A DNA stretch of 64,000 nucleotides from Candidatus Aenigmatarchaeota archaeon (GTDB taxonomy: Archaea > Aenigmatarchaeota > Aenigmatarchaeia > GW2011-AR5). Positions 1 through 64,000 of the stretch are shown here, piece by piece. The position numbers were made by a program, and so were the translations under genes. The number at the start of each line of letters is the position of its first letter. Position 1 is the stretch's first letter. The notes beneath the pieces were generated by a model. That model worked only from the letters and a program-made list of their open reading frames with translations. It was not told the DNA's origin and searched no databases. The stretch lies in contig JACQID010000008.1 of NCBI GenBank assembly GCA_016198685.1, positions 32,001-96,000 of the forward strand, read 5' to 3'.

Positions 1-9900: not shown

Positions 9901-9985
9901 GGCGATTCTTCTCAAAAAACTCACTTATTGATATCTCTTTCTGCATCGCTGCCATTTCTTGTGCTGTCTTTCCCATGATCATCAC
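6947..9985 (-). CDS. top6B: DNA topoisomerase VI subunit B, intein-containing (probable start at 9976)
   Basis: EAVDNSLDA, DNGPGI, GSKFH...SRGQQGIG GHKL motifs; RFANRVPL; interrupted by intein. Confidence 0.97.
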   Translation of the reverse strand: MMIMGKTAQEMAAMQKEISISEFFEKNRHLLGFDNPTKALLMAVKEAVDNSLDACEESEILPDLAVKMKDIGEDKFLVTVQDNGPGIVREQVPRIFGKLLYGSKFHRLRQSLTHDEPVMACINGKVEILPIGELVDRYIGDAELRDVSSLNIKVPSFDWKGYKYAFRKVSHVIRHRRENEILKIKLAGNREIKVTGCHSLFSAQGAGLKEVEARNLRIGDFIAAPRAISPPEEIDEINILDYIQPGDIDANWFYVYGIEQSIFEELFKKSLTVHNKTDKSRRYYRIGGIDILDDSWKQYTSKGFMPLHLALRLVPTSMLKDCILQSYYHGKPTRIPVALKLERFFMRFLGLFVAEGHVDKRQIGLTFGKHEDSLIEETIGFARRMGLSFTVEPRERSIRVKIFGNVMSLLLEKLCGKGAHNKRIPEFIFRTSRENRQHFIDALYQGDGHKVRKRNCLMFSTVSARLCNELMYLWAMQGIAACRTRRTGKGFGRNPYTAHVVSVYGTDINSSYVFKTTNTTRMRSIYHNSAALLTEQGTDIVMLPVTAIEVLNEGYEFVYDISVPECENFIGGLGGISCHNSRGQQGIGISAVALYSQLTTGTPTKIWTRTEGDKKTTYVELNIDTMKNEPKVVKEDYLDESPLKEHGTIVSIEMSGRYRKTQGVDDYLKQTSIANPFAKITYTAPDGVKSIFPRSVNELPKAPKEMKPHPYGIEFGILQRMLVNTKSRNVSTFIANDFSSTGAQSAKEICNMAKIDAQAAPASLDRTQIEKLLKAMQEAKLQRPPLDCLSPIGGKELEKSLKKEFPGAEFIVAVQREPTVYRGNPFEIEVGIAYGGEMKADEQIQIMRFANRVPLLYQAGAGATMEAIKEIEWKRYGLQQSGSNVPVGPMVLVVHMASSWVPFVSESKEAIAPYPDIVKEMKLAIQDAGRQLSRYISGKRKEGEQKRRLQIFERYSVEVATALHILTGKEEKSILAKLKGIIENRNKLKEATEKAGDALAEEPETPKQEEGE
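8246..9655 (-). mobile_element. Intein with LAGLIDADG homing endonuclease (470 aa) in Top6B
   Basis: Splits GSKFHRLRQ|SRGQQGIG; begins SLTHDEPV, ends VYDISVPECENFIGGLGGISCHN with +1 Ser; block B IKVTGCHSLF; LAGLIDADG-like RFLGLFVAEGH and HFIDALYQGDG. Confidence 0.95.
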
Positions 9986-10484
9986 TCTTTATTTTTTTTA
10001 TAGCGCGGTAGGCATTCTTGTGAGGTGCGCCGCTTATGAGCTTGTCAAGCGCCTTTACTGCAAGTTCCACACGCTCGTGCCCCCCTATCACGGAAACCGT
10101 CTTGCCGTAAACGGAGAGCCGTGTTTTTGTTTCCCGTTCTATGCGCCTTCTTGCTTTCCCGCGCGTGCCTATGATTCTTGCTCTTACCCTTTCCAATCCT
10201 TTCTCCGGCAGGTTCATTATGTGGAGGGTTTGGGTTTCGTCAAGAAGCTTTAGCGCTGCCATTGGCGGGAACCCCCTTCCAATTGCACTTATTATTTGCG
10301 CTGCAACCATGACATCCAGGGGATCTCCCCTTATCACTATGGCATCTCCTATATTTATTCTTGTCCGCGTTTTGGCTTCTATTTCATTCTTCGTTGTACC
10401 GGCCCTGCCTATCAAAACGGCCTTTCTTTCTTCCGGTATTTTAATATCCTTTTCAGCGTAGTTATCGGAATCCATCCGCATCAC
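9921..10484 (-). CDS. KH-domain rRNA-processing protein (Dim2/Pno1/Krr1 family)
   Basis: AVLIGRAGTTK, IISAIGRGF, ARIIGTRGKARRRIE, GAPHKNAY. Confidence 0.9.
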   Translation of the reverse strand: MMRMDSDNYAEKDIKIPEERKAVLIGRAGTTKNEIEAKTRTRINIGDAIVIRGDPLDVMVAAQIISAIGRGFPPMAALKLLDETQTLHIMNLPEKGLERVRARIIGTRGKARRRIERETKTRLSVYGKTVSVIGGHERVELAVKALDKLISGAPHKNAYRAIKKIKSDDHGKDSTRNGSDAERDINK

Positions 10485-10777
10485 ATGGTCAGAATGCCTT
10501 TTCTTCGAAGAGCGTTAGACTCTGTCGAAGTATATCTCCATATTACGTCGCCGTTTGTATCGCCTTGTATGTCCCAGGGCTTTAGTATCACGTAATCCCC
10601 TAACCTTATCCACACTTTTTTCTTCAGCTTGCCGGGTATCCTGCCAAGCCGTACCTTTCCATCCTGGCATCTGACTCGGAGGCGGCTCGCGCCTAACATT
10701 GACTCGACGAGTCCAAGGACTTCGCCCTGTCTGGGGGTCCTGATTCTTACCTCTTGGGGCTGTTCATCCATGATCAT
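10481..10777 (-). CDS. eif1a: Translation initiation factor aIF-1A
   Basis: GLVESMLGASRLRVRCQDGKVRLGRIPGKLKKKVWIRLGDYVILKPW. Confidence 0.96.
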   Translation of the reverse strand: MIMDEQPQEVRIRTPRQGEVLGLVESMLGASRLRVRCQDGKVRLGRIPGKLKKKVWIRLGDYVILKPWDIQGDTNGDVIWRYTSTESNALRRKGILTM

Positions 10778-10778
10778 A

Positions 10779-11387
10779 TCACCTTATTGAGTAGACGCTT
10801 CTATAAAGCATCTTTCCATCCTTTTCTCCTGCAAGCTTAAAAGAGCTTATAACCTTGAACTCTTTTCCAAGGCTGGTAGCAACCCTGATGGCTTCGGATT
10901 TCCGTACTATTCTTGCATCATACCCCTCCTTCTTAGTGTCTATGCGAGCAAGGTACTGAGGCGCCACCATTTGTTTGACCAATTCGAGTATTTCTTCTTT
11001 CTGGCTGCCCCTTATCTGGAGAACCGCCTCATGATAATTCCCTGAAAGCCTTGAGCAGTTTTCGCAAAGTCTTTTCCTTACCGAAATGCGGATAGTCTTT
11101 AGTTCTTTTCTTGTCTTGCCCCCTGTCAGGGCTATGGTTGCAGTCACCGTTGCAGTAACAGGCCCTTTAAGGTTTGTCTCGACCTTGAAGGACTTGACGT
11201 TCTTTATGTTTTCGAGTGACTTGTCTATCCTCTCCTTAATATGATTTTGAGCCTTCTCTTCGCCGTCAGGGCAGCGGGGGCACATGATTATCTCAAAGCT
11301 CTTGAGCCTGAGAGCGCTCTTTTTAGACAGGCATTCCACGCAAATATAGCCGGATTCAGCGTTCTTTCCGCATTCTATACAGAACAT
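10779..11387 (-). CDS. NMD3-family ribosome biogenesis protein
   Basis: CxxC pairs (CIECG, CVEC, CPRC, CENC) and NYHEAVLQIRG. Confidence 0.88.
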   Translation of the reverse strand: MFCIECGKNAESGYICVECLSKKSALRLKSFEIIMCPRCPDGEEKAQNHIKERIDKSLENIKNVKSFKVETNLKGPVTATVTATIALTGGKTRKELKTIRISVRKRLCENCSRLSGNYHEAVLQIRGSQKEEILELVKQMVAPQYLARIDTKKEGYDARIVRKSEAIRVATSLGKEFKVISSFKLAGEKDGKMLYRSVYSIR

Positions 11388-11388
11388 C

Positions 11389-12453
11389 CTAATAGAACGT
11401 TTTCCATATTAAAATAGTTATCTTGTAAGGGTCTGAGCCGACAGCTCCGGGAAAATCGTACCGCATATAAGGCTGCCTTGAAGGCAGGTCTCTTTCTGAT
11501 ATAACATATCTTTCCCCGGATTCCCAGATTATCGCAGCCCTTAGCAGCTTGTTAATATCATCATTGCGTATTGTAACAGACCCGTCGTCATTTAAGATAA
11601 ACGCCTCACCGTCATAAGCTGCAAACCACAACGCTCTTCCGCCTGCTTCACGTCCTTTCACAAAAGAGACAGAACCCGAATTGATCACGCTCCCTTCCCC
11701 TGCGCTTATCTGGTTGGCGCCCGCAGAAGGATTGAAATTAAAGTTTTCAGAGCTTTGATATGCCGAAGAAGCTGTGAAATATTTCGCAATTTTGTAGGGA
11801 ATTTTCCGGATATCATCGCTTTGCGTGAATGTGCCCGGAGAACCCCCTGCGCTTCCTGTCCATTGAAGGCCGAAAACGTCAGTCAACGCAGGCCCTATAG
11901 TCTCGTCATTAAAATGCGCTTGCTGGATATCGGCGAGCAGCATAACGTTTCTGCCTTGGATGATCCAATTATCAAGTCTTTGTTGTTGGCCGGACAAGTC
12001 TGATGTGCGCAGAAATAGTATTATGTCCGCCGCTCTATCAACATTGCCTATGTCCGGGTCAGCACTCATGATTATTGAAATCACCCTTTCATTATAGGCG
12101 AAAAACGTTCCGATAAGGCCCAGCCGTGTTCTTATAATATCAGCCTCTGCGATTGTGCACACGCAATGTATCTTTATTTCAGGTGGTGGCGCTCCTGATA
12201 TCTCTGCAGAGTAATCGGTTGTAGACGGCATTATTCTATCCAGTGCAGTCTTGACAGCAGCAGGATCGCCAGAATAGAATGATTCATTTACCGTTCCGCC
12301 TATGTAAAGCGCGGAAACCGTATCCTGAACGAGGGTTCTAAGCGATGCAGAATTCCAGAACGAATAATCATACGTTGTAAAGAAATAGGTAAGTGATGTG
12401 AATAATATTATTGACGATATCAGCGCCTCCAGTATCCTTACAAACCCTTTCAT
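11389..12453 (-). CDS. Large pilin-like protein with class III signal peptide
   Basis: MKG|FVRILEALISSIILFTSL; operonic with pilus genes. Confidence 0.72.
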   Translation of the reverse strand: MKGFVRILEALISSIILFTSLTYFFTTYDYSFWNSASLRTLVQDTVSALYIGGTVNESFYSGDPAAVKTALDRIMPSTTDYSAEISGAPPPEIKIHCVCTIAEADIIRTRLGLIGTFFAYNERVISIIMSADPDIGNVDRAADIILFLRTSDLSGQQQRLDNWIIQGRNVMLLADIQQAHFNDETIGPALTDVFGLQWTGSAGGSPGTFTQSDDIRKIPYKIAKYFTASSAYQSSENFNFNPSAGANQISAGEGSVINSGSVSFVKGREAGGRALWFAAYDGEAFILNDDGSVTIRNDDINKLLRAAIIWESGERYVISERDLPSRQPYMRYDFPGAVGSDPYKITILIWKTFY

Positions 12454-12971
12454 CAGCCTGCCACCGTAATGTCCAATGTTATTAGTTCTGGCGCCAGCGG
12501 AGACTTATCAAGCAGGGCCACCCTTCTTGCAGTGTATTCTGATACACCTGCAATTGCGGGCGGCGGGCAAAAGACTAGTACATTGCCTGACTGGTCCGTT
12601 ACCTGTATCCCCACTCCTCCGCCGGATGTGAGCATCGACGTAAGTTTGACGAAATTCGCGGCAACAGGCGGGTTGCAAAAGCTGTCAAGAGTGCTGAGTT
12701 TTTCCTCGGAAAGATAGAATCTTTTGCCTGAAGATAGTCCTATTGTTTCTACCGCTTCTGGATTGCTGGCCAGCAGAATTTCCCAGTTACGAGTGCCGCT
12801 TCCGTATATCAGCATATCTGATATTCTGTATGATTCAGCTATTATGTTATTGAAATCGCTTTCTTCTTCCAGGAAGGGTATGCGGGAATTTATCGTAAGC
12901 AATATGAATGATGCCGTGCCTATGAATATAGCTATGGCAAGTATGAATTCGATGTCCAACATTCCTTTCAT
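12453..12971 (-). CDS. Pilin-like protein with class III signal peptide
   Basis: MKG|MLDIEFILAIAIF (+5 Glu). Confidence 0.78.
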   Translation of the reverse strand: MKGMLDIEFILAIAIFIGTASFILLTINSRIPFLEEESDFNNIIAESYRISDMLIYGSGTRNWEILLASNPEAVETIGLSSGKRFYLSEEKLSTLDSFCNPPVAANFVKLTSMLTSGGGVGIQVTDQSGNVLVFCPPPAIAGVSEYTARRVALLDKSPLAPELITLDITVAG

Positions 12972-12977
12972 GAGAGC

Positions 12978-13952
12978 TTACACCAGCCCGAGCCTGACTA
13001 CGATAAGGTAAATGAATACTCCAAATATGAACATGATCACGCTGTGCTTTACGCCGGCCGCAAGCGAGTCTGAGCCTATCTGGCCTGCTATGAGACCTGA
13101 GAATATGGCCTGTATTGCGACCATTACAAAAAACAGCGACTTATAGTATGATGAGGGTTCCTTTGGATCGCCAAAGCCGAAGGCAAGGGAAACTGAACCG
13201 AATGTCGTGCAACCAAAGCATGCCGGAACCGTAGAGCCTACGCATTTTTCGCAGGGGTTCTGTGTGGGAAGGAAAGATGAGTATGAACTCAGTCCTGTGT
13301 TAATGCTGGACGTAGTGCCAGGTGCAAGACGAGACTCAACAAGCGGTATAAGAAACTTGACAAGAGAGAGCGATATGCCAACGAATATGAAAAATATCGC
13401 ATATAGCATCATCACCTGCTGATTAAGAAGTGCGGCTTTCTCATCCGCGACATCTTTAAGCAATTCTATATTATTCGCCAAAGAGTCCATTATGTCTTCT
13501 ACTTTTTCGCCTGATTTATTCGCCTGCTCGATGACCATCATAGATCTTACTATCAAGGGGCTTCCACTGACTCTGTCCGTGAAGCTATCAAAGACCTTTT
13601 CTAATGGCACGTTCCAGCTGAGCTGAAGTGCCATCTTCTGCACATGGGGCGTTAACGAGCCATAATTGGATTTGGCCACAAGTCGTATGCTCTGCATTAT
13701 GCTAAGCCCTGCTCTTTGAGCTTCTGCAAGATCTCTAAGAAACACAGGGAATTCCTCTTCGTATATCTTGATCTTCTTGAACTCGAAAAAGCTGTATGCG
13801 GCATATGGAAGTATGAGGATGAGTATTCCGAGGAAAATGAGATTTGCAGAGAGTGCAAAATCCCTTCCGAATATCATCGAGAGTATCAGCATCAGGAGGA
13901 ATCCGGCTGCTGATGCGGCTATTAGCTTTTCCTTGTCACTGTATTTTTTCAT
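12978..13952 (-). CDS. Type IV pilus platform protein (TadC/ArlJ, T2SS F family)
   Basis: EFPVFLRDLAEAQRAGLSI, YGSL, multiple TMs. Confidence 0.9.
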   Translation of the reverse strand: MKKYSDKEKLIAASAAGFLLMLILSMIFGRDFALSANLIFLGILILILPYAAYSFFEFKKIKIYEEEFPVFLRDLAEAQRAGLSIMQSIRLVAKSNYGSLTPHVQKMALQLSWNVPLEKVFDSFTDRVSGSPLIVRSMMVIEQANKSGEKVEDIMDSLANNIELLKDVADEKAALLNQQVMMLYAIFFIFVGISLSLVKFLIPLVESRLAPGTTSSINTGLSSYSSFLPTQNPCEKCVGSTVPACFGCTTFGSVSLAFGFGDPKEPSSYYKSLFFVMVAIQAIFSGLIAGQIGSDSLAAGVKHSVIMFIFGVFIYLIVVRLGLV

Positions 13953-13956
13953 TGCA

Positions 13957-14817
13957 TCAACTCAATGGAGATATTGACTTTATCAGTATCATGAATCCTG
14001 CTGAAAGGAGCGGCAGAAGCACAAAAACTATGAACGTTTGTATGAGCGCAGTCTCTGCGCCTCCGCTTATCGAGGCTATGATCGACGACAAAACTATGAA
14101 GAATATAGCGCCGACTATTATCAGCGTCAGGTATATTTCTACGAATAGCGACAAATCCTGTGAGTATTTTTTTATTTTTCGCCTGTAATCGGCCATGAGT
14201 TCATTGCCCTTGCCTTTCAGGTATACATTGACGTTTCCGCCCGAGCTGTAAATATTATTTATGCCCCATAGCAGTTCTTTGAATTCCTTGGACGGAGTCG
14301 TCTTGGCCCTCTTCTTTATTGCCGAATGAATAGGCATGCCCAGAATTTCCACGTCTCTGACTATGCTCTGTGAGTCCGTGGATATCTCTCCGTATTCCTT
14401 GAATTGGGAAAGCGTCTTGAAGAAGAATATCAAGGGCACGTCGGCACTCGATACCGAAGACATGTAGGAAACTGCAAACGGCAATGCCTTGTTTATCTTC
14501 ACTTCCCTGTTTTTTGCTATGGCTCCGGGATATGAATAGAAAAGAAAGAGGAGCGCCCCAGCTATGGAAAAAGAAAGGGTTATAGAAAGTAGTATGGCTA
14601 TCAAAGGTGCCATGCCCATTAGCCCGAATATAAAGGCAAATATGACTGTCTCCATGACAAAAGTCGTGAGAGTTACGAACGCGGCTATGGACAGCCATTC
14701 TTCCAGGGTATATTTGAGGTTGGCTTTTTGGAGATTTTCCTTGACATCGAGAAAGTATACGGAAAATCCCTTCACATAGGTTCCGAATATGCCATACGAT
14801 ATGCTTTCCAACTTCAT
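13957..14817 (-). CDS. Type IV pilus platform protein (TadB/C, T2SS F family)
   Basis: INKALPFAVSYM, YGEIS, TPSKEFKELLWGI, TMs. Confidence 0.9.
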   Translation of the reverse strand: MKLESISYGIFGTYVKGFSVYFLDVKENLQKANLKYTLEEWLSIAAFVTLTTFVMETVIFAFIFGLMGMAPLIAILLSITLSFSIAGALLFLFYSYPGAIAKNREVKINKALPFAVSYMSSVSSADVPLIFFFKTLSQFKEYGEISTDSQSIVRDVEILGMPIHSAIKKRAKTTPSKEFKELLWGINNIYSSGGNVNVYLKGKGNELMADYRRKIKKYSQDLSLFVEIYLTLIIVGAIFFIVLSSIIASISGGAETALIQTFIVFVLLPLLSAGFMILIKSISPLS

Positions 14818-16619
14818 AAATCTCCCTCTATTTTCTCCATGAGGGATTCAGGCGAGGCATAGAATGAATCAAGAATGGCTCCGACTTTTCTAAAGTCTTC
14901 TATACCTTTCTTGAACATCCAGTTTATTACTTTTCCTCGTTTCTCCAGTTCTTCTTTCATACGGCTGTGTGATATGCCCATTGATTCGGCTACCTTCTTC
15001 AGAGCGACGCTCTTGTTTTTTGCAATATATCTGTCGTTCTTCGGGTCCCAAGCGAACACCTCATCCATAATAGGCGCCTTGGTCTTATCGTCGAATCCTA
15101 TGACCTCAACAAGAGAGCTTATCCTCCTGATGTATTTCCTGCCGCGCTTGAAGCGCTTAAGGAATATTATCACGTCCAAATTCTGCATAAGGTAAGGTGG
15201 CAATCCTATGGGTTCTGTCGTTAGCCTGTCTATGAGCTTGTTGAAATCCTCAGCGTGTATGGTTGAGAGGCCTGCATGGCCTACGGCCATCTGTTGGAAC
15301 AGCACATAGGCTTCCTTGCCTCTAACTTCACCTACGATGATATAGTCAGGTCTTTGCCTCAAGGACTCCTTCAGAAGTTCGAACATGTCGACTTGCGTTC
15401 TGTTCTCGGAAACCGAGACTCTCGACACTTCAGGCACCCAATGGGAATGCGGCAGCCTCAGTTCAGCGGTATCCTCAATGCTGACTATCTTCATCTGCGG
15501 CTTAATGAAAAGCGATAGGACATTAAGGAAAGATGTCTTGCCGGTTGCCGTCCCGCCTGAAACGAGAAAGCTTTTGCCGTATTCTATGAGCATCCAGCAA
15601 TATGCAAGTATAGCTGTATCCGACGTTCGGTATTTTATCAGGTCGACAGGCGTTAAAGGCTTTTCAGTAAACATTCTGATGGTAAAATTGCTCCCCCTTC
15701 TTGCGATGTCGCTGCCCAGAGTGGCCTGAACTCTCGATCCGTCAGGAAGCGTGCCGTCAAGAAGCGGGTGCGTTATAGATATGGTCTTCCCGCACCTTTC
15801 GCCCAGACGGTTTGCAAATGAATCCAGCTCCCTTGTATCGTCGAATTTGATGTTCGTTCTCACTGAGCCAAGACGCGAGTCTCTATGATACACGTAAATA
15901 TTAACGCTCTTGCCGTCGCACGATATGTCTTCTATATTTTTGTCCGCTAGCAGCGGCTCTATCTTGCCCATCCCAACGAAGTCGCGCATGACATAATATC
16001 TTAGTGCCGCCCTTTTCGAAGGATCGGTTCTGTGGCCGAAGTATCTTATTGCATTATCCACGAATTTGTCTATGTATCGTTCTATGCCCGCAGTGCGTAT
16101 TTCTGAGAAGTTTATGTCGACTTTTTCCTGTATGTAGTTCTTTATCTCTTCTATCATGGAAATATCTTGCGGGCTTATTTGCGGTTCAATAACCTCGTAA
16201 ACGAGTTCTTGCCCGCGTTTATCATAAAATATACGGACGCTGATTTCAACTCCAGGGGTTGAGAAACTCCGGAACTCCAACGGGTATTGTATGCTTATTG
16301 TCTCAAGGCCGCTCGTTTTTTCTGGCTCTGCGCTTTGTTCTTCTTCTGGCTCCTGTTCAGTATGTATAACAGGTATAGGCACGCCTTCCTCTATCATCTT
16401 AAGGAACGGTCCTGTAGGCATCCCTCTGGGAGTGTATTCGTCGTTTCCGGGTTGCTGCCACGGGAAGCCGAAAGGTTGCATCTGCCCGACAAACCCTCCG
16501 GTCATTGCAATATTATTTGCCGGCGTCGGTGTTTCTCGCTCACGAGGCTGGTCTTTTTTCAGCCCGACCTTGAGCTTTCGCCCGCCAAATCTTACATATA
16601 CAGAACGCGCTTCATCCAT
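14814..16619 (-). CDS. Type IV pilus assembly ATPase (VirB11/ArlI/TadA family)
   Basis: Walker A GGTATGKT, SIEDTAEL, SLRQRPDYIIVGEVRGKEA, STIHA. Confidence 0.95.
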   Translation of the reverse strand: MDEARSVYVRFGGRKLKVGLKKDQPRERETPTPANNIAMTGGFVGQMQPFGFPWQQPGNDEYTPRGMPTGPFLKMIEEGVPIPVIHTEQEPEEEQSAEPEKTSGLETISIQYPLEFRSFSTPGVEISVRIFYDKRGQELVYEVIEPQISPQDISMIEEIKNYIQEKVDINFSEIRTAGIERYIDKFVDNAIRYFGHRTDPSKRAALRYYVMRDFVGMGKIEPLLADKNIEDISCDGKSVNIYVYHRDSRLGSVRTNIKFDDTRELDSFANRLGERCGKTISITHPLLDGTLPDGSRVQATLGSDIARRGSNFTIRMFTEKPLTPVDLIKYRTSDTAILAYCWMLIEYGKSFLVSGGTATGKTSFLNVLSLFIKPQMKIVSIEDTAELRLPHSHWVPEVSRVSVSENRTQVDMFELLKESLRQRPDYIIVGEVRGKEAYVLFQQMAVGHAGLSTIHAEDFNKLIDRLTTEPIGLPPYLMQNLDVIIFLKRFKRGRKYIRRISSLVEVIGFDDKTKAPIMDEVFAWDPKNDRYIAKNKSVALKKVAESMGISHSRMKEELEKRGKVINWMFKKGIEDFRKVGAILDSFYASPESLMEKIEGDL

Positions 16620-16623
16620 GCTT

Positions 16624-17076
16624 TTAACCTGCCGAGAGCCTTAGACCGCTTCCTTCCTTGCGGATTTCCACAAATTCGGATCCGCTTGTAGCAAAGCCTG
16701 ATATAATATCAATGTCGCCGACTATATTAAAAATTTTTTCGCGTATTCCCTCGCCTGAGGAGCTTGTAAGATTCAGATAACAATTGCTGCTTGATAAACA
16801 GTTCCCGCCGGTTTCTGATTCGAGTCTTATGTAATAGCTGCTCTCAGATATAGTGGCAGGAACCCTGATGCGTATTGCGCCATTGGGGAGTTCCGATGCC
16901 TTGGCCATCGCAGATTTTACGCTGTTTGAAACCGATTCAAACTGGCTTCTTGCCGATGCGCCCTTTACCGTTTCTGAAACCCCGGAGAAGCTGATTATCA
17001 TATAGCTGGCAAGAAGGATGCCTATCGCGAAGAAAAGAACTTCCATTATTATCCTATACTGGCCTCGCATAAGCAA
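16624..17076 (-). CDS. Pilin-like protein
   Basis: MRG|QYRIIMEVLFFAIG class III-like leader. Confidence 0.72.
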   Translation of the reverse strand: MLMRGQYRIIMEVLFFAIGILLASYMIISFSGVSETVKGASARSQFESVSNSVKSAMAKASELPNGAIRIRVPATISESSYYIRLESETGGNCLSSSNCYLNLTSSSGEGIREKIFNIVGDIDIISGFATSGSEFVEIRKEGSGLRLSAG

Positions 17077-17103
17077 TAATCGGCAGGTACGGCTTAAAAG
17101 CTC

Positions 17104-17709
17104 TTATGCCTCTATGGACACGCTCACGAGCGACTTCTTTTCGTTTGTTCCAGTGTCACCGAGTTTTTCCAAGACTATAAAGCTGTCTCTATTGCCAAGC
17201 TGCGGCCCTGGACTCTGAAGATCTATTTTCCTGCTTTCGATTGTCTGGCCTATCCTAAGCTCGACCGGCACAAGCGTGTAAGCGACAGAATATCTCCTGC
17301 ATGATTGGTCTCCTTTTTCTATGCAGGTGCTGAGTACGCACAATGTCAGTGGTGAATTGTCCTGCCAGAAACCCTGGCTTATTCCGCAATCATTACGGCC
17401 TAGCGGTATTTCGGCCTCTGAATCGTAAAGAGTTCCGGATGTTATCATTCTCATTTCTATTTTTTCCGTTGCCGGATCGAAAGAGACATCCGAGTCCACA
17501 GTAACGGGTATTCTTACCCTACCTCCGTTGTTTGCCACTTCCTTGAGGCTGTTTTCAAGGTTGATCATGAAATTGCGGGAATTTTCAAGTGAAGAAGCGT
17601 CTCTTGTCTTGTCAAGAAGCGGAAGCCCTATTGCGGTGACTGCAGTGACTACGGCTATAAGGATGCCTGTAAGTAATACGGAAGAAACTATCTGTTCGAC
17701 TCCCTTCAT
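17104..17709 (-). CDS. Pilin-like protein
   Basis: MKG|VEQIVSSVLLTGILI class III-like leader. Confidence 0.75.
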   Translation of the reverse strand: MKGVEQIVSSVLLTGILIAVVTAVTAIGLPLLDKTRDASSLENSRNFMINLENSLKEVANNGGRVRIPVTVDSDVSFDPATEKIEMRMITSGTLYDSEAEIPLGRNDCGISQGFWQDNSPLTLCVLSTCIEKGDQSCRRYSVAYTLVPVELRIGQTIESRKIDLQSPGPQLGNRDSFIVLEKLGDTGTNEKKSLVSVSIEA

Positions 17710-17710
17710 T

Positions 17711-18106
17711 CTAGCGCCCTCTCTTGAATTTCATGTTGGGCATTGTAGTGAGAATCAGTGCGTTGAGTCTTTTCTCGAGCTTGGCAAGCTTTTCGTTCAC
17801 TTTTGCGGAGTTCTCGTCCGATTTCTTGCCCGACTCCTCTATGTCAGTTTCAGAAGCAATTTCGAGCTTCTGCATGAAGTCAGTGAGATTTTCATTGAGA
17901 GAATTAACGGATTCCATGAGCTTGGCAACACGGTCTACGAGGTCGGAATTAACCTTTATCATTTCATCGACAATGGTCTGGTTTGATTTTACGACTTCAA
18001 CCAGCGCCTTTGTAGATTCACCGCCTCCGGTGTTTTCCATTTGCTCTATTTTTTTCTCAAGTCTTCTTATCGGTCCTATAGGCACAAGTTCGTATTCCTC
18101 TTCCAT
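17711..18106 (-). CDS. Hypothetical coiled-coil protein
   Basis: 131-aa acidic helical ORF with GGTGA SD; first gene of the pilus-like operon. Confidence 0.7.
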   Translation of the reverse strand: MEEEYELVPIGPIRRLEKKIEQMENTGGGESTKALVEVVKSNQTIVDEMIKVNSDLVDRVAKLMESVNSLNENLTDFMQKLEIASETDIEESGKKSDENSAKVNEKLAKLEKRLNALILTTMPNMKFKRGR

Positions 18107-18227
18107 TTTATCACCGCAATTATAATTATGATATTCTCATAATTAATGGCTGATTGTATATAAAGATTAGTTGCCTTTCCCAATGCTCAATAGGAAAGGC
18201 TAGAAAAAGGAAAATCTAAAATCGGCG

Positions 18228-19853
18228 CTACTCGCCCATCTCGCCGCCCGGCATGGGAGGAGCCGAAGTGCCTGTGGACTTGGACGTTATCACGTCGTCT
18301 ATCCTCAGTATCATTTCCGCAGCTTCGGAAGCCGATGTAATGGCCTGAGTCTTTGTTTTTAACGGCTCTACAACGCCCATCTGCTTCATGTCAGCGACGC
18401 CCGCCTTGAACACGTCAACCCCCATCGTTTCCCCGCCTTTGTCGTGTTTTGTACGGAGGTCTACTAGAATGTCTATCGGGTCGCGGCCCGTGCTTTCAGC
18501 CAGTGTGCGAGGTATAATCTCAAGGGCTTCTGCGAAGGCATTTATTGCAAGCTGCTCTCGTCCGCCAACTGAATCAGCGTAAGTCTTCAGGCGCCTTGAA
18601 AGCTCGATTTCAGACGATCCGCCTCCGAAAACCACCTTTCCGTTTTCAAGGGCGGCTATGATGCCGAGAACTGCATCATCCATTCCCCTCTTGACTTCAT
18701 CAACGACATGCTCTGTGCTTCCGCGCGCAAGTATGGAAACTGCCTTCGGATCTTTGCACTCTCTTACAAAAATCATCTGGTCGCCGGCTATTTTTCTTTC
18801 CTCAACAAGCCCTGCGTAGCCAAGATCCGTCTTGGAAAGTTCGTCAACACTAGAGATTATCTTTGCGCCTGTAGCCTTGGCCAGCATTTCTATGTCGCTT
18901 TTTTTGACGCGTCTTGCAGCGGTTATGTTATTCTTGGCAAGATAATGCTGGGCTAAATCGTCTATGCCTTTCTGGCAAAAAGCGACGTTGGCGCCGCTGT
19001 CCACGACTTTCTTTACCATGCTCTTGAGCATTGCGCTTTCCTGTTCAAGGAAGGCCTGCAGCTGCTCAGGCGTATTTACGCGTATCTCTGTCGTCCTTTC
19101 TGTTTCCTTTACTTCCAAAGCGCAATCGAGCAGCGCTATCTTGGCGCCTTTTATGATTTTGGGCATTCCGGGATGAACTACCTCCTTGTCAATAACGAGG
19201 CCTTTTATCAATTCGGAATCCTCCACGCTCGCGCCATGCTTCTTTTCTATCTTGATATCATCCTTGTTTATCTTGACAGAACCGTCTTGCTTCTCAGCAA
19301 CGAGCTTCACCGCCTGTACTGCAAGTGCAGAAAGACTGTCTTTAGCTGTTTCGCCGCTCTTGCCTGTAATTGCAGTCGTGGCTATTTTCTTGAGAAGATC
19401 TTCGTCTTCAAGAGAAACCTTTGTAGCGAAGGAATTCAGTACTTCTATAGACTTGGATTTTGCCAGCCTGTAGCCTCTTACTATGACCGTGGGATGCACT
19501 TCCTGCTCCAGAAGGCCTTCGGCTTTCTTCAAAAGTTCGCCGGCTATAACAACCGCAGTTGTTGTGCCGTCACCAACCTCATTTTCCTGGGTCTTGGCAA
19601 CTTCGACTATCATTTTAGCCGCAGGATGCTCAACTTCCATCTCTTCAAGTATCGTGACGCCGTCATTGGTTATGGTTACATCGCCAATAGAATTGACCAG
19701 CATCTTGTCCATGCCTTTCGGTCCCAATGTCGTTCGGACGCTCTCTGCAACGGCCTTTGCGGCCGCTATATTCCTGCTTTGGGCATCCTTGCCTGTATTC
19801 CTGAGCGAGCCCTCAGGTAATATGAATATCGGCTGTCCTCCAAGCTGATTCAT
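18228..19853 (-). CDS. ths: Thermosome subunit (group II chaperonin)
   Basis: [32 protein letters not shown]. Confidence 0.98.
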
Positions 19854-19874
19854 TATTCACGCACCTCCTGTATA

Positions 19875-19892
19875 GTAGGGCATTTGCCCTAC
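19875..19892. promoter_or_regulatory. Perfect palindrome upstream of thermosome (candidate operator)
   Basis: GTAGGGCA-TT-TGCCCTAC between the SD (GGAGGTG on minus strand) and a TTTAAA box. Confidence 0.5.
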
Positions 19893-20029
19893 GATATAAT
19901 CTAGGCAATATTTAAAAAAGTGTACTTTAATGCTCCAAAGCGGCAGGAAGCGCAGAAAACGGCCTTTCAGTGGGCCAAACGCCGCTCTGTTTGCATGGAT
20001 TTAAGTTTTGCGAATTAAGTAGCAGTCAG

Positions 20030-20144
20030 GGGCCGGTAGCTCAGTCGGTAGAGCATCAAAGTGATGTGCACGTCTTATATGACGGCTGAGTATTATGCCA
20101 TCTAGGCAAACTGAAGGTCGGGAGTTCGATTCTCCCCCGGCCCA
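20030..20144 (+). tRNA. tRNA-Ile(TAT) with two introns (29/30, 13 nt, 20059-20071; 37/38, 29 nt, 20080-20108)
   Basis: Spliced product GGGCCGG TA GCTC AGTCGGTA GAGC A TCAGT CT TAT AA ACTGA AGGTC GGGAG TTCGATT CTCCC CCGGCCC A (73 nt); central helices GCAU/GUGC and CUUA/UAGG. Confidence 0.88.
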
Positions 20145-20448
20145 TTTCTTTCCTATTCATGTTTTCATCACGGATGCTAATTTTGATTTTGGTGATATTG
20201 GACGATTGCAATCGGCGTGCTGCCGATAAAAACGTTTTCAGTTGTTCTGATTATATATTGCTCTTTCGTCGGTTTGTAATTAACTGATTGTTCATGTGCG
20301 AGGATAGTTTCAGGCGTGTCCATGTATCATCAAATAAAATTGAATGCATGCGCAAATTCGGTAAGTAAAGTTTATTTTACGATGTCTATGACCGCAACTT
20401 ATATATATGGGCCGTTGTCATAGCATTATTATAAATAATAGGTGAAAA

Positions 20449-20520
20449 ATGATGGCAGCTAAAAAGAAGAAAGCCGTGAAAAGAACAACAAAGAAAACGG
20501 CCAAGAAGAAAAAACGATAA
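20449..20520 (+). CDS. 23-aa Lys-rich microprotein
   Basis: MMAAKKKKAVKRTTKKTAKKKKR; GGTGA SD 4 nt upstream, AT-rich TATA-like region, T-rich tract downstream. Confidence 0.65.
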   Translation: MMAAKKKKAVKRTTKKTAKKKKR

Positions 20521-20617
20521 ATAAATTCTTTCTTTTTCTTTTTTTGATTCTCAGAAGTGTAATTTTTTATAAAAAATCAAGTAGCCTTCTCGACTTCTAT
20601 TCTCAAGCTTGACGGAT

Positions 20618-21085
20618 TTAACCGTGATAATCTGTAGTCTCGCTCTTGAACTTGAGATCCTGCCAGCCCGCGGAAAGCTTCTTGCACATATGCTTCACTT
20701 CCTTTTTCATGTCGTTGTTCCAGAACTGCCATGTCTCACGTATCCATTCGGCAACGTCTTCTTCCTCGGGATCCATCAGGAGCATATTATTTTTCCATTT
20801 GAGAACCTGCAGCCTCTTATAGAGCTCAAAGAGCTTCTGCTTCTCTTCTTTCGTTATCATGTGCTGTTCATAGAAGCCGGAGAGCGAATCAACATCGCCT
20901 ATCATGGGTTCTATCATTCTTTCAGTGAAGGAGAAGACTCGGTTGGAGATTTCTGATCTGATCTGTTCAAATATTTCTCCTTCCTCTTCTATTTCAAAGT
21001 TGAAAGTTTCTTTTAATTCGGTCAGGTGCGGCAGGCTGAACTTGGTTTGGAATTTTTTATACTTCTCCAGAACGTCGGGTTGCAT
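20618..21085 (-). CDS. Hypothetical protein
   Basis: 155-aa helical ORF. Confidence 0.75.
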   Translation of the reverse strand: MQPDVLEKYKKFQTKFSLPHLTELKETFNFEIEEEGEIFEQIRSEISNRVFSFTERMIEPMIGDVDSLSGFYEQHMITKEEKQKLFELYKRLQVLKWKNNMLLMDPEEEDVAEWIRETWQFWNNDMKKEVKHMCKKLSAGWQDLKFKSETTDYHG

Positions 21086-21096
21086 CGTATAATAAA

Positions 21097-21210
21097 TCTG
21101 GCAAACTATATAAATTATAGTTAGCCAAGTTAAGCGGGAATATTAGACTCGGCTAACTGTATGTGACGAAGTTCTATGATTATGTATTAAAATTATCTTG
21201 GCCAGCTATA
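21097..21210. repeat. Four degenerate copies of a 14-bp motif in a divergent intergenic region
   Basis: TCTGGCAAACTATA (21097-21110), reverse copy TATAGTTAGCCAAG (21116-21129), CTCGGCTAACTGTA (21148-21161), CTTGGCCAGCTATA (21197-21210). Confidence 0.6.
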
Positions 21211-21220
21211 TTCTGCGGAT

Positions 21221-21889
21221 GTGGAATGCATGAAGGTTGTAATAAAGATTGGAGGATCGGTTGCAATAAACGAAATGGGAATTAATTCCCACTATTTTTC
21301 TCAGATGCTTCCAATCCTAAAGATGATCGAGAAGGGCAATGAGGTCTCCCTATGCATAGGCGGAGGGCGCATAGTGAGAAATTATTTCGCGTCTGCGCGC
21401 GCCCTTGGCATGACAGAAAGAGAAATGGAACTTATAGGCATAGATATGATCAAGGCGCATGTCCGTTTCCTTGCATTTCTCACTAAAAAGACACCGATTT
21501 TTTCACGTGAAGAGATAAAAGCCAAGAATATGGTGATAGGAGGTCTTGAACCAGGAAAAAGCACTGACCATAGTGCTGCGCTCCTCGCTTCAATCATAAA
21601 AGCGGATATGTTTGTGAAGATGACGAACGTTGCAGGCATATATGACAAAGATCCTGCAACGCATGAAGGAGCAAAACTGATAGAATGCATGTCATTTTCG
21701 CAGCTTAAGGGCTATGCCAGCAGCGGAACTCCCGGTAATTACGGCATCCTGGACGCGGCGGCTATAGAAATAATAGTCAGAGAAAAAATAACCACCGTTA
21801 TAATGGACGGAAGAACGCCGGAAAACCTTGCCAAGGCGCTGTCGTTGCAGACAGGAACGATCATCAAAGAAACATTACAAGGAAAATAA
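21221..21889 (+). CDS. pyrH: UMP kinase
   Basis: VVIKIGGSV, IGGGRIVR, PGKSTD, TNVAGIYDKDP. Confidence 0.93.
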   Translation: MECMKVVIKIGGSVAINEMGINSHYFSQMLPILKMIEKGNEVSLCIGGGRIVRNYFASARALGMTEREMELIGIDMIKAHVRFLAFLTKKTPIFSREEIKAKNMVIGGLEPGKSTDHSAALLASIIKADMFVKMTNVAGIYDKDPATHEGAKLIECMSFSQLKGYASSGTPGNYGILDAAAIEIIVREKITTVIMDGRTPENLAKALSLQTGTIIKETLQGK

Positions 21890-22159
21890 TGAATAGGAAT
21901 AACCCGAGTATTGTTCCAACCGCATCTTCTATTGTGAGCTTCATAAAGTAGATATGGGATGGCCACCTTATAAAACTTTCTAGTCCTTATTACGGCCGAT
22001 GAATGCAACTTTTGCCCTGCAGGAATTATACGGCTAAATACTTATGTTCAATCCTATAATTATACTCAAAGATGCAATTTACGGAAATTAATGCGGCTTT
22101 GTATATGCAAAGGACGCCATTAAATGCCCGATTATCAATATCCTTCAGTATAATTGCAA

Positions 22160-22257
22160 GGGCTCGTGGTCTAGCGGCTATTTTCCGAAAACGGAAAAAC
22201 GCAAATGACGCAACCTTCACATGGTTGAGGCCGGCGGTTCAAATCCGCCCGGGCCCA
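22160..22257 (+). tRNA. tRNA-Val(CAC) with 25-nt D-loop intron (20a/21; 22180-22204)
   Basis: GGGCTCG acceptor, CAACC TT CAC AT GGTTG arm, T arm GGCGG TTCAAAT CCGCC; intron hairpin TTTTCCG-AAAA-CGGAAAA. Confidence 0.92.
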
Positions 22258-22268
22258 TTGGTGATGGA

Positions 22269-23252
22269 ATGAAAGCTACAGCAAAGGCGAATGCAAATAT
22301 AGCTCTGATAAAATATTGGGGCAAACGTGACGAAGCGTTGATATTGCCGTATAATTCATCAATATCAATGACTTGCGATGCCATGGAAACCATTACTACA
22401 GTAGAATTCTCGGAAAATTACGACACAGATACGGCAATCATAAATGATGAGGAGCTGTCCTCGGATCAGAAGCGTGTCTATGACCATATAGGCATGATTA
22501 GAAAAATGGCAGGAATAAAGGAAAAAGCAAAGATAGTTTCCGAAAGCAATTTTCCACTTGCTGCGGGATTGGCTTCTTCTGCCTCCGGTTTTGCAGCTCT
22601 TACCGTTGCGGCCGTCGCCGCCGCGGGGTTGAAACTCCCGGAAAAAGAACTGTCCATTATCGCTCGGCAAGGCTCCGGCTCCGCTTGCCGCTCCATACTC
22701 GGAGGTTTTGTTGAATGGAAGAAAGGCAGCAAGTCCTCGGATTCATATGCCGAACAGATAGCAGGCAAGGATTATTGGAAGGATTTCAGGATGATAGCTA
22801 CCATAGTCAAGGAAGGGAGGAAAGCGATTTCATCCCGTTCCGGTATGTCGCAGACAGTGAAGAACTCGCCCTATTACAGCGGCTGGCTCTCTTCGATAGA
22901 GGAAGATCTAAACAGGATGAGAGAAGCGATACGCTCACGAGATTTCGCATCTGCAGGCAGCATTGCAGAGTACAATGCTCTAAAAATGCATTGCACCATG
23001 ATGACATCCAAGCCGCCCATCATGTATTGGAAGCCTGCAACTGTTGAAATAATGAACGCGGTGATGGCATGGCGAGAGGATTTGGAATCATATTTCACAA
23101 TGGATGCGGGTCCTAACGTTAAAGTCATGTGCATGAAGAAAGATGAAAAAGAGCTATGTCAGAGGCTCTCAGAATTGGAGGGAGTTGTAAAGACAATATC
23201 CTGCGCCCCAGGAAGCGGCGCGGCTCTTAGTCAAAAGCATTTGTTTGATTGA
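22269..23252 (+). CDS. mvaD: Diphosphomevalonate decarboxylase
   Basis: NIALIKYWGK, GLASSASG, GSGSACRS, SSRSGM, FTMDAGPNVKV; start moved to MKATAK because the longer ORF overlaps tRNA-Val. Confidence 0.93.
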   Translation: MKATAKANANIALIKYWGKRDEALILPYNSSISMTCDAMETITTVEFSENYDTDTAIINDEELSSDQKRVYDHIGMIRKMAGIKEKAKIVSESNFPLAAGLASSASGFAALTVAAVAAAGLKLPEKELSIIARQGSGSACRSILGGFVEWKKGSKSSDSYAEQIAGKDYWKDFRMIATIVKEGRKAISSRSGMSQTVKNSPYYSGWLSSIEEDLNRMREAIRSRDFASAGSIAEYNALKMHCTMMTSKPPIMYWKPATVEIMNAVMAWREDLESYFTMDAGPNVKVMCMKKDEKELCQRLSELEGVVKTISCAPGSGAALSQKHLFD

Positions 23253-23646
23253 TATGATTCTGCATGATACGGCTTCGATAGTAGTTGAGAAAGAAAATAA
23301 AGTCCTTCTCGTGAAGCGAGCTACGCGCCCTGAAAAGGGTTATTGGACAGTGCCTGGCGGGCACGTGGATGCGGGTGAGACGTTCAGGCAAGCTGCACAG
23401 CGCGAGGCCATAGAAGAAGTAGGCGGTGTCACTATTGAGGGTTCGCAGATGATGTCTTTTATCCATGATGCAGACATATGCCACAGGCACAAGGCGCATG
23501 TATTCCGGGGAAACGTCACAGGCAAAATTATTGCAGGAAGCGATGCCGCCGATTTTGGCTGGTTTTCTTTGAATGAAATGAAGAAAATGGACATAACGCA
23601 TTATACCAAAAAAATTCTGAATAAGCTTTGTGAGGAAAAAGCATGA
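23245..23646 (+). CDS. Nudix hydrolase
   Basis: Nudix box GGHVDAGETFRQAAQREAIEEVG; overlaps mvaD and mvk. Confidence 0.9.
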   Translation: MIDMILHDTASIVVEKENKVLLVKRATRPEKGYWTVPGGHVDAGETFRQAAQREAIEEVGGVTIEGSQMMSFIHDADICHRHKAHVFRGNVTGKIIAGSDAADFGWFSLNEMKKMDITHYTKKILNKLCEEKA

Positions 23647-24650
23647 ATGTTTCCGCGCCGGGCAAGATAATAATAATCGGGGAGCATGCTGTCGTCTATG
23701 GCAAGCCTGCCATAATAGCTGCGGTTAACAAGCGCTGTAATGTTGCGATCAAGAAAGCTAAGACCATAACGGTTAGCTCGCCTCTGATAAAAGCCGTCTT
23801 GAATTTTTCAGCACCAGAAGCCATTGAACGTTCCGAAAAAGCTGATGCTCTCTGGAAAAAATGCGCTGAAGCGAAGGACTTCAGTGCGCTCTTTGCAGCT
23901 ACGAAGAATAACGGCGATGCCCTGAAGGCAGGAATAGGCAAGATACTGCGTGAATTCAGGATAGATGGCGGAGCGGATATTAAGATAGATTCCGATATAC
24001 CTATAGGTTACGGGATGGGGTCTTCTGCCGCTCTGGCCGTTTCTTTGACTAAGGCCATTACATCGCTTTACGGAAAGAATGTTGCGCTTGAGGAGTTAAA
24101 CGCAGTTGCATACAAATTGGAACAATATTCCCACGGCACGCCTTCAGGAGGAGACAATACAGCTTCCTGCTTTGGTGGCGTCATGCGATACGTCAAAGAG
24201 CCTAAAACTATGGAGCGGTTGGATCTAGGCAAACTCGAGAACTTTATTCTTATTTACTGCGCGCCGCCAATGAAAACTACAGGAGAACTTGTCCAGAGCG
24301 TACGCAATCTTGACGCTGCGTTTAGGGCGGAAAGGGTGGATGCGCTTGGATTGCTGGCAGAACGCATGCTCGGCGCTTTGCGCAAGAGAGATCATGCGGA
24401 AATAAAACATATAATCAACGAGGCGCAGAAAAATCTTCAGGAACTCGGCGTTTCTACACCTGAAATAGACAAAGTCTGCAAGAGAGTGGAAAAAACAGGC
24501 GGAGCCGCCAAACTCTGCGGAGCCGGTGGCGGCGGCGTTGTGATGTGCTATCATGAAGACGCTGCCAAGCTCGAGGCTGCCGTGCGCGCTGGGGGTTACG
24601 AGCCGCAGCATGTACAGCTCGGAGCAGAAGGCGTCATGATAGATTCATAA
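23643..24650 (+). CDS. mvk: Mevalonate kinase
   Basis: APGKIIIIGEHAVVYGKPAI, PIGYGMGSSAA, HGTPSGGD, KLCGAGGGG. Confidence 0.94.
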   Translation: MNVSAPGKIIIIGEHAVVYGKPAIIAAVNKRCNVAIKKAKTITVSSPLIKAVLNFSAPEAIERSEKADALWKKCAEAKDFSALFAATKNNGDALKAGIGKILREFRIDGGADIKIDSDIPIGYGMGSSAALAVSLTKAITSLYGKNVALEELNAVAYKLEQYSHGTPSGGDNTASCFGGVMRYVKEPKTMERLDLGKLENFILIYCAPPMKTTGELVQSVRNLDAAFRAERVDALGLLAERMLGALRKRDHAEIKHIINEAQKNLQELGVSTPEIDKVCKRVEKTGGAAKLCGAGGGGVVMCYHEDAAKLEAAVRAGGYEPQHVQLGAEGVMIDS

Positions 24651-26858
24651 CGATTTTTCGGCTTGGGCGACTATATGCCTTATTTTATCGACTGCATCTG
24701 CATTGACTGATATGCTGGTCGTTCCCCATTGCACGAGTTTCTTCGCAAGATCCGGATAATAACTCGGCGCTTGGCCGCATATCGAGCAGGTCACGCCGTT
24801 CTTTGCGCAGGCCTTCACGACTCTTTCAATGCACCACAGTACAGCAGGATCAAGCTCATTGAACCATCTTTCAGCCAGCATTGCGGAGTCTCTGTCTACG
24901 CCCAATGTAAGCTGCGTAAGGTCATTGCTGCCTATTGAAACTCCGTCTATCCCTTCGCGTATGAAGTCCTCAATCAATATCGCGGTTGATGGAACTTCCA
25001 CCATTATCCAGAGCTTGAATTTCGGGTAATCGTAGAGCCCTGCTGTCTTTATCGTATTTTTTATTTCTCTGAGTTCCCAGGCGCTTCTGATGAATGGTAT
25101 CATCAGGCATATATTGTCAAGGCCTTCTTCGTACGCTTTTTTTATCGCAGCAAGCTCGAGCCTGAATTCCTGGGGTTCCACGATGTAGCGGGAAGCGCCT
25201 CTCCATCCTATCATGGGATTATTTTCCACAGGCTCCCTTTCTCCGCCCTCTAGATTGCTGTATTCATTGGTCTTGAAATCAAGCGAGCGGTATACTACAG
25301 GGCGCGGATAAAATGCTTTTCCCACGCGTGCCACGCCTTCGTATATCTTTTCAACAAATTCATTTTCCCTGCCTTCGGCTATCAGGAATCCCGGATGCTT
25401 TCCCACATTGGCGGCTATGAACTCCGCTCTCATCAGGCCTATGCCGTCGCATGCAAGTTTTGAGTACCTTTCCGCCGCTTCCGGCTGGCCAAGGTTTACA
25501 TATATCTTTGTCCTTGTAGGAGCGAAGTCGTATTTCTCTTCACGTCTCTCTATCTTAACCGTTCCATTGTAAATCCGGCCTGTATATGCATCAAGCGTAG
25601 CTATTTGATTTTCTTTCAGAGCTAATGTCGCAGTCCCGGCCCCGACAACGCATGGTATGCCAAGCTCCCTGGATACTATAGCAGCGTGAGATGTCATTCC
25701 TCCTTCGTCTGTGATTATTCCCCCAGCTATCTTCATCGCAGGCACAAAATCCGGCGATGTCATCTTTGCAACCAGTATGTTTCCGGGACTGACTTTACCC
25801 ATATCCTTCGCATTTGCAAGTATCTTGACTGCGCCTGTTGCCGCACCCGGAGATGCAGGGAGCCCCTTGGCCAGGTATTCGATTTCCTCGGATACAGAGC
25901 TTGTCCCCCCTGTACGCACTGCTGTCACAGGTCTGGCTTGCAGAAGGAATATCGTACCGTTCTCGATTGACCATTCAAAATCCTGCGGCCGGCCGTAATG
26001 GGATTCCAGTCTTAAGGCCATGCGTGCGAGTTCTTCCACAGACTTTTGCGGAAGGCAGAGTATGTCCTGCCTTCCGCCTTCTATTACCGTTTCCTGCAGG
26101 CCTCCTGCGCTGTTTAATATCTTCATTCTTGTTTTTTTCCCGCTTCGCGTATCTATGATGTTCAGGGTTTTCTTGTCAATTATGTAGGTGTCAGGGGTTA
26201 TCTCTCCTGACACAACCGAATCTCCCTGCCCCCAAGCCGCTTCGATAACTATCCGATCCGTTTCTCCTGTTACCGGGTTTACGGTAAACCCTACTCCGGC
26301 TTGGGAAGAATCAAGCTGCTTCTGGACAACGACCGACATAAACACGTCACGGTCGCTTATGCCTTTCGCTTTTCTGTAAGAAATAGCCCGAGAGGTAAAG
26401 GCAGATGCCATGCATTTCTTTACGGCATCGAGCACGTTTCTTTCTCCGCTGACGTTCAGCAATGTAAGCTGTTGTCCCGCAAAGCTGGCATCTTCAAGAT
26501 CTTCTGTTGTAGCCGAGCTCCTTACTGCAACAGGCAAATCACGCGTTCCGTATTTTTCAGAAAGATCGCGATAAGATCCCGTTATTTCCTTTTCAATATG
26601 GTCAGGCATGCGTGATTCTTCTATCTGTCTGCGTACAGAGGCTGATGCTTCTTCGGATCGTGATATGTCATTATCCTCTCCGAGTAACGAAGAATAATCC
26701 ATGCCATTTAGAAAATGTTTGTAAGCTTCAGTCGTAACGGCAAATCCATGGGGCACAGGGAGACCGGCCCTGATGATCTCGCCAAGATTGGCGGCCTTGC
26801 CCCCGACAGAAAGAATATCATTTTTGGAAACATTTTCCAGCCCCCTTACAAATTCCAC
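24645..26858 (-). CDS. ppsA: Phosphoenolpyruvate synthase (pyruvate, water dikinase)
   Basis: GGKAANLGE, AVRSSATTEDLEDASFAGQ, TSHAAIVSRELGIP, NPMIGWRG, SIGSNDLTQ. Confidence 0.96.
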   Translation of the reverse strand: MEFVRGLENVSKNDILSVGGKAANLGEIIRAGLPVPHGFAVTTEAYKHFLNGMDYSSLLGEDNDISRSEEASASVRRQIEESRMPDHIEKEITGSYRDLSEKYGTRDLPVAVRSSATTEDLEDASFAGQQLTLLNVSGERNVLDAVKKCMASAFTSRAISYRKAKGISDRDVFMSVVVQKQLDSSQAGVGFTVNPVTGETDRIVIEAAWGQGDSVVSGEITPDTYIIDKKTLNIIDTRSGKKTRMKILNSAGGLQETVIEGGRQDILCLPQKSVEELARMALRLESHYGRPQDFEWSIENGTIFLLQARPVTAVRTGGTSSVSEEIEYLAKGLPASPGAATGAVKILANAKDMGKVSPGNILVAKMTSPDFVPAMKIAGGIITDEGGMTSHAAIVSRELGIPCVVGAGTATLALKENQIATLDAYTGRIYNGTVKIERREEKYDFAPTRTKIYVNLGQPEAAERYSKLACDGIGLMRAEFIAANVGKHPGFLIAEGRENEFVEKIYEGVARVGKAFYPRPVVYRSLDFKTNEYSNLEGGEREPVENNPMIGWRGASRYIVEPQEFRLELAAIKKAYEEGLDNICLMIPFIRSAWELREIKNTIKTAGLYDYPKFKLWIMVEVPSTAILIEDFIREGIDGVSIGSNDLTQLTLGVDRDSAMLAERWFNELDPAVLWCIERVVKACAKNGVTCSICGQAPSYYPDLAKKLVQWGTTSISVNADAVDKIRHIVAQAEKSL

Positions 26859-26990
26859 AATACCACCCCGTATTAACGCGCAAGCAATCGCGCCTGAATA
26901 TTATATGCCCCATTATTTAAATAGTTTCATACTTCTTCATACTTTTTCATTTGTTTCTATTTTAAAATATAGCAATGCAAAAAGCTACAC

Positions 26991-28064
26991 ATGACCCATG
27001 TTTCGGCGCCGGGCAAGCTGATGATAGCAGGAGAATGGTCGGTTCTTGAGCCAGGGAACCCTTGCATAGTTGCGGCAGTGGATAAGCGCGTTCACGCGGA
27101 AGTCAGAAAGAGCGCCGTGCTTACACTCGAGTTGAAAGATTTTGATATCAAGGCTTCCGGCTCGTTTGTCAATGGCAGGATTATATGGGATTCTGACGAT
27201 CCGAAACTCATTTTTGCCAAATCGTCTGCCGAAACCGTAGTCAAATATACCGGCAGAGAAGAGCCTTTCAGGCTGATAACTTATGGCTCTGCTGACATGG
27301 AAACCAAAGGAGCAAAACTCGGTTTCGGTTCGTCGTCTGCAGCGACCGTTGCCATGGTGGCTGCCATATTGGGTTATTTTTCCAAGAAAGAAAAATTCGA
27401 GACTACGGTCTTCCGGCTTTCCGCCATAGCTAGTTATAACGCGCAGGGCAAAATGGGATCGTGCTTCGATATAGCGGCTGCAGTATATGGCGGCGTGATA
27501 ACTTATGAAAGATTCGACCCGAAATGGCTAGAGGCGGAATTGCGTTCTTCGCAAATGCGGGATATGATCATTAAGAAATGGCCGGGTCTAAAAGTCAGGC
27601 GCTTGGGCATTCCGGGGAATCTGCAATTGCTCGTGGGCTACTCGGGAAAGGCAGCTTCTACGACTGAAATGATCCGGCAGATGAAAGAATTCAGGCAGGA
27701 GAACTCTGAAAATTACGCAAGAATCATGGGCGATATATCCGTAACAGTACAGTCCATGGTAAAGGCATGGGAAGCTTCTGATGCAGATGTTGTAATCTCA
27801 CTTGCCAACAGGAACGAAAAGTTGCTGCGGGAACTGACACGCCTTTCCAACATGCCAATAGAGACAAAAGAGCTTATGCGTCTCTCTGCGTTAGCCGAGG
27901 ATGAGGGGGCTGGCGGCAAGCTTTCCGGCGCAGGGGGCGGTGATTGCGCCATAGCTATCTGTTTCTCCGAGAAAACGGCTCAACAGGTCAAGAGTGCATG
28001 GGAATCTAACGGTTTTCGCATGGTCAATGTGAAGATAGACAAGCAAGGGATACGCGAAGAATAA
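26991..28064 (+). CDS. mvaK2: Phosphomevalonate kinase (MvaK2/ERG8 type)
   Basis: APGKLMIAGEWSVLEPG, KLGFGSSSA, GSCFDIAAAVYGG, KLSGAGGGDCAI. Confidence 0.9.
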   Translation: MTHVSAPGKLMIAGEWSVLEPGNPCIVAAVDKRVHAEVRKSAVLTLELKDFDIKASGSFVNGRIIWDSDDPKLIFAKSSAETVVKYTGREEPFRLITYGSADMETKGAKLGFGSSSAATVAMVAAILGYFSKKEKFETTVFRLSAIASYNAQGKMGSCFDIAAAVYGGVITYERFDPKWLEAELRSSQMRDMIIKKWPGLKVRRLGIPGNLQLLVGYSGKAASTTEMIRQMKEFRQENSENYARIMGDISVTVQSMVKAWEASDADVVISLANRNEKLLRELTRLSNMPIETKELMRLSALAEDEGAGGKLSGAGGGDCAIAICFSEKTAQQVKSAWESNGFRMVNVKIDKQGIREE

Positions 28065-28094
28065 GTTTTTATCATTTCACCCCTATGGGATTGA

Positions 28095-28619
28095 ATGGAA
28101 AACGACACGCTCATTCTCGTGGATGAGAATGATAACGAGATAGGCAATGATAGTAAAATTAATTGTCATTATCGCGAACCTAAGCTTCATCGGGCATTCT
28201 CGGTTTTTATTTTCAATGGCAATGGCGACATGCTGATAACCCAACGAAGCGAGTCGAAAAAGACATGGCCGCTTCACTGGAGCAATGCCTGCTGCAGCCA
28301 TCCGCGGAAGGGTGAGATTACAGATGTTGCGGCCTTGCGCAGAACAAAGGAAGAGCTTGGCATAAGCTGCGCCCTGAAGTTTCTTTTTAAATTTCAATAT
28401 GCCGCCCGATACAGCGAGGAGTGGGGCGAGAAAGAACTCGATTGGGTTTATATCGGGATGCACGAAGGCCCGATCAATCCGGATCCCGGCGAGATAGCCG
28501 GCTGGAAGTTTATTTCTGTGCAAAAGCTACAGAATGATATTAAGAAAAATGCTGACAATTATACTCCATGGTTCAAACTTTGTGCTGAAAAAGTCATTGA
28601 GCGCATGAGAGGTCTCTGA
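28095..28619 (+). CDS. idi: Isopentenyl-diphosphate delta-isomerase, type 1
   Basis: LHRAFSVFIFN, QRSESKKTWPLHWSNACCSHP, EKELDWV, YTPWF. Confidence 0.95.
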   Translation: MENDTLILVDENDNEIGNDSKINCHYREPKLHRAFSVFIFNGNGDMLITQRSESKKTWPLHWSNACCSHPRKGEITDVAALRRTKEELGISCALKFLFKFQYAARYSEEWGEKELDWVYIGMHEGPINPDPGEIAGWKFISVQKLQNDIKKNADNYTPWFKLCAEKVIERMRGL

Positions 28620-29282
28620 ATGCAGGAAGAGATATTCTTTGGCAACGGCCGCGGCGAGAAGCTGGCAGGCGTTGTGCACTACCGAAAGGAAATTTCTAGC
28701 GCCGTGATATTATGCCACGGTTTCAGAAGTTCAAAAGAAAACAAAGCCGCGTGGGCCGAAAGGCTTTCCGATAATTTTGTAGTCCTGCGTTTTGATTTGA
28801 GCGGCCATGGCGAAAGCGACGGTGAATTGAAGGACATAACTATTACCCGTCTTCTTGCCGATATGAATGCCGCGATTGATTTCATGATTGCTCGCGGAGC
28901 AAAAACTATAGGCCTTGCCGGGCATAGTCTTGGCGGCTCGCTTTCCATTCTTGCTTCAGAGCGCGCAAAAGCAATATGCTCTTTGGCCGGCGCGACGGAC
29001 TTCGGCACGCGCAACCTGAACAGATTCGGGCTGCTGCATTTTGATCAGGACGCGAAAAAGTATGATTTTTACAGAACCCTGAAAAAAAGCAAGACGCCCG
29101 CGCTTTTCATTCATGGGGACCGCGATGAAGTCGTGCCTTTGTGGCATTCCGAAAAAGGCATACAAGCCGCTACAGAGGGCAGCAGAATGGAAATAATAAG
29201 AGGAATGGATCATTCCTATGCCGGACATTACGATAAAATAATTTCGCTCAGCGAAGCGTGGTTCAAAGAACGTTTAGGCTAA
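28620..29282 (+). CDS. Alpha/beta hydrolase
   Basis: CHGFRSSK, GHGESDG, nucleophile GHSLGG, IHGDRD, DH. Confidence 0.9.
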   Translation: MQEEIFFGNGRGEKLAGVVHYRKEISSAVILCHGFRSSKENKAAWAERLSDNFVVLRFDLSGHGESDGELKDITITRLLADMNAAIDFMIARGAKTIGLAGHSLGGSLSILASERAKAICSLAGATDFGTRNLNRFGLLHFDQDAKKYDFYRTLKKSKTPALFIHGDRDEVVPLWHSEKGIQAATEGSRMEIIRGMDHSYAGHYDKIISLSEAWFKERLG

Positions 29283-29480
29283 AGTGGCGCGTCTTGTGAT
29301 TATCTTTTTCATTGTGGTGACTTCGCCCGCCAGCTTGTTCATAGTTTCCTTGCTGACTTCCATTTTTAACTCCTTGAGTGCTGTCTTGTTAGCCGCAAAG
29401 TCATGGCCAAACTTTTCGCCGTGCTTCTCCATGAGAAGGTGCGCTGCCCTCTTTATGTCAGTAGTCTTTATGCTGCCCAT
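29274..29480 (-). CDS. rps17e: Ribosomal protein eS17
   Basis: MGSIKTTDIKRAAHLLMEKH...DFAANK...SKETMNKLAGEVT. Confidence 0.88.
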   Translation of the reverse strand: MGSIKTTDIKRAAHLLMEKHGEKFGHDFAANKTALKELKMEVSKETMNKLAGEVTTMKKIITRRATLA

Positions 29481-29539
29481 GTAGTCACCTTCATAGATTT
29501 TTCGCAAAGGGTTAAATAGCTTGTGAAAGCCTAAATATC

Positions 29540-30481
29540 ATGAAAAAAGCGTTTCTATCCCGCATGCCTGCAGGGATTTTCATATTTGACGAGGCTCAAA
29601 AGCTCCTGGAAGCCCGTTTTTTCTCCAAAAATCCGGTTGAAGCGGCTGAAGAATATGAAAAACCTCTAACTTTAGCAGGTTATGAAATAAGGCCGGACGA
29701 CAGCCTGGGAAGGGCATTGGCCAGAAAAATATCGGTGGAAAAGGGCCATTTTTCTTCGGACCATGAGTATACTGAATTCTTGTCCGGTTTTGCTGCGGCA
29801 TTTTCGCTTAAGAAGCTCGAAGGGTCGGTAGGCAAAGACAAGCTGCTTCAGCAGAGCATGAACGCTTTGCTTGAGCTGGAAGACATGGAAAGCATGCTCG
29901 GTACGCGGTTGAAAGAATGGTTCACTCTGCATTATCCTGAAGAGCGCTCTCAGGGCAAAGAGCTCGGCAAGAAAGTTGCTGAATTTGGCAAAAGAGAAAA
30001 CTTTCCGGGGTTTGCGGGATCTACAGGGGTTGCAATGGATTCTATTGATGAAGCCGCAGCACGGAAATACGCGTCACTCTTTCTTGCAACTTCTGACTGT
30101 AGAAGAGATACAGAAGCTTATATCAGAAATCTTGCCGAGAAAGTCATGCCAACTACATCTACTATAGTTAATCCGATGCTGGCAGCCCGATTGCTCGCGC
30201 ATGCAGGCTCATTGGAGAAGCTCTCGAGAATGGCTGCATCCAGCATCCAATTGCTTGGCGCGGAAAAAGCTTTGTTCAGGCATATCAAGAATCAGGGCAA
30301 ATCGCCAAAGTACGGCATAATATTCATGGATCCAAGGATACAATCCGCCCCGCCGGAAACAAAGGGCAAAGTCGCGCGCGCGATAGCCGCCAAAATAATG
30401 GTGGCTGTAAAAATAGACTTCTTTTCGCGCAGAAAAGATGAGACTTTAGCAAAACAACTGGAAAAGGAGCTGGCAGCATGA
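29540..30481 (+). CDS. nop5: Box C/D RNP protein Nop5 (Nop56/58)
   Basis: LKEWFTLHYPE, ASSIQLLGAEKALF, SPKYGII, KGKVARAIAAK. Confidence 0.93.
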   Translation: MKKAFLSRMPAGIFIFDEAQKLLEARFFSKNPVEAAEEYEKPLTLAGYEIRPDDSLGRALARKISVEKGHFSSDHEYTEFLSGFAAAFSLKKLEGSVGKDKLLQQSMNALLELEDMESMLGTRLKEWFTLHYPEERSQGKELGKKVAEFGKRENFPGFAGSTGVAMDSIDEAAARKYASLFLATSDCRRDTEAYIRNLAEKVMPTTSTIVNPMLAARLLAHAGSLEKLSRMAASSIQLLGAEKALFRHIKNQGKSPKYGIIFMDPRIQSAPPETKGKVARAIAAKIMVAVKIDFFSRRKDETLAKQLEKELAA

Positions 30482-31173
30482 AAGCTGCATTTTTTGACAT
30501 GGACGGCGTTTTGAGCCGCGGGCATTACATGTTCAAGATATGGAGATATTTCTATGGCCAGGGTTATATGTCGCGGGAGAACCTCAAATCATTACTTTCT
30601 GTTGTCAATTCGTACCTCTTGAGAAAGATAGATTATCGTGAGTTTACGAAGAAAACAATAGAAATAGCGGCATTATGCGTAGCCGGTTGCGAAAGGCAGT
30701 TAATACAAAATTCAATCGATGATTTTTTGCGGAAGAAAGGTCTGTCTCTGTTCCCATACAGCGTAGATCTGATACGCTTGTTTAAGAATAACGGTTACAG
30801 AACGATTATAATATCAGGTTCTACAATCGAGCTCCTGCAAGCATACAACAGGCACATAGGCGCTGATGAAATCCACGGCACGATATTTGAAACTATGGAC
30901 GGAATATTCACGGGCAAGGTTGACATGAATATGTCATTGAAGGAATCGAAGCAGAGTGCCATGGATTCTTTGAAAGGCATAGACATGGAGAAATCTTTCG
31001 GCTTTGGCGACACTGACCAGGACATAGCCATGCTTGAAAAAGTCGGGCATCCTGTGGCTCTTAATCCGACAAAACCGCTCAAGAAGATCGCTACTGCCCG
31101 CGATTGGACAATTCTCACAAAGAAGGACGATGTAGTGACGCAAGTCGCGCAGATGATGGAGGGGCATTTATGA
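30478..31173 (+). CDS. HAD-IB family phosphatase (SerB-like)
   Basis: AFFDMDGVL, ISGS, FGDTDQDIAML, PVALNP. Confidence 0.9.
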   Translation: MKAAFFDMDGVLSRGHYMFKIWRYFYGQGYMSRENLKSLLSVVNSYLLRKIDYREFTKKTIEIAALCVAGCERQLIQNSIDDFLRKKGLSLFPYSVDLIRLFKNNGYRTIIISGSTIELLQAYNRHIGADEIHGTIFETMDGIFTGKVDMNMSLKESKQSAMDSLKGIDMEKSFGFGDTDQDIAMLEKVGHPVALNPTKPLKKIATARDWTILTKKDDVVTQVAQMMEGHL

Positions 31174-31820
31174 ACGAAATATTCCCAGGGGTCTTCCGCG
31201 ACGGAAAGAAGCTATACACGATTAATTTTGCTCCCGGCAGGAAAGTTTACGGCGAAAAATTGATAAAAAAAGACGTTGAGTTCAGGGAATGGACACCTGA
31301 AAGAAGCAAGCTCGGCGCTGCAATAGCAAACCGCATGAAAGTCATGCCAATAGGCATTCAGAGCTCAGTTTTATATCTGGGGGCGTCAACAGGCACGACC
31401 GTTTCTCATGTCAGCGACATAGCACGCAACGGCATTGTGTATGCTCTTGAATTTGCCGAGCGCGTCTTCAGACCCCTTCTGGAATTGCAGAAGTTCAGGA
31501 AGAATATCGCGCCTATTCTTGCTGATGCACGAAAGCCAGAAACATACTCTTGGATCGAGACATGCGATGTCGTCTTCGCAGACGTGGCACAGCCTGACGA
31601 AACGGAAATCGCGATAAGGAACGCAAAAATATTTCTCAAGAAGGGCGGCTATGTGATGGTTTCAATCAAATCGCAAAGCATAGACGTGACAAAGAACCCA
31701 AAGGATGTTTACCGGGAGGAGGCCTCAAAGCTTGAAAAAGCGGGCTTCTCTGTCGAAGAAACTGTCAATTTGGAACCGTACGAAGACAAACACGCGCTTA
31801 TCGTAGCGAAGTATCTCTGA
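31170..31820 (+). CDS. flpA: Fibrillarin, rRNA/tRNA 2'-O-methyltransferase
   Basis: FREWTPERSKLGAAI, VLYLGASTGTTVSHVSD, DVAQP, LEPYEDKH; start MNEIF at 31170. Confidence 0.96.
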   Translation: MNEIFPGVFRDGKKLYTINFAPGRKVYGEKLIKKDVEFREWTPERSKLGAAIANRMKVMPIGIQSSVLYLGASTGTTVSHVSDIARNGIVYALEFAERVFRPLLELQKFRKNIAPILADARKPETYSWIETCDVVFADVAQPDETEIAIRNAKIFLKKGGYVMVSIKSQSIDVTKNPKDVYREEASKLEKAGFSVEETVNLEPYEDKHALIVAKYL

Positions 31821-31857
31821 CTGAGAACAAGCAATGGCATGAAAGATACGTATGCGA

Positions 31858-32949
31858 TTATTTCTTCATCGCAGCAATGAGGCGTTCCTTGAATTCGTTC
31901 CATTCTTTCTCTGCAACAGTAGCGCCGGCCGCCGCAGGATGGCCTCCTGCCGAAGCTTTGAGACCGCGGGCCGCCTTCTTCATGGTAGATGCGACATCAA
32001 ATTTCTTGCCCTGATTTCTTGCAGATGCATGAACTTTGCCTCCCGATATCTGGTATATGACAAGCATTTTGTCCATGAATTTCTCGCTAAGGCGCGTAGA
32101 TAGCGGAGAGCAGAGATTGAATCTTGTTTTGAGATTGTAAAGTATGAGATTGCCATGTGTTTCCGCATTCCTGCCGAAATCCTGTTCTATGGACATGATT
32201 TCGTTCTCTATGGTCCTGTAAGATTCCTGCATCTTCTCGCTTCCGGGTGTCTCCTTGAAGTTTTCCAAAATTTCTGCTTTTTCCATTATGCTTACCATCT
32301 CTTCGCAGGAAAGGGCATTTGTCGCCCTTGTTGAGGCTATCATGTCGGCTATTCTGCCAAGGAAAGATTCGTAAAGAGGTTTCTTGCCGGTGATATCCGG
32401 ATACGCCTTCCTCACTTCCTCGACTACGTCCTGGCTGTAATCAAGATTATAATCGCCTATCATGCCGACGGCAGCTATCCAGAGATGTTTGGTCATGTCT
32501 TTGATTTCGGAAGTCATCTTGTAGGCTATGTAAGTAGTGGACTGGTATATGTCTTTGCCCTCAAATCTGGGGTTATAATGCACAACTCCAGGCGTATTCA
32601 GGTCACTGTGCACGCTGTGATGGTCGACTATCAGTATATCCGAGATTCCCGTCAGTTTCTTTATCACAGTCTCCTGCTGATCCATGGCTAAATCCAGGAA
32701 TATCAGCTTGGTCGGTATAGTTGTCTGTATTTTCCTGATTAGATTTTTCTCTGTAGGCATGGGTTGGGATATAATGTAGGGCTTAACACCCTTTTCTTTC
32801 AGCACCATGTCAATAAGCGCACAGGAAGATATGCCATCGGCGTCATTATTGAATATAATGACTACGCTATCGGTCTTTTTCACGTCCTTAAGGAATTTGA
32901 CTGCGTTCGAAAAATAACGGGCCATGAATTTATCTGAGAATAAATACAT
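31858..32949 (-). CDS. DHH/DHHA1 family phosphoesterase (RecJ-like)
   Basis: NNDADG, FLDL, IVDHH, GDY, GGHPAAAG. Confidence 0.88.
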   Translation of the reverse strand: MYLFSDKFMARYFSNAVKFLKDVKKTDSVVIIFNNDADGISSCALIDMVLKEKGVKPYIISQPMPTEKNLIRKIQTTIPTKLIFLDLAMDQQETVIKKLTGISDILIVDHHSVHSDLNTPGVVHYNPRFEGKDIYQSTTYIAYKMTSEIKDMTKHLWIAAVGMIGDYNLDYSQDVVEEVRKAYPDITGKKPLYESFLGRIADMIASTRATNALSCEEMVSIMEKAEILENFKETPGSEKMQESYRTIENEIMSIEQDFGRNAETHGNLILYNLKTRFNLCSPLSTRLSEKFMDKMLVIYQISGGKVHASARNQGKKFDVASTMKKAARGLKASAGGHPAAAGATVAEKEWNEFKERLIAAMKK

Positions 32950-33014
32950 TTAAACAGGTTCCGCATGTCACTGGCAAGTGACAAACCTAAAAACTTTAAA
33001 TATGCACATATAGG

Positions 33015-33398
33015 TTATTTTTCCCACGGATATTTGATTTCAAGTGTTTCGACACTTTCCTTGCCTACTCCCAGCGTTTCATGCAGATATTCCCTGACTT
33101 TCTCGAAATCGAAAGGCCTGCAGGAAAAAACATCTATGTAAGCCTCGCCCCTGTCTGCAAAGGTGTGTATGGAGATATGGGAAAAGCTGATTATTTCTAT
33201 TCCGGTTATGCCGGCGTTGTCCGGATTGTGATCGCGCAGTATATTCGGACCGGAGAGAACCTTCATGCCTATTAGCTTCGGTATTTCCATTAAGAGCTGA
33301 AATACAAAATCTTCGCGGTCTATTCTTTTGTCGCATCCTGCGGCATCAAAAATTATATGATACGTTTTCATGAGGTTTCTGGCGGCTTCAGTTTCCAT
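33015..33398 (-). CDS. speD: Pyruvoyl-dependent S-adenosylmethionine decarboxylase family protein
   Basis: YHIIFDA, SHISIHTF, YIDVFSC. Confidence 0.8.
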   Translation of the reverse strand: METEAARNLMKTYHIIFDAAGCDKRIDREDFVFQLLMEIPKLIGMKVLSGPNILRDHNPDNAGITGIEIISFSHISIHTFADRGEAYIDVFSCRPFDFEKVREYLHETLGVGKESVETLEIKYPWEK

Positions 33399-33402
33399 AA
33401 AC

Positions 33403-36204
33403 TCACGCTTTCTTTATGTGTATCAGCAGTTTTTCCCCTTCAAAATCAACTTCGTCCCCTTCTTCAGTCGAGTAGTTTATTTTCTTCGCGCCTACCTGTC
33501 TTTTCAGCTGATCTTCGAACGCCTTGAGCGCCGATCGGGACACGGAAAGAATTATATGATCTTCGACCTTCATGCCCAAATTCTTGCGCATTTGTTGTAT
33601 CTTTCTCACAACCTCGCGGTAAAGCGCTTCGGCTTTCAGTTCTTCGGTAAGATTAACGTCAAGGCTTACGAATCCCTCTCCTAGCGGCTTCTTTGCGTAT
33701 CCTTCAGCCGTCTTTGTTACGGCCTTGACATTGCTCATGCCTTCTATGACAGGATAGATGTCTTTTGAGATTTCTATATTCTCCAGTGCCAGCGCTGCAA
33801 GCGGCCATCTGAGTTTGATTTTGTTTTCTTGGCGTATGAAGCTTGCCGTTTCCACTATGCCTTTCGCGATTTGCATGTCGAGTTCAAGTTTCTCATCTAT
33901 CAGCTTTTCATCCGCTTCAGGCATGTCCTCATGATGGACGGACTCCTTGGCCGAGCCTAGCGGCTTCAGGACGTCCTGATATGCCTTCTCTGCAATGAAC
34001 GGGCAGACAGGCGCAAGCAATATCGCGCTCTTTCTTGCAACTTCATATAGCGCATAAAATGCCTCTTTCTTGTCGCTGCCTTCATATGCAGGCCATGTCC
34101 TTTCACGGACCAATTTTATGTACCATCTTGAAAAATCGTTAAGCAGGAAATCGTGCAGGGACTCTATCGCCTTGTGCCCTTCGTATGCCGAGAACGCGCG
34201 GTTGTATTCCCTGATTATTGTATTGAGACGCGATATTATCCACCTGTCTTCTGCTTTCTTCAGGGTCACGTGGTTAGCATCCGGCACATATGTCTTGAGG
34301 AAATTAAACGTGTTCTCTATGACTATGAAGGATTTGGCTATCTCATCAACATCAAGCCATTTGAAGTAGAAGTCATCCCAAGGCGGTGAATGGAGAAGGT
34401 AATAGCGCAGAACGTCCCTGCCGTGCTTTTTGACAACGTCAAACGGATCAACAACATTTCCCTTGCTTTTCGACATCTTTATCCCGTGCGCATCAAGAAC
34501 GAAACCGTGGAAAAGTATGTTGTTGAACGGTCTTTGGTTAAATGTGATTACTGACGTAATGAGCTGCGAGTTCCACCATCCGCGTATCTGGTCCGGCCCT
34601 TCGGTCTGGAAGTCGCATGGCCACCAGTTCTTGAATTCTTCCTTGTTTTTCGGATAGCCCAGAGATGCCCATGCTGCAAGCCCAGAATCGAACCATACAT
34701 CCAAGACATCGGGTATCCTTTTCATTTTCTTGCCGCATTTGCAGGGAAGAAGGATTTCATCAACATAGGGCCTGTGCAGGTCTTGTATTTTCACAGGCAG
34801 TTCGTCAGCCGAGCCCACGACCTTTGTTTCGCCGCATTCGCACGTCCATATCGGGAGCGGTATGCCCCAGTAGCGCTGCCTGGAAATGGGCCAATCGCTC
34901 AGGCTTTCCAGCCAGTTGGCGAAGCGCTTCTTGGCCCACGCCGGCTGCCAATTGACCTGCTCATTTTCTTCCATCAATTTCTTCCTTATTTCTGTGACAC
35001 GGAAGAACCATTGTTTCACCGCCATCTCCAAAAGCGGCGAAGAGCATCTCCAACATTTTGGATAGTCGTGAGTATAACTCTCTTCTTTGAGAAGTGCGCC
35101 TTTCTTGCTCAGATCTTCTATTATTGTCTTGTTTGCTTTCTTGACAAAAAGCCCTTTATAGTCGCCTGCCTCCTCGTTGTATGTTCCATCCATATTTACA
35201 GGAGATATTATAGGCAAGCCCGCCTCTTTTCCCGCCTTGTAGTCCTCTTCTCCGTGGCCAGGTGCCGTGTGAACAAGGCCGGTTCCATCTTCCATGGTGA
35301 CGTAATGCGATGAAAGTATAACCCTTCCCTGTATTTTCTGCTGGGCCGTGACTTTATCTTTTAACGGATGCTCGTACTGCACGCCTTCAAGTTTCTTGCC
35401 TTTGAACGTTTCCAGTATCTTGAAGTCGGCTATGCCGGCCTTTTCCATGACCTTGCTTACCAGAGGCTTCGCTATTATGAGAATATCCTTGCCAGCCTGT
35501 ACGCGGGCGTATTCTTCTTCAGGATGAACCATCACGCCTGCATTGGCCGGCAACGTCCATGGTGTTGTAGTCCATATGACCAGATATTCGGCCTTGCCAT
35601 TTACTTTGAATTTCACGTAGACTGAAGGGTCGGTCGCCTTCATGTATTCTATTTCATTATAGGCAACTGCCGTCTGGCAGTGCGGGCAGACGTGGACGGG
35701 ATAGAATCCCTGATAAAGCAGTCCCTTTTCAAAGCCGGTCTTGAAAGTTGCCCAGCCTCCTTCTATGTACTCTTTATCCAGAGTCAGGTAGGGCTTTGAA
35801 AAATCCATCCATACTCCAAGGTCAATAAATTGTGAATTCATTACGCCAATGTATTTTGTTGCGAACTCGCGGCACTTCTTGATGAATGTCTCAACGCCCA
35901 ATTTCTCTATATCCGGTTTTGAGGTCAAGCCAAGCTCTTTCTCTACTTTGTTTTCTATGGGCATTCCATGCGTGTCGTAGCCTGGCTGGTCGCGGACATT
36001 GAAGCCGCGCATGCGAAAGTAGCGTATGTAAGCGTCCTTAAGGACCTTGTTCCATGCCGTGCCCATGTGTATCGCGCCTGTGGCATAGGGAGGCCCGTCA
36101 AGAAAATAGAATTTCTTGCCTTTGCTTCGCAAAGCCTTGGCCTTCTGATAGCTAGCGTTCTTGTTCCAGAACTCCTGTATTTCCTGTTCTTTCTGCGGGT
36201 TCAT
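33403..36204 (-). CDS. ileS: Isoleucyl-tRNA synthetase
   Basis: FLDGPPYATG, HMGT (HIGH), WTTTPWTLP, DWPISRQRYWG, GPDQIRGW, KMSKS; start MNPQK with GTGA SD. Confidence 0.97.
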   Translation of the reverse strand: MNPQKEQEIQEFWNKNASYQKAKALRSKGKKFYFLDGPPYATGAIHMGTAWNKVLKDAYIRYFRMRGFNVRDQPGYDTHGMPIENKVEKELGLTSKPDIEKLGVETFIKKCREFATKYIGVMNSQFIDLGVWMDFSKPYLTLDKEYIEGGWATFKTGFEKGLLYQGFYPVHVCPHCQTAVAYNEIEYMKATDPSVYVKFKVNGKAEYLVIWTTTPWTLPANAGVMVHPEEEYARVQAGKDILIIAKPLVSKVMEKAGIADFKILETFKGKKLEGVQYEHPLKDKVTAQQKIQGRVILSSHYVTMEDGTGLVHTAPGHGEEDYKAGKEAGLPIISPVNMDGTYNEEAGDYKGLFVKKANKTIIEDLSKKGALLKEESYTHDYPKCWRCSSPLLEMAVKQWFFRVTEIRKKLMEENEQVNWQPAWAKKRFANWLESLSDWPISRQRYWGIPLPIWTCECGETKVVGSADELPVKIQDLHRPYVDEILLPCKCGKKMKRIPDVLDVWFDSGLAAWASLGYPKNKEEFKNWWPCDFQTEGPDQIRGWWNSQLITSVITFNQRPFNNILFHGFVLDAHGIKMSKSKGNVVDPFDVVKKHGRDVLRYYLLHSPPWDDFYFKWLDVDEIAKSFIVIENTFNFLKTYVPDANHVTLKKAEDRWIISRLNTIIREYNRAFSAYEGHKAIESLHDFLLNDFSRWYIKLVRERTWPAYEGSDKKEAFYALYEVARKSAILLAPVCPFIAEKAYQDVLKPLGSAKESVHHEDMPEADEKLIDEKLELDMQIAKGIVETASFIRQENKIKLRWPLAALALENIEISKDIYPVIEGMSNVKAVTKTAEGYAKKPLGEGFVSLDVNLTEELKAEALYREVVRKIQQMRKNLGMKVEDHIILSVSRSALKAFEDQLKRQVGAKKINYSTEEGDEVDFEGEKLLIHIKKA

Positions 36205-36255
36205 CTCTGTCACTATTAGCTTATATGGAAAATTTAAAAGCAAAAATCATCTTCA

Positions 36256-36552
36256 TTATCTGATAGAGTTTGGCCGGTTTTCTGGTCTTCGTTTATATGC
36301 CATTTCACGCTCTCGTCGTTCATGGTGATTAGGTCGATCCGCTTCAAGAAGATATGTGCCAGATCTTTGAGGATTATTTTCGACAGGGAAAAAATAGTTA
36401 TTGCATCTCATGAACATATTCCCGCTAGCATCATTATATATGCTAAATCTTCCTAAATAGCCGCTCATATCAAACACTTTCCCGACATTGAGCTTGGAAA
36501 TTTCATTTTGCGGTTGCCGCACATCCCATTTATAGCTATGTACCATATTCAT
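36256..36552 (-). CDS. Hypothetical protein
   Basis: 98-aa ORF, no motif. Confidence 0.5.
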   Translation of the reverse strand: MNMVHSYKWDVRQPQNEISKLNVGKVFDMSGYLGRFSIYNDASGNMFMRCNNYFFPVENNPQRSGTYLLEADRPNHHERREREMAYKRRPENRPNSIR

Positions 36553-36784
36553 TACCTCCTTTTTTATTCTGCATTCCCTCCTCTCCGTGTTATGTTCTCA
36601 ATGGCGTTGCAAAAGATTTGTAAAGTTTTTTACGGAGAGAAGAGATCGAAAGGCCTTAAATAATCAGGCCAATAATCGTGATAATCTGGCGTATGCTAAA
36701 CTTGGTATGTACAGAAAGTTTAGCTTCCATAAAAATAGTATTTTTAGAAAAATATATAAAATAAAAATGGGAAACGGTGGGAAA

Positions 36785-37201
36785 ATGCATTGCGAAATTT
36801 GCGGCGGCAAGGCAGTAACTAAAGCGGTGATTGAAGGGGTACCGCTTGATGTATGCGCCAATTGTGTGGGTCACGGGACCGAGATAAAGCAGCTTCAGAT
36901 CAGACAGGCGCCAGAAATATCAGAGAGCACGATAAATCCGGACTTTTCGGCCATGATAAAGCAGGCTCGAGGCAAAGTAGGAATTGAGAGAAAGATGCTC
37001 GCAGAAAAGCTCGCAGTCAAGGAAAGCATACTTGCCCGGATAGAGAACGGCATGCGGCCTGACAACGTGACAGCACGGAAGCTGGAAAAGGCTCTAGGAA
37101 TAAAGTTACTGGGCTTCTCTGCGGATGCTGTTGTGCAAAAGCAGGCGCCGAATGAAATAACTCTTGGGGATGTTGCAATTATAAAGAAGAAGCGGAAATA
37201 A
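36785..37201 (+). CDS. Multiprotein bridging factor aMBF1 (Zn ribbon plus HTH)
   Basis: MHCEICG...VCANC, IKQARGK, LARIENG, KLEKALGIKL, TLGD. Confidence 0.9.
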   Translation: MHCEICGGKAVTKAVIEGVPLDVCANCVGHGTEIKQLQIRQAPEISESTINPDFSAMIKQARGKVGIERKMLAEKLAVKESILARIENGMRPDNVTARKLEKALGIKLLGFSADAVVQKQAPNEITLGDVAIIKKKRK

Positions 37202-37251
37202 CCAATCTATTTTAATTTTTCATCTGTAATTATCGCAAGAGTCGATGAGCT

Positions 37252-37818
37252 GTGGTAACTAAATTTGATTATCTTGAAGAAGCCCTGCGCAAAGGGGGAT
37301 TTTTTCCTGAACAGGCTGGGCACAACAGTGGTGCTACTTATAGTGCCAGAATAAAATCTGTCGCGCAAACAATCGGCTTGACAAATGGCGGAATAGATCC
37401 CGGTAATAACAGTTATTGGCATCATCAGGAGGAGCCGGTTATATGGACTCAGTTCAGCAATGAAAACCCTGCTTATAGGAGGGTCCCTAGGTATATCGGG
37501 CGCGATCTTGAATTACCGACTTTTCAAAAGGAGCTTTTAGATAAATTGCGCAAGAATGGATATGAAGTTCAAGTCAATGGAAGGAATTACGGGCCGAATG
37601 CGGACAGTGCGATTATTGCCTATCGGCAAGGCAATTTCGAAGGTATGATAAGGGCCGACGGGCTTGTGGTAATTCCGTTATCTGCGCTGCATCTGCAGAA
37701 ACCAAGAGAAGTTATAGATGAAGTCGTATACACGCTTTTCGGCGACCAAGCGATGAAAAAAACTCGGCAAGATGTCTCTGGCAAGAAAAACGGACGAATG
37801 CATTGGCCGAAAAGATAG
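37252..37818 (+). CDS. Hypothetical protein, paralog of 38265-39101
   Basis: C-terminal motif RADGLVVIPLSALHLQKPREVIDEVVYTLF. Confidence 0.7.
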   Translation: MVTKFDYLEEALRKGGFFPEQAGHNSGATYSARIKSVAQTIGLTNGGIDPGNNSYWHHQEEPVIWTQFSNENPAYRRVPRYIGRDLELPTFQKELLDKLRKNGYEVQVNGRNYGPNADSAIIAYRQGNFEGMIRADGLVVIPLSALHLQKPREVIDEVVYTLFGDQAMKKTRQDVSGKKNGRMHWPKR

Positions 37819-37938
37819 GGAGAAGACGCTAAGCCTCGAATTCTATTGATATTTGTCATATAATGCCATAGAATTGATGTGGAAATCCGCAGGCTTGGAA
37901 AGAGTGGATTTTTAAATCCTGCTGGGTTAAGTTAAGGT

Positions 37939-37998
37939 TAGCCATTATGAGCCGATTTAAGGCGCTTCACGTGCCTTTATCCGGCGATGACTTGGTTA
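37939..37998 (+). ncRNA. K-turn-containing hairpin immediately 5' of tRNA-His
   Basis: TAGCCA/TGGTTA basal stem; TGA-GCCG...CGGC-GAT-GA K-turn; AAGGCGC/GTGCCTT upper stem. Confidence 0.45.
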
Positions 37999-37999
37999 T

Positions 38000-38094
38000 G
38001 GCTGTGGTGGTGCAGTGGCAGCATTGGAGCCTGTGGAAAGCGCTTTGGCGCTTACGGAAAGCTCCCGACCCGAGTTCGAATCTCGGCCACGGCC
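38000..38094 (+). tRNA. tRNA-His(GTG) with genomic G-1 and canonical 23-nt intron (38037-38059)
   Basis: GGAGC CT GTG G^A GCTCC; central helix CUGU/ACGG; intron stem AAGCGC/GCGCTT; discriminator C. Confidence 0.95.
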
Positions 38095-38264
38095 CTTTTC
38101 TTATTTATCTGTTCAGGCATGCATTCCCATAAAAAGATTGGATGCGTAATATTTCTTTATTCTCATAATCCTTGGCGGTATTTTCGTGGCTTCGTAACGC
38201 TGCTTGCCTGATCATCGTCTGTATCGCGTTTCTGTAATATTCATGCGGCGCGGAGGTAAGAAAA

Positions 38265-39101
38265 ATGGTCATGTATTTTGATGAAGTAGTCAAAAGGTTC
38301 CCAGGGTCGCTTACAAGGCTTGAAGGGCTCAGCGAGATAGGTTATTCACCATTGACGCTTAACGAGAACAGGGATGCAAAACTTGCCGAAAGAAACAAGC
38401 AATTGGCAGAGATTTTCAAGATACTTGATGTTGAACACGTCGAATGTCTGTACAACGGGGGCGAGGAGATTGCAATACAGTTCCGTGCAGGTTCGCCTCT
38501 CAGACGGCCTGTGAGGCACGGGAATTACGGTGGAAGTTATTTTGGATTCAATCTCGACAGGTTTGATTCATTGGTAAGCGGAATAAAAGAGGCAGGTCTT
38601 GATTGCGATATACGGGTTCATCAGCCCGATAGTGACGGCGGGCAGGAAGTAGCCGAAATTGCGGTAAAATCGGAAGGGGATTCTGGATACGATATCATCC
38701 GCAGAGGCACGCTAAGCGAACTTCATGTAGATCCCGATCATCCAAACCCTAAAGGTGTTCCACCCGGAGATTATTATATACATGAAACAGGCAACACCGA
38801 GAAAGTGCTAGTTGAACTATCACCGCCGAGATGCTTTCTTGGCGTCGAGCTTGGTGGCAGAAAAGTTAACGAAGTGGAGGAGCCGCTATATGAACTTCGC
38901 AGGCGCCTTCCGCAGCTAGCAACAATATATGCAAGGCCCGATGGCACAATACGCGTATCAAGAGACCAGTTGCATAATCCTGATATAAGAAAGGCTCTGG
39001 ATTACGTCGCTAAGACTCTTTTTGATGTCGACACTAATCCGGGGGTTAAGAGTAATTTTTATGCGAACAGTGATGCTCGAAATCTCGCTAATGCTGTATG
39101 A
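38265..39101 (+). CDS. Hypothetical protein, paralog of 37252-37818
   Basis: C-terminal motif RPDGTIRVSRDQLHNPDIRKALDYVAKTLF. Confidence 0.72.
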   Translation: MVMYFDEVVKRFPGSLTRLEGLSEIGYSPLTLNENRDAKLAERNKQLAEIFKILDVEHVECLYNGGEEIAIQFRAGSPLRRPVRHGNYGGSYFGFNLDRFDSLVSGIKEAGLDCDIRVHQPDSDGGQEVAEIAVKSEGDSGYDIIRRGTLSELHVDPDHPNPKGVPPGDYYIHETGNTEKVLVELSPPRCFLGVELGGRKVNEVEEPLYELRRRLPQLATIYARPDGTIRVSRDQLHNPDIRKALDYVAKTLFDVDTNPGVKSNFYANSDARNLANAV

Positions 39102-39195
39102 TACGCCGTATATTGGATTCAGATATCGATACACAACCACTTTGCCCACAAAACGCTTAAGTAGTATTTTTTTCAATCAAAGAAAGGTGGAAAAG

Positions 39196-39503
39196 ATGGG
39201 TGAATATCTTCACGGGCGAGTGCCTTCATATGCAGTAAGAATAATACGTTAACGGCAGATTCATCCAGATTTTTCTATGCAAAGCTTGATGACAGGGGGC
39301 GCATCCGCCTCCCGAGAGTCTTTGTTTCAGGCGAAACAATCCGATTTTCCGCTGACGTGAAGAAGCGCACGGTTTGCATTTTCCGCGGCGGCCGCTATCG
39401 TGTGGATTCAAGGCGCCGCGTTTTCGTGCCTTCTGACATACGGCGCAGCTTGGGGCTTGCCAAAGGTATATATGTCAAAATCGTGGAGCGCGGGAACGCA
39501 TGA
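39196..39503 (+). pseudogene. AbrB/MraZ-like tandem-domain gene lacking an in-frame start (frameshifted or recoded)
   Basis: Open frame 39204-39503 encodes YAKLDDRGRIRLP...RVDSRRRVFVPSDIRRSLGL and overlaps the racemase ATG (ATGA); the SD-preceded ATG at 39196 is in another frame. Confidence 0.55.
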
Positions 39504-40207
39504 AAACCAACAGCGTTCTTTGGAAACCCATAGGGATATTGGGCGGCATGGGGCCGGAGGCCACGGCGGAACTTTACAAGCGCATAGTAAATGTGTGCCA
39601 GTTCAAATACGGCGCCATAAAGGACTCAGATTTTCCAGAAATGTTCATATACAATCTGCCGCTCCCTGACATTTTGGGAGACGAGGAGGACAGGGATGCG
39701 ATACGGGAGCTTATCAATGCGGCTCTCCGTAAACTCAAGGGCGCAGGCTCCGACTTTATCGCCGTGCCGTGCAATACGGCGTTTGATTACATAGACTCGT
39801 CAAGCACAAAATTACCGGTTGTGAACATAATTGAAGAGGCTCTTCGTGAATGCAAGCGCTTGGGAGTTAAAACGGCAGGCCTTATTTCCACGGGCAGAAC
39901 CGCAAGGAGAGGATTATATTCGGCTTTTGCAAGCGGGATAGAAATACGTGTGCTTTCGGAGCAGCCGCAGGAAAGGGCGGATAACGTAATTCTCAACGTG
40001 CTGGCAGGCCGAAAAGTAATCGAAGATCGGGAATACCTGAAAGCGTTATCAACACAGTTCGCAAAAGAGGGATGCGATGCAGTTATTCTGGGATGCACGG
40101 AGCTTCCGCTGCTCGTGTCGCAAGAAGACATGGAATTGCGCACGATAGACACGCTTCAGGTGCTTGCAGAAAGATGCGTTTTGAAATCAAGGGGCGACAT
40201 ATCATGA
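39500..40207 (+). CDS. Aspartate/glutamate racemase family protein
   Basis: IGILGGMGPEAT, AVPCNTA, ILGCTELP (both catalytic Cys). Confidence 0.93.
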   Translation: MKTNSVLWKPIGILGGMGPEATAELYKRIVNVCQFKYGAIKDSDFPEMFIYNLPLPDILGDEEDRDAIRELINAALRKLKGAGSDFIAVPCNTAFDYIDSSSTKLPVVNIIEEALRECKRLGVKTAGLISTGRTARRGLYSAFASGIEIRVLSEQPQERADNVILNVLAGRKVIEDREYLKALSTQFAKEGCDAVILGCTELPLLVSQEDMELRTIDTLQVLAERCVLKSRGDIS

Positions 40208-40288
40208 AAGAAGGCGGATTTCTTCATAATAGAAGAAACAAGGGAACCGAGAGAATATTCGGGCAATAATCTCTATTACGGACTGAAC

Positions 40289-41113
40289 GTGAGCGCCAAT
40301 GCCAGCCTTGAACCTATAGACCAATTGGATGGTTTCCTCGCAGCCGCACATGTCCAGCGGAATACCGGCGCACTTTTTTATCCATACATAGCCGGCGTCT
40401 ACAATTGTCTGAACGCGAGATCGCCAAAGGAAGCGGCAAAGCAAGCCGAGCGGAGGGCATCGCTTGATGCGGGCAAACAAGTTCTTCTTTCCAATGTGAT
40501 GATAAATCTTGCGATATCCGGTACTGTGCTGACAACCTATGATTTTTGGAAGGAGAGAGGATATTGGGAGATTGTAAGATGCCTTCTGGAGGATGGAATT
40601 GTGGGTCGCCTGCCTGAGGATCTTTGCAAAAGAGGCATTAGATTAGGGGATTTTCCGCGAGAAATTGCCGGCAATATGGGAAAATCGTTGGGTCGTAGTT
40701 TTGATAACCTTTATACCGGAAGCCTATACGTGCCCGTAGAGGTGGCGGAAGCGTTGTGGTTGAGGAAAAGATATGGCGTAGACTGGAAAATCGGTCCGCC
40801 TTCCGAAGAATTGTACGATAGATTCATAGAAGAATCCGGCATTGGCATAATCCGCACGCCGCAGCCAAGCGCAACTGAAGACGGGGAAGTGAAAATAGGA
40901 ATGCCTTATATAGGCAAACCCGCGCAAACAGAAAGGATACTATTTTCAGATGATATGTCATCATTGCAAAGAAAGGCATTTGATGGCAATCCGTCTTTCG
41001 GTTATGCCTTTAAGCTGTCGGACGCATATGAGAAATTATTCGGGAATGATGGGTATTCCCGCCGCCCGGCAGAAAGAATTTATAATCTGATAGAGTTAGC
41101 TAAAAAGAAGTGA
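40289..41113 (+). CDS. Hypothetical protein
   Basis: 274-aa ORF with probable GTG start; no motif recognised. Confidence 0.65.
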   Translation: MSANASLEPIDQLDGFLAAAHVQRNTGALFYPYIAGVYNCLNARSPKEAAKQAERRASLDAGKQVLLSNVMINLAISGTVLTTYDFWKERGYWEIVRCLLEDGIVGRLPEDLCKRGIRLGDFPREIAGNMGKSLGRSFDNLYTGSLYVPVEVAEALWLRKRYGVDWKIGPPSEELYDRFIEESGIGIIRTPQPSATEDGEVKIGMPYIGKPAQTERILFSDDMSSLQRKAFDGNPSFGYAFKLSDAYEKLFGNDGYSRRPAERIYNLIELAKKK

Positions 41114-41235
41114 TAGTATGGCACTTCGGCCGCGAAAAGGTCGTCAACCATAAATCCGCCGAGATAAGGATGAGCAATAATGGGATGCCCCCCACCACAT
41201 AAAGCTTATAAATTAGTATATACAAGTTATACTTT

Positions 41236-41475
41236 ATGGAGAAACTGGTAAAGGACGTCAAAGAAGAAGAATGGAAAGTCTTCCGTGCCGAGGCTGCCAT
41301 GCACGGCCTTAAAGTCGGGGAATTTTTCGGGTATCTTGTTGAGGAGCATATAAAAATGGAAAGAAAAACCGGCAATTGGGATAATTTGTCAAAGCGCAAA
41401 GTGCTTACCGAAAAGGATGCAAAAAAAATGAAGGAAGCGCTGAAGATATTTGAAAAAGGATACGATTTTGAATAG
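41236..41475 (+). CDS. Putative antitoxin (VapB-like)
   Basis: 79-aa ORF directly upstream of a PIN toxin; ribbon-helix-helix-like VKDVKEEEWKVFRAEAAMHGLKVGEFF; AGTATA-N7-TATACT inverted repeat at 41215-41233. Confidence 0.75.
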   Translation: MEKLVKDVKEEEWKVFRAEAAMHGLKVGEFFGYLVEEHIKMERKTGNWDNLSKRKVLTEKDAKKMKEALKIFEKGYDFE

Positions 41476-41485
41476 CGGTGATACA

Positions 41486-41881
41486 ATGATCGTGCTTGAT
41501 ACCGATGCCCTGATAGAGCTGGAAAGGAATAACGCAAAGGTTATAGAAAGGATAAGCAAAATGAGGAAGGAGCACCCGGAAGATATTTCCATCACATCTG
41601 CGGTATATGCGGAATTCTCGTTTGGCCTCATGAACTTGAGCAAAGAAAAGCAGGACCTCACTGTTGCATCCCTGAATCGATATAGGGTACTGGATTTTGA
41701 CAGGCCGTCGGCTTCTGAATTCGCTAAGCTGAAATGGAAATTGGAAAAAGAAGGCAGAGTCGTGCCGATAATGGATTTGGTTACCGCATCAATATCTATG
41801 AGACACGGCGCCACGCTCGTCACAGGCGACGCACATTATGAACGGATAAACGGTCTGAACGTGATTATGCTTAATTTATAA
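41486..41881 (+). CDS. vapC: PIN-domain toxin (VapC family)
   Basis: MIVLDTDALIE, SAVYAEF, IMDLVTAS, LVTGDAHY. Confidence 0.9.
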   Translation: MIVLDTDALIELERNNAKVIERISKMRKEHPEDISITSAVYAEFSFGLMNLSKEKQDLTVASLNRYRVLDFDRPSASEFAKLKWKLEKEGRVVPIMDLVTASISMRHGATLVTGDAHYERINGLNVIMLNL

Positions 41882-43113
41882 TGATTGTGTATGCCATGAC
41901 ATTCCAGCCGCCGAAAGGCACGAGGGATTTCTTGCCTGAGGAGATGGCAAAGAGAAGGAAAGCTTTTGATACGTGCCGCGCTGTCTTTGAAAAATATGGA
42001 TTTGGGGAAGTGGATACCCCTGTTTTTGAAAGTCTGGAAATGCTTACGGCCAAAGGCTCGTTAGGCGAAGAGGCCGTCAAGGACATATACCGCTTTGAAG
42101 ACAAATCGAAGCGCAAGCTTGGGCTTCGTTATGATCTTACTGTTCCTATAGTTCGGCTTTTCCTTTCTCAGAAATTCTCAAAGCCTGTCAAATGGTATTA
42201 TATTAATAAAGTCTGGCGTTACGAGGATATTTCCAAAGGGAGATGGCGTGAATTCTCTCAATGCGATGCCGAGATTATAGGCTCGCCTTCGGCTGAAGCA
42301 GATTCTGAAATCCTTGGCGTTGCGATAGATTGCCTGCTTTCGCTGGGGGTAAAGGATATAGATGTCCGGATAAACAGCCGCAAAATCATGGATTCTATGG
42401 CTGAGAAAGCCGGCATCAAAGAGAAGGACGCCTTATTCAGGGCAATAGACAAGCTTGAAAAGAAAGGCGAATCTGAGGTAAGAAAAGAGCTTTCTTCTTT
42501 TGCCAATGCAAAGCAGATCGATATCGTCATGAAGGCCGTGCGCTCTTCTTCAGGAGAGCCTGAATTAGATGGCATAATAGCATTGTTGCCGCAGGCATAC
42601 CGCAAATTCGTGAAACAGGATTTTTCAATAGCACGTGGTCTTGATTATTATACGGGCTTCATATTCGAAATACGCATAAAGGGCGCGGAGTCTCTTGGCT
42701 CTGTGCTTGGAGGCGGCCGGTATGATCGTCTCATAGAAAAATACGGAGGCGAGCCTACGCCTGCGACAGGTTTTGGACTTGGCATCGACCGCGTGATAGC
42801 AGGAATGAGTAATACTGCACTCAGTGAGCCGAAAGGACTTTTCATAATTTCTCTAAGCGAACCTGCTAAAGAAAAGGCTCGTGAATTAGCGCAGGAATTG
42901 CGCGTAGCGGGTATCGTTGCCGAAACTGACCTGATGGGTCGTCCTCTCTCCAAGCAGCTTGATTATGCAAACAAAAAAGGCGTGAAATACACACTTGTCA
43001 TAGGCGACAAAGAGCTTTCTTCCGGCAGGGCCATGCTTCGTGACATGAAAAGCGGGAAAGAAATTCAAGTTGGCTTGAAGGCGAAGGAAATCGCGAAAAC
43101 GCTATCGGCTTGA
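41881..43113 (+). CDS. hisS: Histidyl-tRNA synthetase
   Basis: PKGTRDF, LRYDLTVP, GRWREFSQCDAE, ARGLDYYTG, GGGRYD, GFGLGIDR. Confidence 0.97.
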   Translation: MIVYAMTFQPPKGTRDFLPEEMAKRRKAFDTCRAVFEKYGFGEVDTPVFESLEMLTAKGSLGEEAVKDIYRFEDKSKRKLGLRYDLTVPIVRLFLSQKFSKPVKWYYINKVWRYEDISKGRWREFSQCDAEIIGSPSAEADSEILGVAIDCLLSLGVKDIDVRINSRKIMDSMAEKAGIKEKDALFRAIDKLEKKGESEVRKELSSFANAKQIDIVMKAVRSSSGEPELDGIIALLPQAYRKFVKQDFSIARGLDYYTGFIFEIRIKGAESLGSVLGGGRYDRLIEKYGGEPTPATGFGLGIDRVIAGMSNTALSEPKGLFIISLSEPAKEKARELAQELRVAGIVAETDLMGRPLSKQLDYANKKGVKYTLVIGDKELSSGRAMLRDMKSGKEIQVGLKAKEIAKTLSA

Positions 43114-43359
43114 TTTTTTGCGGTCCGTGCTTTTTCTGCTTTTGCCCATCATCTTCTTGCGGACGGCAAAATAATATACGAGTGCGCCTATAGGGCCGCC
43201 TATGAATATTATGATTATCCAAAGCAGCTTATCCTTGAAGTCGCGCTGTATGCAGTCAATGAGCATCCATACGGTAAATGCAAGAGAGGCGAAACCGAGA
43301 ATCATAGCTAACAGAAAAAACACGCCGAATAATAATGCTAAACCTTCAAGAAGGCTCAT
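43102..43359 (-). CDS. Small membrane protein (PLDc N-terminal-like)
   Basis: TVWMLIDCIQRDFKDKLLWIIIIFIGGPIGALVYYF. Confidence 0.8.
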   Translation of the reverse strand: MSLLEGLALLFGVFFLLAMILGFASLAFTVWMLIDCIQRDFKDKLLWIIIIFIGGPIGALVYYFAVRKKMMGKSRKSTDRKKSSR

Positions 43360-43419
43360 TCTCTTACATGGTAATATTCTATATATAAAGATAATACATC
43401 GAGGTTGCATTCTCATAGA

Positions 43420-43631
43420 ATGCAATCAAAATGTCCGCTGTACAGCAGTACGAAATTCAGCGTAGGGAACACGGATGTTATCGGAAAGCCCGACTGGTTT
43501 TCATACTATCCTTCTGAGGAAAGTCTATATTGAGAAAATCCACAGACATCAAAGTGTTTGCCTGCATGAAATGCGGGAACATGATCTTCACGGCCGATAT
43601 AGATCAGCTAAAGCAGATAGTAAAGAAATGA
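43420..43631 (+). pseudogene. Degenerate Zn-ribbon gene split over two frames
   Basis: MQSKCPLYSS... stops at 43533; the adjacent frame continues KSTDIKVFACMKCGNMIFTAD to a stop at 43631. Confidence 0.4.
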
Positions 43632-43691
43632 TTAATATTTCCCGCAAACCGACTATCGTAATAATACGTTATTTATGGTGCCCGTTCCAGT

Positions 43692-43802
43692 TTAATATCC
43701 AGCCATGACCCTCGCTTCCTCAAGGACGATACCACATTTCATGCAGTATGCTTCAAAACTGCTGTAAATCACTTTTCCGGACTTGCAGTTGGAACATTTC
43801 AT
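43692..43802 (-). CDS. 36-aa stand-alone TFIIB-type Zn-ribbon microprotein
   Basis: Manual translation MKCSNCKSGKVIYSSFEAYCMKCGIVLEEARVMAGY. Confidence 0.7.
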   Translation of the reverse strand: MKCSNCKSGKVIYSSFEAYCMKCGIVLEEARVMAGY

Positions 43803-44058
43803 AATTTAATTATCGTTTTTATGCAATAAACATTTTTCCGTGCTCTGACCAATAGATTTCAATAAATATGATAGGTTATCTCAATTGCCATGGGTTCTCA
43901 TGAGTATGGCCTATGTCGGCATTCAATAAGCTTTATAAGAATTTCGATAGTAATCAGTCATAGGCTCTTACTTCTGCCGGCGAAAGCCGGTTAGGTTAGA
44001 ACACAAAATAAAACATAGAGTTAGAATATAAAACAAAAGCATAGAATAGGTGAAATAA

Positions 44059-45882
44059 ATGAAAGAAAAGAATGCGCACAGCGCGCAGAACGTACAGAAG
44101 ATTGTACCCGATACCAGCGTGATAATATCCGGCATACTGTCGGATCTGGTGAAGAAAGGCGAATTGAAAGGGATAGAGATTATAATTCCAGAATTCGTTG
44201 TAGAGGAGCTCCGCTCCCAGGCATCCCGCGGCCGCGAGATCGGCTTCAAGGGTCTGAGGGAACTGAAGGAAATCCGCGCCCTTGAGGAAGAAAAGAAGCT
44301 TACTGTCATAAGAACAGGCAGACGCCAGACAATGGAAGAAATCCAGCTTGCCAAGTACGGCAGGATAGACGGACTCATAGTTGACGTCGCCAAACAGGAA
44401 AAAGCGGTTCTTTACACTTCTGATCGTGTCCAGCATCTGGTCGCTGAAGCCGAAGGTGTAGTTTCGGTATTCTTTGAGCCTTACCAGAAAAAGGAGACGG
44501 TTCTTGCAAAGATGCTCACAGACGATACAATGAGCTTGCATCTCAAGGAAAAATGCGCGCCTATGGCCAAGCGGGGAAGACCTGGCGAAATGAAGCTTGT
44601 GAAAATATCAGACGATCTTCTTACAGAAGAGCAAATGGAATCTATAATAAAAGAGGTCATGGATGCATGCCGGTACGAGGAGGATTCGTTCCTTGAAGTG
44701 GACGGTCATACAGCCAGCGTAGTTCAGATGGGCAATATGCGTATTGCAATAGCAAGGCCGCCGTATTCTGACGGCATAGAAATCTCGGTTGTAAGGCCAA
44801 CAGCGAAGCTTACGCTTGACGATTACAAGCTTTCTGAGAAACTGAAGAAGCGCCTCGAAGGCAAAGCCGAAGGTATACTGCTCTCCGGCCCCCCAGGATC
44901 GGGAAAAAGCACTTTCGCCGCGTCATTGGCGGAGTTCTACGAAAGCAAAAGCAAGATAGTAAAGACCATGGAATCGCCGCGTGATCTTCAGGTGAGACCG
45001 GAAATAACGCAGTACACAAAATTGAAAGGAAGCTTTGAGAATACGGCAGACATGCTTCTGCTTGTTCGTCCGGATTATGTAATCTTTGATGAAGTCCGCA
45101 AGACCAACGACTTCCATGTTTTTTCGGACATGCGCCTTGCAGGCATAGGCATGATAGGCGTTGTGCATGCAACAGATCCGGTAAGCTCGGTTCAGCGTTT
45201 CATTGGCAGGGTTGAAATGGGCATGATACCGCATATCGTAGATACGGTCGTGTATATCAAGGACGGCAAGGTAGGCAAGATATATACCCTCTCACTCATA
45301 GTCAGGACGCCTACCGGCATGACGGAAGCCGATTTGGCAAGGCCGATAGTGGAAGTACGCGACTTTGAAAGCAATGCCCTTGAATATGAAATATACAGTT
45401 ACGGTGAAGAGAACGTCATAATACCTGTCAAGGAAGAGGCAACTTCTGCAGTGCAAGAATTGGCTAAGAAACAAATTCTTGCAGAATTGCGCAAATACGA
45501 CAGGAACGCAGAAGTCGAATTCCTTTCTGACAACAGCATAACGGCATACGTAGAGAACGATGTGATGGCAAGAATAATCGGCAAAGAAGGCCGCAACATC
45601 AAGGAACTTGAAGAAAAACTTGGCTTGAGGATAGACGTTTCTCCAAGAGTCGCCACTATGGGCAAGGAAGCCAAGTTTGTCTACGACGAATCGGGCGGAT
45701 ACATACTCTTTAACTTTAACGAGCGGCTTCAGGGCCATGTAGCGAATTTTCACGTTGACGGCGAGTATCTGTTCTCGGCGACCATAGGGAAAGGAGGAAG
45801 CGTCCGGGTTTCGAAAACAAGCGACACGGGCAAGGAACTAATGAAGGCATTGGTCAAGGGAAGCCTCACTACATTCGTGTAG
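44059..45882 (+). CDS. PIN-ATPase-KH protein (PINA family branch-migration ATPase)
   Basis: N-terminal PIN (VPDTSVII), GPPGSGKST, LLLVRPDYVIFDEVR, GVVHA, KH IIGKEGRNI. Confidence 0.92.
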   Translation: MKEKNAHSAQNVQKIVPDTSVIISGILSDLVKKGELKGIEIIIPEFVVEELRSQASRGREIGFKGLRELKEIRALEEEKKLTVIRTGRRQTMEEIQLAKYGRIDGLIVDVAKQEKAVLYTSDRVQHLVAEAEGVVSVFFEPYQKKETVLAKMLTDDTMSLHLKEKCAPMAKRGRPGEMKLVKISDDLLTEEQMESIIKEVMDACRYEEDSFLEVDGHTASVVQMGNMRIAIARPPYSDGIEISVVRPTAKLTLDDYKLSEKLKKRLEGKAEGILLSGPPGSGKSTFAASLAEFYESKSKIVKTMESPRDLQVRPEITQYTKLKGSFENTADMLLLVRPDYVIFDEVRKTNDFHVFSDMRLAGIGMIGVVHATDPVSSVQRFIGRVEMGMIPHIVDTVVYIKDGKVGKIYTLSLIVRTPTGMTEADLARPIVEVRDFESNALEYEIYSYGEENVIIPVKEEATSAVQELAKKQILAELRKYDRNAEVEFLSDNSITAYVENDVMARIIGKEGRNIKELEEKLGLRIDVSPRVATMGKEAKFVYDESGGYILFNFNERLQGHVANFHVDGEYLFSATIGKGGSVRVSKTSDTGKELMKALVKGSLTTFV

Positions 45883-45884
45883 CT

Positions 45885-45978
45885 CTTTAAAACCCACCGC
45901 TTGAAAGCGGTGGATTTGCACATCGAATTCCCGTTGTTTCATCCGCCGTGTTAATACGGCGGAATTCGATGTTTAAAG
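45885..45978. repeat. Double-hairpin palindromic element, IS200/IS605-end or MITE-like
   Basis: CCACCGCT-TGAA-AGCGGTGG (45894-45913); ACATCGAATTCC/GGAATTCGATGT (45920-45931, 45961-45972) with nested CCGCCGT/ACGGCGG. Confidence 0.55.
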
Positions 45979-46003
45979 GTTTCTTTGAGATTTATTTCAG
46001 CAA

Positions 46004-46119
46004 GCTCGCGTAGCTCAGCTTGGACAGAGCACTTCCCTCCTAGAGGTGACCTGAGCCGCAAGGCGATGAAGATTCCTGGAGTGAGGAAGGGGTCGCGCGT
46101 TCAAATCGCGTCGCGGGCG
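46004..46119 (+). tRNA. tRNA-Arg(CCT) with canonical 41-nt intron (46043-46083)
   Basis: CTTCC CT CCT A^A GGAAG; perfect central helix CUCC/GGAG; intron stem AGG/CCT. Confidence 0.95.
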
Positions 46120-46258
46120 TTTAAGTATTCGGATATCAAATCCAATATCCGGCAAGTTGCCATTTTTTATTATCTGCTTTTGCGCAAAGACGCATCCAGT
46201 AACCTATAAATATTTCCGGCGACATGGTCATTGATATAATAATTACAGAGGTTTCCCG

Positions 46259-47566
46259 ATGAATAAGTTTTTATTGCCACTTCTTGGTTTTTTCTTTCTC
46301 GCTGTTCCTGTTTATGCAAATGTGAATCTTACTGTAAACGGCACTGACATCGCTCCTGCGTTCATCAACACAATAGACAGGACAGCAATGCTTAACCTTA
46401 CCTTTAACATAACCGGGGATATAGGTGTGGCGAGTTCTATCGTAAATGTAACTTATATAAACGTGACTATAATTAACTCTTCTTTCGGATTCAATATAAG
46501 CAATATAACTGCGGTGGAAATAATCAACGCCTCAGGCGATGTCATAGCTTCTAATACAACAAATTCCAGCGCCTCGAATTTCACAATATTTTTCATAAGA
46601 ACTAACGGGTTTGTTGTCAATTCTTCTCACGGGAATTCAAGCTTTATAATATCGCTCAACATATCCTCCGCCGGAGCATTAGACAACGCTACTGGCGTGA
46701 ATATATCGGCCAATAGCTCTATAGTTACGGCGGGCAACATCAATATAACCGTAGGAAGCAACCGAGGATATACGCATGCATATTCCAATTTCTCGCGCAT
46801 AGCGGATATCCATGCATCAGCAAGCGTCAGCCCACGATATGTGGATACTTTCACAATCAATCAGACGATGATTTATACAATAAACGTCACGGGCAGGGAC
46901 GACATAGGCAATGTCACCATCACACTTCCGGTGGAGTACACAAACATTTCCATACAGCAGATTAAGAAAGACGGTTCTGTTGTTTCTACAGACGTCACAA
47001 GCAGCAATGTAAGCAGCAAAATCAATATAACCTTCACTACTGCCGCCGGTTCTAGCATAATAATCAATTTCACGGTTAATTCTTCAGTTGCGACAGGCAA
47101 TCTGACCTTGAACACGACATTGAAGGATTACAGATTGAACACAACGGCCAATGATAATAATACGGGCGTTTCGGTGTCGCCCATAATCACAATCCATAGC
47201 ATAGTCGGATCAAAGCTGACAGCGCTGCCCAATGGCACGGATTACTGGGAATTCAATTTCACGCTTAACTTTTCGGCCAATATCAGCGGAGGATTCATGT
47301 TCAGGATGCTGGATTGGACAAACAACGCGAGCCAAACAATAAACGTGAATACGACCAATACGAGCTATGCAGAAGTGCGCCTGGATGCAGACGGCACTAA
47401 GAGCGCAAATATAACGAATTCCTATGTATTATCAAGATATCTTCCCATGACATTGGTTTCCACCTCACAGCAGCGCATTGCGCTAAAGATGATACTGCCT
47501 GCAGGCACCCCGGTATCTTCAACGTGGTGGTCCACGTATTTCATGCTGTTCAGGACAGACCCTTGA
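46259..47566 (+). CDS. Secreted Asn/Thr/Ser-rich surface glycoprotein
   Basis: Signal peptide; about 41 N-X-S/T sequons by manual count. Confidence 0.85.
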   Translation: MNKFLLPLLGFFFLAVPVYANVNLTVNGTDIAPAFINTIDRTAMLNLTFNITGDIGVASSIVNVTYINVTIINSSFGFNISNITAVEIINASGDVIASNTTNSSASNFTIFFIRTNGFVVNSSHGNSSFIISLNISSAGALDNATGVNISANSSIVTAGNINITVGSNRGYTHAYSNFSRIADIHASASVSPRYVDTFTINQTMIYTINVTGRDDIGNVTITLPVEYTNISIQQIKKDGSVVSTDVTSSNVSSKINITFTTAAGSSIIINFTVNSSVATGNLTLNTTLKDYRLNTTANDNNTGVSVSPIITIHSIVGSKLTALPNGTDYWEFNFTLNFSANISGGFMFRMLDWTNNASQTINVNTTNTSYAEVRLDADGTKSANITNSYVLSRYLPMTLVSTSQQRIALKMILPAGTPVSSTWWSTYFMLFRTDP

Positions 47567-47576
47567 GGTATAAAAA

Positions 47577-48869
47577 ATGAAATATTTAGCAGCCTTTTTG
47601 TTAGCTTTTTCCATCTTTTTGTTGCCGGCATTTGCAGACACATCCGGCGACATAAATACGTCTCTGCCCCAGCCAATAGTAACGGGGTTCTTTGCTTATT
47701 CCGCAGGAAACTGCACGCAGAATTATGGATACCCGCCCAGCGGCTGCGGGACGTATCAATGCTTCTTCGTTGCAGGCAGCACGTCAAACGGCTCCTGCAG
47801 GCCTACAGTCAATACCGCATGCTATCAGGGCGGAACGTGGTATGCTACAGGTTCGAGCGGCCCATCGTGCAAGAATGATACTCATAAATGGAGTTGCAGT
47901 TCCGGAACATGGGCCGCCAGTGAGTGCAGCAACGGCTGCTCGGCAGGAGCATGTGCAAGCTCAAGCACAGATACCAGTACGAGTACCAGCACTTCAAGCA
48001 ACAGCAACAGCACGACTACAACAGTCAAATATTCGCTTTCAATAACATCATCAATTGATGACTTTAGTCTGATTCAAAATAGCTCTGCATTGAAATCATT
48101 GACTGTGAAGAATAACGGGGACGCGAAAGTCAATAATACCAAGCTTATTGTGGCAGGCATTCCTGATGCATGGGTCATTATATCACCGGCATCGTTTACT
48201 ACAATAAACGTCAGCTCGTCCGTTTCTTTCACTTTGAGTTTCGTAATACCTGAGAATGCGACCGTTAAGGAGTACGATGTCACGCTTACTGCCAAGTCAG
48301 ATCAAGCGGAAGCTTCGGATATCTTTAAACTCAAGGTGCTTCCAAGCACCCAAACGGTGCAGAACGTAATAATCCCGCGTTATGATGGCCTGGGCGCAAT
48401 ACTTCTGGAGCTGGAAAAGAATCTTACAGAATTAAGGAATGCCGGGATCAACAGCACCGAGATAGAGGCTCTTTTTGCGGACATAAGGGCAAAGATATTG
48501 CAGGCGAATACTTCTATATCGTCTTCGGATTATTTTGCGGCCTCTACGACAATGGATGCAATAGATTCGTTGAGTGCAGAGCTCACGCAGAAAATAGAAG
48601 CTGCCAAGGCGGCACAAAGCTCTAACACGGTTATTATCATAATTATAGTCATAGTCCTGATAGCTCTGGGAGTGGTTGCCTATATGCTCATGCCATCCAA
48701 ATTTTCCTCTGGCAAGAACTTGCCGTGGAAAGATGACAAAGACAGCAGCGGATTCCGACCAGGCAAGGGCTTTGTTCCGTCTGAAACCTCGCAGATATCC
48801 AAGATAATGAGCGATATCCAGAGGAAGAAAAAAGAAAGTGCCCGCTATCAATTCGGTGGCAAGCAATGA
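47577..48869 (+). CDS. Membrane-anchored surface protein (Cys-rich N-terminus, S/T linker, CARDB-like domain, helical stalk, C-terminal TM)
   Basis: Signal peptide, Cys-rich region, STDTSTSTSTSS linker, LTVKNNG, TM VIIIIIVIVLIALGVVAYML. Confidence 0.82.
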   Translation: MKYLAAFLLAFSIFLLPAFADTSGDINTSLPQPIVTGFFAYSAGNCTQNYGYPPSGCGTYQCFFVAGSTSNGSCRPTVNTACYQGGTWYATGSSGPSCKNDTHKWSCSSGTWAASECSNGCSAGACASSSTDTSTSTSTSSNSNSTTTTVKYSLSITSSIDDFSLIQNSSALKSLTVKNNGDAKVNNTKLIVAGIPDAWVIISPASFTTINVSSSVSFTLSFVIPENATVKEYDVTLTAKSDQAEASDIFKLKVLPSTQTVQNVIIPRYDGLGAILLELEKNLTELRNAGINSTEIEALFADIRAKILQANTSISSSDYFAASTTMDAIDSLSAELTQKIEAAKAAQSSNTVIIIIIVIVLIALGVVAYMLMPSKFSSGKNLPWKDDKDSSGFRPGKGFVPSETSQISKIMSDIQRKKKESARYQFGGKQ

Positions 48870-49540
48870 ACTTCAGGCATGCAGGCAAGGCCATAGGCGG
48901 ACTTCTGTTCCCGCTCATACTGACACTTTTCGTGATTGCACTTTCGCTTTCACAAATAATGGAAGGCGGGGCCCTCAAGGATATCTTCATAGAAGTTATC
49001 TCGTCTCAAGTGCCTGAAGATGTCGATGATGCCAGCTTAGTTGCCGCATTCATCGCCCAGTGCAGCGGGAAAGAAACCCTCCAAGTTGATATTGGTGGGG
49101 AATATCTTCCCGTGAAATGTGAAGAGATGCGGAAATCAAAAACCGCTGAAGATGTGGCAGGCGCCATATTTGATGCGCAATACGCAAAAAAATATGACTG
49201 CAGTTTTATCGATTGCGTGAAATTCATTCCCGGAATAATCGCAACAGCGCAGGGCAACGGCGTCATAAAGAATTTATCCTACATCTTTTTGGCATTGAGC
49301 GTTATTTTTGGCGCGGTGCTCATGGCATCACTCAAAGGATTTGGCAGATTGACTTGGTTTGGAATCGCTGTAATTTCGGTCGGCGTAATGTACTTCCCGC
49401 TTCTTTATATGCCTAATATTGCAGGCGGCTTGGAAACCACCATGGTAAAGACTTTCGCATCCAATTTTTTGATAGTCCTGGTAGCAGGCTTTGCCATCGC
49501 AGCGGCAGGCGTCATTGGCGGATTGCTGAAAAAGAAATAG
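48866..49540 (+). CDS. Membrane protein
   Basis: N-terminal TM, Cys-containing loop, three C-terminal TMs. Confidence 0.78.
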   Translation: MNFRHAGKAIGGLLFPLILTLFVIALSLSQIMEGGALKDIFIEVISSQVPEDVDDASLVAAFIAQCSGKETLQVDIGGEYLPVKCEEMRKSKTAEDVAGAIFDAQYAKKYDCSFIDCVKFIPGIIATAQGNGVIKNLSYIFLALSVIFGAVLMASLKGFGRLTWFGIAVISVGVMYFPLLYMPNIAGGLETTMVKTFASNFLIVLVAGFAIAAAGVIGGLLKKK

Positions 49541-49838
49541 GATTTTTGGAAAGCATATTGCAGATTTCGCAGAATTTGGCAGGGAGATCGTCTTTGCCGA
49601 TGACTTTGGCGTGAAGTGCGCGGGATATTTCCTTTATTGCTTGCCTTACAGGTTCTTCCTGTAGTATGCCTCTACCTCGCAGGCTTCTCATGTACTGTGA
49701 AACTGCAGGCTGCGTTATGCCTATCAAAGATGCCGCTTCACCCTGGCTCATGCCATAATCAGCAATAAGGTCCTTTGCAATCATGGCTCTTAAGGAGGGA
49801 AAAATTTCCCGTACCATGTATTCGCAGAACGGCTGCAT
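49512..49838 (-). CDS. HTH transcriptional regulator
   Basis: PCEYMVREIFPSLRA...MSQGEAASLIGITQPAVSQY. Confidence 0.85.
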   Translation of the reverse strand: MQPFCEYMVREIFPSLRAMIAKDLIADYGMSQGEAASLIGITQPAVSQYMRSLRGRGILQEEPVRQAIKEISRALHAKVIGKDDLPAKFCEICNMLSKNPISFSAIRQ

Positions 49839-49875
49839 GAGAAATAATGCGGACTGGAGTTTAAAAATCCACTGC

Positions 49876-50340
49876 TTAGAATGATCTCCCGATGGATATT
49901 GCTCTTCCTTTTTCGCTTTTCACTGCCGCAAGCCCGTTCTTTTCAAGGAATCTTCCCCACTCCTCTATCTGCAATTCATGCACGTGAAGTTTTCTTGACA
50001 TTTCTTTCACGTTGACTTCCCCCTTGTCAACTATTTCATCAAAAAGCATGCTGACATTTTTGTCCGAAGACATCTTTACTATCTCGGCATTGTCCTTCAT
50101 GAAAGGCACTATGAACCTACGGAACACGTCCTTGTGAAGTTTATTTTCCTTAGGCACCAAAGCAAGCAGCTTACGGCTGGATTCCAGCAGGGTTTCCCTT
50201 TCGCTCATGAGCGTTTTCCTTTCTTCTCCAAGTTGCTTCACTACATCTGCCAATACCGCAACTGAGGAACTGACTTTATTCAGTTTTTCTTCCATCGCTC
50301 TTATTCGTTTTTCAGTTCTTTCGTCGCGGTCCTCAAACAT
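49876..50340 (-). CDS. Coiled-coil protein with C-terminal winged-helix-like domain
   Basis: Heptad N-terminus; VNVKEMSRKLHVHELQIEEWGRFLEKNGL. Confidence 0.7.
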   Translation of the reverse strand: MFEDRDERTEKRIRAMEEKLNKVSSSVAVLADVVKQLGEERKTLMSERETLLESSRKLLALVPKENKLHKDVFRRFIVPFMKDNAEIVKMSSDKNVSMLFDEIVDKGEVNVKEMSRKLHVHELQIEEWGRFLEKNGLAAVKSEKGRAISIGRSF

Positions 50341-50476
50341 AGAACTGAAATAAATGCAAAGATTATAAAACCTATCGGTCCTGAAAAGCTTTCTGAATCG
50401 GAAAGAAGCTTTTATTAAACTACGTAAATCAGGCTTTCATTACAGTATTAAACGTTGAATGCTATATCTTTTCTGT

Positions 50477-50608
50477 GCCGGCGTCGCATAACCTGGCAAC
50501 TCCGCGCTTTTTGAAAATTAAGCATGGCATCGGGAAATTGCGCTGGTCTCGAATTAACGGGATAACCAGTGTCCTCTGGACTTGCAGGTTCAAATCCTGC
50601 CGCCGGCG
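50477..50608 (+). tRNA. tRNA-Ser(CGA) with two introns (20/21, 39 nt, 50498-50536; 37/38, 10 nt, 50554-50563)
   Basis: CTGGT CT CGA A^A ACCAG; helices CCUG/CGGG and CUCG/CGGG; long variable arm GTCC-TCT-GGAC. Confidence 0.92.
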
Positions 50609-50764
50609 TCTTATTTTCATAAATCCCTCATTTATATGCATTTAACAGCCCTCCGGTTGCGCATTTTAGCCAAAAATCCCATCTGCCTATAATGGCAAGA
50701 AACGACCGGTTTCCGCCAAATTTACCTAAAATTGGAGCCAGTGTTGCGGATTTGTTGATAGGAT

Positions 50765-51718
50765 TTATATCCCGCCGGCTCGAGTTTCTTCGAGGTACTT
50801 GATTATCATGTTTGTCATTGGCCTTAGGTCGGACTTGTTGCCGGCCTCCAGAGTGGCATAATACGTCGCCCTTTCCCTGCTCTTTATGTTTATCATGGGC
50901 AGGCCGCTCTTCCGCAGGGTGAAATTAAGCAGGAGCCTGCCAACACGACCATTGCCGTCCCGGAATGGGTGTATCGATTCAAAGACGTGATGGAAATAGG
51001 CGGCTATAACGACCGGATGATATTTTTTCTTGTTTGACCTGTACCATAACATCAGATGCTTGAACTGTTTCTGTACTTCGCCTGGGGGCGGCGGAGTGAA
51101 GCTGGCCCCCCTTACATAAACCTGAATGTCCCTGAATCTGCCTGAATGCTTCCATAGAATATTATGCATTAGGAGTTTGTGAAGCTTCAGAACAAAAGCC
51201 CTGTTTATGTCACCTTTGTATGAAAGCATGTAGTCGAAAGCGTCTTTGTGGTTCTGGACCTCGCTTATTTCCCTCAGGGTTTTTCCTTTAGGAACTACCT
51301 TGTCAAAAAGTATCATTCCGGTTTCCTGGAGGGTGATCGTAGAGCCCTCTATGGCGTTAGTGTCGTAAGTGAACTCCGTGACAAAATGCTCATAGTAGTT
51401 TTCGTAAACGCTATTAGTCACTTTCGGCTTGTTTTTCAGGTAAGATTCCTTGATCTGGTTCAAGCGTTTTTTCTGGTCTTCTGAAATGAGTCCGAAAAGC
51501 GGATCTGACTGCATCTTTGCTTCGTTGACTTTTGCGGTTAATTCTGATTTTTTTGCCTTCATGCGTTTTTCAATTTCTTTCTTTGTGAGATCTTTTCCAA
51601 GATAAATCCTCACCTTTTTCCATCTGCCTCCTTGGCGCACATTGTTAACAATATAAAAATATGCACCATGTCCTCTTTTCTGCTTCTCAGTATACATGCA
51701 GTTTATATGGGCACGCAT
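50765..51718 (-). CDS. Fic-domain protein (probable start MYTEK at 51697)
   Basis: Canonical HPFRDGNGRVGR motif; N-terminal inhibitory-type TNAIEGS. Confidence 0.93.
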   Translation of the reverse strand: MRAHINCMYTEKQKRGHGAYFYIVNNVRQGGRWKKVRIYLGKDLTKKEIEKRMKAKKSELTAKVNEAKMQSDPLFGLISEDQKKRLNQIKESYLKNKPKVTNSVYENYYEHFVTEFTYDTNAIEGSTITLQETGMILFDKVVPKGKTLREISEVQNHKDAFDYMLSYKGDINRAFVLKLHKLLMHNILWKHSGRFRDIQVYVRGASFTPPPPGEVQKQFKHLMLWYRSNKKKYHPVVIAAYFHHVFESIHPFRDGNGRVGRLLLNFTLRKSGLPMINIKSRERATYYATLEAGNKSDLRPMTNMIIKYLEETRAGGI

Positions 51719-51748
51719 GAATAAAAAGCTTCGTTATGTGTGCCCATA
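51706..51748. promoter_or_regulatory. 13-bp imperfect inverted repeat bracketing the putative Fic TATA box
   Basis: TATGGGCACGCAT-N17-ATGTGTGCCCATA; the minus-strand spacer contains TTTTTATT about 30 nt before ATG 51697. Confidence 0.5.
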
Positions 51749-51880
51749 GGTGACCGCGCTTGTAGTCGCCCCGCCAAATCAACATTTCTGCAACATGCCT
51801 AATCCTTCGGAGTTTATGCAACAATGCGTCTTAACGCAAACTGACAAAGTTAAGAACATAATACATCTAATTATTCACAT

Positions 51881-51993
51881 GCCGGCGTCGCATAACTTGG
51901 CATTGCGCCAGCCTTGAGAGCTGGTGAGTCTCTGACTCTTGCAGGTTCAAATCTGATGCAGTATCTGCTTCAGTGAAAATCCTGCCGCCGGCG
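51881..51993 (+). tRNA. tRNA-Ser(TGA) with 28-nt T-loop intron (59/60; 51952-51979)
   Basis: CCAGC CT TGA GA GCTGG; full BHB GCAGG-UUCA-AA^U...UGAA-AA^U-CCUGC. Confidence 0.94.
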
Positions 51994-52056
51994 TTTTTCT
52001 TCTTCAAAAAATCTTTATAAACGGGCTACCATAAAGTTACTTAGGTGAACGCATAA

Positions 52057-52689
52057 ATGGCATTTCAAAGCATAGGAAGCGTTCTGACAGACTTGGCCAC
52101 AGAAACCATAACCTTTGTGCCGAACCTTGTTGGAGCAATAGTACTGCTCGTGATAGGTTTGGTTGTAGGTAAGGTTGTAGGCAGAGTCGTTAAGGAAGTC
52201 TTAAGCAAGGTAAAGCTGGACTACTATCTGACAGAAACAGAAAGGCCTGTGATAAGCATATCCAACCTATTCGCTCTCATAACACGATGGTGGATATATG
52301 TGGCCTTTATTGTAGCGGCTGTAGACACGCTGCGCATACCCTCACTTTCCGCGTGGCTTACCCAAATCCTGCACTTCCTGCCCAACGTTGTCGGAGCTAC
52401 GACAGTGATGGTCGTGGGCTACGTACTTGCTGAGTTCGTCAAGGACCAGCTGAAGAAGGTTGGAAAGTCCTATTCGTTGTTGATAGGCAAAATAACGTTC
52501 TTCTTCATCATGTACGTGGCTATTGCCGTCGCTTTGCCGATACTCCAGATACCCGCAACACTGATAAGCCAGATACTGCTGATAATAATCGCCTCGATGG
52601 GCGCTGGTATTGCAGTTGCGATGGGCCTCGGTCTGAAAGACGCATTGTCTGACGTGTCCAGAAGATACGTCAAGAAGATGAAGGTATGA
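52057..52689 (+). CDS. Membrane protein with MscS-associated TM-helix repeats
   Basis: FVPNLVGAIVLLVIG and FLPNVVGATTVMVVG repeats; GLGLKD. Confidence 0.8.
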   Translation: MAFQSIGSVLTDLATETITFVPNLVGAIVLLVIGLVVGKVVGRVVKEVLSKVKLDYYLTETERPVISISNLFALITRWWIYVAFIVAAVDTLRIPSLSAWLTQILHFLPNVVGATTVMVVGYVLAEFVKDQLKKVGKSYSLLIGKITFFFIMYVAIAVALPILQIPATLISQILLIIIASMGAGIAVAMGLGLKDALSDVSRRYVKKMKV

Positions 52690-52824
52690 GTTTTTCCCTT
52701 TTATTTTCTCTTTAATTTTATTCTTTAAAGTTTTCGTTTCTTATTATAGTGGAGGCATTACGCAGCAAAATATGTCTTTAGGCAGACTGATAATAAGAAT
52801 TAATGTCAGAAGCTCGGTTGCAAA

Positions 52825-52924
52825 GCGCTTGTAGTCTAGTGGCAGGATACGACCTTGCCAAGGTCGAGTTTCGGATCGATAACGGTTCGGACGGCATACC
52901 CGGGTTCAAATCCCGGCAGGCGCA
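52825..52924 (+). tRNA. tRNA-Gly(GCC) with 29-nt variable-loop intron (45/46; 52869-52897)
   Basis: CGACC TT GCC AA GGTCG; central helix GUCG/CGGC; 9-bp intron stem; 71-nt product. Confidence 0.93.
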
Positions 52925-52944
52925 TACTGGGATTTTCCAAGGAC

Positions 52945-53160
52945 AAGCTTCGCTTCTCCTGGATGTTGAAGACGCCACTTCAACAGAACCGAAGGTTCAT
53001 AGGGAAGACGAAGTCTTCACTGCGCCGGAGGAAGAATGTCCTCCTTGCGAATGCCGGCAGGCGCATCCAAGAAAAAATTCAAATCCCGGTTTGGCATCAT
53101 GATTTGAACCCTTGAATCATCTGAAGATTTTGATTTTCAGCATCCGAAGAAGCAGAGATT
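52945..53160. ncRNA. Candidate structured RNA or tRNA-derived relic downstream of tRNA-Gly
   Basis: Long-range GGATGTTGAA/TTCAGCATCC and GCTTCT/AGAAGC stems enclosing several hairpins and copies of tRNA-Gly 3' sequence. Confidence 0.35.
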
Positions 53161-53250
53161 CTCCAGCGAAGATCCCGCAGAGGCGCGTATCTAAATTCAA
53201 AGCCGATTGTAGTGGGATAGATATTTAAGTGGCTGTTCTAGTAGTATTAT

Positions 53251-53757
53251 ATGATATTTCAGAAAAAGAGCGAGATGCAGGAAATAAAAGACGCTCTTTC
53301 CCAGGATAATCCTTCTGTTCAAAAATATTATGGGCGCGAAAATTTTGCTAAAGAGGAGAATCGCCGCGCAGCTGCTCATGAGCCTGTTCGCACAGAAGAC
53401 GATGCAGTTGCTCCGCCGGTCAAAGGAAGCGCCCCGCTTTTTGTCAAGATTGATAAATACTATGATATTCTTAAGGATCTTCAGGAAATGAAAATGTTTC
53501 TGGCAGGGACAAAGCATCTTTATCATGTTCTTGAGGAAGTCGAAAACGTAAGAAACGACACGCTCAAGATAATGCGCGCAACGATACAGCGTCTTGAGAA
53601 GAGCGTTGTAGAAATGGATTCGGGGCTTCTTCGGCCAAGAGAAGATCAGTACCCAACACCTCAGGAAACGCCTGAGGTTCGCCACATAGAAGGCTCATTG
53701 AATGAGCTTCAGGGCCAGCTTGATGTTCTCAAAAAAGAATTGCAGTCCATGAAATAG
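53251..53757 (+). CDS. Hypothetical coiled-coil protein
   Basis: APLFVKIDKYYDILKDLQEMK helical domain. Confidence 0.75.
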   Translation: MIFQKKSEMQEIKDALSQDNPSVQKYYGRENFAKEENRRAAAHEPVRTEDDAVAPPVKGSAPLFVKIDKYYDILKDLQEMKMFLAGTKHLYHVLEEVENVRNDTLKIMRATIQRLEKSVVEMDSGLLRPREDQYPTPQETPEVRHIEGSLNELQGQLDVLKKELQSMK

Positions 53758-53815
53758 TGGAGATTTCTTTTTACCCGCCATCCATTTAAGCCTTGCCATC
53801 TAATTCTTCAATTGC

Positions 53816-53970
53816 GCGGGGGTAGCCAAGTGGCCAAAGGCGCAAGTTGAGTTATAAGGGCATTATGCCCGATGAATGCGAAACTCAAGAAACGCTTTGG
53901 GATATCTTGTCCCTTAGAGAAGAGTAATCTTCGGGGTATGGGTTCGCAGGTTCAAATCCTGCCCCCCGCA
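53816..53970 (+). tRNA. tRNA-Leu(CAA) with three introns (30/31, 36 nt, 53847-53882; 37/38, 14 nt, 53890-53903; variable arm, about 21 nt, 53918-53938)
   Basis: Spliced arm CAAGA CT CAA GA TCTTG; helices CGCA/UGCG, CUCA/UGGG, CCUU/GGGG; 84-nt product. Confidence 0.9.
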
Positions 53971-54188
53971 TAGTTTTTAGATTTTTATAATTTCCGTTTT
54001 GATAATTGTTATACCACTAATCAACACCAACGAATTGGTAAGGCATAATGCAGGAAAAAGGCATGGGTCCGATGGTTCTGCAGGAATTTTCATCCTTGCG
54101 TATCCTTTGATTCTCGCGGCAAACTATGTGTGTTCTTTCGGTGTTTGCAAGGGTCATGGAAAGTATATAGGCAACGCTGAAATTTGAA

Positions 54189-55187
54189 TCAAATTCCGTA
54201 TCTCAAGAAGGCGCCCACGCCCCCGAAACTGAGGAAACGCTTTCCTGCATCGTGGTGCGAATCTATTATCTTGACTCTGCCGCCGTATCTTTCAGCGAGT
54301 TTCATCAGGTCCTCATAATCCTGTGCTTTCTCGTCGCTGACAAGCAACATTTCTGCGGCTCCTGCCTCTATTGCCGCTTTGGTTTTTGCAGGGCCGTATG
54401 CGGCTTTGGTACCTTTTGAGACCTCTGCGAAAAAATCCTCAACCAGCTTTGTCTGCTCTGAGACAGAAGAGTCACGGATTATTTTTTCAACTATGCCGCG
54501 GCGCAAAACTTCCTGTATGCCGGCTTCTCCCGCATAGGAGACGCTGTCTGTGTGGACTTTCTTTGCAACTTCCGGCTCTTTGGTTTTCAGTATGTTCATC
54601 ACGTTTTCCTTGGCGAAGCCGGGCCCTGCAAGCACACATGCATGGAACTGTTTGCTCTTGATGTAGCTTATTATGTCGGCATAGTACGCAGATGAATCAT
54701 GTTCTCCCATGCTCTTGCCTGTGCTTCCGTATATTGTAGTCAGCATCTCAAGGCGCTCTGTAAGGAATGCAAAGCCTGCTTCAGCATCGTCTATAGCAGC
54801 GATAAGTATAGGCGGATGACGCGTCTTTGCTTTTTCGAGCTTTTCAATCTCGTAGCCTTTCCATTCTTTTTCTATACTTACCGGCCTGTTGACTTCTATT
54901 TCAAAAGCATGATGCGAGCGGTCACCTTCCGAGGACTCAATGATTATTCCCCCGACCCTCAATTGATCACCTGAAAAATCAATTTTTTCAGCCCGAAGCT
55001 TGACAAAAATCCTGCGCTTTTCACTTCGCACCTCGCGGTCGCCCTGAAGTATTTTTATGCTTCTGACCGTATAGCCAGAGACAGAAGTTCCTGGATTTAT
55101 TATTTTTTCCAGTACCCACAGATCATCCTGATTCTCAGGAATGACCGTGATAACGCCATGCTTGAGGTCCTTTTCCGTTATCTTCAT
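54189..55187 (-). CDS. pelA: Pelota (ribosome rescue factor)
   Basis: PENQDDLWVL, DQLRVGGII, HHAFEI, LAGPGFAK, GKRFLSFGGVGAFLRY. Confidence 0.93.
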   Translation of the reverse strand: MKITEKDLKHGVITVIPENQDDLWVLEKIINPGTSVSGYTVRSIKILQGDREVRSEKRRIFVKLRAEKIDFSGDQLRVGGIIIESSEGDRSHHAFEIEVNRPVSIEKEWKGYEIEKLEKAKTRHPPILIAAIDDAEAGFAFLTERLEMLTTIYGSTGKSMGEHDSSAYYADIISYIKSKQFHACVLAGPGFAKENVMNILKTKEPEVAKKVHTDSVSYAGEAGIQEVLRRGIVEKIIRDSSVSEQTKLVEDFFAEVSKGTKAAYGPAKTKAAIEAGAAEMLLVSDEKAQDYEDLMKLAERYGGRVKIIDSHHDAGKRFLSFGGVGAFLRYGI

Positions 55188-55248
55188 GTTTCTAAGGTGC
55201 AGGAAAGCGATTTATATGCCTTGCAGATAATTATTTGCAGGTGCGCGG

Positions 55249-56376
55249 ATGGCTGAACTCGATACATTTACAATTTTTCTTGTTCTAGGCCTTGCCATGA
55301 TAATCGTGGGCATACTCGTATTCTCATCGGCAGAGACCTCTTTCATCGGCGGCATACTGCCCGGAAGCCAACGAACCGTAGTCAGCTCTTCTGTCGATGA
55401 ATCCTTTTCCGTGGGTCCTGAGAACGTCGAAACGGCTCTTCCTTATCGCATATCATTTAACGTGAGCAATCTTCGTGCTCCTGCAGTCCATGCCCTGGAA
55501 GACGGCCGCATATTCTCAGGCGTGCTCTTCGGATCCGGCTCGATGAAATACACGCTTGACACTAATGTCCCCCAGTTCATGACCATAAATTTCACAGTCA
55601 CCAAGACCAATTCTTATGCCCCTCTGATCATAAAAATAAACGGCAAGGAGGCGATGCGTAAACTGCTTTCGGCTGGCGATTACTCGTTTAATATTGATAA
55701 GGAATTGCTCTCTGACACGATGGAGATAGAAATAGGCGCTGAAGGGTCTGGATGGAAAATATGGGCTCCTGCAGTTTATGACCTTTCCAGCGTGCGGATA
55801 ACCGTTGATACGTTCAATGAGCGTTCTTATATCTACAAGTTCGATCTTTCCGGCAAATACGATACTTTCAAGCGCGGCAGAATAGTTCTTAATTTCATCG
55901 AAAACCGCGGCAGTCTTTCAGTGCCCCTCAATGGCGTTGAAATATTCGATGAGCCCCCTGCAAACTCACAGAACATAGAGTTCTATAAAGACCGTGTCAG
56001 GAACGGCGTCAATTCCCTGGAATTCCGCGCGTCTGAAGGTTCTTCTTTTCTTGCTAATGGCGCGATGACAATAGCCTACGTCACTACGCAAGAAAACAAG
56101 CTTGTCCAGCCCTTCAACGTCAGCAATTCGACTTATCGCAGCTTCAAGAGCGGCGAATTGCGTTTTGAGGTTACAGGAGTTTCGAAAGACGGCGGGATAG
56201 GCGTGTTGATAATGAACGGGATGGGTACGACTTTCAGCCGCTTTGAAACTGTAAGTCCCGGTGAGTACAGGTATGCTTTTAACGCAACAAACATCGCCAT
56301 GGGCAAGAACGATCTTGTCATAGAGTCCGCAGGCGGCGCGGTCTTTTCCGTGAGGAACGTCCGCATAACCGTATAA
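55249..56376 (+). CDS. Membrane-anchored beta-rich surface protein
   Basis: N-terminal TM; alternating beta pattern with internal repeats (GDYSFNI / GEYRYAF). Confidence 0.78.
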   Translation: MAELDTFTIFLVLGLAMIIVGILVFSSAETSFIGGILPGSQRTVVSSSVDESFSVGPENVETALPYRISFNVSNLRAPAVHALEDGRIFSGVLFGSGSMKYTLDTNVPQFMTINFTVTKTNSYAPLIIKINGKEAMRKLLSAGDYSFNIDKELLSDTMEIEIGAEGSGWKIWAPAVYDLSSVRITVDTFNERSYIYKFDLSGKYDTFKRGRIVLNFIENRGSLSVPLNGVEIFDEPPANSQNIEFYKDRVRNGVNSLEFRASEGSSFLANGAMTIAYVTTQENKLVQPFNVSNSTYRSFKSGELRFEVTGVSKDGGIGVLIMNGMGTTFSRFETVSPGEYRYAFNATNIAMGKNDLVIESAGGAVFSVRNVRITV

Positions 56377-56448
56377 TCTATTTATTGCGCTTTTTCCAAG
56401 TATTGCCAGAGAACCATGGAATTAGGTTTAGCTATAGCGGTGTGATGG

Positions 56449-59400
56449 ATGCCTATCAAAAATGAAGAGCGGGATAAAATAGTAAAGGATGCTCTGGCTT
56501 CCATGATAGTCGGCATAGCGCCTGCGCAGGTTTATGCCAATATAGTAACTGACATATTGGCGATATACCCAACGATGTCTCATCATGAAGTAAACGAAAT
56601 AGCATATGATATCTCCCAAGAAGTGCGCATCGAATTCCGAGTGAATCAGGGCAAGCTACGTCTCGCGGAAGAGCGTGAAGGCTGGACACAGAGTCAAATA
56701 GCGGGTCAAGGCAGGGTAATCAGAGGGCAGCGGGCAGTGGAGAACGGTCCTGTCGCACCGGCCATACGGGATTATCGTTATGCAAGGCAGGATGTAAAAA
56801 ATGCGGTTGGGGCAAGTACCGACTGGTGGAAGCGGAGGAAGGCGTCCGCTCTTTCTTTTCTTGGTGACGAGTCCGGTGCGGCACAGCAATTACGCGAAGC
56901 CGAGCAATACAGGCGACGTCGGGAGATAGACGACATGATTGACGTGTTGCGTCGGGAGATAGACGACATGAAATCGCAATTCTCCCTTCAGCCCGTTGGT
57001 GGTCGCGACCGCGAAACGTTAAAACATGATATAGACGAACGTCTGGAGAGGATAGAGAAGCTCAACGAGGAAAAGTCGAAATACTACTATACGCCGAGCG
57101 GCGCCATGCGTGCAGGTGCCCGCTCGCTCGGTCGCCCACTCATGGGCAGGGTTGCAAACGCTTCTTCCGGATGGAACCTGAACAGCGAGCAGGCCATGCA
57201 TCCGCTTGCCAGAAGCCGTGTGAACAAGGCCCGGCAGAAGTTGCGCAAAGAAGGAGACGAGATGTTCAAGGAACTTATGGAAGGTGCAGAAAAGGAAATA
57301 AGGCGGGAAGAAGAATCGTTTGAAGCGGCAAAAAAGAAATATGAGAAGGAAAAGGAAGCCGCAGCAAAATTTGTAGTCGGAACGACTGGAAATCATAGGA
57401 GTTTTTTGGATAATCTTGCTGGACATAATGACAATGAAAAATTCGGCGCGTTGCAAGGCGAAGTAAGAGCCAACATGAAGACGTCGGCGGATCGTGTATA
57501 CATAGAAAATCTCAGAGAAGCATTCACCGAGTATCAAGCTGCCAGGAAAAGTTTGGAAGACTTCCGTAAGAGCGCCTTCACACGGGACAGAACTCTTTAT
57601 GGTCTTCATCTGGTAGAAGAGAAGCTAAACAAAATAATCGGGGAACTACTTGAAGAGAACGCCCTCGGGGAAACGGATGCTGCAGGAAATTTCCATGGAA
57701 TAAAAGCGGCGGAGGAGATGCTTCACAGGGAGCGCGATATACTCATGTTCAAATACAGGGCTCGCTACCGCAACAAAGTCATGAGAGGAGTTGCAAATCT
57801 TCGCCTCTTTGCCCGAAACATGGCAATGGGCACCATGACATGGGGGGACGTGTGGCTCACGTTCTGGTACAATATCCGTGATTTCCTGTTCGGTCCGTGG
57901 ATATGGGGTAGCCTTGTTGTCATGCTTGAATGGATGCTCGTGGGCAGCTACATATCGCAGATAGCGCCTAGCGCGCTTTACTTTGTTGCGCCGATAGGAA
58001 TGGGAGGCCTTACGCTGCTTCTTAACATAGAAGGCTCAATGTCAAGGCCATGGGATTGGCTCACGCATTTTGTTTCCGGCATGCTCATAGGTTTCAGTGC
58101 CGTCATAATGGCCGTGGCCGTGATAACGCCGGAAGACATGGCGGGCTGGGACAACAGGGAATGGTTCCAGTTCTGGTTCATATGGGGCGGCGCCACGATG
58201 TTCATAGGCATATTCAGCTTTTACAATACAGGCGGCTTCCTCTTTGTATTCCAGCTCTCGGTCCTGATAATGCTGTTCGGATGGTTTGCCCTCGGACCGT
58301 ATAGAGGGGTGTATGCGGAGATCGTAGATCAGATACGGGCGCCTATCCTATTCGTCTATAATTCCTTCCGTGACGCTTTTACTGACGTATGGCTTCTAGC
58401 GACAAACCCGCAGGAATATTTCGCAAGGCAACAGCTCAAGAATGTCCGTGCGGCACAGGGCGTGAGCCTGCCTGACGGCGTAGAAATAGAAAGAATAGAC
58501 TTGCAGCCGCCAAACCCTGCACTCTCCGAGAAAGGCGGCGTCAAGCAGTCGTTCTCGGCTTCTCTTGAGATAAGAAACAAAGGAAAAGCCGATGCAAGGA
58601 ACGTGGTTGCGTGGGTTGAGTGCGACGCATTCTGCACGACGGCAACCATAGGCAACATAGATTACGTCGGCTGGCTAAAGGACATAAAGAATGCCGATAC
58701 AAGGAATCCGAACACAAAAATATCGCCTGAGTTGATAGCAGCAGCCAAGGCAGTGTCCGACAATGATCCGAAACAAGCTGAAGAATTTCTCAAAGGCTCG
58801 GGTCTCATAGAAGAAACAGTAGATAGCCCGGGGCCTTTTGTCAGGGCCGGAGGGGCCACTCTCAAGGCAGCAGCCGATGTCGCGACCGAAATAATAAAAT
58901 CGCCACAATGGATAGGGGCAAGCATAGATGCCCTTAAGGAAATCCGGGACAAGGGAAGCATGCATGCAAAGTCTCAGGCTGTGGGTTTCAAGGTCCGTGA
59001 TGCCATGCGTCCAAGCGAGGCAGCAGTGCAGACCATCACGAATATCGGCTCGCACGAAATAAGCCCTGACAGCAAGGCATATCTTTTGGTGTCTTCGCTC
59101 AAGGCTCATGTCGAATACGATTACTCGGCATCGTCAACTCTTGCGGTCAAGGTTGCGTCAAACGAGGAATACAACCAGATCCTGCGCGAAGGGCTTCTTG
59201 AAAACGTAGTTGCAAGAGGCAGCCCGACCACCGCGCAAATATCGCTAAGCGTAGGAAGGCAACCTCTGAAAGCAGGGCAGCAATATGATCTTGTCGTATC
59301 TGTAATCAACACGAGGCCCGACGGCCACGTTTATCTTGATTCCACAACGCCGATAAACATATCAATTCCTGCGTCAATGGCTACAAGTTTGTCATGCCTG

Positions 59401-59742
59401 ACTTTGGACGGCGAGTATACACCTGCTACTCCTGATACGAAAGAAGGTGCCTATAAAATATCTTACGCGCCTGGCGCAAACGTAGACATAAAGCCAAGCA
59501 AATTCTCTTCATTATTCGCGTTTACGTGCAAGTTTACAACGCCTGCCACGATAGACGCAGTAAAGACAGGTCTTATAACAGCGAAGCTTGATACATACAG
59601 GTTCAGGACAACAAAAGATATCAATGTCCGCTACTCGCCGCCGGTCGGAGTTTCCGGGCTCTTGGACAAGGGCGTAGTGATACAGGATAGCGTGACAACA
59701 ACACTGCCTTCTGCGTCTTCATCGCCGGTTGTCATCGGTTAG
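56449..59742 (+). CDS. 1097-aa membrane protein: N-terminal coiled coil, about 5-6 TMs, extracellular CARDB-like domain paralogous to downstream lipoproteins
   Basis: Charged helical N-terminal ~460 aa, hydrophobic block, LEIRNKGKADARNV, EYDYSASSTLAV, YRFRTTKDINVR. Confidence 0.85.
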   Translation: MPIKNEERDKIVKDALASMIVGIAPAQVYANIVTDILAIYPTMSHHEVNEIAYDISQEVRIEFRVNQGKLRLAEEREGWTQSQIAGQGRVIRGQRAVENGPVAPAIRDYRYARQDVKNAVGASTDWWKRRKASALSFLGDESGAAQQLREAEQYRRRREIDDMIDVLRREIDDMKSQFSLQPVGGRDRETLKHDIDERLERIEKLNEEKSKYYYTPSGAMRAGARSLGRPLMGRVANASSGWNLNSEQAMHPLARSRVNKARQKLRKEGDEMFKELMEGAEKEIRREEESFEAAKKKYEKEKEAAAKFVVGTTGNHRSFLDNLAGHNDNEKFGALQGEVRANMKTSADRVYIENLREAFTEYQAARKSLEDFRKSAFTRDRTLYGLHLVEEKLNKIIGELLEENALGETDAAGNFHGIKAAEEMLHRERDILMFKYRARYRNKVMRGVANLRLFARNMAMGTMTWGDVWLTFWYNIRDFLFGPWIWGSLVVMLEWMLVGSYISQIAPSALYFVAPIGMGGLTLLLNIEGSMSRPWDWLTHFVSGMLIGFSAVIMAVAVITPEDMAGWDNREWFQFWFIWGGATMFIGIFSFYNTGGFLFVFQLSVLIMLFGWFALGPYRGVYAEIVDQIRAPILFVYNSFRDAFTDVWLLATNPQEYFARQQLKNVRAAQGVSLPDGVEIERIDLQPPNPALSEKGGVKQSFSASLEIRNKGKADARNVVAWVECDAFCTTATIGNIDYVGWLKDIKNADTRNPNTKISPELIAAAKAVSDNDPKQAEEFLKGSGLIEETVDSPGPFVRAGGATLKAAADVATEIIKSPQWIGASIDALKEIRDKGSMHAKSQAVGFKVRDAMRPSEAAVQTITNIGSHEISPDSKAYLLVSSLKAHVEYDYSASSTLAVKVASNEEYNQILREGLLENVVARGSPTTAQISLSVGRQPLKAGQQYDLVVSVINTRPDGHVYLDSTTPINISIPASMATSLSCLTLDGEYTPATPDTKEGAYKISYAPGANVDIKPSKFSSLFAFTCKFTTPATIDAVKTGLITAKLDTYRFRTTKDINVRYSPPVGVSGLLDKGVVIQDSVTTTLPSASSSPVVIG
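56917..56971 (+). repeat. 22-bp direct repeat (33-nt period) within the CDS
   Basis: CGTCGGGAGATAGACGACATGA at 56917-56938 and 56950-56971, encoding RREIDDM twice. Confidence 0.85.
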
Positions 59743-59747
59743 AGGAA

Positions 59748-60608
59748 TTAAACGCCCATGGCGAGCCTGAAGAAATTTCTCAGTCCCGGACCCAGACCGA
59801 GGACAAGCACTATGAGCTTGAAGAGAGTTCTCTTGTTATTGTCGGCCACTTCCTTGTCTATATAATACAGGGCGGCAGGCACGACAGCGAGCTTAAGCAT
59901 GAACATGGATGCAGGGCCGAATATGGAAATGACAAAGCGCGGCAGGAAATGCTGCTCAAAGTAATCGTAGAACTGCAGGGCCGTGAATGTCGTGGAAGCG
60001 TCAAAAAGATGGGCAGATATTATCGCTGCGTTCTCCTTGGTCAGGAATTTCAATTGTGCATATTTGGGCGCAAGATACTTGTGTGTGCCGAACACTAGAA
60101 CTGCAAAGAGTGCTGCAACGGACAGCATCATGCCAACAGCGAATAAATCCTTGATATTAGGTATTAACACAGAGAGCAAAGCAAGAATAAAAACGGCTCC
60201 GATGGAAAACATGATTTTGTCATACGGGACTCGGGAAGGCTTGGAAAGAACGATGGATATTGCCAGAGCTGTGCTTGCAATAAGGAACATCGTGACATAT
60301 ATGACCGGGGACACCAAGAGCATGTTTCTTGGTCCTTCTGACGTCATGACCGTGAAAAGGCCCAAGGACATATTTTGTGATTCCAGAAGATCCTCGAAGG
60401 CCCTTAACATGGCCCCTGCGAATATATACGGCACAAGAGCAGTGAGAAGCCTCTGGTCCATGGAGATTCCACGCGATTTCAAAAGATGATAGATGCCTAT
60501 GGCCGCTGCTATGAGCATTATCCCGTAGGTTGCGGTATTCACAGGATTGTAGCCGGTATTGTAAATCACCGGATCAATGTACCATTTCTGGAAGAATTCG
60601 GAGAGCAT
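59748..60608 (-). CDS. DUF63-family membrane protein
   Basis: GYNPVNTATYG, AHLFDASTTF, YFEQHFLP, LGLGPGLRN. Confidence 0.85.
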   Translation of the reverse strand: MLSEFFQKWYIDPVIYNTGYNPVNTATYGIMLIAAAIGIYHLLKSRGISMDQRLLTALVPYIFAGAMLRAFEDLLESQNMSLGLFTVMTSEGPRNMLLVSPVIYVTMFLIASTALAISIVLSKPSRVPYDKIMFSIGAVFILALLSVLIPNIKDLFAVGMMLSVAALFAVLVFGTHKYLAPKYAQLKFLTKENAAIISAHLFDASTTFTALQFYDYFEQHFLPRFVISIFGPASMFMLKLAVVPAALYYIDKEVADNNKRTLFKLIVLVLGLGPGLRNFFRLAMGV

Positions 60609-60641
60609 AAGGTTTTTTATGCAGGGAAGATAAATAAGCCT

Positions 60642-61649
60642 ATGCTTAAAACGGGGGCATTTCTATTGCTTGTTATTCTTGCCGCCGGTTGCACGGGCCT
60701 AGGGCAGGATTTCGGCAACAACGAAATCAAGGTCAACAAGCCTGTTACAGAGGGTTCAAGCAACATAGCAGTGATCAGGGATATCAATACGATACCCACA
60801 TCTCCCGTGCTTCCAAGCGATCAAGTTGATGTTTCTTTCATAGTGGAAAATACTGACTCCCAGGAAAGTCTCAAAGGCATGACAGTGGAACTCTATGATG
60901 CTGCGAGCTTCTATAATGGGGATCCTGATGATGCGTATACAGGGCTTTGCAATATTCATGACATCTTATGCCTGCCTGAAGGCGCGTTCTGCAATGCAGA
61001 AAAATGCGAATTGAGCAATCTTGCCCCGGGAGGCCAGAAGCTCATAAATTACAAGCTTCTGGCACCGTCCGAAAGTTCGATATTGGGCCTTTCAACGGAC
61101 ATGGAACTTCGCTTTGCAGTCGAGCATGAGTTCACGGCAAAGACGACTTACAGGCCTGTCGTAGTCAATGCGGACGAGATCAAGGCGCTGCAAAGAGCAG
61201 GGCAACAAGTTTCCATTGAAGCGCCTACAAGCATCGGAAGCGGCCCTGTCAAGCTGGACGTTTCACTCAAGAACAGGGATTTCATATTGAACAGGAACAG
61301 AGCTACTTTTGAAGTGCAAGCAAGGCATGTCGGAACCGGCAGGCTTTCTGGCAATGCCATAGAGGCAGGGAAGCTGGAAGCAAGGTTCATAGGATTTACG
61401 TGCGATGAATTTGAAGAGCCGGTAGGCATCGCATTCAGAGCCAGTGCAGAAGAGAATGCCTGCAAATTCACAAATACTGAAAATATAGAGTTCTTCAGGC
61501 AGGGCTTGTCTGTGCCCATGCTGTTTGTCATGAAAGGCGTTGACATCGGGACGGTTCCGCAGAGATCATACGAGGTTGCTGCGACTGCAGATTATGCATA
61601 CAGGCTCACGGGCGTGGTGCCGATAACCGTGAAGCCCGCCGAGATATAG
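60642..61649 (+). CDS. Predicted lipoprotein, paralog 1
   Basis: MLKTGAFLLLVILAAGC lipobox-like; SFIVENT, GSGPVKLDVSL, DYAYRL; start moved to 60642. Confidence 0.82.
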   Translation: MLKTGAFLLLVILAAGCTGLGQDFGNNEIKVNKPVTEGSSNIAVIRDINTIPTSPVLPSDQVDVSFIVENTDSQESLKGMTVELYDAASFYNGDPDDAYTGLCNIHDILCLPEGAFCNAEKCELSNLAPGGQKLINYKLLAPSESSILGLSTDMELRFAVEHEFTAKTTYRPVVVNADEIKALQRAGQQVSIEAPTSIGSGPVKLDVSLKNRDFILNRNRATFEVQARHVGTGRLSGNAIEAGKLEARFIGFTCDEFEEPVGIAFRASAEENACKFTNTENIEFFRQGLSVPMLFVMKGVDIGTVPQRSYEVAATADYAYRLTGVVPITVKPAEI

Positions 61650-61657
61650 GTGAATCG

Positions 61658-62797
61658 ATGAAGTATCTTGTCGCTGCAATACTATTTTTATGCGGCTGCG
61701 TTTCTGTCACATCGCCGCAATCAGTGAACATGCTTTCCATAGACATAGCGCCGTCCGATGTCTTTGCAGGTGGCACGGCGACTGCAACACTTGAATTCCG
61801 CAATCCGGGAGGGACTGATATACGAAATGTAAAGATGTCGATTTTCAACGCTGGCGCGCTTACGCCGCAGGAATGCGATTTTGGGACGGGTCAGGCGCTC
61901 CAAGACTTTTCGCCTCAGGGCACGCTTTCGGTTTCACGCAATCCGGACAGAGGAACCGTGATTCTCGCGGCAACAGGACGCGATGACAAGGGCGTAAGCA
62001 GGGTTGGCGTCAATTTTGATGATAGCTGGCATTATTGCTATTGCGACAGTTCAGGTTCTCCTGCATGTAGGGTCTCAAGCGGAAAAAGCTGTAGCAACGA
62101 ATGGGAAATATCGGCAAGAGACGACGCTATTTATTATATCAGCGTGCTTGACAAGATAGGGCAGAGCAGCGATGCCAGCCACCCGATAACAGAAGGTACA
62201 AGCGTCACGCCATCCGGAACTCAGGATATCATCATAGACAATGTTGAGGCTGGCTCTTTCGCCATAAGGACATGCTCGCTAAAGGCGCCTGAGAAAATAG
62301 AAAACGATGTGATAAGCACGACGGTTGAAGGCAATGCCAAATTTTCCAGCACACTCTCGGGTAGCCAGGCAGTCTCGATCATCAGCGAAGAGGAATACCG
62401 GATAAGGCAAGCCAAAGATGAAGTGATTCAGTCCGCCCCTGTGCTTACGGCATCAGACGGCCGTCTTCAGCTAATGGTTAGCTTCAGCGAGGCGATGCCC
62501 GTCATAGCACGCCCGGGCAAGAAAGCTTACATATATATTGATATTTCTAATGTAGGAGGGGGCAGGATTCCGTCATTAGAAAAAGGAAGCATAACGTTGC
62601 AGGAATCCGGAGAACAGATAGTAGACAAAAGTTGCCTGGATCAGAAGTTCTACATACAAGGCGCAACATTTCCGAAGATAGCGTGCGAAATCAATTTGCC
62701 CGATAATATAAACTATTTAGAAGCCCACTCCATAATACTAAGCATAGATTACGATTATGAAATTCGTGCGTCAAAAGATGTGCAAGTAAGAAGGTGA
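61658..62797 (+). CDS. Predicted lipoprotein, paralog 2 (with an inserted Cys-containing Ig-like module)
   Basis: MKYLVAAILFLCGC; LEFRNPGG, ISNVGGG, DYDYEIRASKDVQV. Confidence 0.82.
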   Translation: MKYLVAAILFLCGCVSVTSPQSVNMLSIDIAPSDVFAGGTATATLEFRNPGGTDIRNVKMSIFNAGALTPQECDFGTGQALQDFSPQGTLSVSRNPDRGTVILAATGRDDKGVSRVGVNFDDSWHYCYCDSSGSPACRVSSGKSCSNEWEISARDDAIYYISVLDKIGQSSDASHPITEGTSVTPSGTQDIIIDNVEAGSFAIRTCSLKAPEKIENDVISTTVEGNAKFSSTLSGSQAVSIISEEEYRIRQAKDEVIQSAPVLTASDGRLQLMVSFSEAMPVIARPGKKAYIYIDISNVGGGRIPSLEKGSITLQESGEQIVDKSCLDQKFYIQGATFPKIACEINLPDNINYLEAHSIILSIDYDYEIRASKDVQVRR

Positions 62798-62801
62798 ATA
62801 T

Positions 62802-63797
62802 ATGTCTGCGATCAGGAGTCTATGTTTCATTATCATGGTTATTCTTGCGGCAGGATGCACGGCAAGTGCGCGTCCTGTTACAGTCTCTGCCAGCGACGGC
62901 CTCCAGATAAATGATTTTTCTGCCGATACGACAGATGTATTTTCGAATGAGGCCGTGAGGCTCAATCTGGAAGTCGAGAATATAGGCGGGACAACGGCGC
63001 AGAATATCAATGCCGTGCTGTTCGGAAGCGTAAGATCGTGGGAAAATGTGCCTTCAGGAGCGCAGAAGCTTGCAGATGCCATGACGCCGCCTCTTCTAGG
63101 ATCAGGCTCGCCGGGCGACATGAGCAAGCGCATATGGACCATGACCGCTCCTTACCTGCCTCAAGGCCTTTCGCAGGACTATCCTATCGGCGTGAGGGTA
63201 GGATATGACTATACTACTACATCAATAACGTCATTTGATGTCATAAATTATGACCAGTTTGATCTTCTAAGAAAGAAGGGCGAATTCGCCCAGATGGACA
63301 GCGTATCAGGCAACTCAAATGCTCCGGTGAAGGTGCAACTCACCGCTTCTTCGCCGATGAGGCCGCGCATCAGGTGCGCTGAAGATGCCTTGAATTGCAT
63401 ATCAGAAACAGTGACGCTTACATTGTCAAACGTTGGCTCCGGCGTGCCATTCAAGAAAGGCTCTAATCTTGAGGATCCCGTATCCGATGATATAGGCGTC
63501 GTGATGCTGGGAATAAGGTCAAGCGGAGGCCATCTGGAATGCGATACAGGCGTGAAGCGTGAGGATTCGGAGGAGACGACTAAAATCACGTCTTCAGGGC
63601 TGGATGTCATGCCTGAGAAAAAAGAACTCAAGCTCACAAGAGGCTTCGGCTCAGTGAGAATACCATGCACATTTCTGATGAAAGGCAGCGAGGTAACATC
63701 AGGAGTGCCCAAAGATACTATCACTGTTGAGATAGTTGCGGATTACTCTTATGCGATAGACAAGACGTTGAACGTAAAAGTCACGAGCAACGAGTAG
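62802..63797 (+). CDS. Predicted lipoprotein, paralog 3
   Basis: IIMVILAAGC; LEVENIGG, GYDYTTTS, NAPVKVQL, LSNVGSG, DYSYAIDKTLNV. Confidence 0.82.
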   Translation: MSAIRSLCFIIMVILAAGCTASARPVTVSASDGLQINDFSADTTDVFSNEAVRLNLEVENIGGTTAQNINAVLFGSVRSWENVPSGAQKLADAMTPPLLGSGSPGDMSKRIWTMTAPYLPQGLSQDYPIGVRVGYDYTTTSITSFDVINYDQFDLLRKKGEFAQMDSVSGNSNAPVKVQLTASSPMRPRIRCAEDALNCISETVTLTLSNVGSGVPFKKGSNLEDPVSDDIGVVMLGIRSSGGHLECDTGVKREDSEETTKITSSGLDVMPEKKELKLTRGFGSVRIPCTFLMKGSEVTSGVPKDTITVEIVADYSYAIDKTLNVKVTSNE

Positions 63798-63839
63798 ATC
63801 TGGGAACCTATATATACAACTTCCATACAAATCTTGAAA

Positions 63840-64000
63840 ATGCACAAACCATTTGCTTTCTTTTTGTTTGCAATCCTGGTATTGGGATGCGTTTCTTCGC
63901 AGGAATCTTCCGGAGGCTACTTGACATGGTCCAATGCAGATTATGGAGTGTCGATGCAATATCCTGCCGACTGGACCGCAAATGAAGATTCTCAATCTGT
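63840..64000 (+). CDS. Predicted lipoprotein, PsbP/DcrB-like (partial)
   Basis: Manual translation MHKPFAFFLFAILVLGCVSSQESSGGYLTWSNADYGVSMQYPADWT... Confidence 0.7.
   Translation, partial: MHKPFAFFLFAILVLGCVSSQESSGGYLTWSNADYGVSMQYPADWTANEDSQS

Follow-up and report, generated by a model that had tools for sequence, protein, structure and literature searches.

The window, a stretch of 64,000 nucleotides, contains at positions 20030-20144 of the forward strand a tRNA-Ile gene which is concealed by two short introns. The reading that best explains the data as a whole is very probably correct: the gene encodes a pre-tRNA-Ile(UAU) whose two BHB introns are spliced stepwise and whose product is charged by the isoleucyl-tRNA synthetase (IleRS) and reads AUA codons without TiaS. 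The host genome (G000) is a MAG of 0.93 Mb in 8 contigs with 45% G+C and a completeness of 93.7%, and it belongs to the Aenigmatarchaeota (DPANN). The thermosome encoded by it is most similar to that of MAGs assigned to Candidatus Aenigmatarchaeota.

A tRNA-Ile(UAU) gene with two introns

The Rfam tRNA model RF00005 matched 20030-20144(+) end to end (model positions 1-71) with 53.4 bits and an E-value of 1.2e-8 for the window, and the match jumps over 53 nt of the anticodon region. Together with the unique solution of our own solver (see below) this match defines a complete gene of 115 nt in which the CCA end is not encoded. Exon 1 (20030-20058), which is conserved in the orthologues, provides nt 1-29 of the tRNA with the 5' strand of the acceptor stem, the D-arm, nt 26 and the anticodon-stem nt 27-29. 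It is followed by intron 1, which comprises 13 nt at position 29/30 (20059-20071) and has a relaxed BHB motif. Exon 2 (20072-20079) with the sequence GUCUUAUA corresponds to nt 30-37 and carries the anticodon UAU at 20076-20078. Intron 2 consists of 29 nt at the canonical position 37/38 (20080-20108) and shows an hBHBh' motif with the anticodon stem as outer helix. Exon 3 (20109-20144) contributes nt 38-73, consisting of the 3' strand of the anticodon stem, the variable loop AGGUC, the T-arm, the 3' strand of the acceptor stem and A73. All these elements are located on the forward strand. Removal of both introns results in a tRNA of 73 nt with the anticodon UAU, the pair G3-C70 and A73. The preliminary description had claimed a perfect cloverleaf for this product, and both the solver and the MFE fold, a perfect cloverleaf with -32.5 kcal/mol, bear this out.

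A TATA-box-like sequence, TTTAAGTT, is located at 20000-20007(+), about 25-30 nt upstream of nt 1, and a T-rich tract was read directly 3' of the gene (20145-20153). These two elements are a putative archaeal promoter and terminator, respectively. A SNORD49-like C-box at 20149-20175(-) reached 13.7 bits compared with a gathering score of 37 and was regarded as a chance match.

For the analysis of the splice sites we used the BHB geometry in which a 4-bp helix is followed by a 3-nt bulge and the cut is placed after the second base of this bulge. The central helix of intron 1 is formed by GCAU (20053-20056) and GUGC (20066-20069), and that of intron 2 by CUUA (20074-20077) and UAGG (20103-20106). 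The splice sites of both introns lie in 3-nt bulges, and both central helices are complete (4/4) and in the correct register, as the preliminary description had proposed for the two motifs at 29/30 and 37/38. In the case of intron 1 the outer helix has 3 bp (A21-A23 with U31-U33); since the inner helix has only 1 bp, this motif is a relaxed hBH. Intron 2 has an outer helix of 5 pairs after removal of intron 1 and an interrupted inner helix of 2 pairs, to which one mismatch and three further pairs were added by eye, and its motif is close to a strict hBHBh'. Counted as central, outer and inner pairs, the motif of intron 1 scores 4/3/1 and that of intron 2 scores 4/5/2. Our BHB-plus-cloverleaf solver, which requires U33 and strict 3-nt bulges, returned exactly one solution for 20030-20144, with the anticodon TAT and the top cloverleaf score. 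Because of these two demands the solver failed on the initiator tRNA, which has C33; it was also without a solution for several other tRNAs (Trp, Lys, Pro and some orthologues), and these were read by eye or left unsolved.

The use of other junctions, or of a single intron, would convert the same segment into a different tRNA: Gly(GCC), Ala(GGC/UGC), Val(UAC) or Cys(GCA). ARAGORN in its default mode without introns missed the gene. With introns allowed it called a Gly(gcc) tRNA with a 33-nt intron, which favors such a different product but was rejected as a reading without BHB. All one- and two-deletion products of the segment were also enumerated with the BHB requirement dropped. No single-deletion product in this exhaustive set forms a cloverleaf. 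Two-deletion products with GGC, TGC or TAC do reach top-score cloverleaves once the BHB is disregarded, but in the products with these anticodons, GCA and further ones the central helices amount to at most 3/4 and flanking helices are nearly absent; both central helices at 4/4 together with flanking helices were exclusively found for UAU. The warning in the preliminary description that the gene could be misread as Ala(GGC) or Cys(GCA) was therefore justified, as cloverleaves with GGC, TGC, TAC and GCA exist and none of them has two good BHB motifs. G3-C70 argues in addition against Ala, genes for Gly(GCC), Ala(GGC/UGC/CGC), Val(UAC) and Cys(GCA) are present elsewhere in the genome, and the orthologues conserve only the exons of the UAU product, whereas the segments needed by the alternatives vary or are missing. 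Considering these points a different tRNA is highly improbable.

The orthologues in related genomes conserve the exons in the order GAGCAYCA, intron, GUCUUAUA, intron, AACUGR. The introns themselves differ in sequence and in length (13-63 nt for intron 1, 21-47 nt for intron 2), but they keep the 3' ends GUGY plus 2 nt (intron 1) and UARG plus 2 nt (intron 2), which build the central helices. A comparison of 22 distinct mature sequences from the whole phylum revealed that the loop CUUAUAA, A73, G1-C72 and G2-C71 are invariant and that the anticodon stem covaries, with five pair types at 27-43 and four Watson-Crick types at 29-41. As each of these two pairs joins different exons, their covariation directly supports the proposed splicing of tRNA-Ile(UAU). 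One orthologous two-intron gene, located in a congener (G004, a 70% complete MAG) at L005:1501-1611(-), equivalent to G004:C79:1664-1774, reads GAU in place of UAU. It differs by a single U34-to-G change, which also leaves intron 2 with a weaker BHB of 3/4, and an ordinary Ile(GAU) gene is present in the same genome (G004:C90). This difference may reflect a genuine loss, variation within the population or an error in the consensus.

Six other intron-bearing tRNA genes of the window are likewise missed or mislabelled by ARAGORN (5683-5785(-), 22160-22257(+), 38001-38094(+), 50476-50610(+), 51881-51993(+) and 53816-53970(+)). Their identities are Asn(GUU) and Val(CAC), both with D-loop introns, His(GUG), which was called Pro or Ser, Ser(CGA), Ser(UGA) with an intron in the T-arm and Leu(CAA) with three introns. 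Other features of the window are an intein with a LAGLIDADG homing-endonuclease domain in the gene for topoisomerase VI subunit B at 6947-9985(-) (Pfam Intein_splicing, LAGLIDADG_3 and Hom_end) and an ORF of 1097 aa at 56449-59742(+) without a Pfam family at E<=0.001.

Proposed splicing order and splicing machinery

The BHB of intron 1 recruits G24 and C25 from the 3' strand of the D-stem together with A26-U27 and, since it uses this strand, it cannot coexist with the D-stem. A segment within intron 2, CGGCUGAGU at 20083-20091(+), is complementary to the 5' strand of the D-arm (20039-20047) and pairs with it as a 9-bp helix when the precursor is folded by MFE. This complementarity exceeds that of shuffled introns with a p-value of about 0.01-0.03. 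Across the phylum, the D-arm and the loop intron share a complementarity of at least 7 bp in 18 of 24 genes with a stem intron compared with 1 of 14 without (Fisher p=1e-4, uncorrected for the phylogenetic non-independence of the genomes). The orthologues furthermore show compensatory changes in this helix, from GCUCAG:CUGAGC to GCUUAG:CUAAGC. Pairing of the intron 2 segment with the 5' strand of the D-arm would set free the 3' strand of the D-stem for the BHB of intron 1. The loop intron may thus double as a chaperone, in that its pairing with the D-arm would let the BHB of the other intron, intron 1, form.

Compared with the MFE of the full naked precursor, the forced conformer with the BHB of intron 1, in which the 5' strand of the D-arm is held by intron 2, is less stable by only 3.9 kcal/mol, and the forced conformer with the BHB of intron 2 by 10.8 kcal/mol. 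As both motifs use C32 and U33, they are mutually exclusive. Taken together with the fact that the outer helix of the intron 2 motif is complete only without intron 1, this points to ordered splicing, in which intron 1 is likely removed before intron 2. Excision of intron 1 would allow the 5-bp anticodon stem to form, which would then present the canonical hBHBh' of intron 2. Tocchini-Valentini and coworkers reportedly described in 2009 a stepwise splicing through alternative precursor folds for crenarchaeal multi-intron pre-tRNAs.

The tRNA splicing endonuclease EndA is encoded within the window at 4205-4816(-). It is a protein of 203 aa (PF01974, PF02778, TIGR00324) with one N-terminal and one catalytic domain, is of the alpha type and is the sole copy found. 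A protein search and searches with both Pfam domains yielded no acceptable second EndA subunit in G000; one candidate with 12.7 bits and E=0.1 was rejected. A broadly specific alpha4-type enzyme is one possibility for this EndA; another is a partner subunit that has diverged beyond detection. It would cut inside the 3-nt bulges of both BHB motifs, and the ligase RtcB, encoded outside the window at C7:10223-11527 of G000, would join the exons. Despite the single EndA found, the genome is rich in introns that are non-canonical or have a relaxed BHB, with locations in the D-loop, in the T-arm, at 8/9 and at 29/30.

Decoding of AUA codons

AUA accounts for 59% of the Ile codons in G000 (47 per 1000 codons) and is present in 556 of 556 long ORFs. 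As standard finders miss or mislabel the tRNA-Ile(UAU) gene, an automated annotation would seem to be without a decoder for the most used Ile codon. The spliced 73-nt tRNA, with CCA added, would read AUA through U34-A pairing, and such pairing would make both tRNA-Ile2(CAU) and the agmatidine synthetase TiaS dispensable. The presumed charging enzyme is the IleRS of the window at 33403-36243(-), which matches the NCBIfam model TIGR00392 (ileS) with 937 bits compared with a cut-off of 621; this enzyme would charge the 73-nt product with Ile. The body of the tRNA carries A73, C4-G69, U12-A23, A37 and A38, which are Ile identity elements in E. coli. It is identical at 56 of 73 positions (77%) to the tRNA-Ile(GAU) of the same genome, which is encoded by a separate gene at C6:296817-296919 with a 28-nt intron at 8/9.

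A search for TiaS with a single domain model (Pfam TiaS_FLD, PF08489) in target genomes that are MAGs found no match in G000, in the 61 genomes of the order or in the 301 genomes of the phylum, 98 of them of high quality; the same model was positive in four of four archaeal control genomes. TilS (TIGR02432) was also without a match in G000. The census of this genome comprises 44 tRNA genes, many of which have introns in the D-loop, the T-arm or the stems; tRNA-Asp was not found in it by any method used, and some Leu and Arg tRNAs were not found either. Within this census, taken from a genome that is 93.7% complete, two tRNAs with the anticodon CAU were identified: an elongator-type tRNA-Met at C6:223654-223788 and the initiator tRNA-Met at L111:73-205(-), equivalent to G000:C2:21222-21354, which could be solved only by comparison with relatives. 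A targeted search of G000 for a third CAU arm as a candidate for tRNA-Ile2 revealed none. Thus, the genome has so far yielded neither tiaS nor tRNA-Ile2(CAT), and the claim of the preliminary description that AUA is decoded independently of TiaS holds on every count that could be checked: TiaS in 0 of 301 genomes, no match to TilS, two tRNAs with CAU within the incomplete census, and AUA codons aligned with Ile (see below).

The initiator gene contains three introns (29/30, 37/38 and about 43/44), is labelled 'tRNA-Stop(tta)' by ARAGORN and has the anticodon loop CCCAUAA with C33 in place of the near-universal U33. Both C33 and U33 forms occur among the initiators of relatives, with intron-less examples in L159 (C33) and L150 (U33).

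A tRNA-Ile2(CAU) that has escaped detection and is modified by an enzyme not yet recognised could in principle read AUA, and the UAU gene would then be a relic or a minor species. The incomplete census without tRNA-Asp and the 93.7% completeness of the genome leave room for such a tRNA, and strongly interrupted genes do evade standard finders, as the initiator did. This explanation is nevertheless very unlikely in view of the distribution of TiaS (0 of 301 genomes), the lack of a TilS match in G000 and the conservation of the UAU gene in more than 30 families, with covarying pairs and an unchanging loop. Moreover, with AUA dominating among the Ile codons, a major and conserved tRNA is required to read it. 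The genomic data support tRNA-Ile(UAU) in the predicted role of a dedicated AUA decoder that is independent of TiaS.

It also has to be considered that the tRNA with UAU inserts Met at AUA, or that it reads both AUA and AUG, a change of the code as in many mitochondria. An unmodified U34 is able to wobble to G, and no mechanism that restricts U34 was identified. To the contrary, the thermosome gene adjoining the tRNA, which contains 29 AUA codons, aligns at these codons with Ile (68%), Val (15%) and Met (5%) in 80 homologues, whereas its AUG codons align with Met (70%). The Ile-like body of the tRNA and its 77% identity to tRNA-Ile(GAU) also argue against Met, as does the orthologue in G004, which tolerates a switch to GAU, likewise an Ile anticodon. 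We consider a reassignment to Met or a combined reading of AUA and AUG extremely improbable and retain Ile as the amino acid inserted at AUA by tRNA-Ile(UAU). The gene sharpens the question of how an archaeal U34 avoids AUG. If U34 were unmodified, adaptations of the ribosome or of IleRS would be suspected, as in Mycoplasma mobile (PMC3575796).

Intron conservation and comparison with known systems

Using the strict pattern 'D-arm ... CTTATA' as a signature of the UAU tRNA we obtained matches in 156 of 301 genomes of the phylum; the reversed pattern, used as a control, gave a few scattered matches. The gene thus characterises the Aenigmatarchaeota as a phylum, and the rarity of UAU implied in the preliminary description was overstated. 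A test for contiguity from the D-stem to the T-loop detected an intron-less UAU gene in 4 of the 301 genomes, with at least 156 carrying a UAU gene, whereas tRNA-Ile(GAU) was intron-less in 67 of 151 genomes in the same test, with the reservation that the genomes counted are phylogenetically non-independent. In all 25 UAU genes that were solved (25/25), the anticodon loop is interrupted by an intron or directly followed by one.

Such an asymmetry could mean that the intron in or directly behind the anticodon loop is functionally required in tRNA-Ile(UAU) and not merely inherited, as suggested by analogy with eukaryotes, but we regard this as rather unlikely; shared ancestry could also explain the asymmetry, and a function of the intron in UAU genes is at present a hypothesis only. 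In eukaryotes the intron of the cytoplasmic tRNA-Ile(UAU) at 37/38 pairs with the anticodon and is almost always retained, and in yeast it is needed for the Pus1-dependent formation of pseudouridine at 34/36 and blocks the modification of U34 by Elongator (PMC11408192). By analogy, a helix of anticodon and intron in the archaeal precursor may gate the modification of U34/U36, in that it keeps the Elp3 homologue, encoded in G000 at C6:72581-74077, off U34 or recruits another enzyme. If this were true, intron-gated modification would be what lets UAU read AUA without misreading AUG. The TruA/Pus1-family domain PF01416 was without a match in G000, with 13 of 14 control genomes positive, so that an intron-dependent pseudouridylation by a TruA/Pus1 enzyme is unsupported here. 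The resemblance to eukaryotic tRNA-Ile(UAU), consisting of the UAU anticodon and a near-obligate intron at the anticodon loop, is a lead only; unlike eukaryotes, G000 combines an Elp3 homologue with no detectable TruA/Pus1-family synthase. Nevertheless, the near-obligate introns in UAU genes compared with the frequently intron-less GAU genes offer a handle on intron-dependent modification of the anticodon in archaea.

With two introns in one tRNA the gene resembles the multi-intron tRNA genes of other archaea (Thermoproteales and others), known from the work of Sugahara, Fujishima and Tocchini-Valentini, which contain two to three BHB introns at non-canonical positions with relaxed hBH motifs. 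In contrast to the Thermoproteales type it is found in a DPANN lineage and possesses a covarying helix that joins the D-arm to the loop intron, of which no description was found in the literature searched.

A UAU tRNA in place of tRNA-Ile2(CAU), in organisms without TiaS, has been documented for Nanoarchaeum equitans and Korarchaeum cryptofilum (PMC6000648; bioRxiv 10.1101/614032, the tRNAscan-SE 2.0 preprint), and the genomes of ARMAN-2, -4 and -5 encode tRNA-Ile(UAU) without tRNA-Ile(CAU) and TiaS (Fujishima et al. 2011, PMC3239211). The three precedents which the preliminary description had given from recall are thus found in the literature. For DPANN archaea in general, we found no publication that deals with TiaS or agmatidine. 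The UAU gene of Korarchaeum is interrupted by an intron, in contrast to its intron-less GAU gene (PMC6000648), and the same asymmetry, with a GAU sibling that is often without an intron, extends across the Aenigmatarchaeota. A difference is that Nanoarchaeum and Korarchaeum are single species in which the UAU tRNA was described as a rare 'gain' or as 'tRNA-Ile3', whereas in the present case 156 of 301 genomes carry the signature and AUA is the majority Ile codon.

The closest parallel is provided by ARMAN-2, -4 and -5 (Micrarchaeota/Parvarchaeota), which are also ultrasmall DPANN archaea with an encoded UAU anticodon and lack both tRNA-Ile(CAU) and TiaS. The ARMAN-2 precursor contains a 25-nt intron at 37/38 with a strict hBHBh', which is cleaved in vitro by its EndA (PMC3239211). 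The gene described here differs in its phylum and in the second intron at 29/30, whose relaxed BHB overlaps the D-stem. Its presumed splicing enzyme is one alpha-type EndA of 203 aa and not a three-unit epsilon2 EndA as in ARMAN. Decoding of AUA by a UAU tRNA independently of TiaS is an already known solution and is ordinary for Aenigmatarchaeota. The strategy documented for Nanoarchaeum, Korarchaeum and ARMAN is now extended to this DPANN phylum, in which no TiaS was seen.

Follow-up and report, generated by a model that had tools for sequence, protein, structure and literature searches.

To our knowledge, archaeal guide RNAs hosted by introns are known only for tRNA-Trp and for one unassigned tRNA-Met case, acting on their own tRNA. 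The first is the C/D guide in the euryarchaeal pre-tRNA-Trp intron, described in Haloferax volcanii and, as sR50, in Pyrococcus (Clouet d'Orval 2001; Singh 2004; cited in PMC7994747). The second is the 66-nt intron of elongator tRNA-Met in Nanoarchaeum equitans, which yields a stable C/D-like RNA with no assigned target (Randau 2012, PMC3491384). Another RNA of N. equitans, sR13, is complementary to 16S rRNA positions 1531-1540, and Am1534 has been measured in that organism (Seistrup 2017, PMC5389701); in Ignicoccus hospitalis, Cm1533 has been measured and no guide is known (PMC5389701). As to how small such a particle may be, a half-mer C/D RNA assembles with L7Ae, Nop5, fibrillarin and target in a crystal of the Pyrococcus furiosus RNP (Xue 2010, described in PMC6239191), a crystal form that was judged inactive (PMC6239191). 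Permuted or circular C/D sRNAs are also documented (PMC3491384, PMC7994747).

The intron considered here interrupts a tRNA-Arg(CCU) gene in the window, i.e., the whole 64,000-nucleotide stretch of DNA that was analysed, which is part of a 935-kb archaeal assembly that is 94% complete. In our opinion, there is about an even chance (roughly 0.5) that this intron, judging by its sequence and that of its relatives, is a cut-down, permuted C/D-type methylation guide aimed at 16S rRNA and not at its own tRNA. The features on which this reading is built are collected in Table 1.

Table 1. Features of the tRNA-Arg(CCU) locus and of the guide-RNP protein genes, in positions of the window
Feature	Position	Strand	Remarks
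Nop5 and fibrillarin matches	30020-31814	+	Nop5 30020-30472 (C3:62020-62472), fibrillarin 31179-31814 (C3:63179-63814); same window
TTTAAA, likely archaeal TATA box	45972-45977	+	about 30 nt upstream of tRNA start
tRNA-Arg(CCU) gene	46004-46119	+	exons 46004-46042 and 46084-46119; anticodon CCU 46039-46041
Anticodon stem CUUCC/GGAAG	46032-46036/46085-46089	+	flank of splicing motif
Central 4-bp helix CUCC/GGAG	46037-46040 with 46078-46081	+	sequence reading
Intron, 41 nt, position 37/38	46043-46083	+	canonical hBHBh' motif
Antisense (guide) GAGGUGA and spacer C	46043-46050	+	antisense 46043-46049, spacer 46050; positions 8 to 1 upstream of D'-like box
Outer helix AGG/CCU	46044-46046 with 46075-46077	+	sequence reading
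D'-like box CUGA	46051-46054	+	non-bulged strand: A = 1n, G = 2n, U = 3n, C = 4n
Canonical (C) helix GCC/GGC and GNRA loop GCAA	46055-46064	+	sequence reading
C'-like box	46065-46072	+	GAU bulge 46065-46067, tandem sheared GA 46068-46069, AGA 46070-46072
Last intron base G	46083	+	guide position 9 in circle, completing GGAGGUGA

The tRNA at 46004-46119 is missed by default tRNA scans. Its score is 45 bits when the region is searched by itself with the tRNA model of Rfam. Aragorn, run with the option for introns (-i), returns a tRNA-Arg(cct) and places its 41-nt intron at 46043-46083, exactly the interval that had been proposed from the letters of the DNA in the prediction from which this work started (hereafter the original prediction). 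The intron has the features of an archaeal bulge-helix-bulge motif: two 3-nt splice-site bulges, 5' UA/G and 3' UG/A with the slash at the cut, lie around the 4-bp helix CUCC/GGAG, which is in turn bounded by flanking helices. This canonical splicing structure has a free energy of -15.7 kcal/mol, as against -17.1 for the unconstrained minimum. RNAfold applied to whole pre-tRNAs gave no significant z-score; because the program cannot model kink-turns, thermodynamic folding alone speaks neither for nor against the kink-turn described below. Upstream of the gene, an ORF of 607 aa ends at 45882, and inverted repeats fill the interval 45890-45977 before the tRNA promoter: one of 13 nt at 45890-45917 and one of 17 nt at 45915-45977, the latter enclosing an 11-nt repeat and overlapping the TTTAAA. 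These may be terminator and regulatory hairpins.

Within the intron, the order of elements is GAGGUGA, C, CUGA, GCC-GCAA-GGC, GAU, GA and AGA. The segment 46051-46072 has the sequence features of a kink-turn, with a helix, a 3-nt bulge and tandem sheared G.A/A.G pairs that open the non-canonical helix; the three bases of the AGA are A (3b), G (4b) and A (5b), of which 3b pairs with the U and 4b with the C of CUGA. The anatomy given in the original prediction, i.e., a GNRA-capped helix, a 3-nt bulge ending in U, tandem G-A pairs and then A-U and G-C, is thus the one that the sequence supports. CUGA and AUGAAGA together form a C/D-box kink-turn, AUGAAGA departing from the C-box consensus RUGAUGA by a single mismatch, at the position that covaries with the D box, and the order of the boxes is permuted, D' preceding C'. 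No second kink-turn or GA-GA motif was seen, either within the 41-nt intron or where its ends would be joined in a circle, and the two box motifs with two guides about 12 nt apart that characterize a canonical C/D sRNA are absent from the window's intron. The Rfam C/D families sR1 and sR17 match at chance level only (E = 2 and 7.7).

Relatives of the element were sought in 371 genomes of the phylum with a strict pattern consisting of the antisense, the box, a hairpin of 6-36 nt and a C'-like box. The pattern matched in 32 of the 371 genomes, all of them in the window's order, and in 27 of the 43 genomes of the window's family; its reversed control matched in 1 of 371. Every match lies in the 37/38 intron of tRNA-Arg(CCU), with the exception of one genome (G040), where there is no adjoining 5' exon. 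In that genome, the element and a tRNA-Arg 3' exon (L051, G040:C6:1480-1830) have neither an anticodon loop nor a 5' exon upstream; the gene may be split, permuted, or interrupted by a further large intron. Because the strict pattern demanded the antisense, the census was repeated with the flanking exon sequences as its only anchor. It should be noted that most copies were first found by the pattern that demands the antisense and that the exon-anchored census lifts this bias only for the exon variants allowed. In this second census, an intron of at least 12 nt is present in 42 of the 70 genomes of the order, and all intron-bearing Arg(CCU) genes carry GGAGGUGA and the kink-turn, with three exceptions: G021, whose intron is 13 nt long, G054, which has an unrelated intron of 60 nt, and a second gene copy in G224. 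The antisense was thereby found in 36 of the 43 genomes of the window's family, and also in families f2 and f8.

The second copy in G224 (L180, G224:C62:3060-3300, minus strand) has CGAUGAUGA immediately after GGAGG, having lost the D'-like box and hairpin but no other part of the intron; it may be a decayed paralogue or come from a mixed-strain contig. Many orthologous Arg(CCU) genes (L007, L012, L013, L019, L029 and others) have extra introns in the D-arm or T-arm beside that at 37/38. A looser pattern (exon, GA and ATGA) run over the order was of no use, its reversed control giving just as many matches, and the strict pattern run against all public genomes was swamped, among the matches listed, by chance matches in bacteria. 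In two species of the window's own genus, the Arg(CCU) gene is intronless, and the pattern search found no equivalent element; the guide is therefore dispensable or replaced there.

Covariation among the orthologous introns, which the original prediction had named as a check, provides strong evidence that the kink-turn is under selection. The 38 copies tallied contain 34 distinct hairpins with stems of 2-12 bp, and the first three stem pairs beside the box and the bulge are paired in 100, 100 and 97% of copies, with four to six pair types each. Compensatory changes extend beyond the stem: the 4b-4n pair is G-C in 33 of the 38 copies and A-U in the other 5, while at 3b-3n, 23 copies have U-A, A-U, G-U, U-G or G-C, 11 have C.A, and 4 have U.U or C.U. 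Of the 35 unique copies, 21 have a standard pair at 3b-3n, and only 7 of 10000 shuffles gave as many; this is not to be read as a probability, since related genomes are not independent. The D'-like box of the relatives is CUGA, CAGA, CCGA, UUGA or UGGA and covaries with the C'-like box. The sheared GA/GA and the bulge-final U, on the other hand, never change in the 38 copies. GAGGUGA is likewise invariant in all 38, although the anticodon stem of the tRNA varies.

The invariant antisense has a complement in the same genome, where the 16S gene ends in ...GGAUCACCUCCU, an 8-nt Watson-Crick match to GGAGGUGA. An 8-nt match between the junction of the intron ends and the 16S anti-Shine-Dalgarno (anti-SD), directly before a D box, had been foreseen in the original prediction, and it holds for the organism's own 16S 3' end, with 7 of the nucleotides already contiguous in the linear RNA. 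Guide positions 2-9 are complementary to 16S positions 1532-1539 (E. coli numbering), and by the N+5 rule position 5 stands opposite C1535. In silico, then, the arrangement is that of a C/D guide: an antisense upstream of D' whose fifth nucleotide faces C1535 of a stable RNA. Among the stable RNAs of the genome, TCACCTC is found only at the 16S 3' end and in no other rRNA or tRNA. In all long forms of the intron (see below), positions 2-9 match the 16S without a mispair, and in the 19 genomes of the family whose assemblies include the 16S tail, this reads GGAUCACCUCC throughout.

The rule used for counting guide positions can be calibrated in the organism itself, because its tRNA-Met (C6:223654-223788, plus strand) and tRNA-Trp (C6:153949-154101, minus strand) introns are likewise built around one kink-turn, and in both, guide position 5 stands opposite C34, the classical site. 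Each guide pairs over 7 nt of its own anticodon loop, beginning at position 2 and in the register of the Arg(CCU) guide, so that a duplex of 8 bp, which the original prediction had considered short for a guide, is not out of line. A further intron of this kind occurs in a tRNA-Arg(UCU) gene (L026, G021:C4, minus strand), whose kink-turn is composed of AGGA, GCGU-GUAA-ACGC and UAUGA-AU, preceded by UAGAAG, with position 5 opposite U34 of its own tRNA.

These self-directed introns bring up the question of whether the Arg(CCU) guide might also address its own tRNA, GGAGGUGA pairing with nt 28-35 of pre-tRNA-Arg(CCU) and either directing ribose methylation or shaping the anticodon arm. We consider this doubtful. 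Since CCUCCUA occurs both at tRNA nt 31-37 and in the 16S tail, only the UGA of the guide discriminates between the two targets; GGAGG is complementary to nt 31-35 in every copy, and with the commonest anticodon stem, CUUGC (14 of 34), positions 2-9 pair fully with nt 28-35 if two G-U pairs are counted. Self-direction also has a precedent in the tRNA-Met and tRNA-Trp introns of the genome and in the tRNA-Arg(UCU) intron of G021. However, where the Met and Trp guides have their fifth position on nt 34, one of the two nucleotides (34 and 39) modified in such systems, that of the Arg(CCU) guide falls on nt 31, and not on 34, 32 or 39; we know of no modification at tRNA nt 31. Moreover, the pairing with nt 28-35 varies among relatives. 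It is broken beside nt 31 in the window's tRNA, where a U stands opposite C30, and in 6 of the 8 anticodon-stem variants, and the guide never compensates. Cis pairing would also leave a 3-nt loop in the minimal introns described below, because the guide abuts A37 in them. A self-target at the wobble base was rejected: with position 5 on C34, only 4 of 7 pairs are Watson-Crick.

One family bears on the choice between the two targets. In family f7, all six 16S 3' ends (G042, G048, G052, G055, G231 and G060) read ...GGAUCACCUCA instead of ...CCUCC, C1539 having been lost. The sole f7 element (G042) has A instead of G at guide position 9 despite an unchanged C35 in its tRNA. Guide position 9 here appears to follow the 16S and not the tRNA, which points the same way as the other evidence for a 16S target, although it is a single case.

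The introns of the relatives are of two kinds. The long ones, of 52-107 nt, have the module closed off by a terminal stem of 5-7 bp, and their linear RNA contains the whole of GGAGGUGA on the 9-11-nt side of an asymmetric loop that has about 3 nt on the other side; several of the longest have an extra hairpin at the 3' end. In the nine short, or minimal, introns (40 to about 80 nt, the window's included), GAGGUGA follows directly after A37, and three guide bases also serve in the outer splicing helix. Of the minimal introns, 9 of 9 have G as their last base, compared with only 4 of the 22 long introns (Fisher p ~4e-5, a value overstated by relatedness). In the window, the intron ends in ...GAGUG, and a circle would read G joined to GAGGUGA, i.e., GGAGGUGA. 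Since all nine minimal introns end in G, ligation would restore the ninth guide base just where it has been lost from the linear RNA. The proposal that the circular junction creates the antisense therefore stands for the minimal introns; in most relatives, by contrast, the whole word is already present in the linear RNA. The genome also encodes RtcB, the archaeal ligase for both exon joining and intron circularisation.

The Arg(CCU) introns of family f2 (L178:1-271, G037; L179:1-271, G050, minus strand), 85-87 nt in length, are built differently. They comprise a C-like AUGACGA, 12 nt ending in the same antisense GGAGGUGA, a D'-like AUGA, a 7-bp hairpin, a C'-like AUGAUCA, another 12 nt, and GAGA. 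Spacers of 12 nt are a hallmark of archaeal C/D sRNAs, and the f2 introns look like a complete two-guide C/D sRNA around the same antisense. As a target for their second spacer, an 8-nt match in the 16S of the window's genome was considered and set aside, being within chance expectation. The f2 form is the probable ancestor of the minimal forms, and the introns may be arranged as a reduction series from a full C/D RNA through a half-mer with a terminal stem to the minimal form of about 36-41 nt, a direction of change that we infer from the forms themselves. Because the long relatives are competent as linear RNAs and one family has what seems to be a full two-guide C/D RNA, the window's intron is probably the end of this series.

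These forms also bear on a reading in which the intron has no function in trans. The kink-turn would then be a structural or processing aid, L7Ae binding serving to present a relaxed splicing motif, and GGAGG would be the ordinary pairing between anticodon and intron. The central 4-bp splicing helix of the long forms is indeed weak, with 2-3 of 4 pairs, so that a protein-stabilised scaffold could help, and the loss of the intron in close relatives would fit the lack of an essential trans role. We nevertheless regard this explanation as unlikely, since it leaves much unexplained: the invariant UGA and the spacing of the boxes; the placement of the word in an open loop of 9-11 nt, apart from the bases of the splicing motif; the 12-nt spacers and additional C- and D-like boxes of f2; and the fact that the Met and Trp introns, which share the design, are aimed precisely at nt 34.

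The intron leaves the pre-tRNA by way of the canonical bulge-helix-bulge. According to the preferred reading, a 16S-directed guide, RtcB would join the exons and circularise the intron. The excised 41-nt RNA, presumably stable and probably circular, would contain one kink-turn (CUGA, the capped stem and GAUGA-AGA), to which L7Ae and then Nop5-fibrillarin would bind. The 8 nt just upstream of CUGA would pair with 16S 1532-1539 in the anti-SD tail, and C1535, opposite the fifth guide position, would be 2'-O-methylated during maturation of the small subunit. As a minimum outcome, the RNP would hold, and so mask, the 16S tail for a time. The protein genes for such a particle are present: those for Nop5 and fibrillarin lie in the window itself, and that for L7Ae at C1:248935-249207. 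Counting against the guide reading are the short duplex, of 8 bp, or 7 bp where the minimal form is linear, the sharing of three guide bases with the outer splicing helix in the minimal forms, and the single kink-turn; efficient archaeal C/D RNPs normally use two. The minimal intron-encoded sRNA of the original prediction, acting as guide or anti-SD binder, gains from the conserved kink-turn, the invariant antisense and the 16S match, but with its one kink-turn it is not a canonical two-motif C/D RNA like that of tRNA-Trp.

A stronger version of the preferred reading, which we hold to be distinctly unlikely, is that a circle of 36-44 nt is the only working form of the excised intron, the junction completing its antisense, and that it links how much of the rare-codon tRNA-Arg(CCU) is made to the condition of the anti-SD tail, through methylation of C1535 or masking by an SD mimic, thereby tuning SD-led initiation. 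If this were true, it would be the smallest natural guide RNP known.

Binding without methylation is the substance of a further alternative, in which a stable circle acts as a Shine-Dalgarno mimic: attached to the anti-SD of 30S subunits that are free or still immature, it would serve as a checkpoint in assembly or adjust SD-dependent initiation. It draws on the same complementarity and conservation as the guide reading, and a chaperone or checkpoint role has been proposed for sR13 on the same rRNA segment (PMC5389701). The usage of the word in the genome is also in keeping with it. GGAGGTGA and its complement are depleted (7 copies vs ~28 expected), as is GAGGTGA (36 vs 114 expected), and several copies stand 5-8 nt before an ATG; the organism, which has GAGGUGA-type ribosome-binding sites at some genes, thus uses this word sparingly and avoids it elsewhere. 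A mimic is, however, quite improbable in our opinion, as the full fibrillarin machinery is present and the spacing of the boxes obeys the geometry of methylation. Nor does a checkpoint need replacing, because RsmA/Dim1 homologues are present: the genome has three good RsmA/Dim1-family (RrnaAD) matches of similar strength (C6:39066-39680, C6:39983-40597 and C1:243963-244499), which rules out a link to loss of RsmA/Dim1 as in Nanoarchaeum. Two of the three stand in tandem on C6, an unusual situation in a 0.9-Mb genome.

That GGAGGUGA is instead the ribosome-binding site of a mini-ORF starting at the AUG inside GAUGA has a negligible probability: the circle does read AUG and 8 codons (9 in all) to UGA, but the distance from word to AUG varies from ~15 to 70 nt with the length of the hairpin, and the downstream frame is not conserved among the copies.

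In comparison with known systems, the Arg(CCU) intron is closest in setting to the tRNA-Trp intron guide, with which it shares C/D-type boxes in an anticodon-loop intron that is cut by the splicing endonuclease and can be circularised. The tRNA-Trp intron, however, has two box motifs and two guides acting on its own tRNA (Cm34 and Um39), whereas the Arg(CCU) intron has one kink-turn and one 8-nt guide, for which 16S is the best target. The tRNA-Met intron RNA of N. equitans resembles it in coming from an intron of a DPANN archaeon and in having one clear box pair and a GC hairpin; in the present genome, the tRNA-Met intron points to its own C34, and the Arg(CCU) intron does not point to its own tRNA in this way. 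What is new relative to these intron guides is the proposed rRNA target, the single kink-turn with an 8-nt antisense and, in the minimal form, a seeming dependence on the circle.

The likeness to sR13 is one of target, i.e., the same 16S segment, and the nucleotides methylated in N. equitans and I. hospitalis lie one or two positions from the predicted C1535. In contrast, sR13 is a free-standing two-guide C/D sRNA that pairs with helix 44 as well, and the present organism keeps RsmA/Dim1. The Arg(CCU) intron thus provides a concrete candidate guide for ribose methylation inside the anti-SD sequence. With respect to architecture, the D box precedes the C box and the stem is closed, as in a C/D motif that has been circularly permuted. 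The half-mers used in structural work are laboratory constructs, whereas the Arg(CCU) half-mer is natural and conserved, and its reduction series could be used to probe how little RNA a C/D RNP needs.

Finally, the eukaryotic intronic snoRNAs are similar in that an rRNA-directed guide is released from the intron of another gene. Their release depends on the spliceosome and exonucleases, while the Arg(CCU) element has a tRNA host and a protein splicing endonuclease. If the 16S-directed reading is true, a tRNA intron carries an rRNA-directed guide, an arrangement typical of eukaryotic intronic snoRNAs.

What the first reader, a model, noticed from the sequence alone, without database searches (positions are those of the whole stretch)
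55249..64000. Candidate undescribed envelope complex: giant membrane protein and tandem lipoproteins sharing one paralogous domain
Seen by eye: the extracellular part of the 1097-aa protein and three lipoproteins share ordered motifs. These are a CARDB-like start (LEIRNKG / FIVENT / LEFRNPG / LEVENIG), a central strand (YDYSASSTLAV / HEFTAKTTYRP / KFSSTLSGSQAV / YDYTTTSITSF), a hairpin (TAQISLSV / GPVKLDVS / GRLQLMVS / APVKVQLT), an N-x-G-x-G turn in two of them, a late Cys in three, and a terminal strand (YRFRTTKDINV / YAYRLTGVVPI / YDYEIRASKDV / YSYAIDKTLNV). The giant adds a ~460-aa cytoplasmic coiled coil and 5-6 TMs. A beta-rich anchored protein, DUF63 and a fourth lipoprotein complete the locus. 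Inference: a hetero-oligomeric, membrane-spanning apparatus for host contact, transport or S-layer-like lattice formation.
Basis: partly seen in the sequence, partly recalled or inferred. Interest (0 to 1): 0.8.

Follow-up and report, generated by a model that had tools for sequence, protein, structure and literature searches.

The report
AliA-linked lipoprotein array with giant anchor
A tiny Aenigmatarchaeota archaeon has a conserved surface-protein gene cluster built around its only candidate lipoprotein-lipidating enzyme (AliA/DUF63): several related lipoproteins and a 1097-residue membrane protein share one outer two-domain module, and in relatives that large protein ends in enzymes that cut bacterial cell wall.

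Summary
The extracellular part of the 1097-aa protein (B1097) and lipoproteins D, E and F share one ~280-column module. A fifth copy, H492, lies beyond the window. AlphaFold models show two CARDB/MG-like beta-sandwiches with no specific solved relative.

1. The DUF63 gene is the genome's only AliA-type gene, the candidate archaeal lipoprotein lipidation enzyme. It is transcribed divergently from the lipoprotein operon across a 33-bp spacer.
2. In a 201-genome phylum sample the lipoprotein module, DUF63 and the A375 family are each found in 182-193 genomes. The core order is A, AliA, lipoprotein(s). The giant protein is in 103 genomes, single copy, usually between A and AliA.
3. At least 13 of 29 giant homologs carry C-terminal murein hydrolase domains (SLT, M23, amidase, VanY, glucosaminidase). 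The window's clade has lost them.

Best reading: a lineage-specific lipid-anchored surface assembly with a membrane-spanning hub that displays wall-degrading heads in relatives. Physical assembly and function remain inferred. The scan noted this stretch only in overlapping windows of the same genome, not on other DNA.

The parts
55249..56376 (+). A375: N-terminally TM-anchored (aa 7-25), beta-rich, cysteine-free extracellular protein. It is a core member of the cluster.
   Evidence: ORF and TM segment. No significant Pfam, NCBIfam or PHROG match. Not related to the lipoprotein module. The family is found in 185/201 phylum genomes, mostly as a single copy. It lies directly upstream of the giant gene, or directly convergent with DUF63 where no giant was found.
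56449..59742 (+). B1097: giant polytopic membrane protein, single copy, the hub of the cluster.
   Evidence: ORF. Homologs 41-80% identical, plus distant ones with hydrolase tails. TM-block profile found in 103/201 genomes, one copy each. 202 clusters at E<=1e-30 in 1.84 billion proteins. AF2 model has pLDDT 78.
56449..57885 (+). B1097 aa 1-479: cytoplasmic, all-helical, highly charged N-terminal region.
   Evidence: AF2 secondary structure. 79 K+R and 72 D+E, with no signal peptide or TM segment ahead of the core block in family- and order-level homologs. One relative has a DnaJ J-domain here (L018). PDB sequence search gives only coiled-coil noise.
57886..58293 (+). B1097 aa 480-615: block of five hydrophobic helices with conserved GPW, P-x-D...TH..SG, FY..GGF and LGPY motifs.
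   Evidence: Hydropathy, AF2 pLDDT about 90, alignment A4. No structural match found, but the block could not be searched on its own.
58294..58443 (+). B1097 aa 616-665: juxtamembrane helices carrying the most conserved motif of the family (DVWLL-TNP-E-Y-A-QQ..NV.PE, with P654 invariant).
   Evidence: Alignments A1, A3 and A4 and AF2 helices 619-664.
58444..59637 (+). B1097 aa 666-1063: extracellular two-beta-sandwich module paralogous to lipoproteins D, E, F and H. It includes a variable, low-confidence helical insert at aa 726-846 and conserved Cys 725/729 and 983/1027.
   Evidence: hhalign, motif columns, and AF2 strand order that matches F331 element by element. The list of single-domain fold matches largely overlaps F331's.
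59748..60608 (-). DUF63 = AliA-type membrane protein, the candidate lipoprotein lipidation enzyme. It is the only copy in the genome.
   Evidence: PF01889 at 2.5e-65. Single copy. Haloferax AliA is HVO_2859 (PMC12462473), and HVO_2859 is listed as a DUF63 family protein (PMC9426492). Invariant R69, R277 and R281. Present in 182/201 phylum genomes.
60609..60641 (.). 33-bp divergent intergenic spacer between the AliA start and the corrected start of lipoprotein D. It has T/A-rich boxes facing both ways.
   Evidence: Sequence read directly. That it acts as a promoter is inferred.
60642..61649 (+). Lipoprotein D (335 aa from the corrected start, lipobox AAGC): module copy, D orthogroup.
61658..62797 (+). 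Lipoprotein E379 (lipobox LCGC): module copy, E orthogroup, about 100 aa longer than its orthologs.
62802..63797 (+). Lipoprotein F331 (lipobox AAGC): module copy, F orthogroup. Modelled as two beta-sandwiches, aa 34-147 and 169-328.
   Evidence: AF2 pLDDT 93, pTM 0.86.
63834..64000 (+). Start of lipoprotein G324 (lipobox VLGC), which runs to 64808 beyond the window. It is PsbP_2/DcrB-like, is not a module copy, and was seen only in this genome's array.
   Evidence: H492 (64867-66345, the fifth module copy) and a convergent EndoQ-like gene follow outside the window.

Best explanation
The locus is a lineage-specific cell-surface gene cluster of Aenigmatarchaeota, organised around the single AliA-type (DUF63) gene. 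The proposed mechanism has four steps.

1. Lipoproteins D, E, F and H, plus the unrelated G, are exported and carry a conserved lipobox. AliA, encoded divergently 33 bp away, attaches them to membrane lipid. The lipobox and the linkage are shown here; the lipidation step is inferred from the Haloferax work.
2. Each of these lipoproteins consists of two CARDB/MG-like beta-sandwiches. The giant protein B1097 carries the same two-domain module on the outside, joined through five TM helices to a ~480-aa helical cytoplasmic domain. The paralogy, the fold and the topology evidence are shown here.
3. There is one conserved copy each of D, E and F in a fixed order, in a tightly spaced operon (4-8 bp gaps), next to a single-copy giant that bears the same module. 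I therefore infer that the paralogous modules pack together at the cell surface into a heteromeric layer or stalk. B1097 would be its membrane-spanning hub, and the TM-anchored protein A375 a further partner.
4. The free C-terminus of the giant protein is the working end. In many relatives it carries murein hydrolases or a lectin-like domain, so the assembly there presents wall-degrading or wall-binding heads to bacterial cells. In the window's own clade the head has been lost, which would leave a structural or adhesive coat function.
For: - Paralogy.
- Fold. There are also weak recurring CARDB, DUF11 and NPCBM_assoc hits in family members.
- Lipobox conserved in nearly all D, E and F orthologs.
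- AliA identity.
- Synteny A, giant, DUF63(-), D, E, F/H across genera of the family and order.
- Phylum sample of 201 genomes: lipoprotein module in 193, DUF63 in 182, A family in 185, giant TM block in 103 as a single copy.
- DUF63 lies divergently next to a module lipoprotein, and convergently next to A, even in families where no giant was found (f12, f13, f16, f21, f26; coordinates).
- A lies directly upstream of the giant gene in most giant-positive families.
- C-terminal SLT, M23, glucosaminidase, VanY, Amidase_2 or DUF1554 tails occur in giant homologs, always after the shared module.
- Topology: a J-domain at the N-terminus of one homolog, no export signal before the TM block in family- and order-level homologs, and conserved extracellular Cys pairs.
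- About 5 of roughly 13 predicted lipobox proteins of the genome lie at this locus.
Against: - No direct evidence that the proteins bind each other. Multimer prediction, expression data and proteomics were not available.
- The lipoprotein module is found in many genomes where no giant was detected (193 vs 103 of 201), so the lipoproteins can function without it.
- The window's own giant has no hydrolase, and no SLT domain was found anywhere in the genome, so the cell-wall reading is borrowed from relatives.
- Part of the synteny may reflect general collinearity, because housekeeping neighbours (Pelota, an EndoQ-like gene, two small ORFs) are conserved too.
- The AF2 model draws residues 569-615 as one 47-residue helix. 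If that is a single span, the TM count would be even, which conflicts with N-in/C-out.
- One homolog has PKD-like repeats in the supposedly cytoplasmic N-terminal region.
Confidence: 0.5

Rival explanations
1. The lipoproteins alone form the main lipid-anchored coat of the cell (S-layer-like), with AliA as their dedicated lipidation enzyme. The giant protein is an independent surface enzyme carrier. It shares the module by descent but is not a structural partner of the lipoproteins.
For: The lipoprotein module is near-universal and multi-copy in the phylum sample (193/201 genomes, 1-11 copies), while the giant was found in only half. AliA-lipoprotein adjacency holds in lineages where no giant was found. 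The tandem Ig-like domains are consistent with a surface-coat role.
Against: No sequence or fold match to any characterised S-layer protein. Where the giant exists it stays next to the lipoprotein genes even when AliA has moved away (f19, f25). One-to-one D, E and F orthogroups in a fixed order suggest distinct non-redundant subunits, not a single lattice protein.
Confidence: 0.22
2. The paralogs are independent, diversifying adhesins or binding proteins. The array is simply the product of tandem duplication, and the AliA neighbourhood is a convenience of co-regulation, with no common assembly.
For: Tandem beta-sandwich surface proteins are commonly adhesins, and the fold matches include MSCRAMMs, integrin legs and cohesins. 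Copy number varies from 1 to 11. Extra copies and inserts occur: H492's extension and the longer E379.
Against: D, E and F are old, separately conserved orthogroups kept in the same order across an order-level span. That is not the pattern of fast-turnover adhesin arrays. The 4-8 bp gene spacing suggests co-translation of fixed partners.
Confidence: 0.15
3. The giant protein and/or A375 are lipoprotein-maturation or sorting factors that work with AliA, for example the still unknown archaeal counterpart of lipoprotein signal peptidase. On this reading they are not structural surface components.
For: A375 or the giant is the immediate convergent neighbour of AliA across the phylum. The giant's TM block has conserved polar residues (P-x-D, T-H, S-G). 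No archaeal lipoprotein signal peptidase is known (PMC12462473).
Against: AliA occurs widely in Euryarchaeota, whereas every named member of the giant family is from Aenigmatarchaeota. In f19 and f25 the giant follows the lipoproteins, not AliA. The hydrolase tails and the lipoprotein-like ectodomain point to an outward-facing role. A375 has one TM segment and a large beta-rich ectodomain, which is unlike an intramembrane protease.
Confidence: 0.08
4. The giant protein is a phage tape-measure-like or conjugation (VirB1/PrgK-like) protein carried by an integrated mobile element.
For: The layout of coiled coil, hydrophobic block, then SLT and M23 in relatives resembles tape-measure proteins and Gram-positive conjugation hydrolases. 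This resemblance is from my own knowledge.
Against: No PHROG or Pfam phage family matches. The gene is single copy, its distribution is clade-structured, and it sits at the same position between housekeeping genes across the family. No neighbouring ORF family in the 20-kb neighbourhoods was identified as phage or conjugation genes, though unclustered ORFs were not annotated. GC content is not deviant. BFVD gives only generic matches.
Confidence: 0.02

Closest known systems
AliA/AliB (arCOG02177/arCOG02178, DUF63) lipoprotein lipidation components of Haloferax volcanii and their gene neighbourhoods (PMC12462473)
   Same: The DUF63 gene matches PF01889 at 2.5e-65 and is the genome's only copy. 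It sits next to lipobox proteins, and the paper reports the same for aliB-type genes.
   Different: Here the neighbourhood is a fixed, phylum-wide cluster with one particular lipoprotein family, a TM-anchored partner (A375) and often a giant protein. None of these is described in the paper, which lists IMP-family, GldA, SpoIIM and DeoC neighbours. Enzyme activity is untested in this lineage.
Large (up to ~3000 aa) extracellular proteins with murein-like lytic transglycosylase domains in Pacearchaeota and Woesearchaeota (fam00969; Castelle et al. 2021, PMC8204110)
   Same: These are DPANN archaea, very large surface proteins, and SLT domains proposed to bind or degrade bacterial wall. 8 of 29 giant homologs here carry SLT at the extracellular end.
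   Different: It was not tested whether the two belong to one family. The window's protein has no SLT domain. The family here is defined by a 5-TM block plus a lipoprotein-like two-domain module and an AliA-linked cluster, and every named member is from Aenigmatarchaeota.
Lipid-anchored archaeal S-layer glycoproteins built from Ig-like domains (for example Haloferax volcanii; from my own knowledge)
   Same: Lipid-anchored, made of beta-sandwich domains, near-universal in the lineage, multi-copy.
   Different: No sequence or specific fold match. The anchor here is an N-terminal lipobox, not a C-terminal one. There are several distinct paralogs instead of one lattice protein. Lattice formation is untested.
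CARDB / DUF11 / NPCBM_assoc beta-sandwich domains (E-set-type) and macroglobulin (MG) domains
   Different: No match reaches a Pfam threshold, and none was found for the window's own proteins. The two-domain arrangement has no close solved counterpart (whole-chain TM about 0.2).
Membrane-anchored multi-hydrolase proteins of Gram-positive conjugation systems (PrgK/TraG type: LytM-SLT-CHAP) and phage tape-measure proteins with lytic domains (from my own knowledge)
   Same: A membrane-associated carrier that presents SLT plus M23 or amidase modules to peptidoglycan, as in relatives L018, L024 and L025.
   Different: No homology detected. This is a chromosomal, vertically inherited archaeal gene. 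The window copy has no hydrolase.

Membership tests
AliA-type DUF63 (PF01889 / arCOG02177) | Sequence match to the DUF63 model above the curated cut-off | tested here: met
   221.9 bits against a cut-off of 25, E 2.5e-65, full length. Only copy in the genome. HVO_2859 (AliA) is listed as a DUF63 family protein.
AliA-type DUF63 (PF01889 / arCOG02177) | Two conserved pocket arginines (AliA state), not histidines (AliB state) | tested here: inconclusive
   R69, R277 and R281 are invariant in 13 orthologs. The paper gives no residue numbers, so the mapping to its two positions could not be made.
AliA-type DUF63 (PF01889 / arCOG02177) | Required for lipidation of lipobox proteins | not testable with these tools
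   Needs genetics or biochemistry. Shown only in Haloferax volcanii (PMC12462473).
Lipobox lipoproteins | N-terminal hydrophobic signal ending in [L/V/I][A/S/T/V/I][G/A/S]C | tested here: met
   D has AAGC, F AAGC, H VAGC and G VLGC. E has LCGC, with an atypical -2 residue. Orthologs carry [IVA][SA]GC at residues 13-17 in nearly all cases. LPAM_1 hits appear in 3 members. SignalP was not available.
Lipobox lipoproteins | Covalent lipid on the +1 cysteine | not testable with these tools
   Needs mass spectrometry or detergent partitioning.
CARDB (PF07705) / DUF11 | Match to the family model above its threshold | tested here: not met
   No hit for any window protein. Only sub-threshold hits in 5/44 (CARDB) and 4/44 (DUF11) family members.
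CARDB (PF07705) / DUF11 | Same beta-sandwich fold | tested here: inconclusive
Characterised archaeal S-layer proteins | Sequence or fold match to a known S-layer family | tested here: inconclusive
   No Pfam or NCBIfam S-layer hit. No S-layer chain among the top 50 fold matches, but a missing weak match does not exclude one.
Characterised archaeal S-layer proteins | Forms an abundant two-dimensional lattice on the cell | not testable with these tools
   Needs cryo-ET or proteomics.
DPANN large extracellular SLT proteins (fam00969) | Extracellular lytic transglycosylase domain | tested here: not met
   None in B1097 and none found in the 93.7%-complete genome. Present in 8/29 homologs.
DPANN large extracellular SLT proteins (fam00969) | Homology to the published family | not tested
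   No fam00969 sequence was at hand.
Phage tape-measure / conjugation hydrolase proteins | Match to a phage or conjugation family, and location in a mobile element | tested here: not met
   No PHROG or Pfam match. Conserved chromosomal position among housekeeping genes and a clade-structured, single-copy distribution.

The most novel reading that the evidence does not exclude
The cluster encodes a previously undescribed archaeal cross-domain contact machine. In this reading, a lipid-anchored heteromeric stalk of paralogous two-domain proteins is built around a membrane-spanning hub, and the hub's exchangeable C-terminal head (SLT, M23, amidase, carboxypeptidase, lectin-like) breaches or grips bacterial peptidoglycan. 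This would imply that many Aenigmatarchaeota live on bacteria, not on archaea. The head-less form in this genome would mark a switch of partner or lifestyle.
Probability: 0.25. Interest if true: 0.85.

Novelty: new variant of a known kind. Interest (0 to 1): 0.68.

Why it matters
AliA was identified only recently as the first archaeal lipoprotein lipidation component, and no preferred substrates or partner proteins are known outside haloarchaea. In this phylum of tiny, uncultured, probably host-dependent archaea, the single AliA-type gene stays physically tied to one lipoprotein family and to a membrane-anchored partner. That nominates concrete substrates and partners that can be tested in Haloferax.

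The cluster takes about 11 kb of a 0.93-Mb genome, and none of its proteins except DUF63 has a described family. It probably accounts for a large share of the unknown cell surface of Aenigmatarchaeota.

The murein-hydrolase heads on the giant protein in relatives give a testable handle on an open question: who the partners of these archaea are. Archaea have no murein, so the target should be bacterial.

Tried and rejected
- Pfam, NCBIfam and PHROGs on A375, B1097, D, E and F gave nothing significant apart from DUF63 and, for G324, PsbP_2.
- A PDB sequence search with the giant-protein profile gave only coiled-coil noise.
- Foldseek (PDB and BFVD) and VIA-align on both models gave only generic single beta-sandwich matches. 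No S-layer, pilus or secretion-system structure was in the lists shown.
The Atlas gave no usable hit for it, so I make no claim that its fold is new.
- The Atlas search for A375 gave only unnamed archaeal clusters.
- An internal duplication between the two sandwich domains was tested. hhalign gives 7.6% probability, colinear but not significant.
- The prophage/tape-measure reading was rejected.
- An 85-sequence alignment failed internally and was redone with 53 sequences.
- `search for related loci` could not use the divergent alignment. With the single protein it found two loci, one named Candidatus Aenigmatarchaeota.
- I searched this genome for counterparts of the relatives' hydrolase tails. 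Only a DUF1554 module was found, on an unrelated pilin-like ORF.
- SignalP, AlphaFold-Multimer and expression data were not available.

Full report
**What is there.** The window is G000:C3:32001-96000 of a 0.93-Mb, 8-contig, 93.7%-complete genome. The closest named relatives of its proteins are Candidatus Aenigmatarchaeota MAGs. From 55249 onward the plus strand carries A375 and the 1097-aa B1097. The minus strand then carries a DUF63 gene whose stop lies 5 bp from B1097's stop. The plus strand continues with D, E379 and F331 and the start of G324. It is followed by H492 (64867-66345) and a convergent EndoQ-like gene, which closes the locus. Upstream lies a Pelota gene. The listed 387-aa D ORF overlaps DUF63. 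Orthologs place the lipobox at residues 13-17, so the real start is the ATG at 60642 (335 aa). That leaves a 33-bp T/A-rich spacer between the divergent starts of DUF63 and D. Spacings within D-E-F are 8 and 4 bp.

**Check of the observation.** Direct BLASTP among the window's proteins is only suggestive: D vs F 5e-9, and B 672-1061 vs E 17-378 at 0.003 in a tiny database. I collected orthologs from 20-kb neighbourhoods of 20 related genomes and built one alignment per protein type. The hhalign results are: B ectodomain vs D 98.8% (E 1.4e-16), vs E 97.1% (7e-11), vs F 99.0% (7e-18), and D/E/F among themselves 99.5-99.6%, over 226-291 columns each. The by-eye observation is therefore correct in detail.

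**Fold.** With a 44-sequence alignment, F331 folds at pLDDT 93 and pTM 0.86 into two beta-sandwich domains, aa 34-147 and 169-328, behind the signal peptide. With a 53-sequence alignment, B1097 folds at pLDDT 78. Its parts are:
- an all-helical N-terminal 480 residues;
- a confident helical membrane block at 483-615;
- two juxtamembrane helices;
- two sandwiches whose strand and helix order is the same as in F331, the first interrupted by a low-confidence helical insert at 726-846.

**Topology of the giant protein.** Hydropathy gives five segments between 480 and 615. No family- or order-level homolog has a signal peptide or TM segment before this block; two class-level ones have a single extra hydrophobic segment just ahead of it. 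One homolog has a DnaJ J-domain at its N-terminus, and another is annotated with a zinc ribbon. The part after the block is homologous to lipoprotein ectodomains, has two conserved cysteine pairs, and in relatives ends in murein hydrolases. Together these say N-in, C-out. Two points do not fit and are unexplained. AF2 draws 569-615 as one long helix, whereas hydropathy and the conserved FY..GGF motif suggest a hairpin. One homolog (L021) has PKD-like repeats in its N-terminal region.

**DUF63 is AliA-type.** The gene matches PF01889 at 2.5e-65 and is the only copy in the genome. The Nature Communications 2025 paper names HVO_2859 (arCOG02177) as AliA and shows that it is needed for lipoprotein lipidation. 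An independent paper lists HVO_2859 as a DUF63 family protein. The Pfam search also rings in Haloferax volcanii among the control genomes. Three arginines are invariant in this lineage's orthologs, but I could not map them to the paper's two positions. A crude lipobox scan finds about a dozen lipobox proteins in the genome, five of them at this locus.

**Conservation and the shape of the cluster.** In the 20 neighbourhoods, the order A, giant, DUF63 (opposite strand), D, E, F/H (often with a second F-like gene) recurs across genera of the family and order and in one class-level genome. D, E and F are separate orthogroups with conserved lipoboxes. In a sample of 201 genomes of the phylum:
- the lipoprotein-module profile hits 193 genomes (90 of 92 high-quality ones), with 1-11 copies, often in tandem;
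- DUF63 hits 182;
- the A375 profile hits 185, mostly as a single copy;
- a profile of the giant's TM block alone, which cannot cross-hit the lipoproteins, hits 103, one copy each, in a clade-structured pattern (for example 0 of 42 in family f16).

Comparing coordinates between these calls gives the following picture.
- Where no giant was found, A sits immediately convergent with DUF63, for example in f12, f16, f21 and f26. G084:C8 shows lipoprotein, DUF63 and A within 2.7 kb.
- In several of those genomes a module lipoprotein is divergent from DUF63: G165, G148, G101, G157, G052, G197, G084, G007 and G198.
- Where the giant is present, A lies just upstream of it on the same strand in most families.
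- DUF63 lies just beyond the giant in the window's order and in f14 and f20.
- In f19 and f25 DUF63 lies 15-80 kb from the giant where both are on one contig (in G127 it is on another contig), while the giant stays beside lipoprotein genes where their coordinates were listed (G129, G067, G077, G041, G127).
- In f14 A has moved away, but the giant and DUF63 stay together.

The simplest history is an ancestral core of A, AliA and lipoprotein(s), with the giant later inserted between A and AliA. Its ectodomain shares ancestry with the lipoproteins. Housekeeping neighbours are conserved within the family too, so family-level synteny alone proves little. The class-level recurrences carry the weight of the argument. 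These genomes are kin, so I give no statistics.

**The variable head.** At least 13 of 29 giant homologs carry peptidoglycan hydrolase domains: SLT 8, M23 3, glucosaminidase 2, SLT_3 2, VanY 1 and Amidase_2 1. Where positions were read, the domains always lie C-terminal to the shared module: SLT+M23, SLT+amidase, VanY, glucosaminidase plus a weak M15. One homolog has a DUF1554 tail instead. Database names for distant members are "transglycosylase SLT domain-containing protein" or "N-acetylmuramoyl-L-alanine amidase", all from Aenigmatarchaeota. In metagenomes the family has 202 clusters at E<=1e-30. In the window's own clade (P0009-P0015, 41-100% identity) the protein ends 12-92 residues after the module. 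No SLT domain was found anywhere in this genome. The closest published observation is the large extracellular SLT proteins noted in Pacearchaeota and Woesearchaeota. A paper on Aenigmarchaeota symbiosis does not mention lipoproteins, murein or transglycosylases.

**Reading.** Shown here:
- a shared two-sandwich module in one polytopic protein and four lipoproteins;
- conserved lipoboxes;
- an AliA-type gene at the pivot of the cluster;
- deep conservation of the cluster;
- hydrolase heads in relatives.

Inferred:
- that AliA lipidates these proteins;
- that the paralogous modules assemble with one another, with B1097 as the membrane-spanning hub and A375 as a partner;
- that the assembly presents the giant's C-terminus to bacterial cell wall in lineages that keep a head.

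For this genome the most likely role is a structural or adhesive lipid-anchored coat with a cytoplasm-linked anchor. I put 0.5 on this reading. The main rivals are a coat without the giant as a partner (0.22), independent adhesins (0.15), a lipoprotein-maturation role for A or the giant (0.08), and a mobile-element protein (0.02).

**Novelty and score.** The ingredients are known kinds: lipobox lipoproteins, AliA, Ig-like surface domains, and DPANN giant proteins with lytic domains. The conserved cluster that ties them together, the undescribed lipoprotein and A families, and the giant protein's chassis of TM block plus lipoprotein-like module are, as far as the searched literature and libraries show, undescribed. 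I rate it a new variant of a known kind, with interest 0.68. The scan had noted this stretch only in overlapping windows of the same genome.

Noticed in passing
window 60486-60641: The longest ORF for lipoprotein D starts at 60486 and overlaps DUF63 by 123 nt. Orthologs show that the real start is the ATG at 60642, so automatic annotation may over-extend this gene.
   Followed up: yes
window 63834-64808 (runs off the window; L034:9834-10808): G324 is a lipobox protein with a PsbP_2/DcrB-like N-terminal domain (2.4e-6) and an unassigned C-terminal half. It is inserted between F and H only in this genome's array, not in the 20 related neighbourhoods.
   Followed up: partly
beyond the window, 64867-66345 (L034:10867-12345): H492 is a fifth module copy with a ~160-aa C-terminal extension that contains four cysteines and matches no family. 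A second F-like lipoprotein of 364-419 aa also follows F in several relatives (L017, L018, L020, L021).
   Followed up: partly
G000:C7:19277-20386 (L035:5278-6387): A 369-aa ORF combines a weak archaeal type IV pilin N-terminus with a DUF1554 domain. The same DUF1554 module forms the C-terminal tail of the giant protein in relative L016, which suggests module exchange between surface proteins.
   Followed up: partly
L018:8200-14289 (-) and L021:6970-12054 (+): One giant homolog has a DnaJ J-domain at aa 29-77. Another has PKD/Big_13-like repeats at aa 214-499 in the region before the TM block, with no export signal. That is odd for a cytoplasmic domain.
   Followed up: partly
window 61658-62797: E379 is about 100 aa longer than its orthologs (257-292 aa in most).
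   Followed up: no
window 58624-58986 (B1097 aa 726-846): A ~120-aa helical, low-confidence insert splits the first beta-sandwich of the giant's ectodomain. It is largely missing in the distant homolog P0016, so it is variable.
   Followed up: partly
window 52057-52689, 53251-53757, 54189-55187; beyond the window 66354-67583: Two small ORF families (210 and 168 aa), Pelota and an EndoQ-like gene flank the cluster in many same-family genomes. This shows strong general collinearity, which must be discounted when family-level synteny is read as functional linkage.
   Followed up: partly
L032:9275-12763 (-), L033:9224-12970 (-): Class-level (f14) giant homologs have a longer membrane block with 6-7 hydrophobic segments plus one more just ahead of it, and large loop insertions. 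In that family the A gene lies elsewhere while DUF63 stays adjacent.
   Followed up: no
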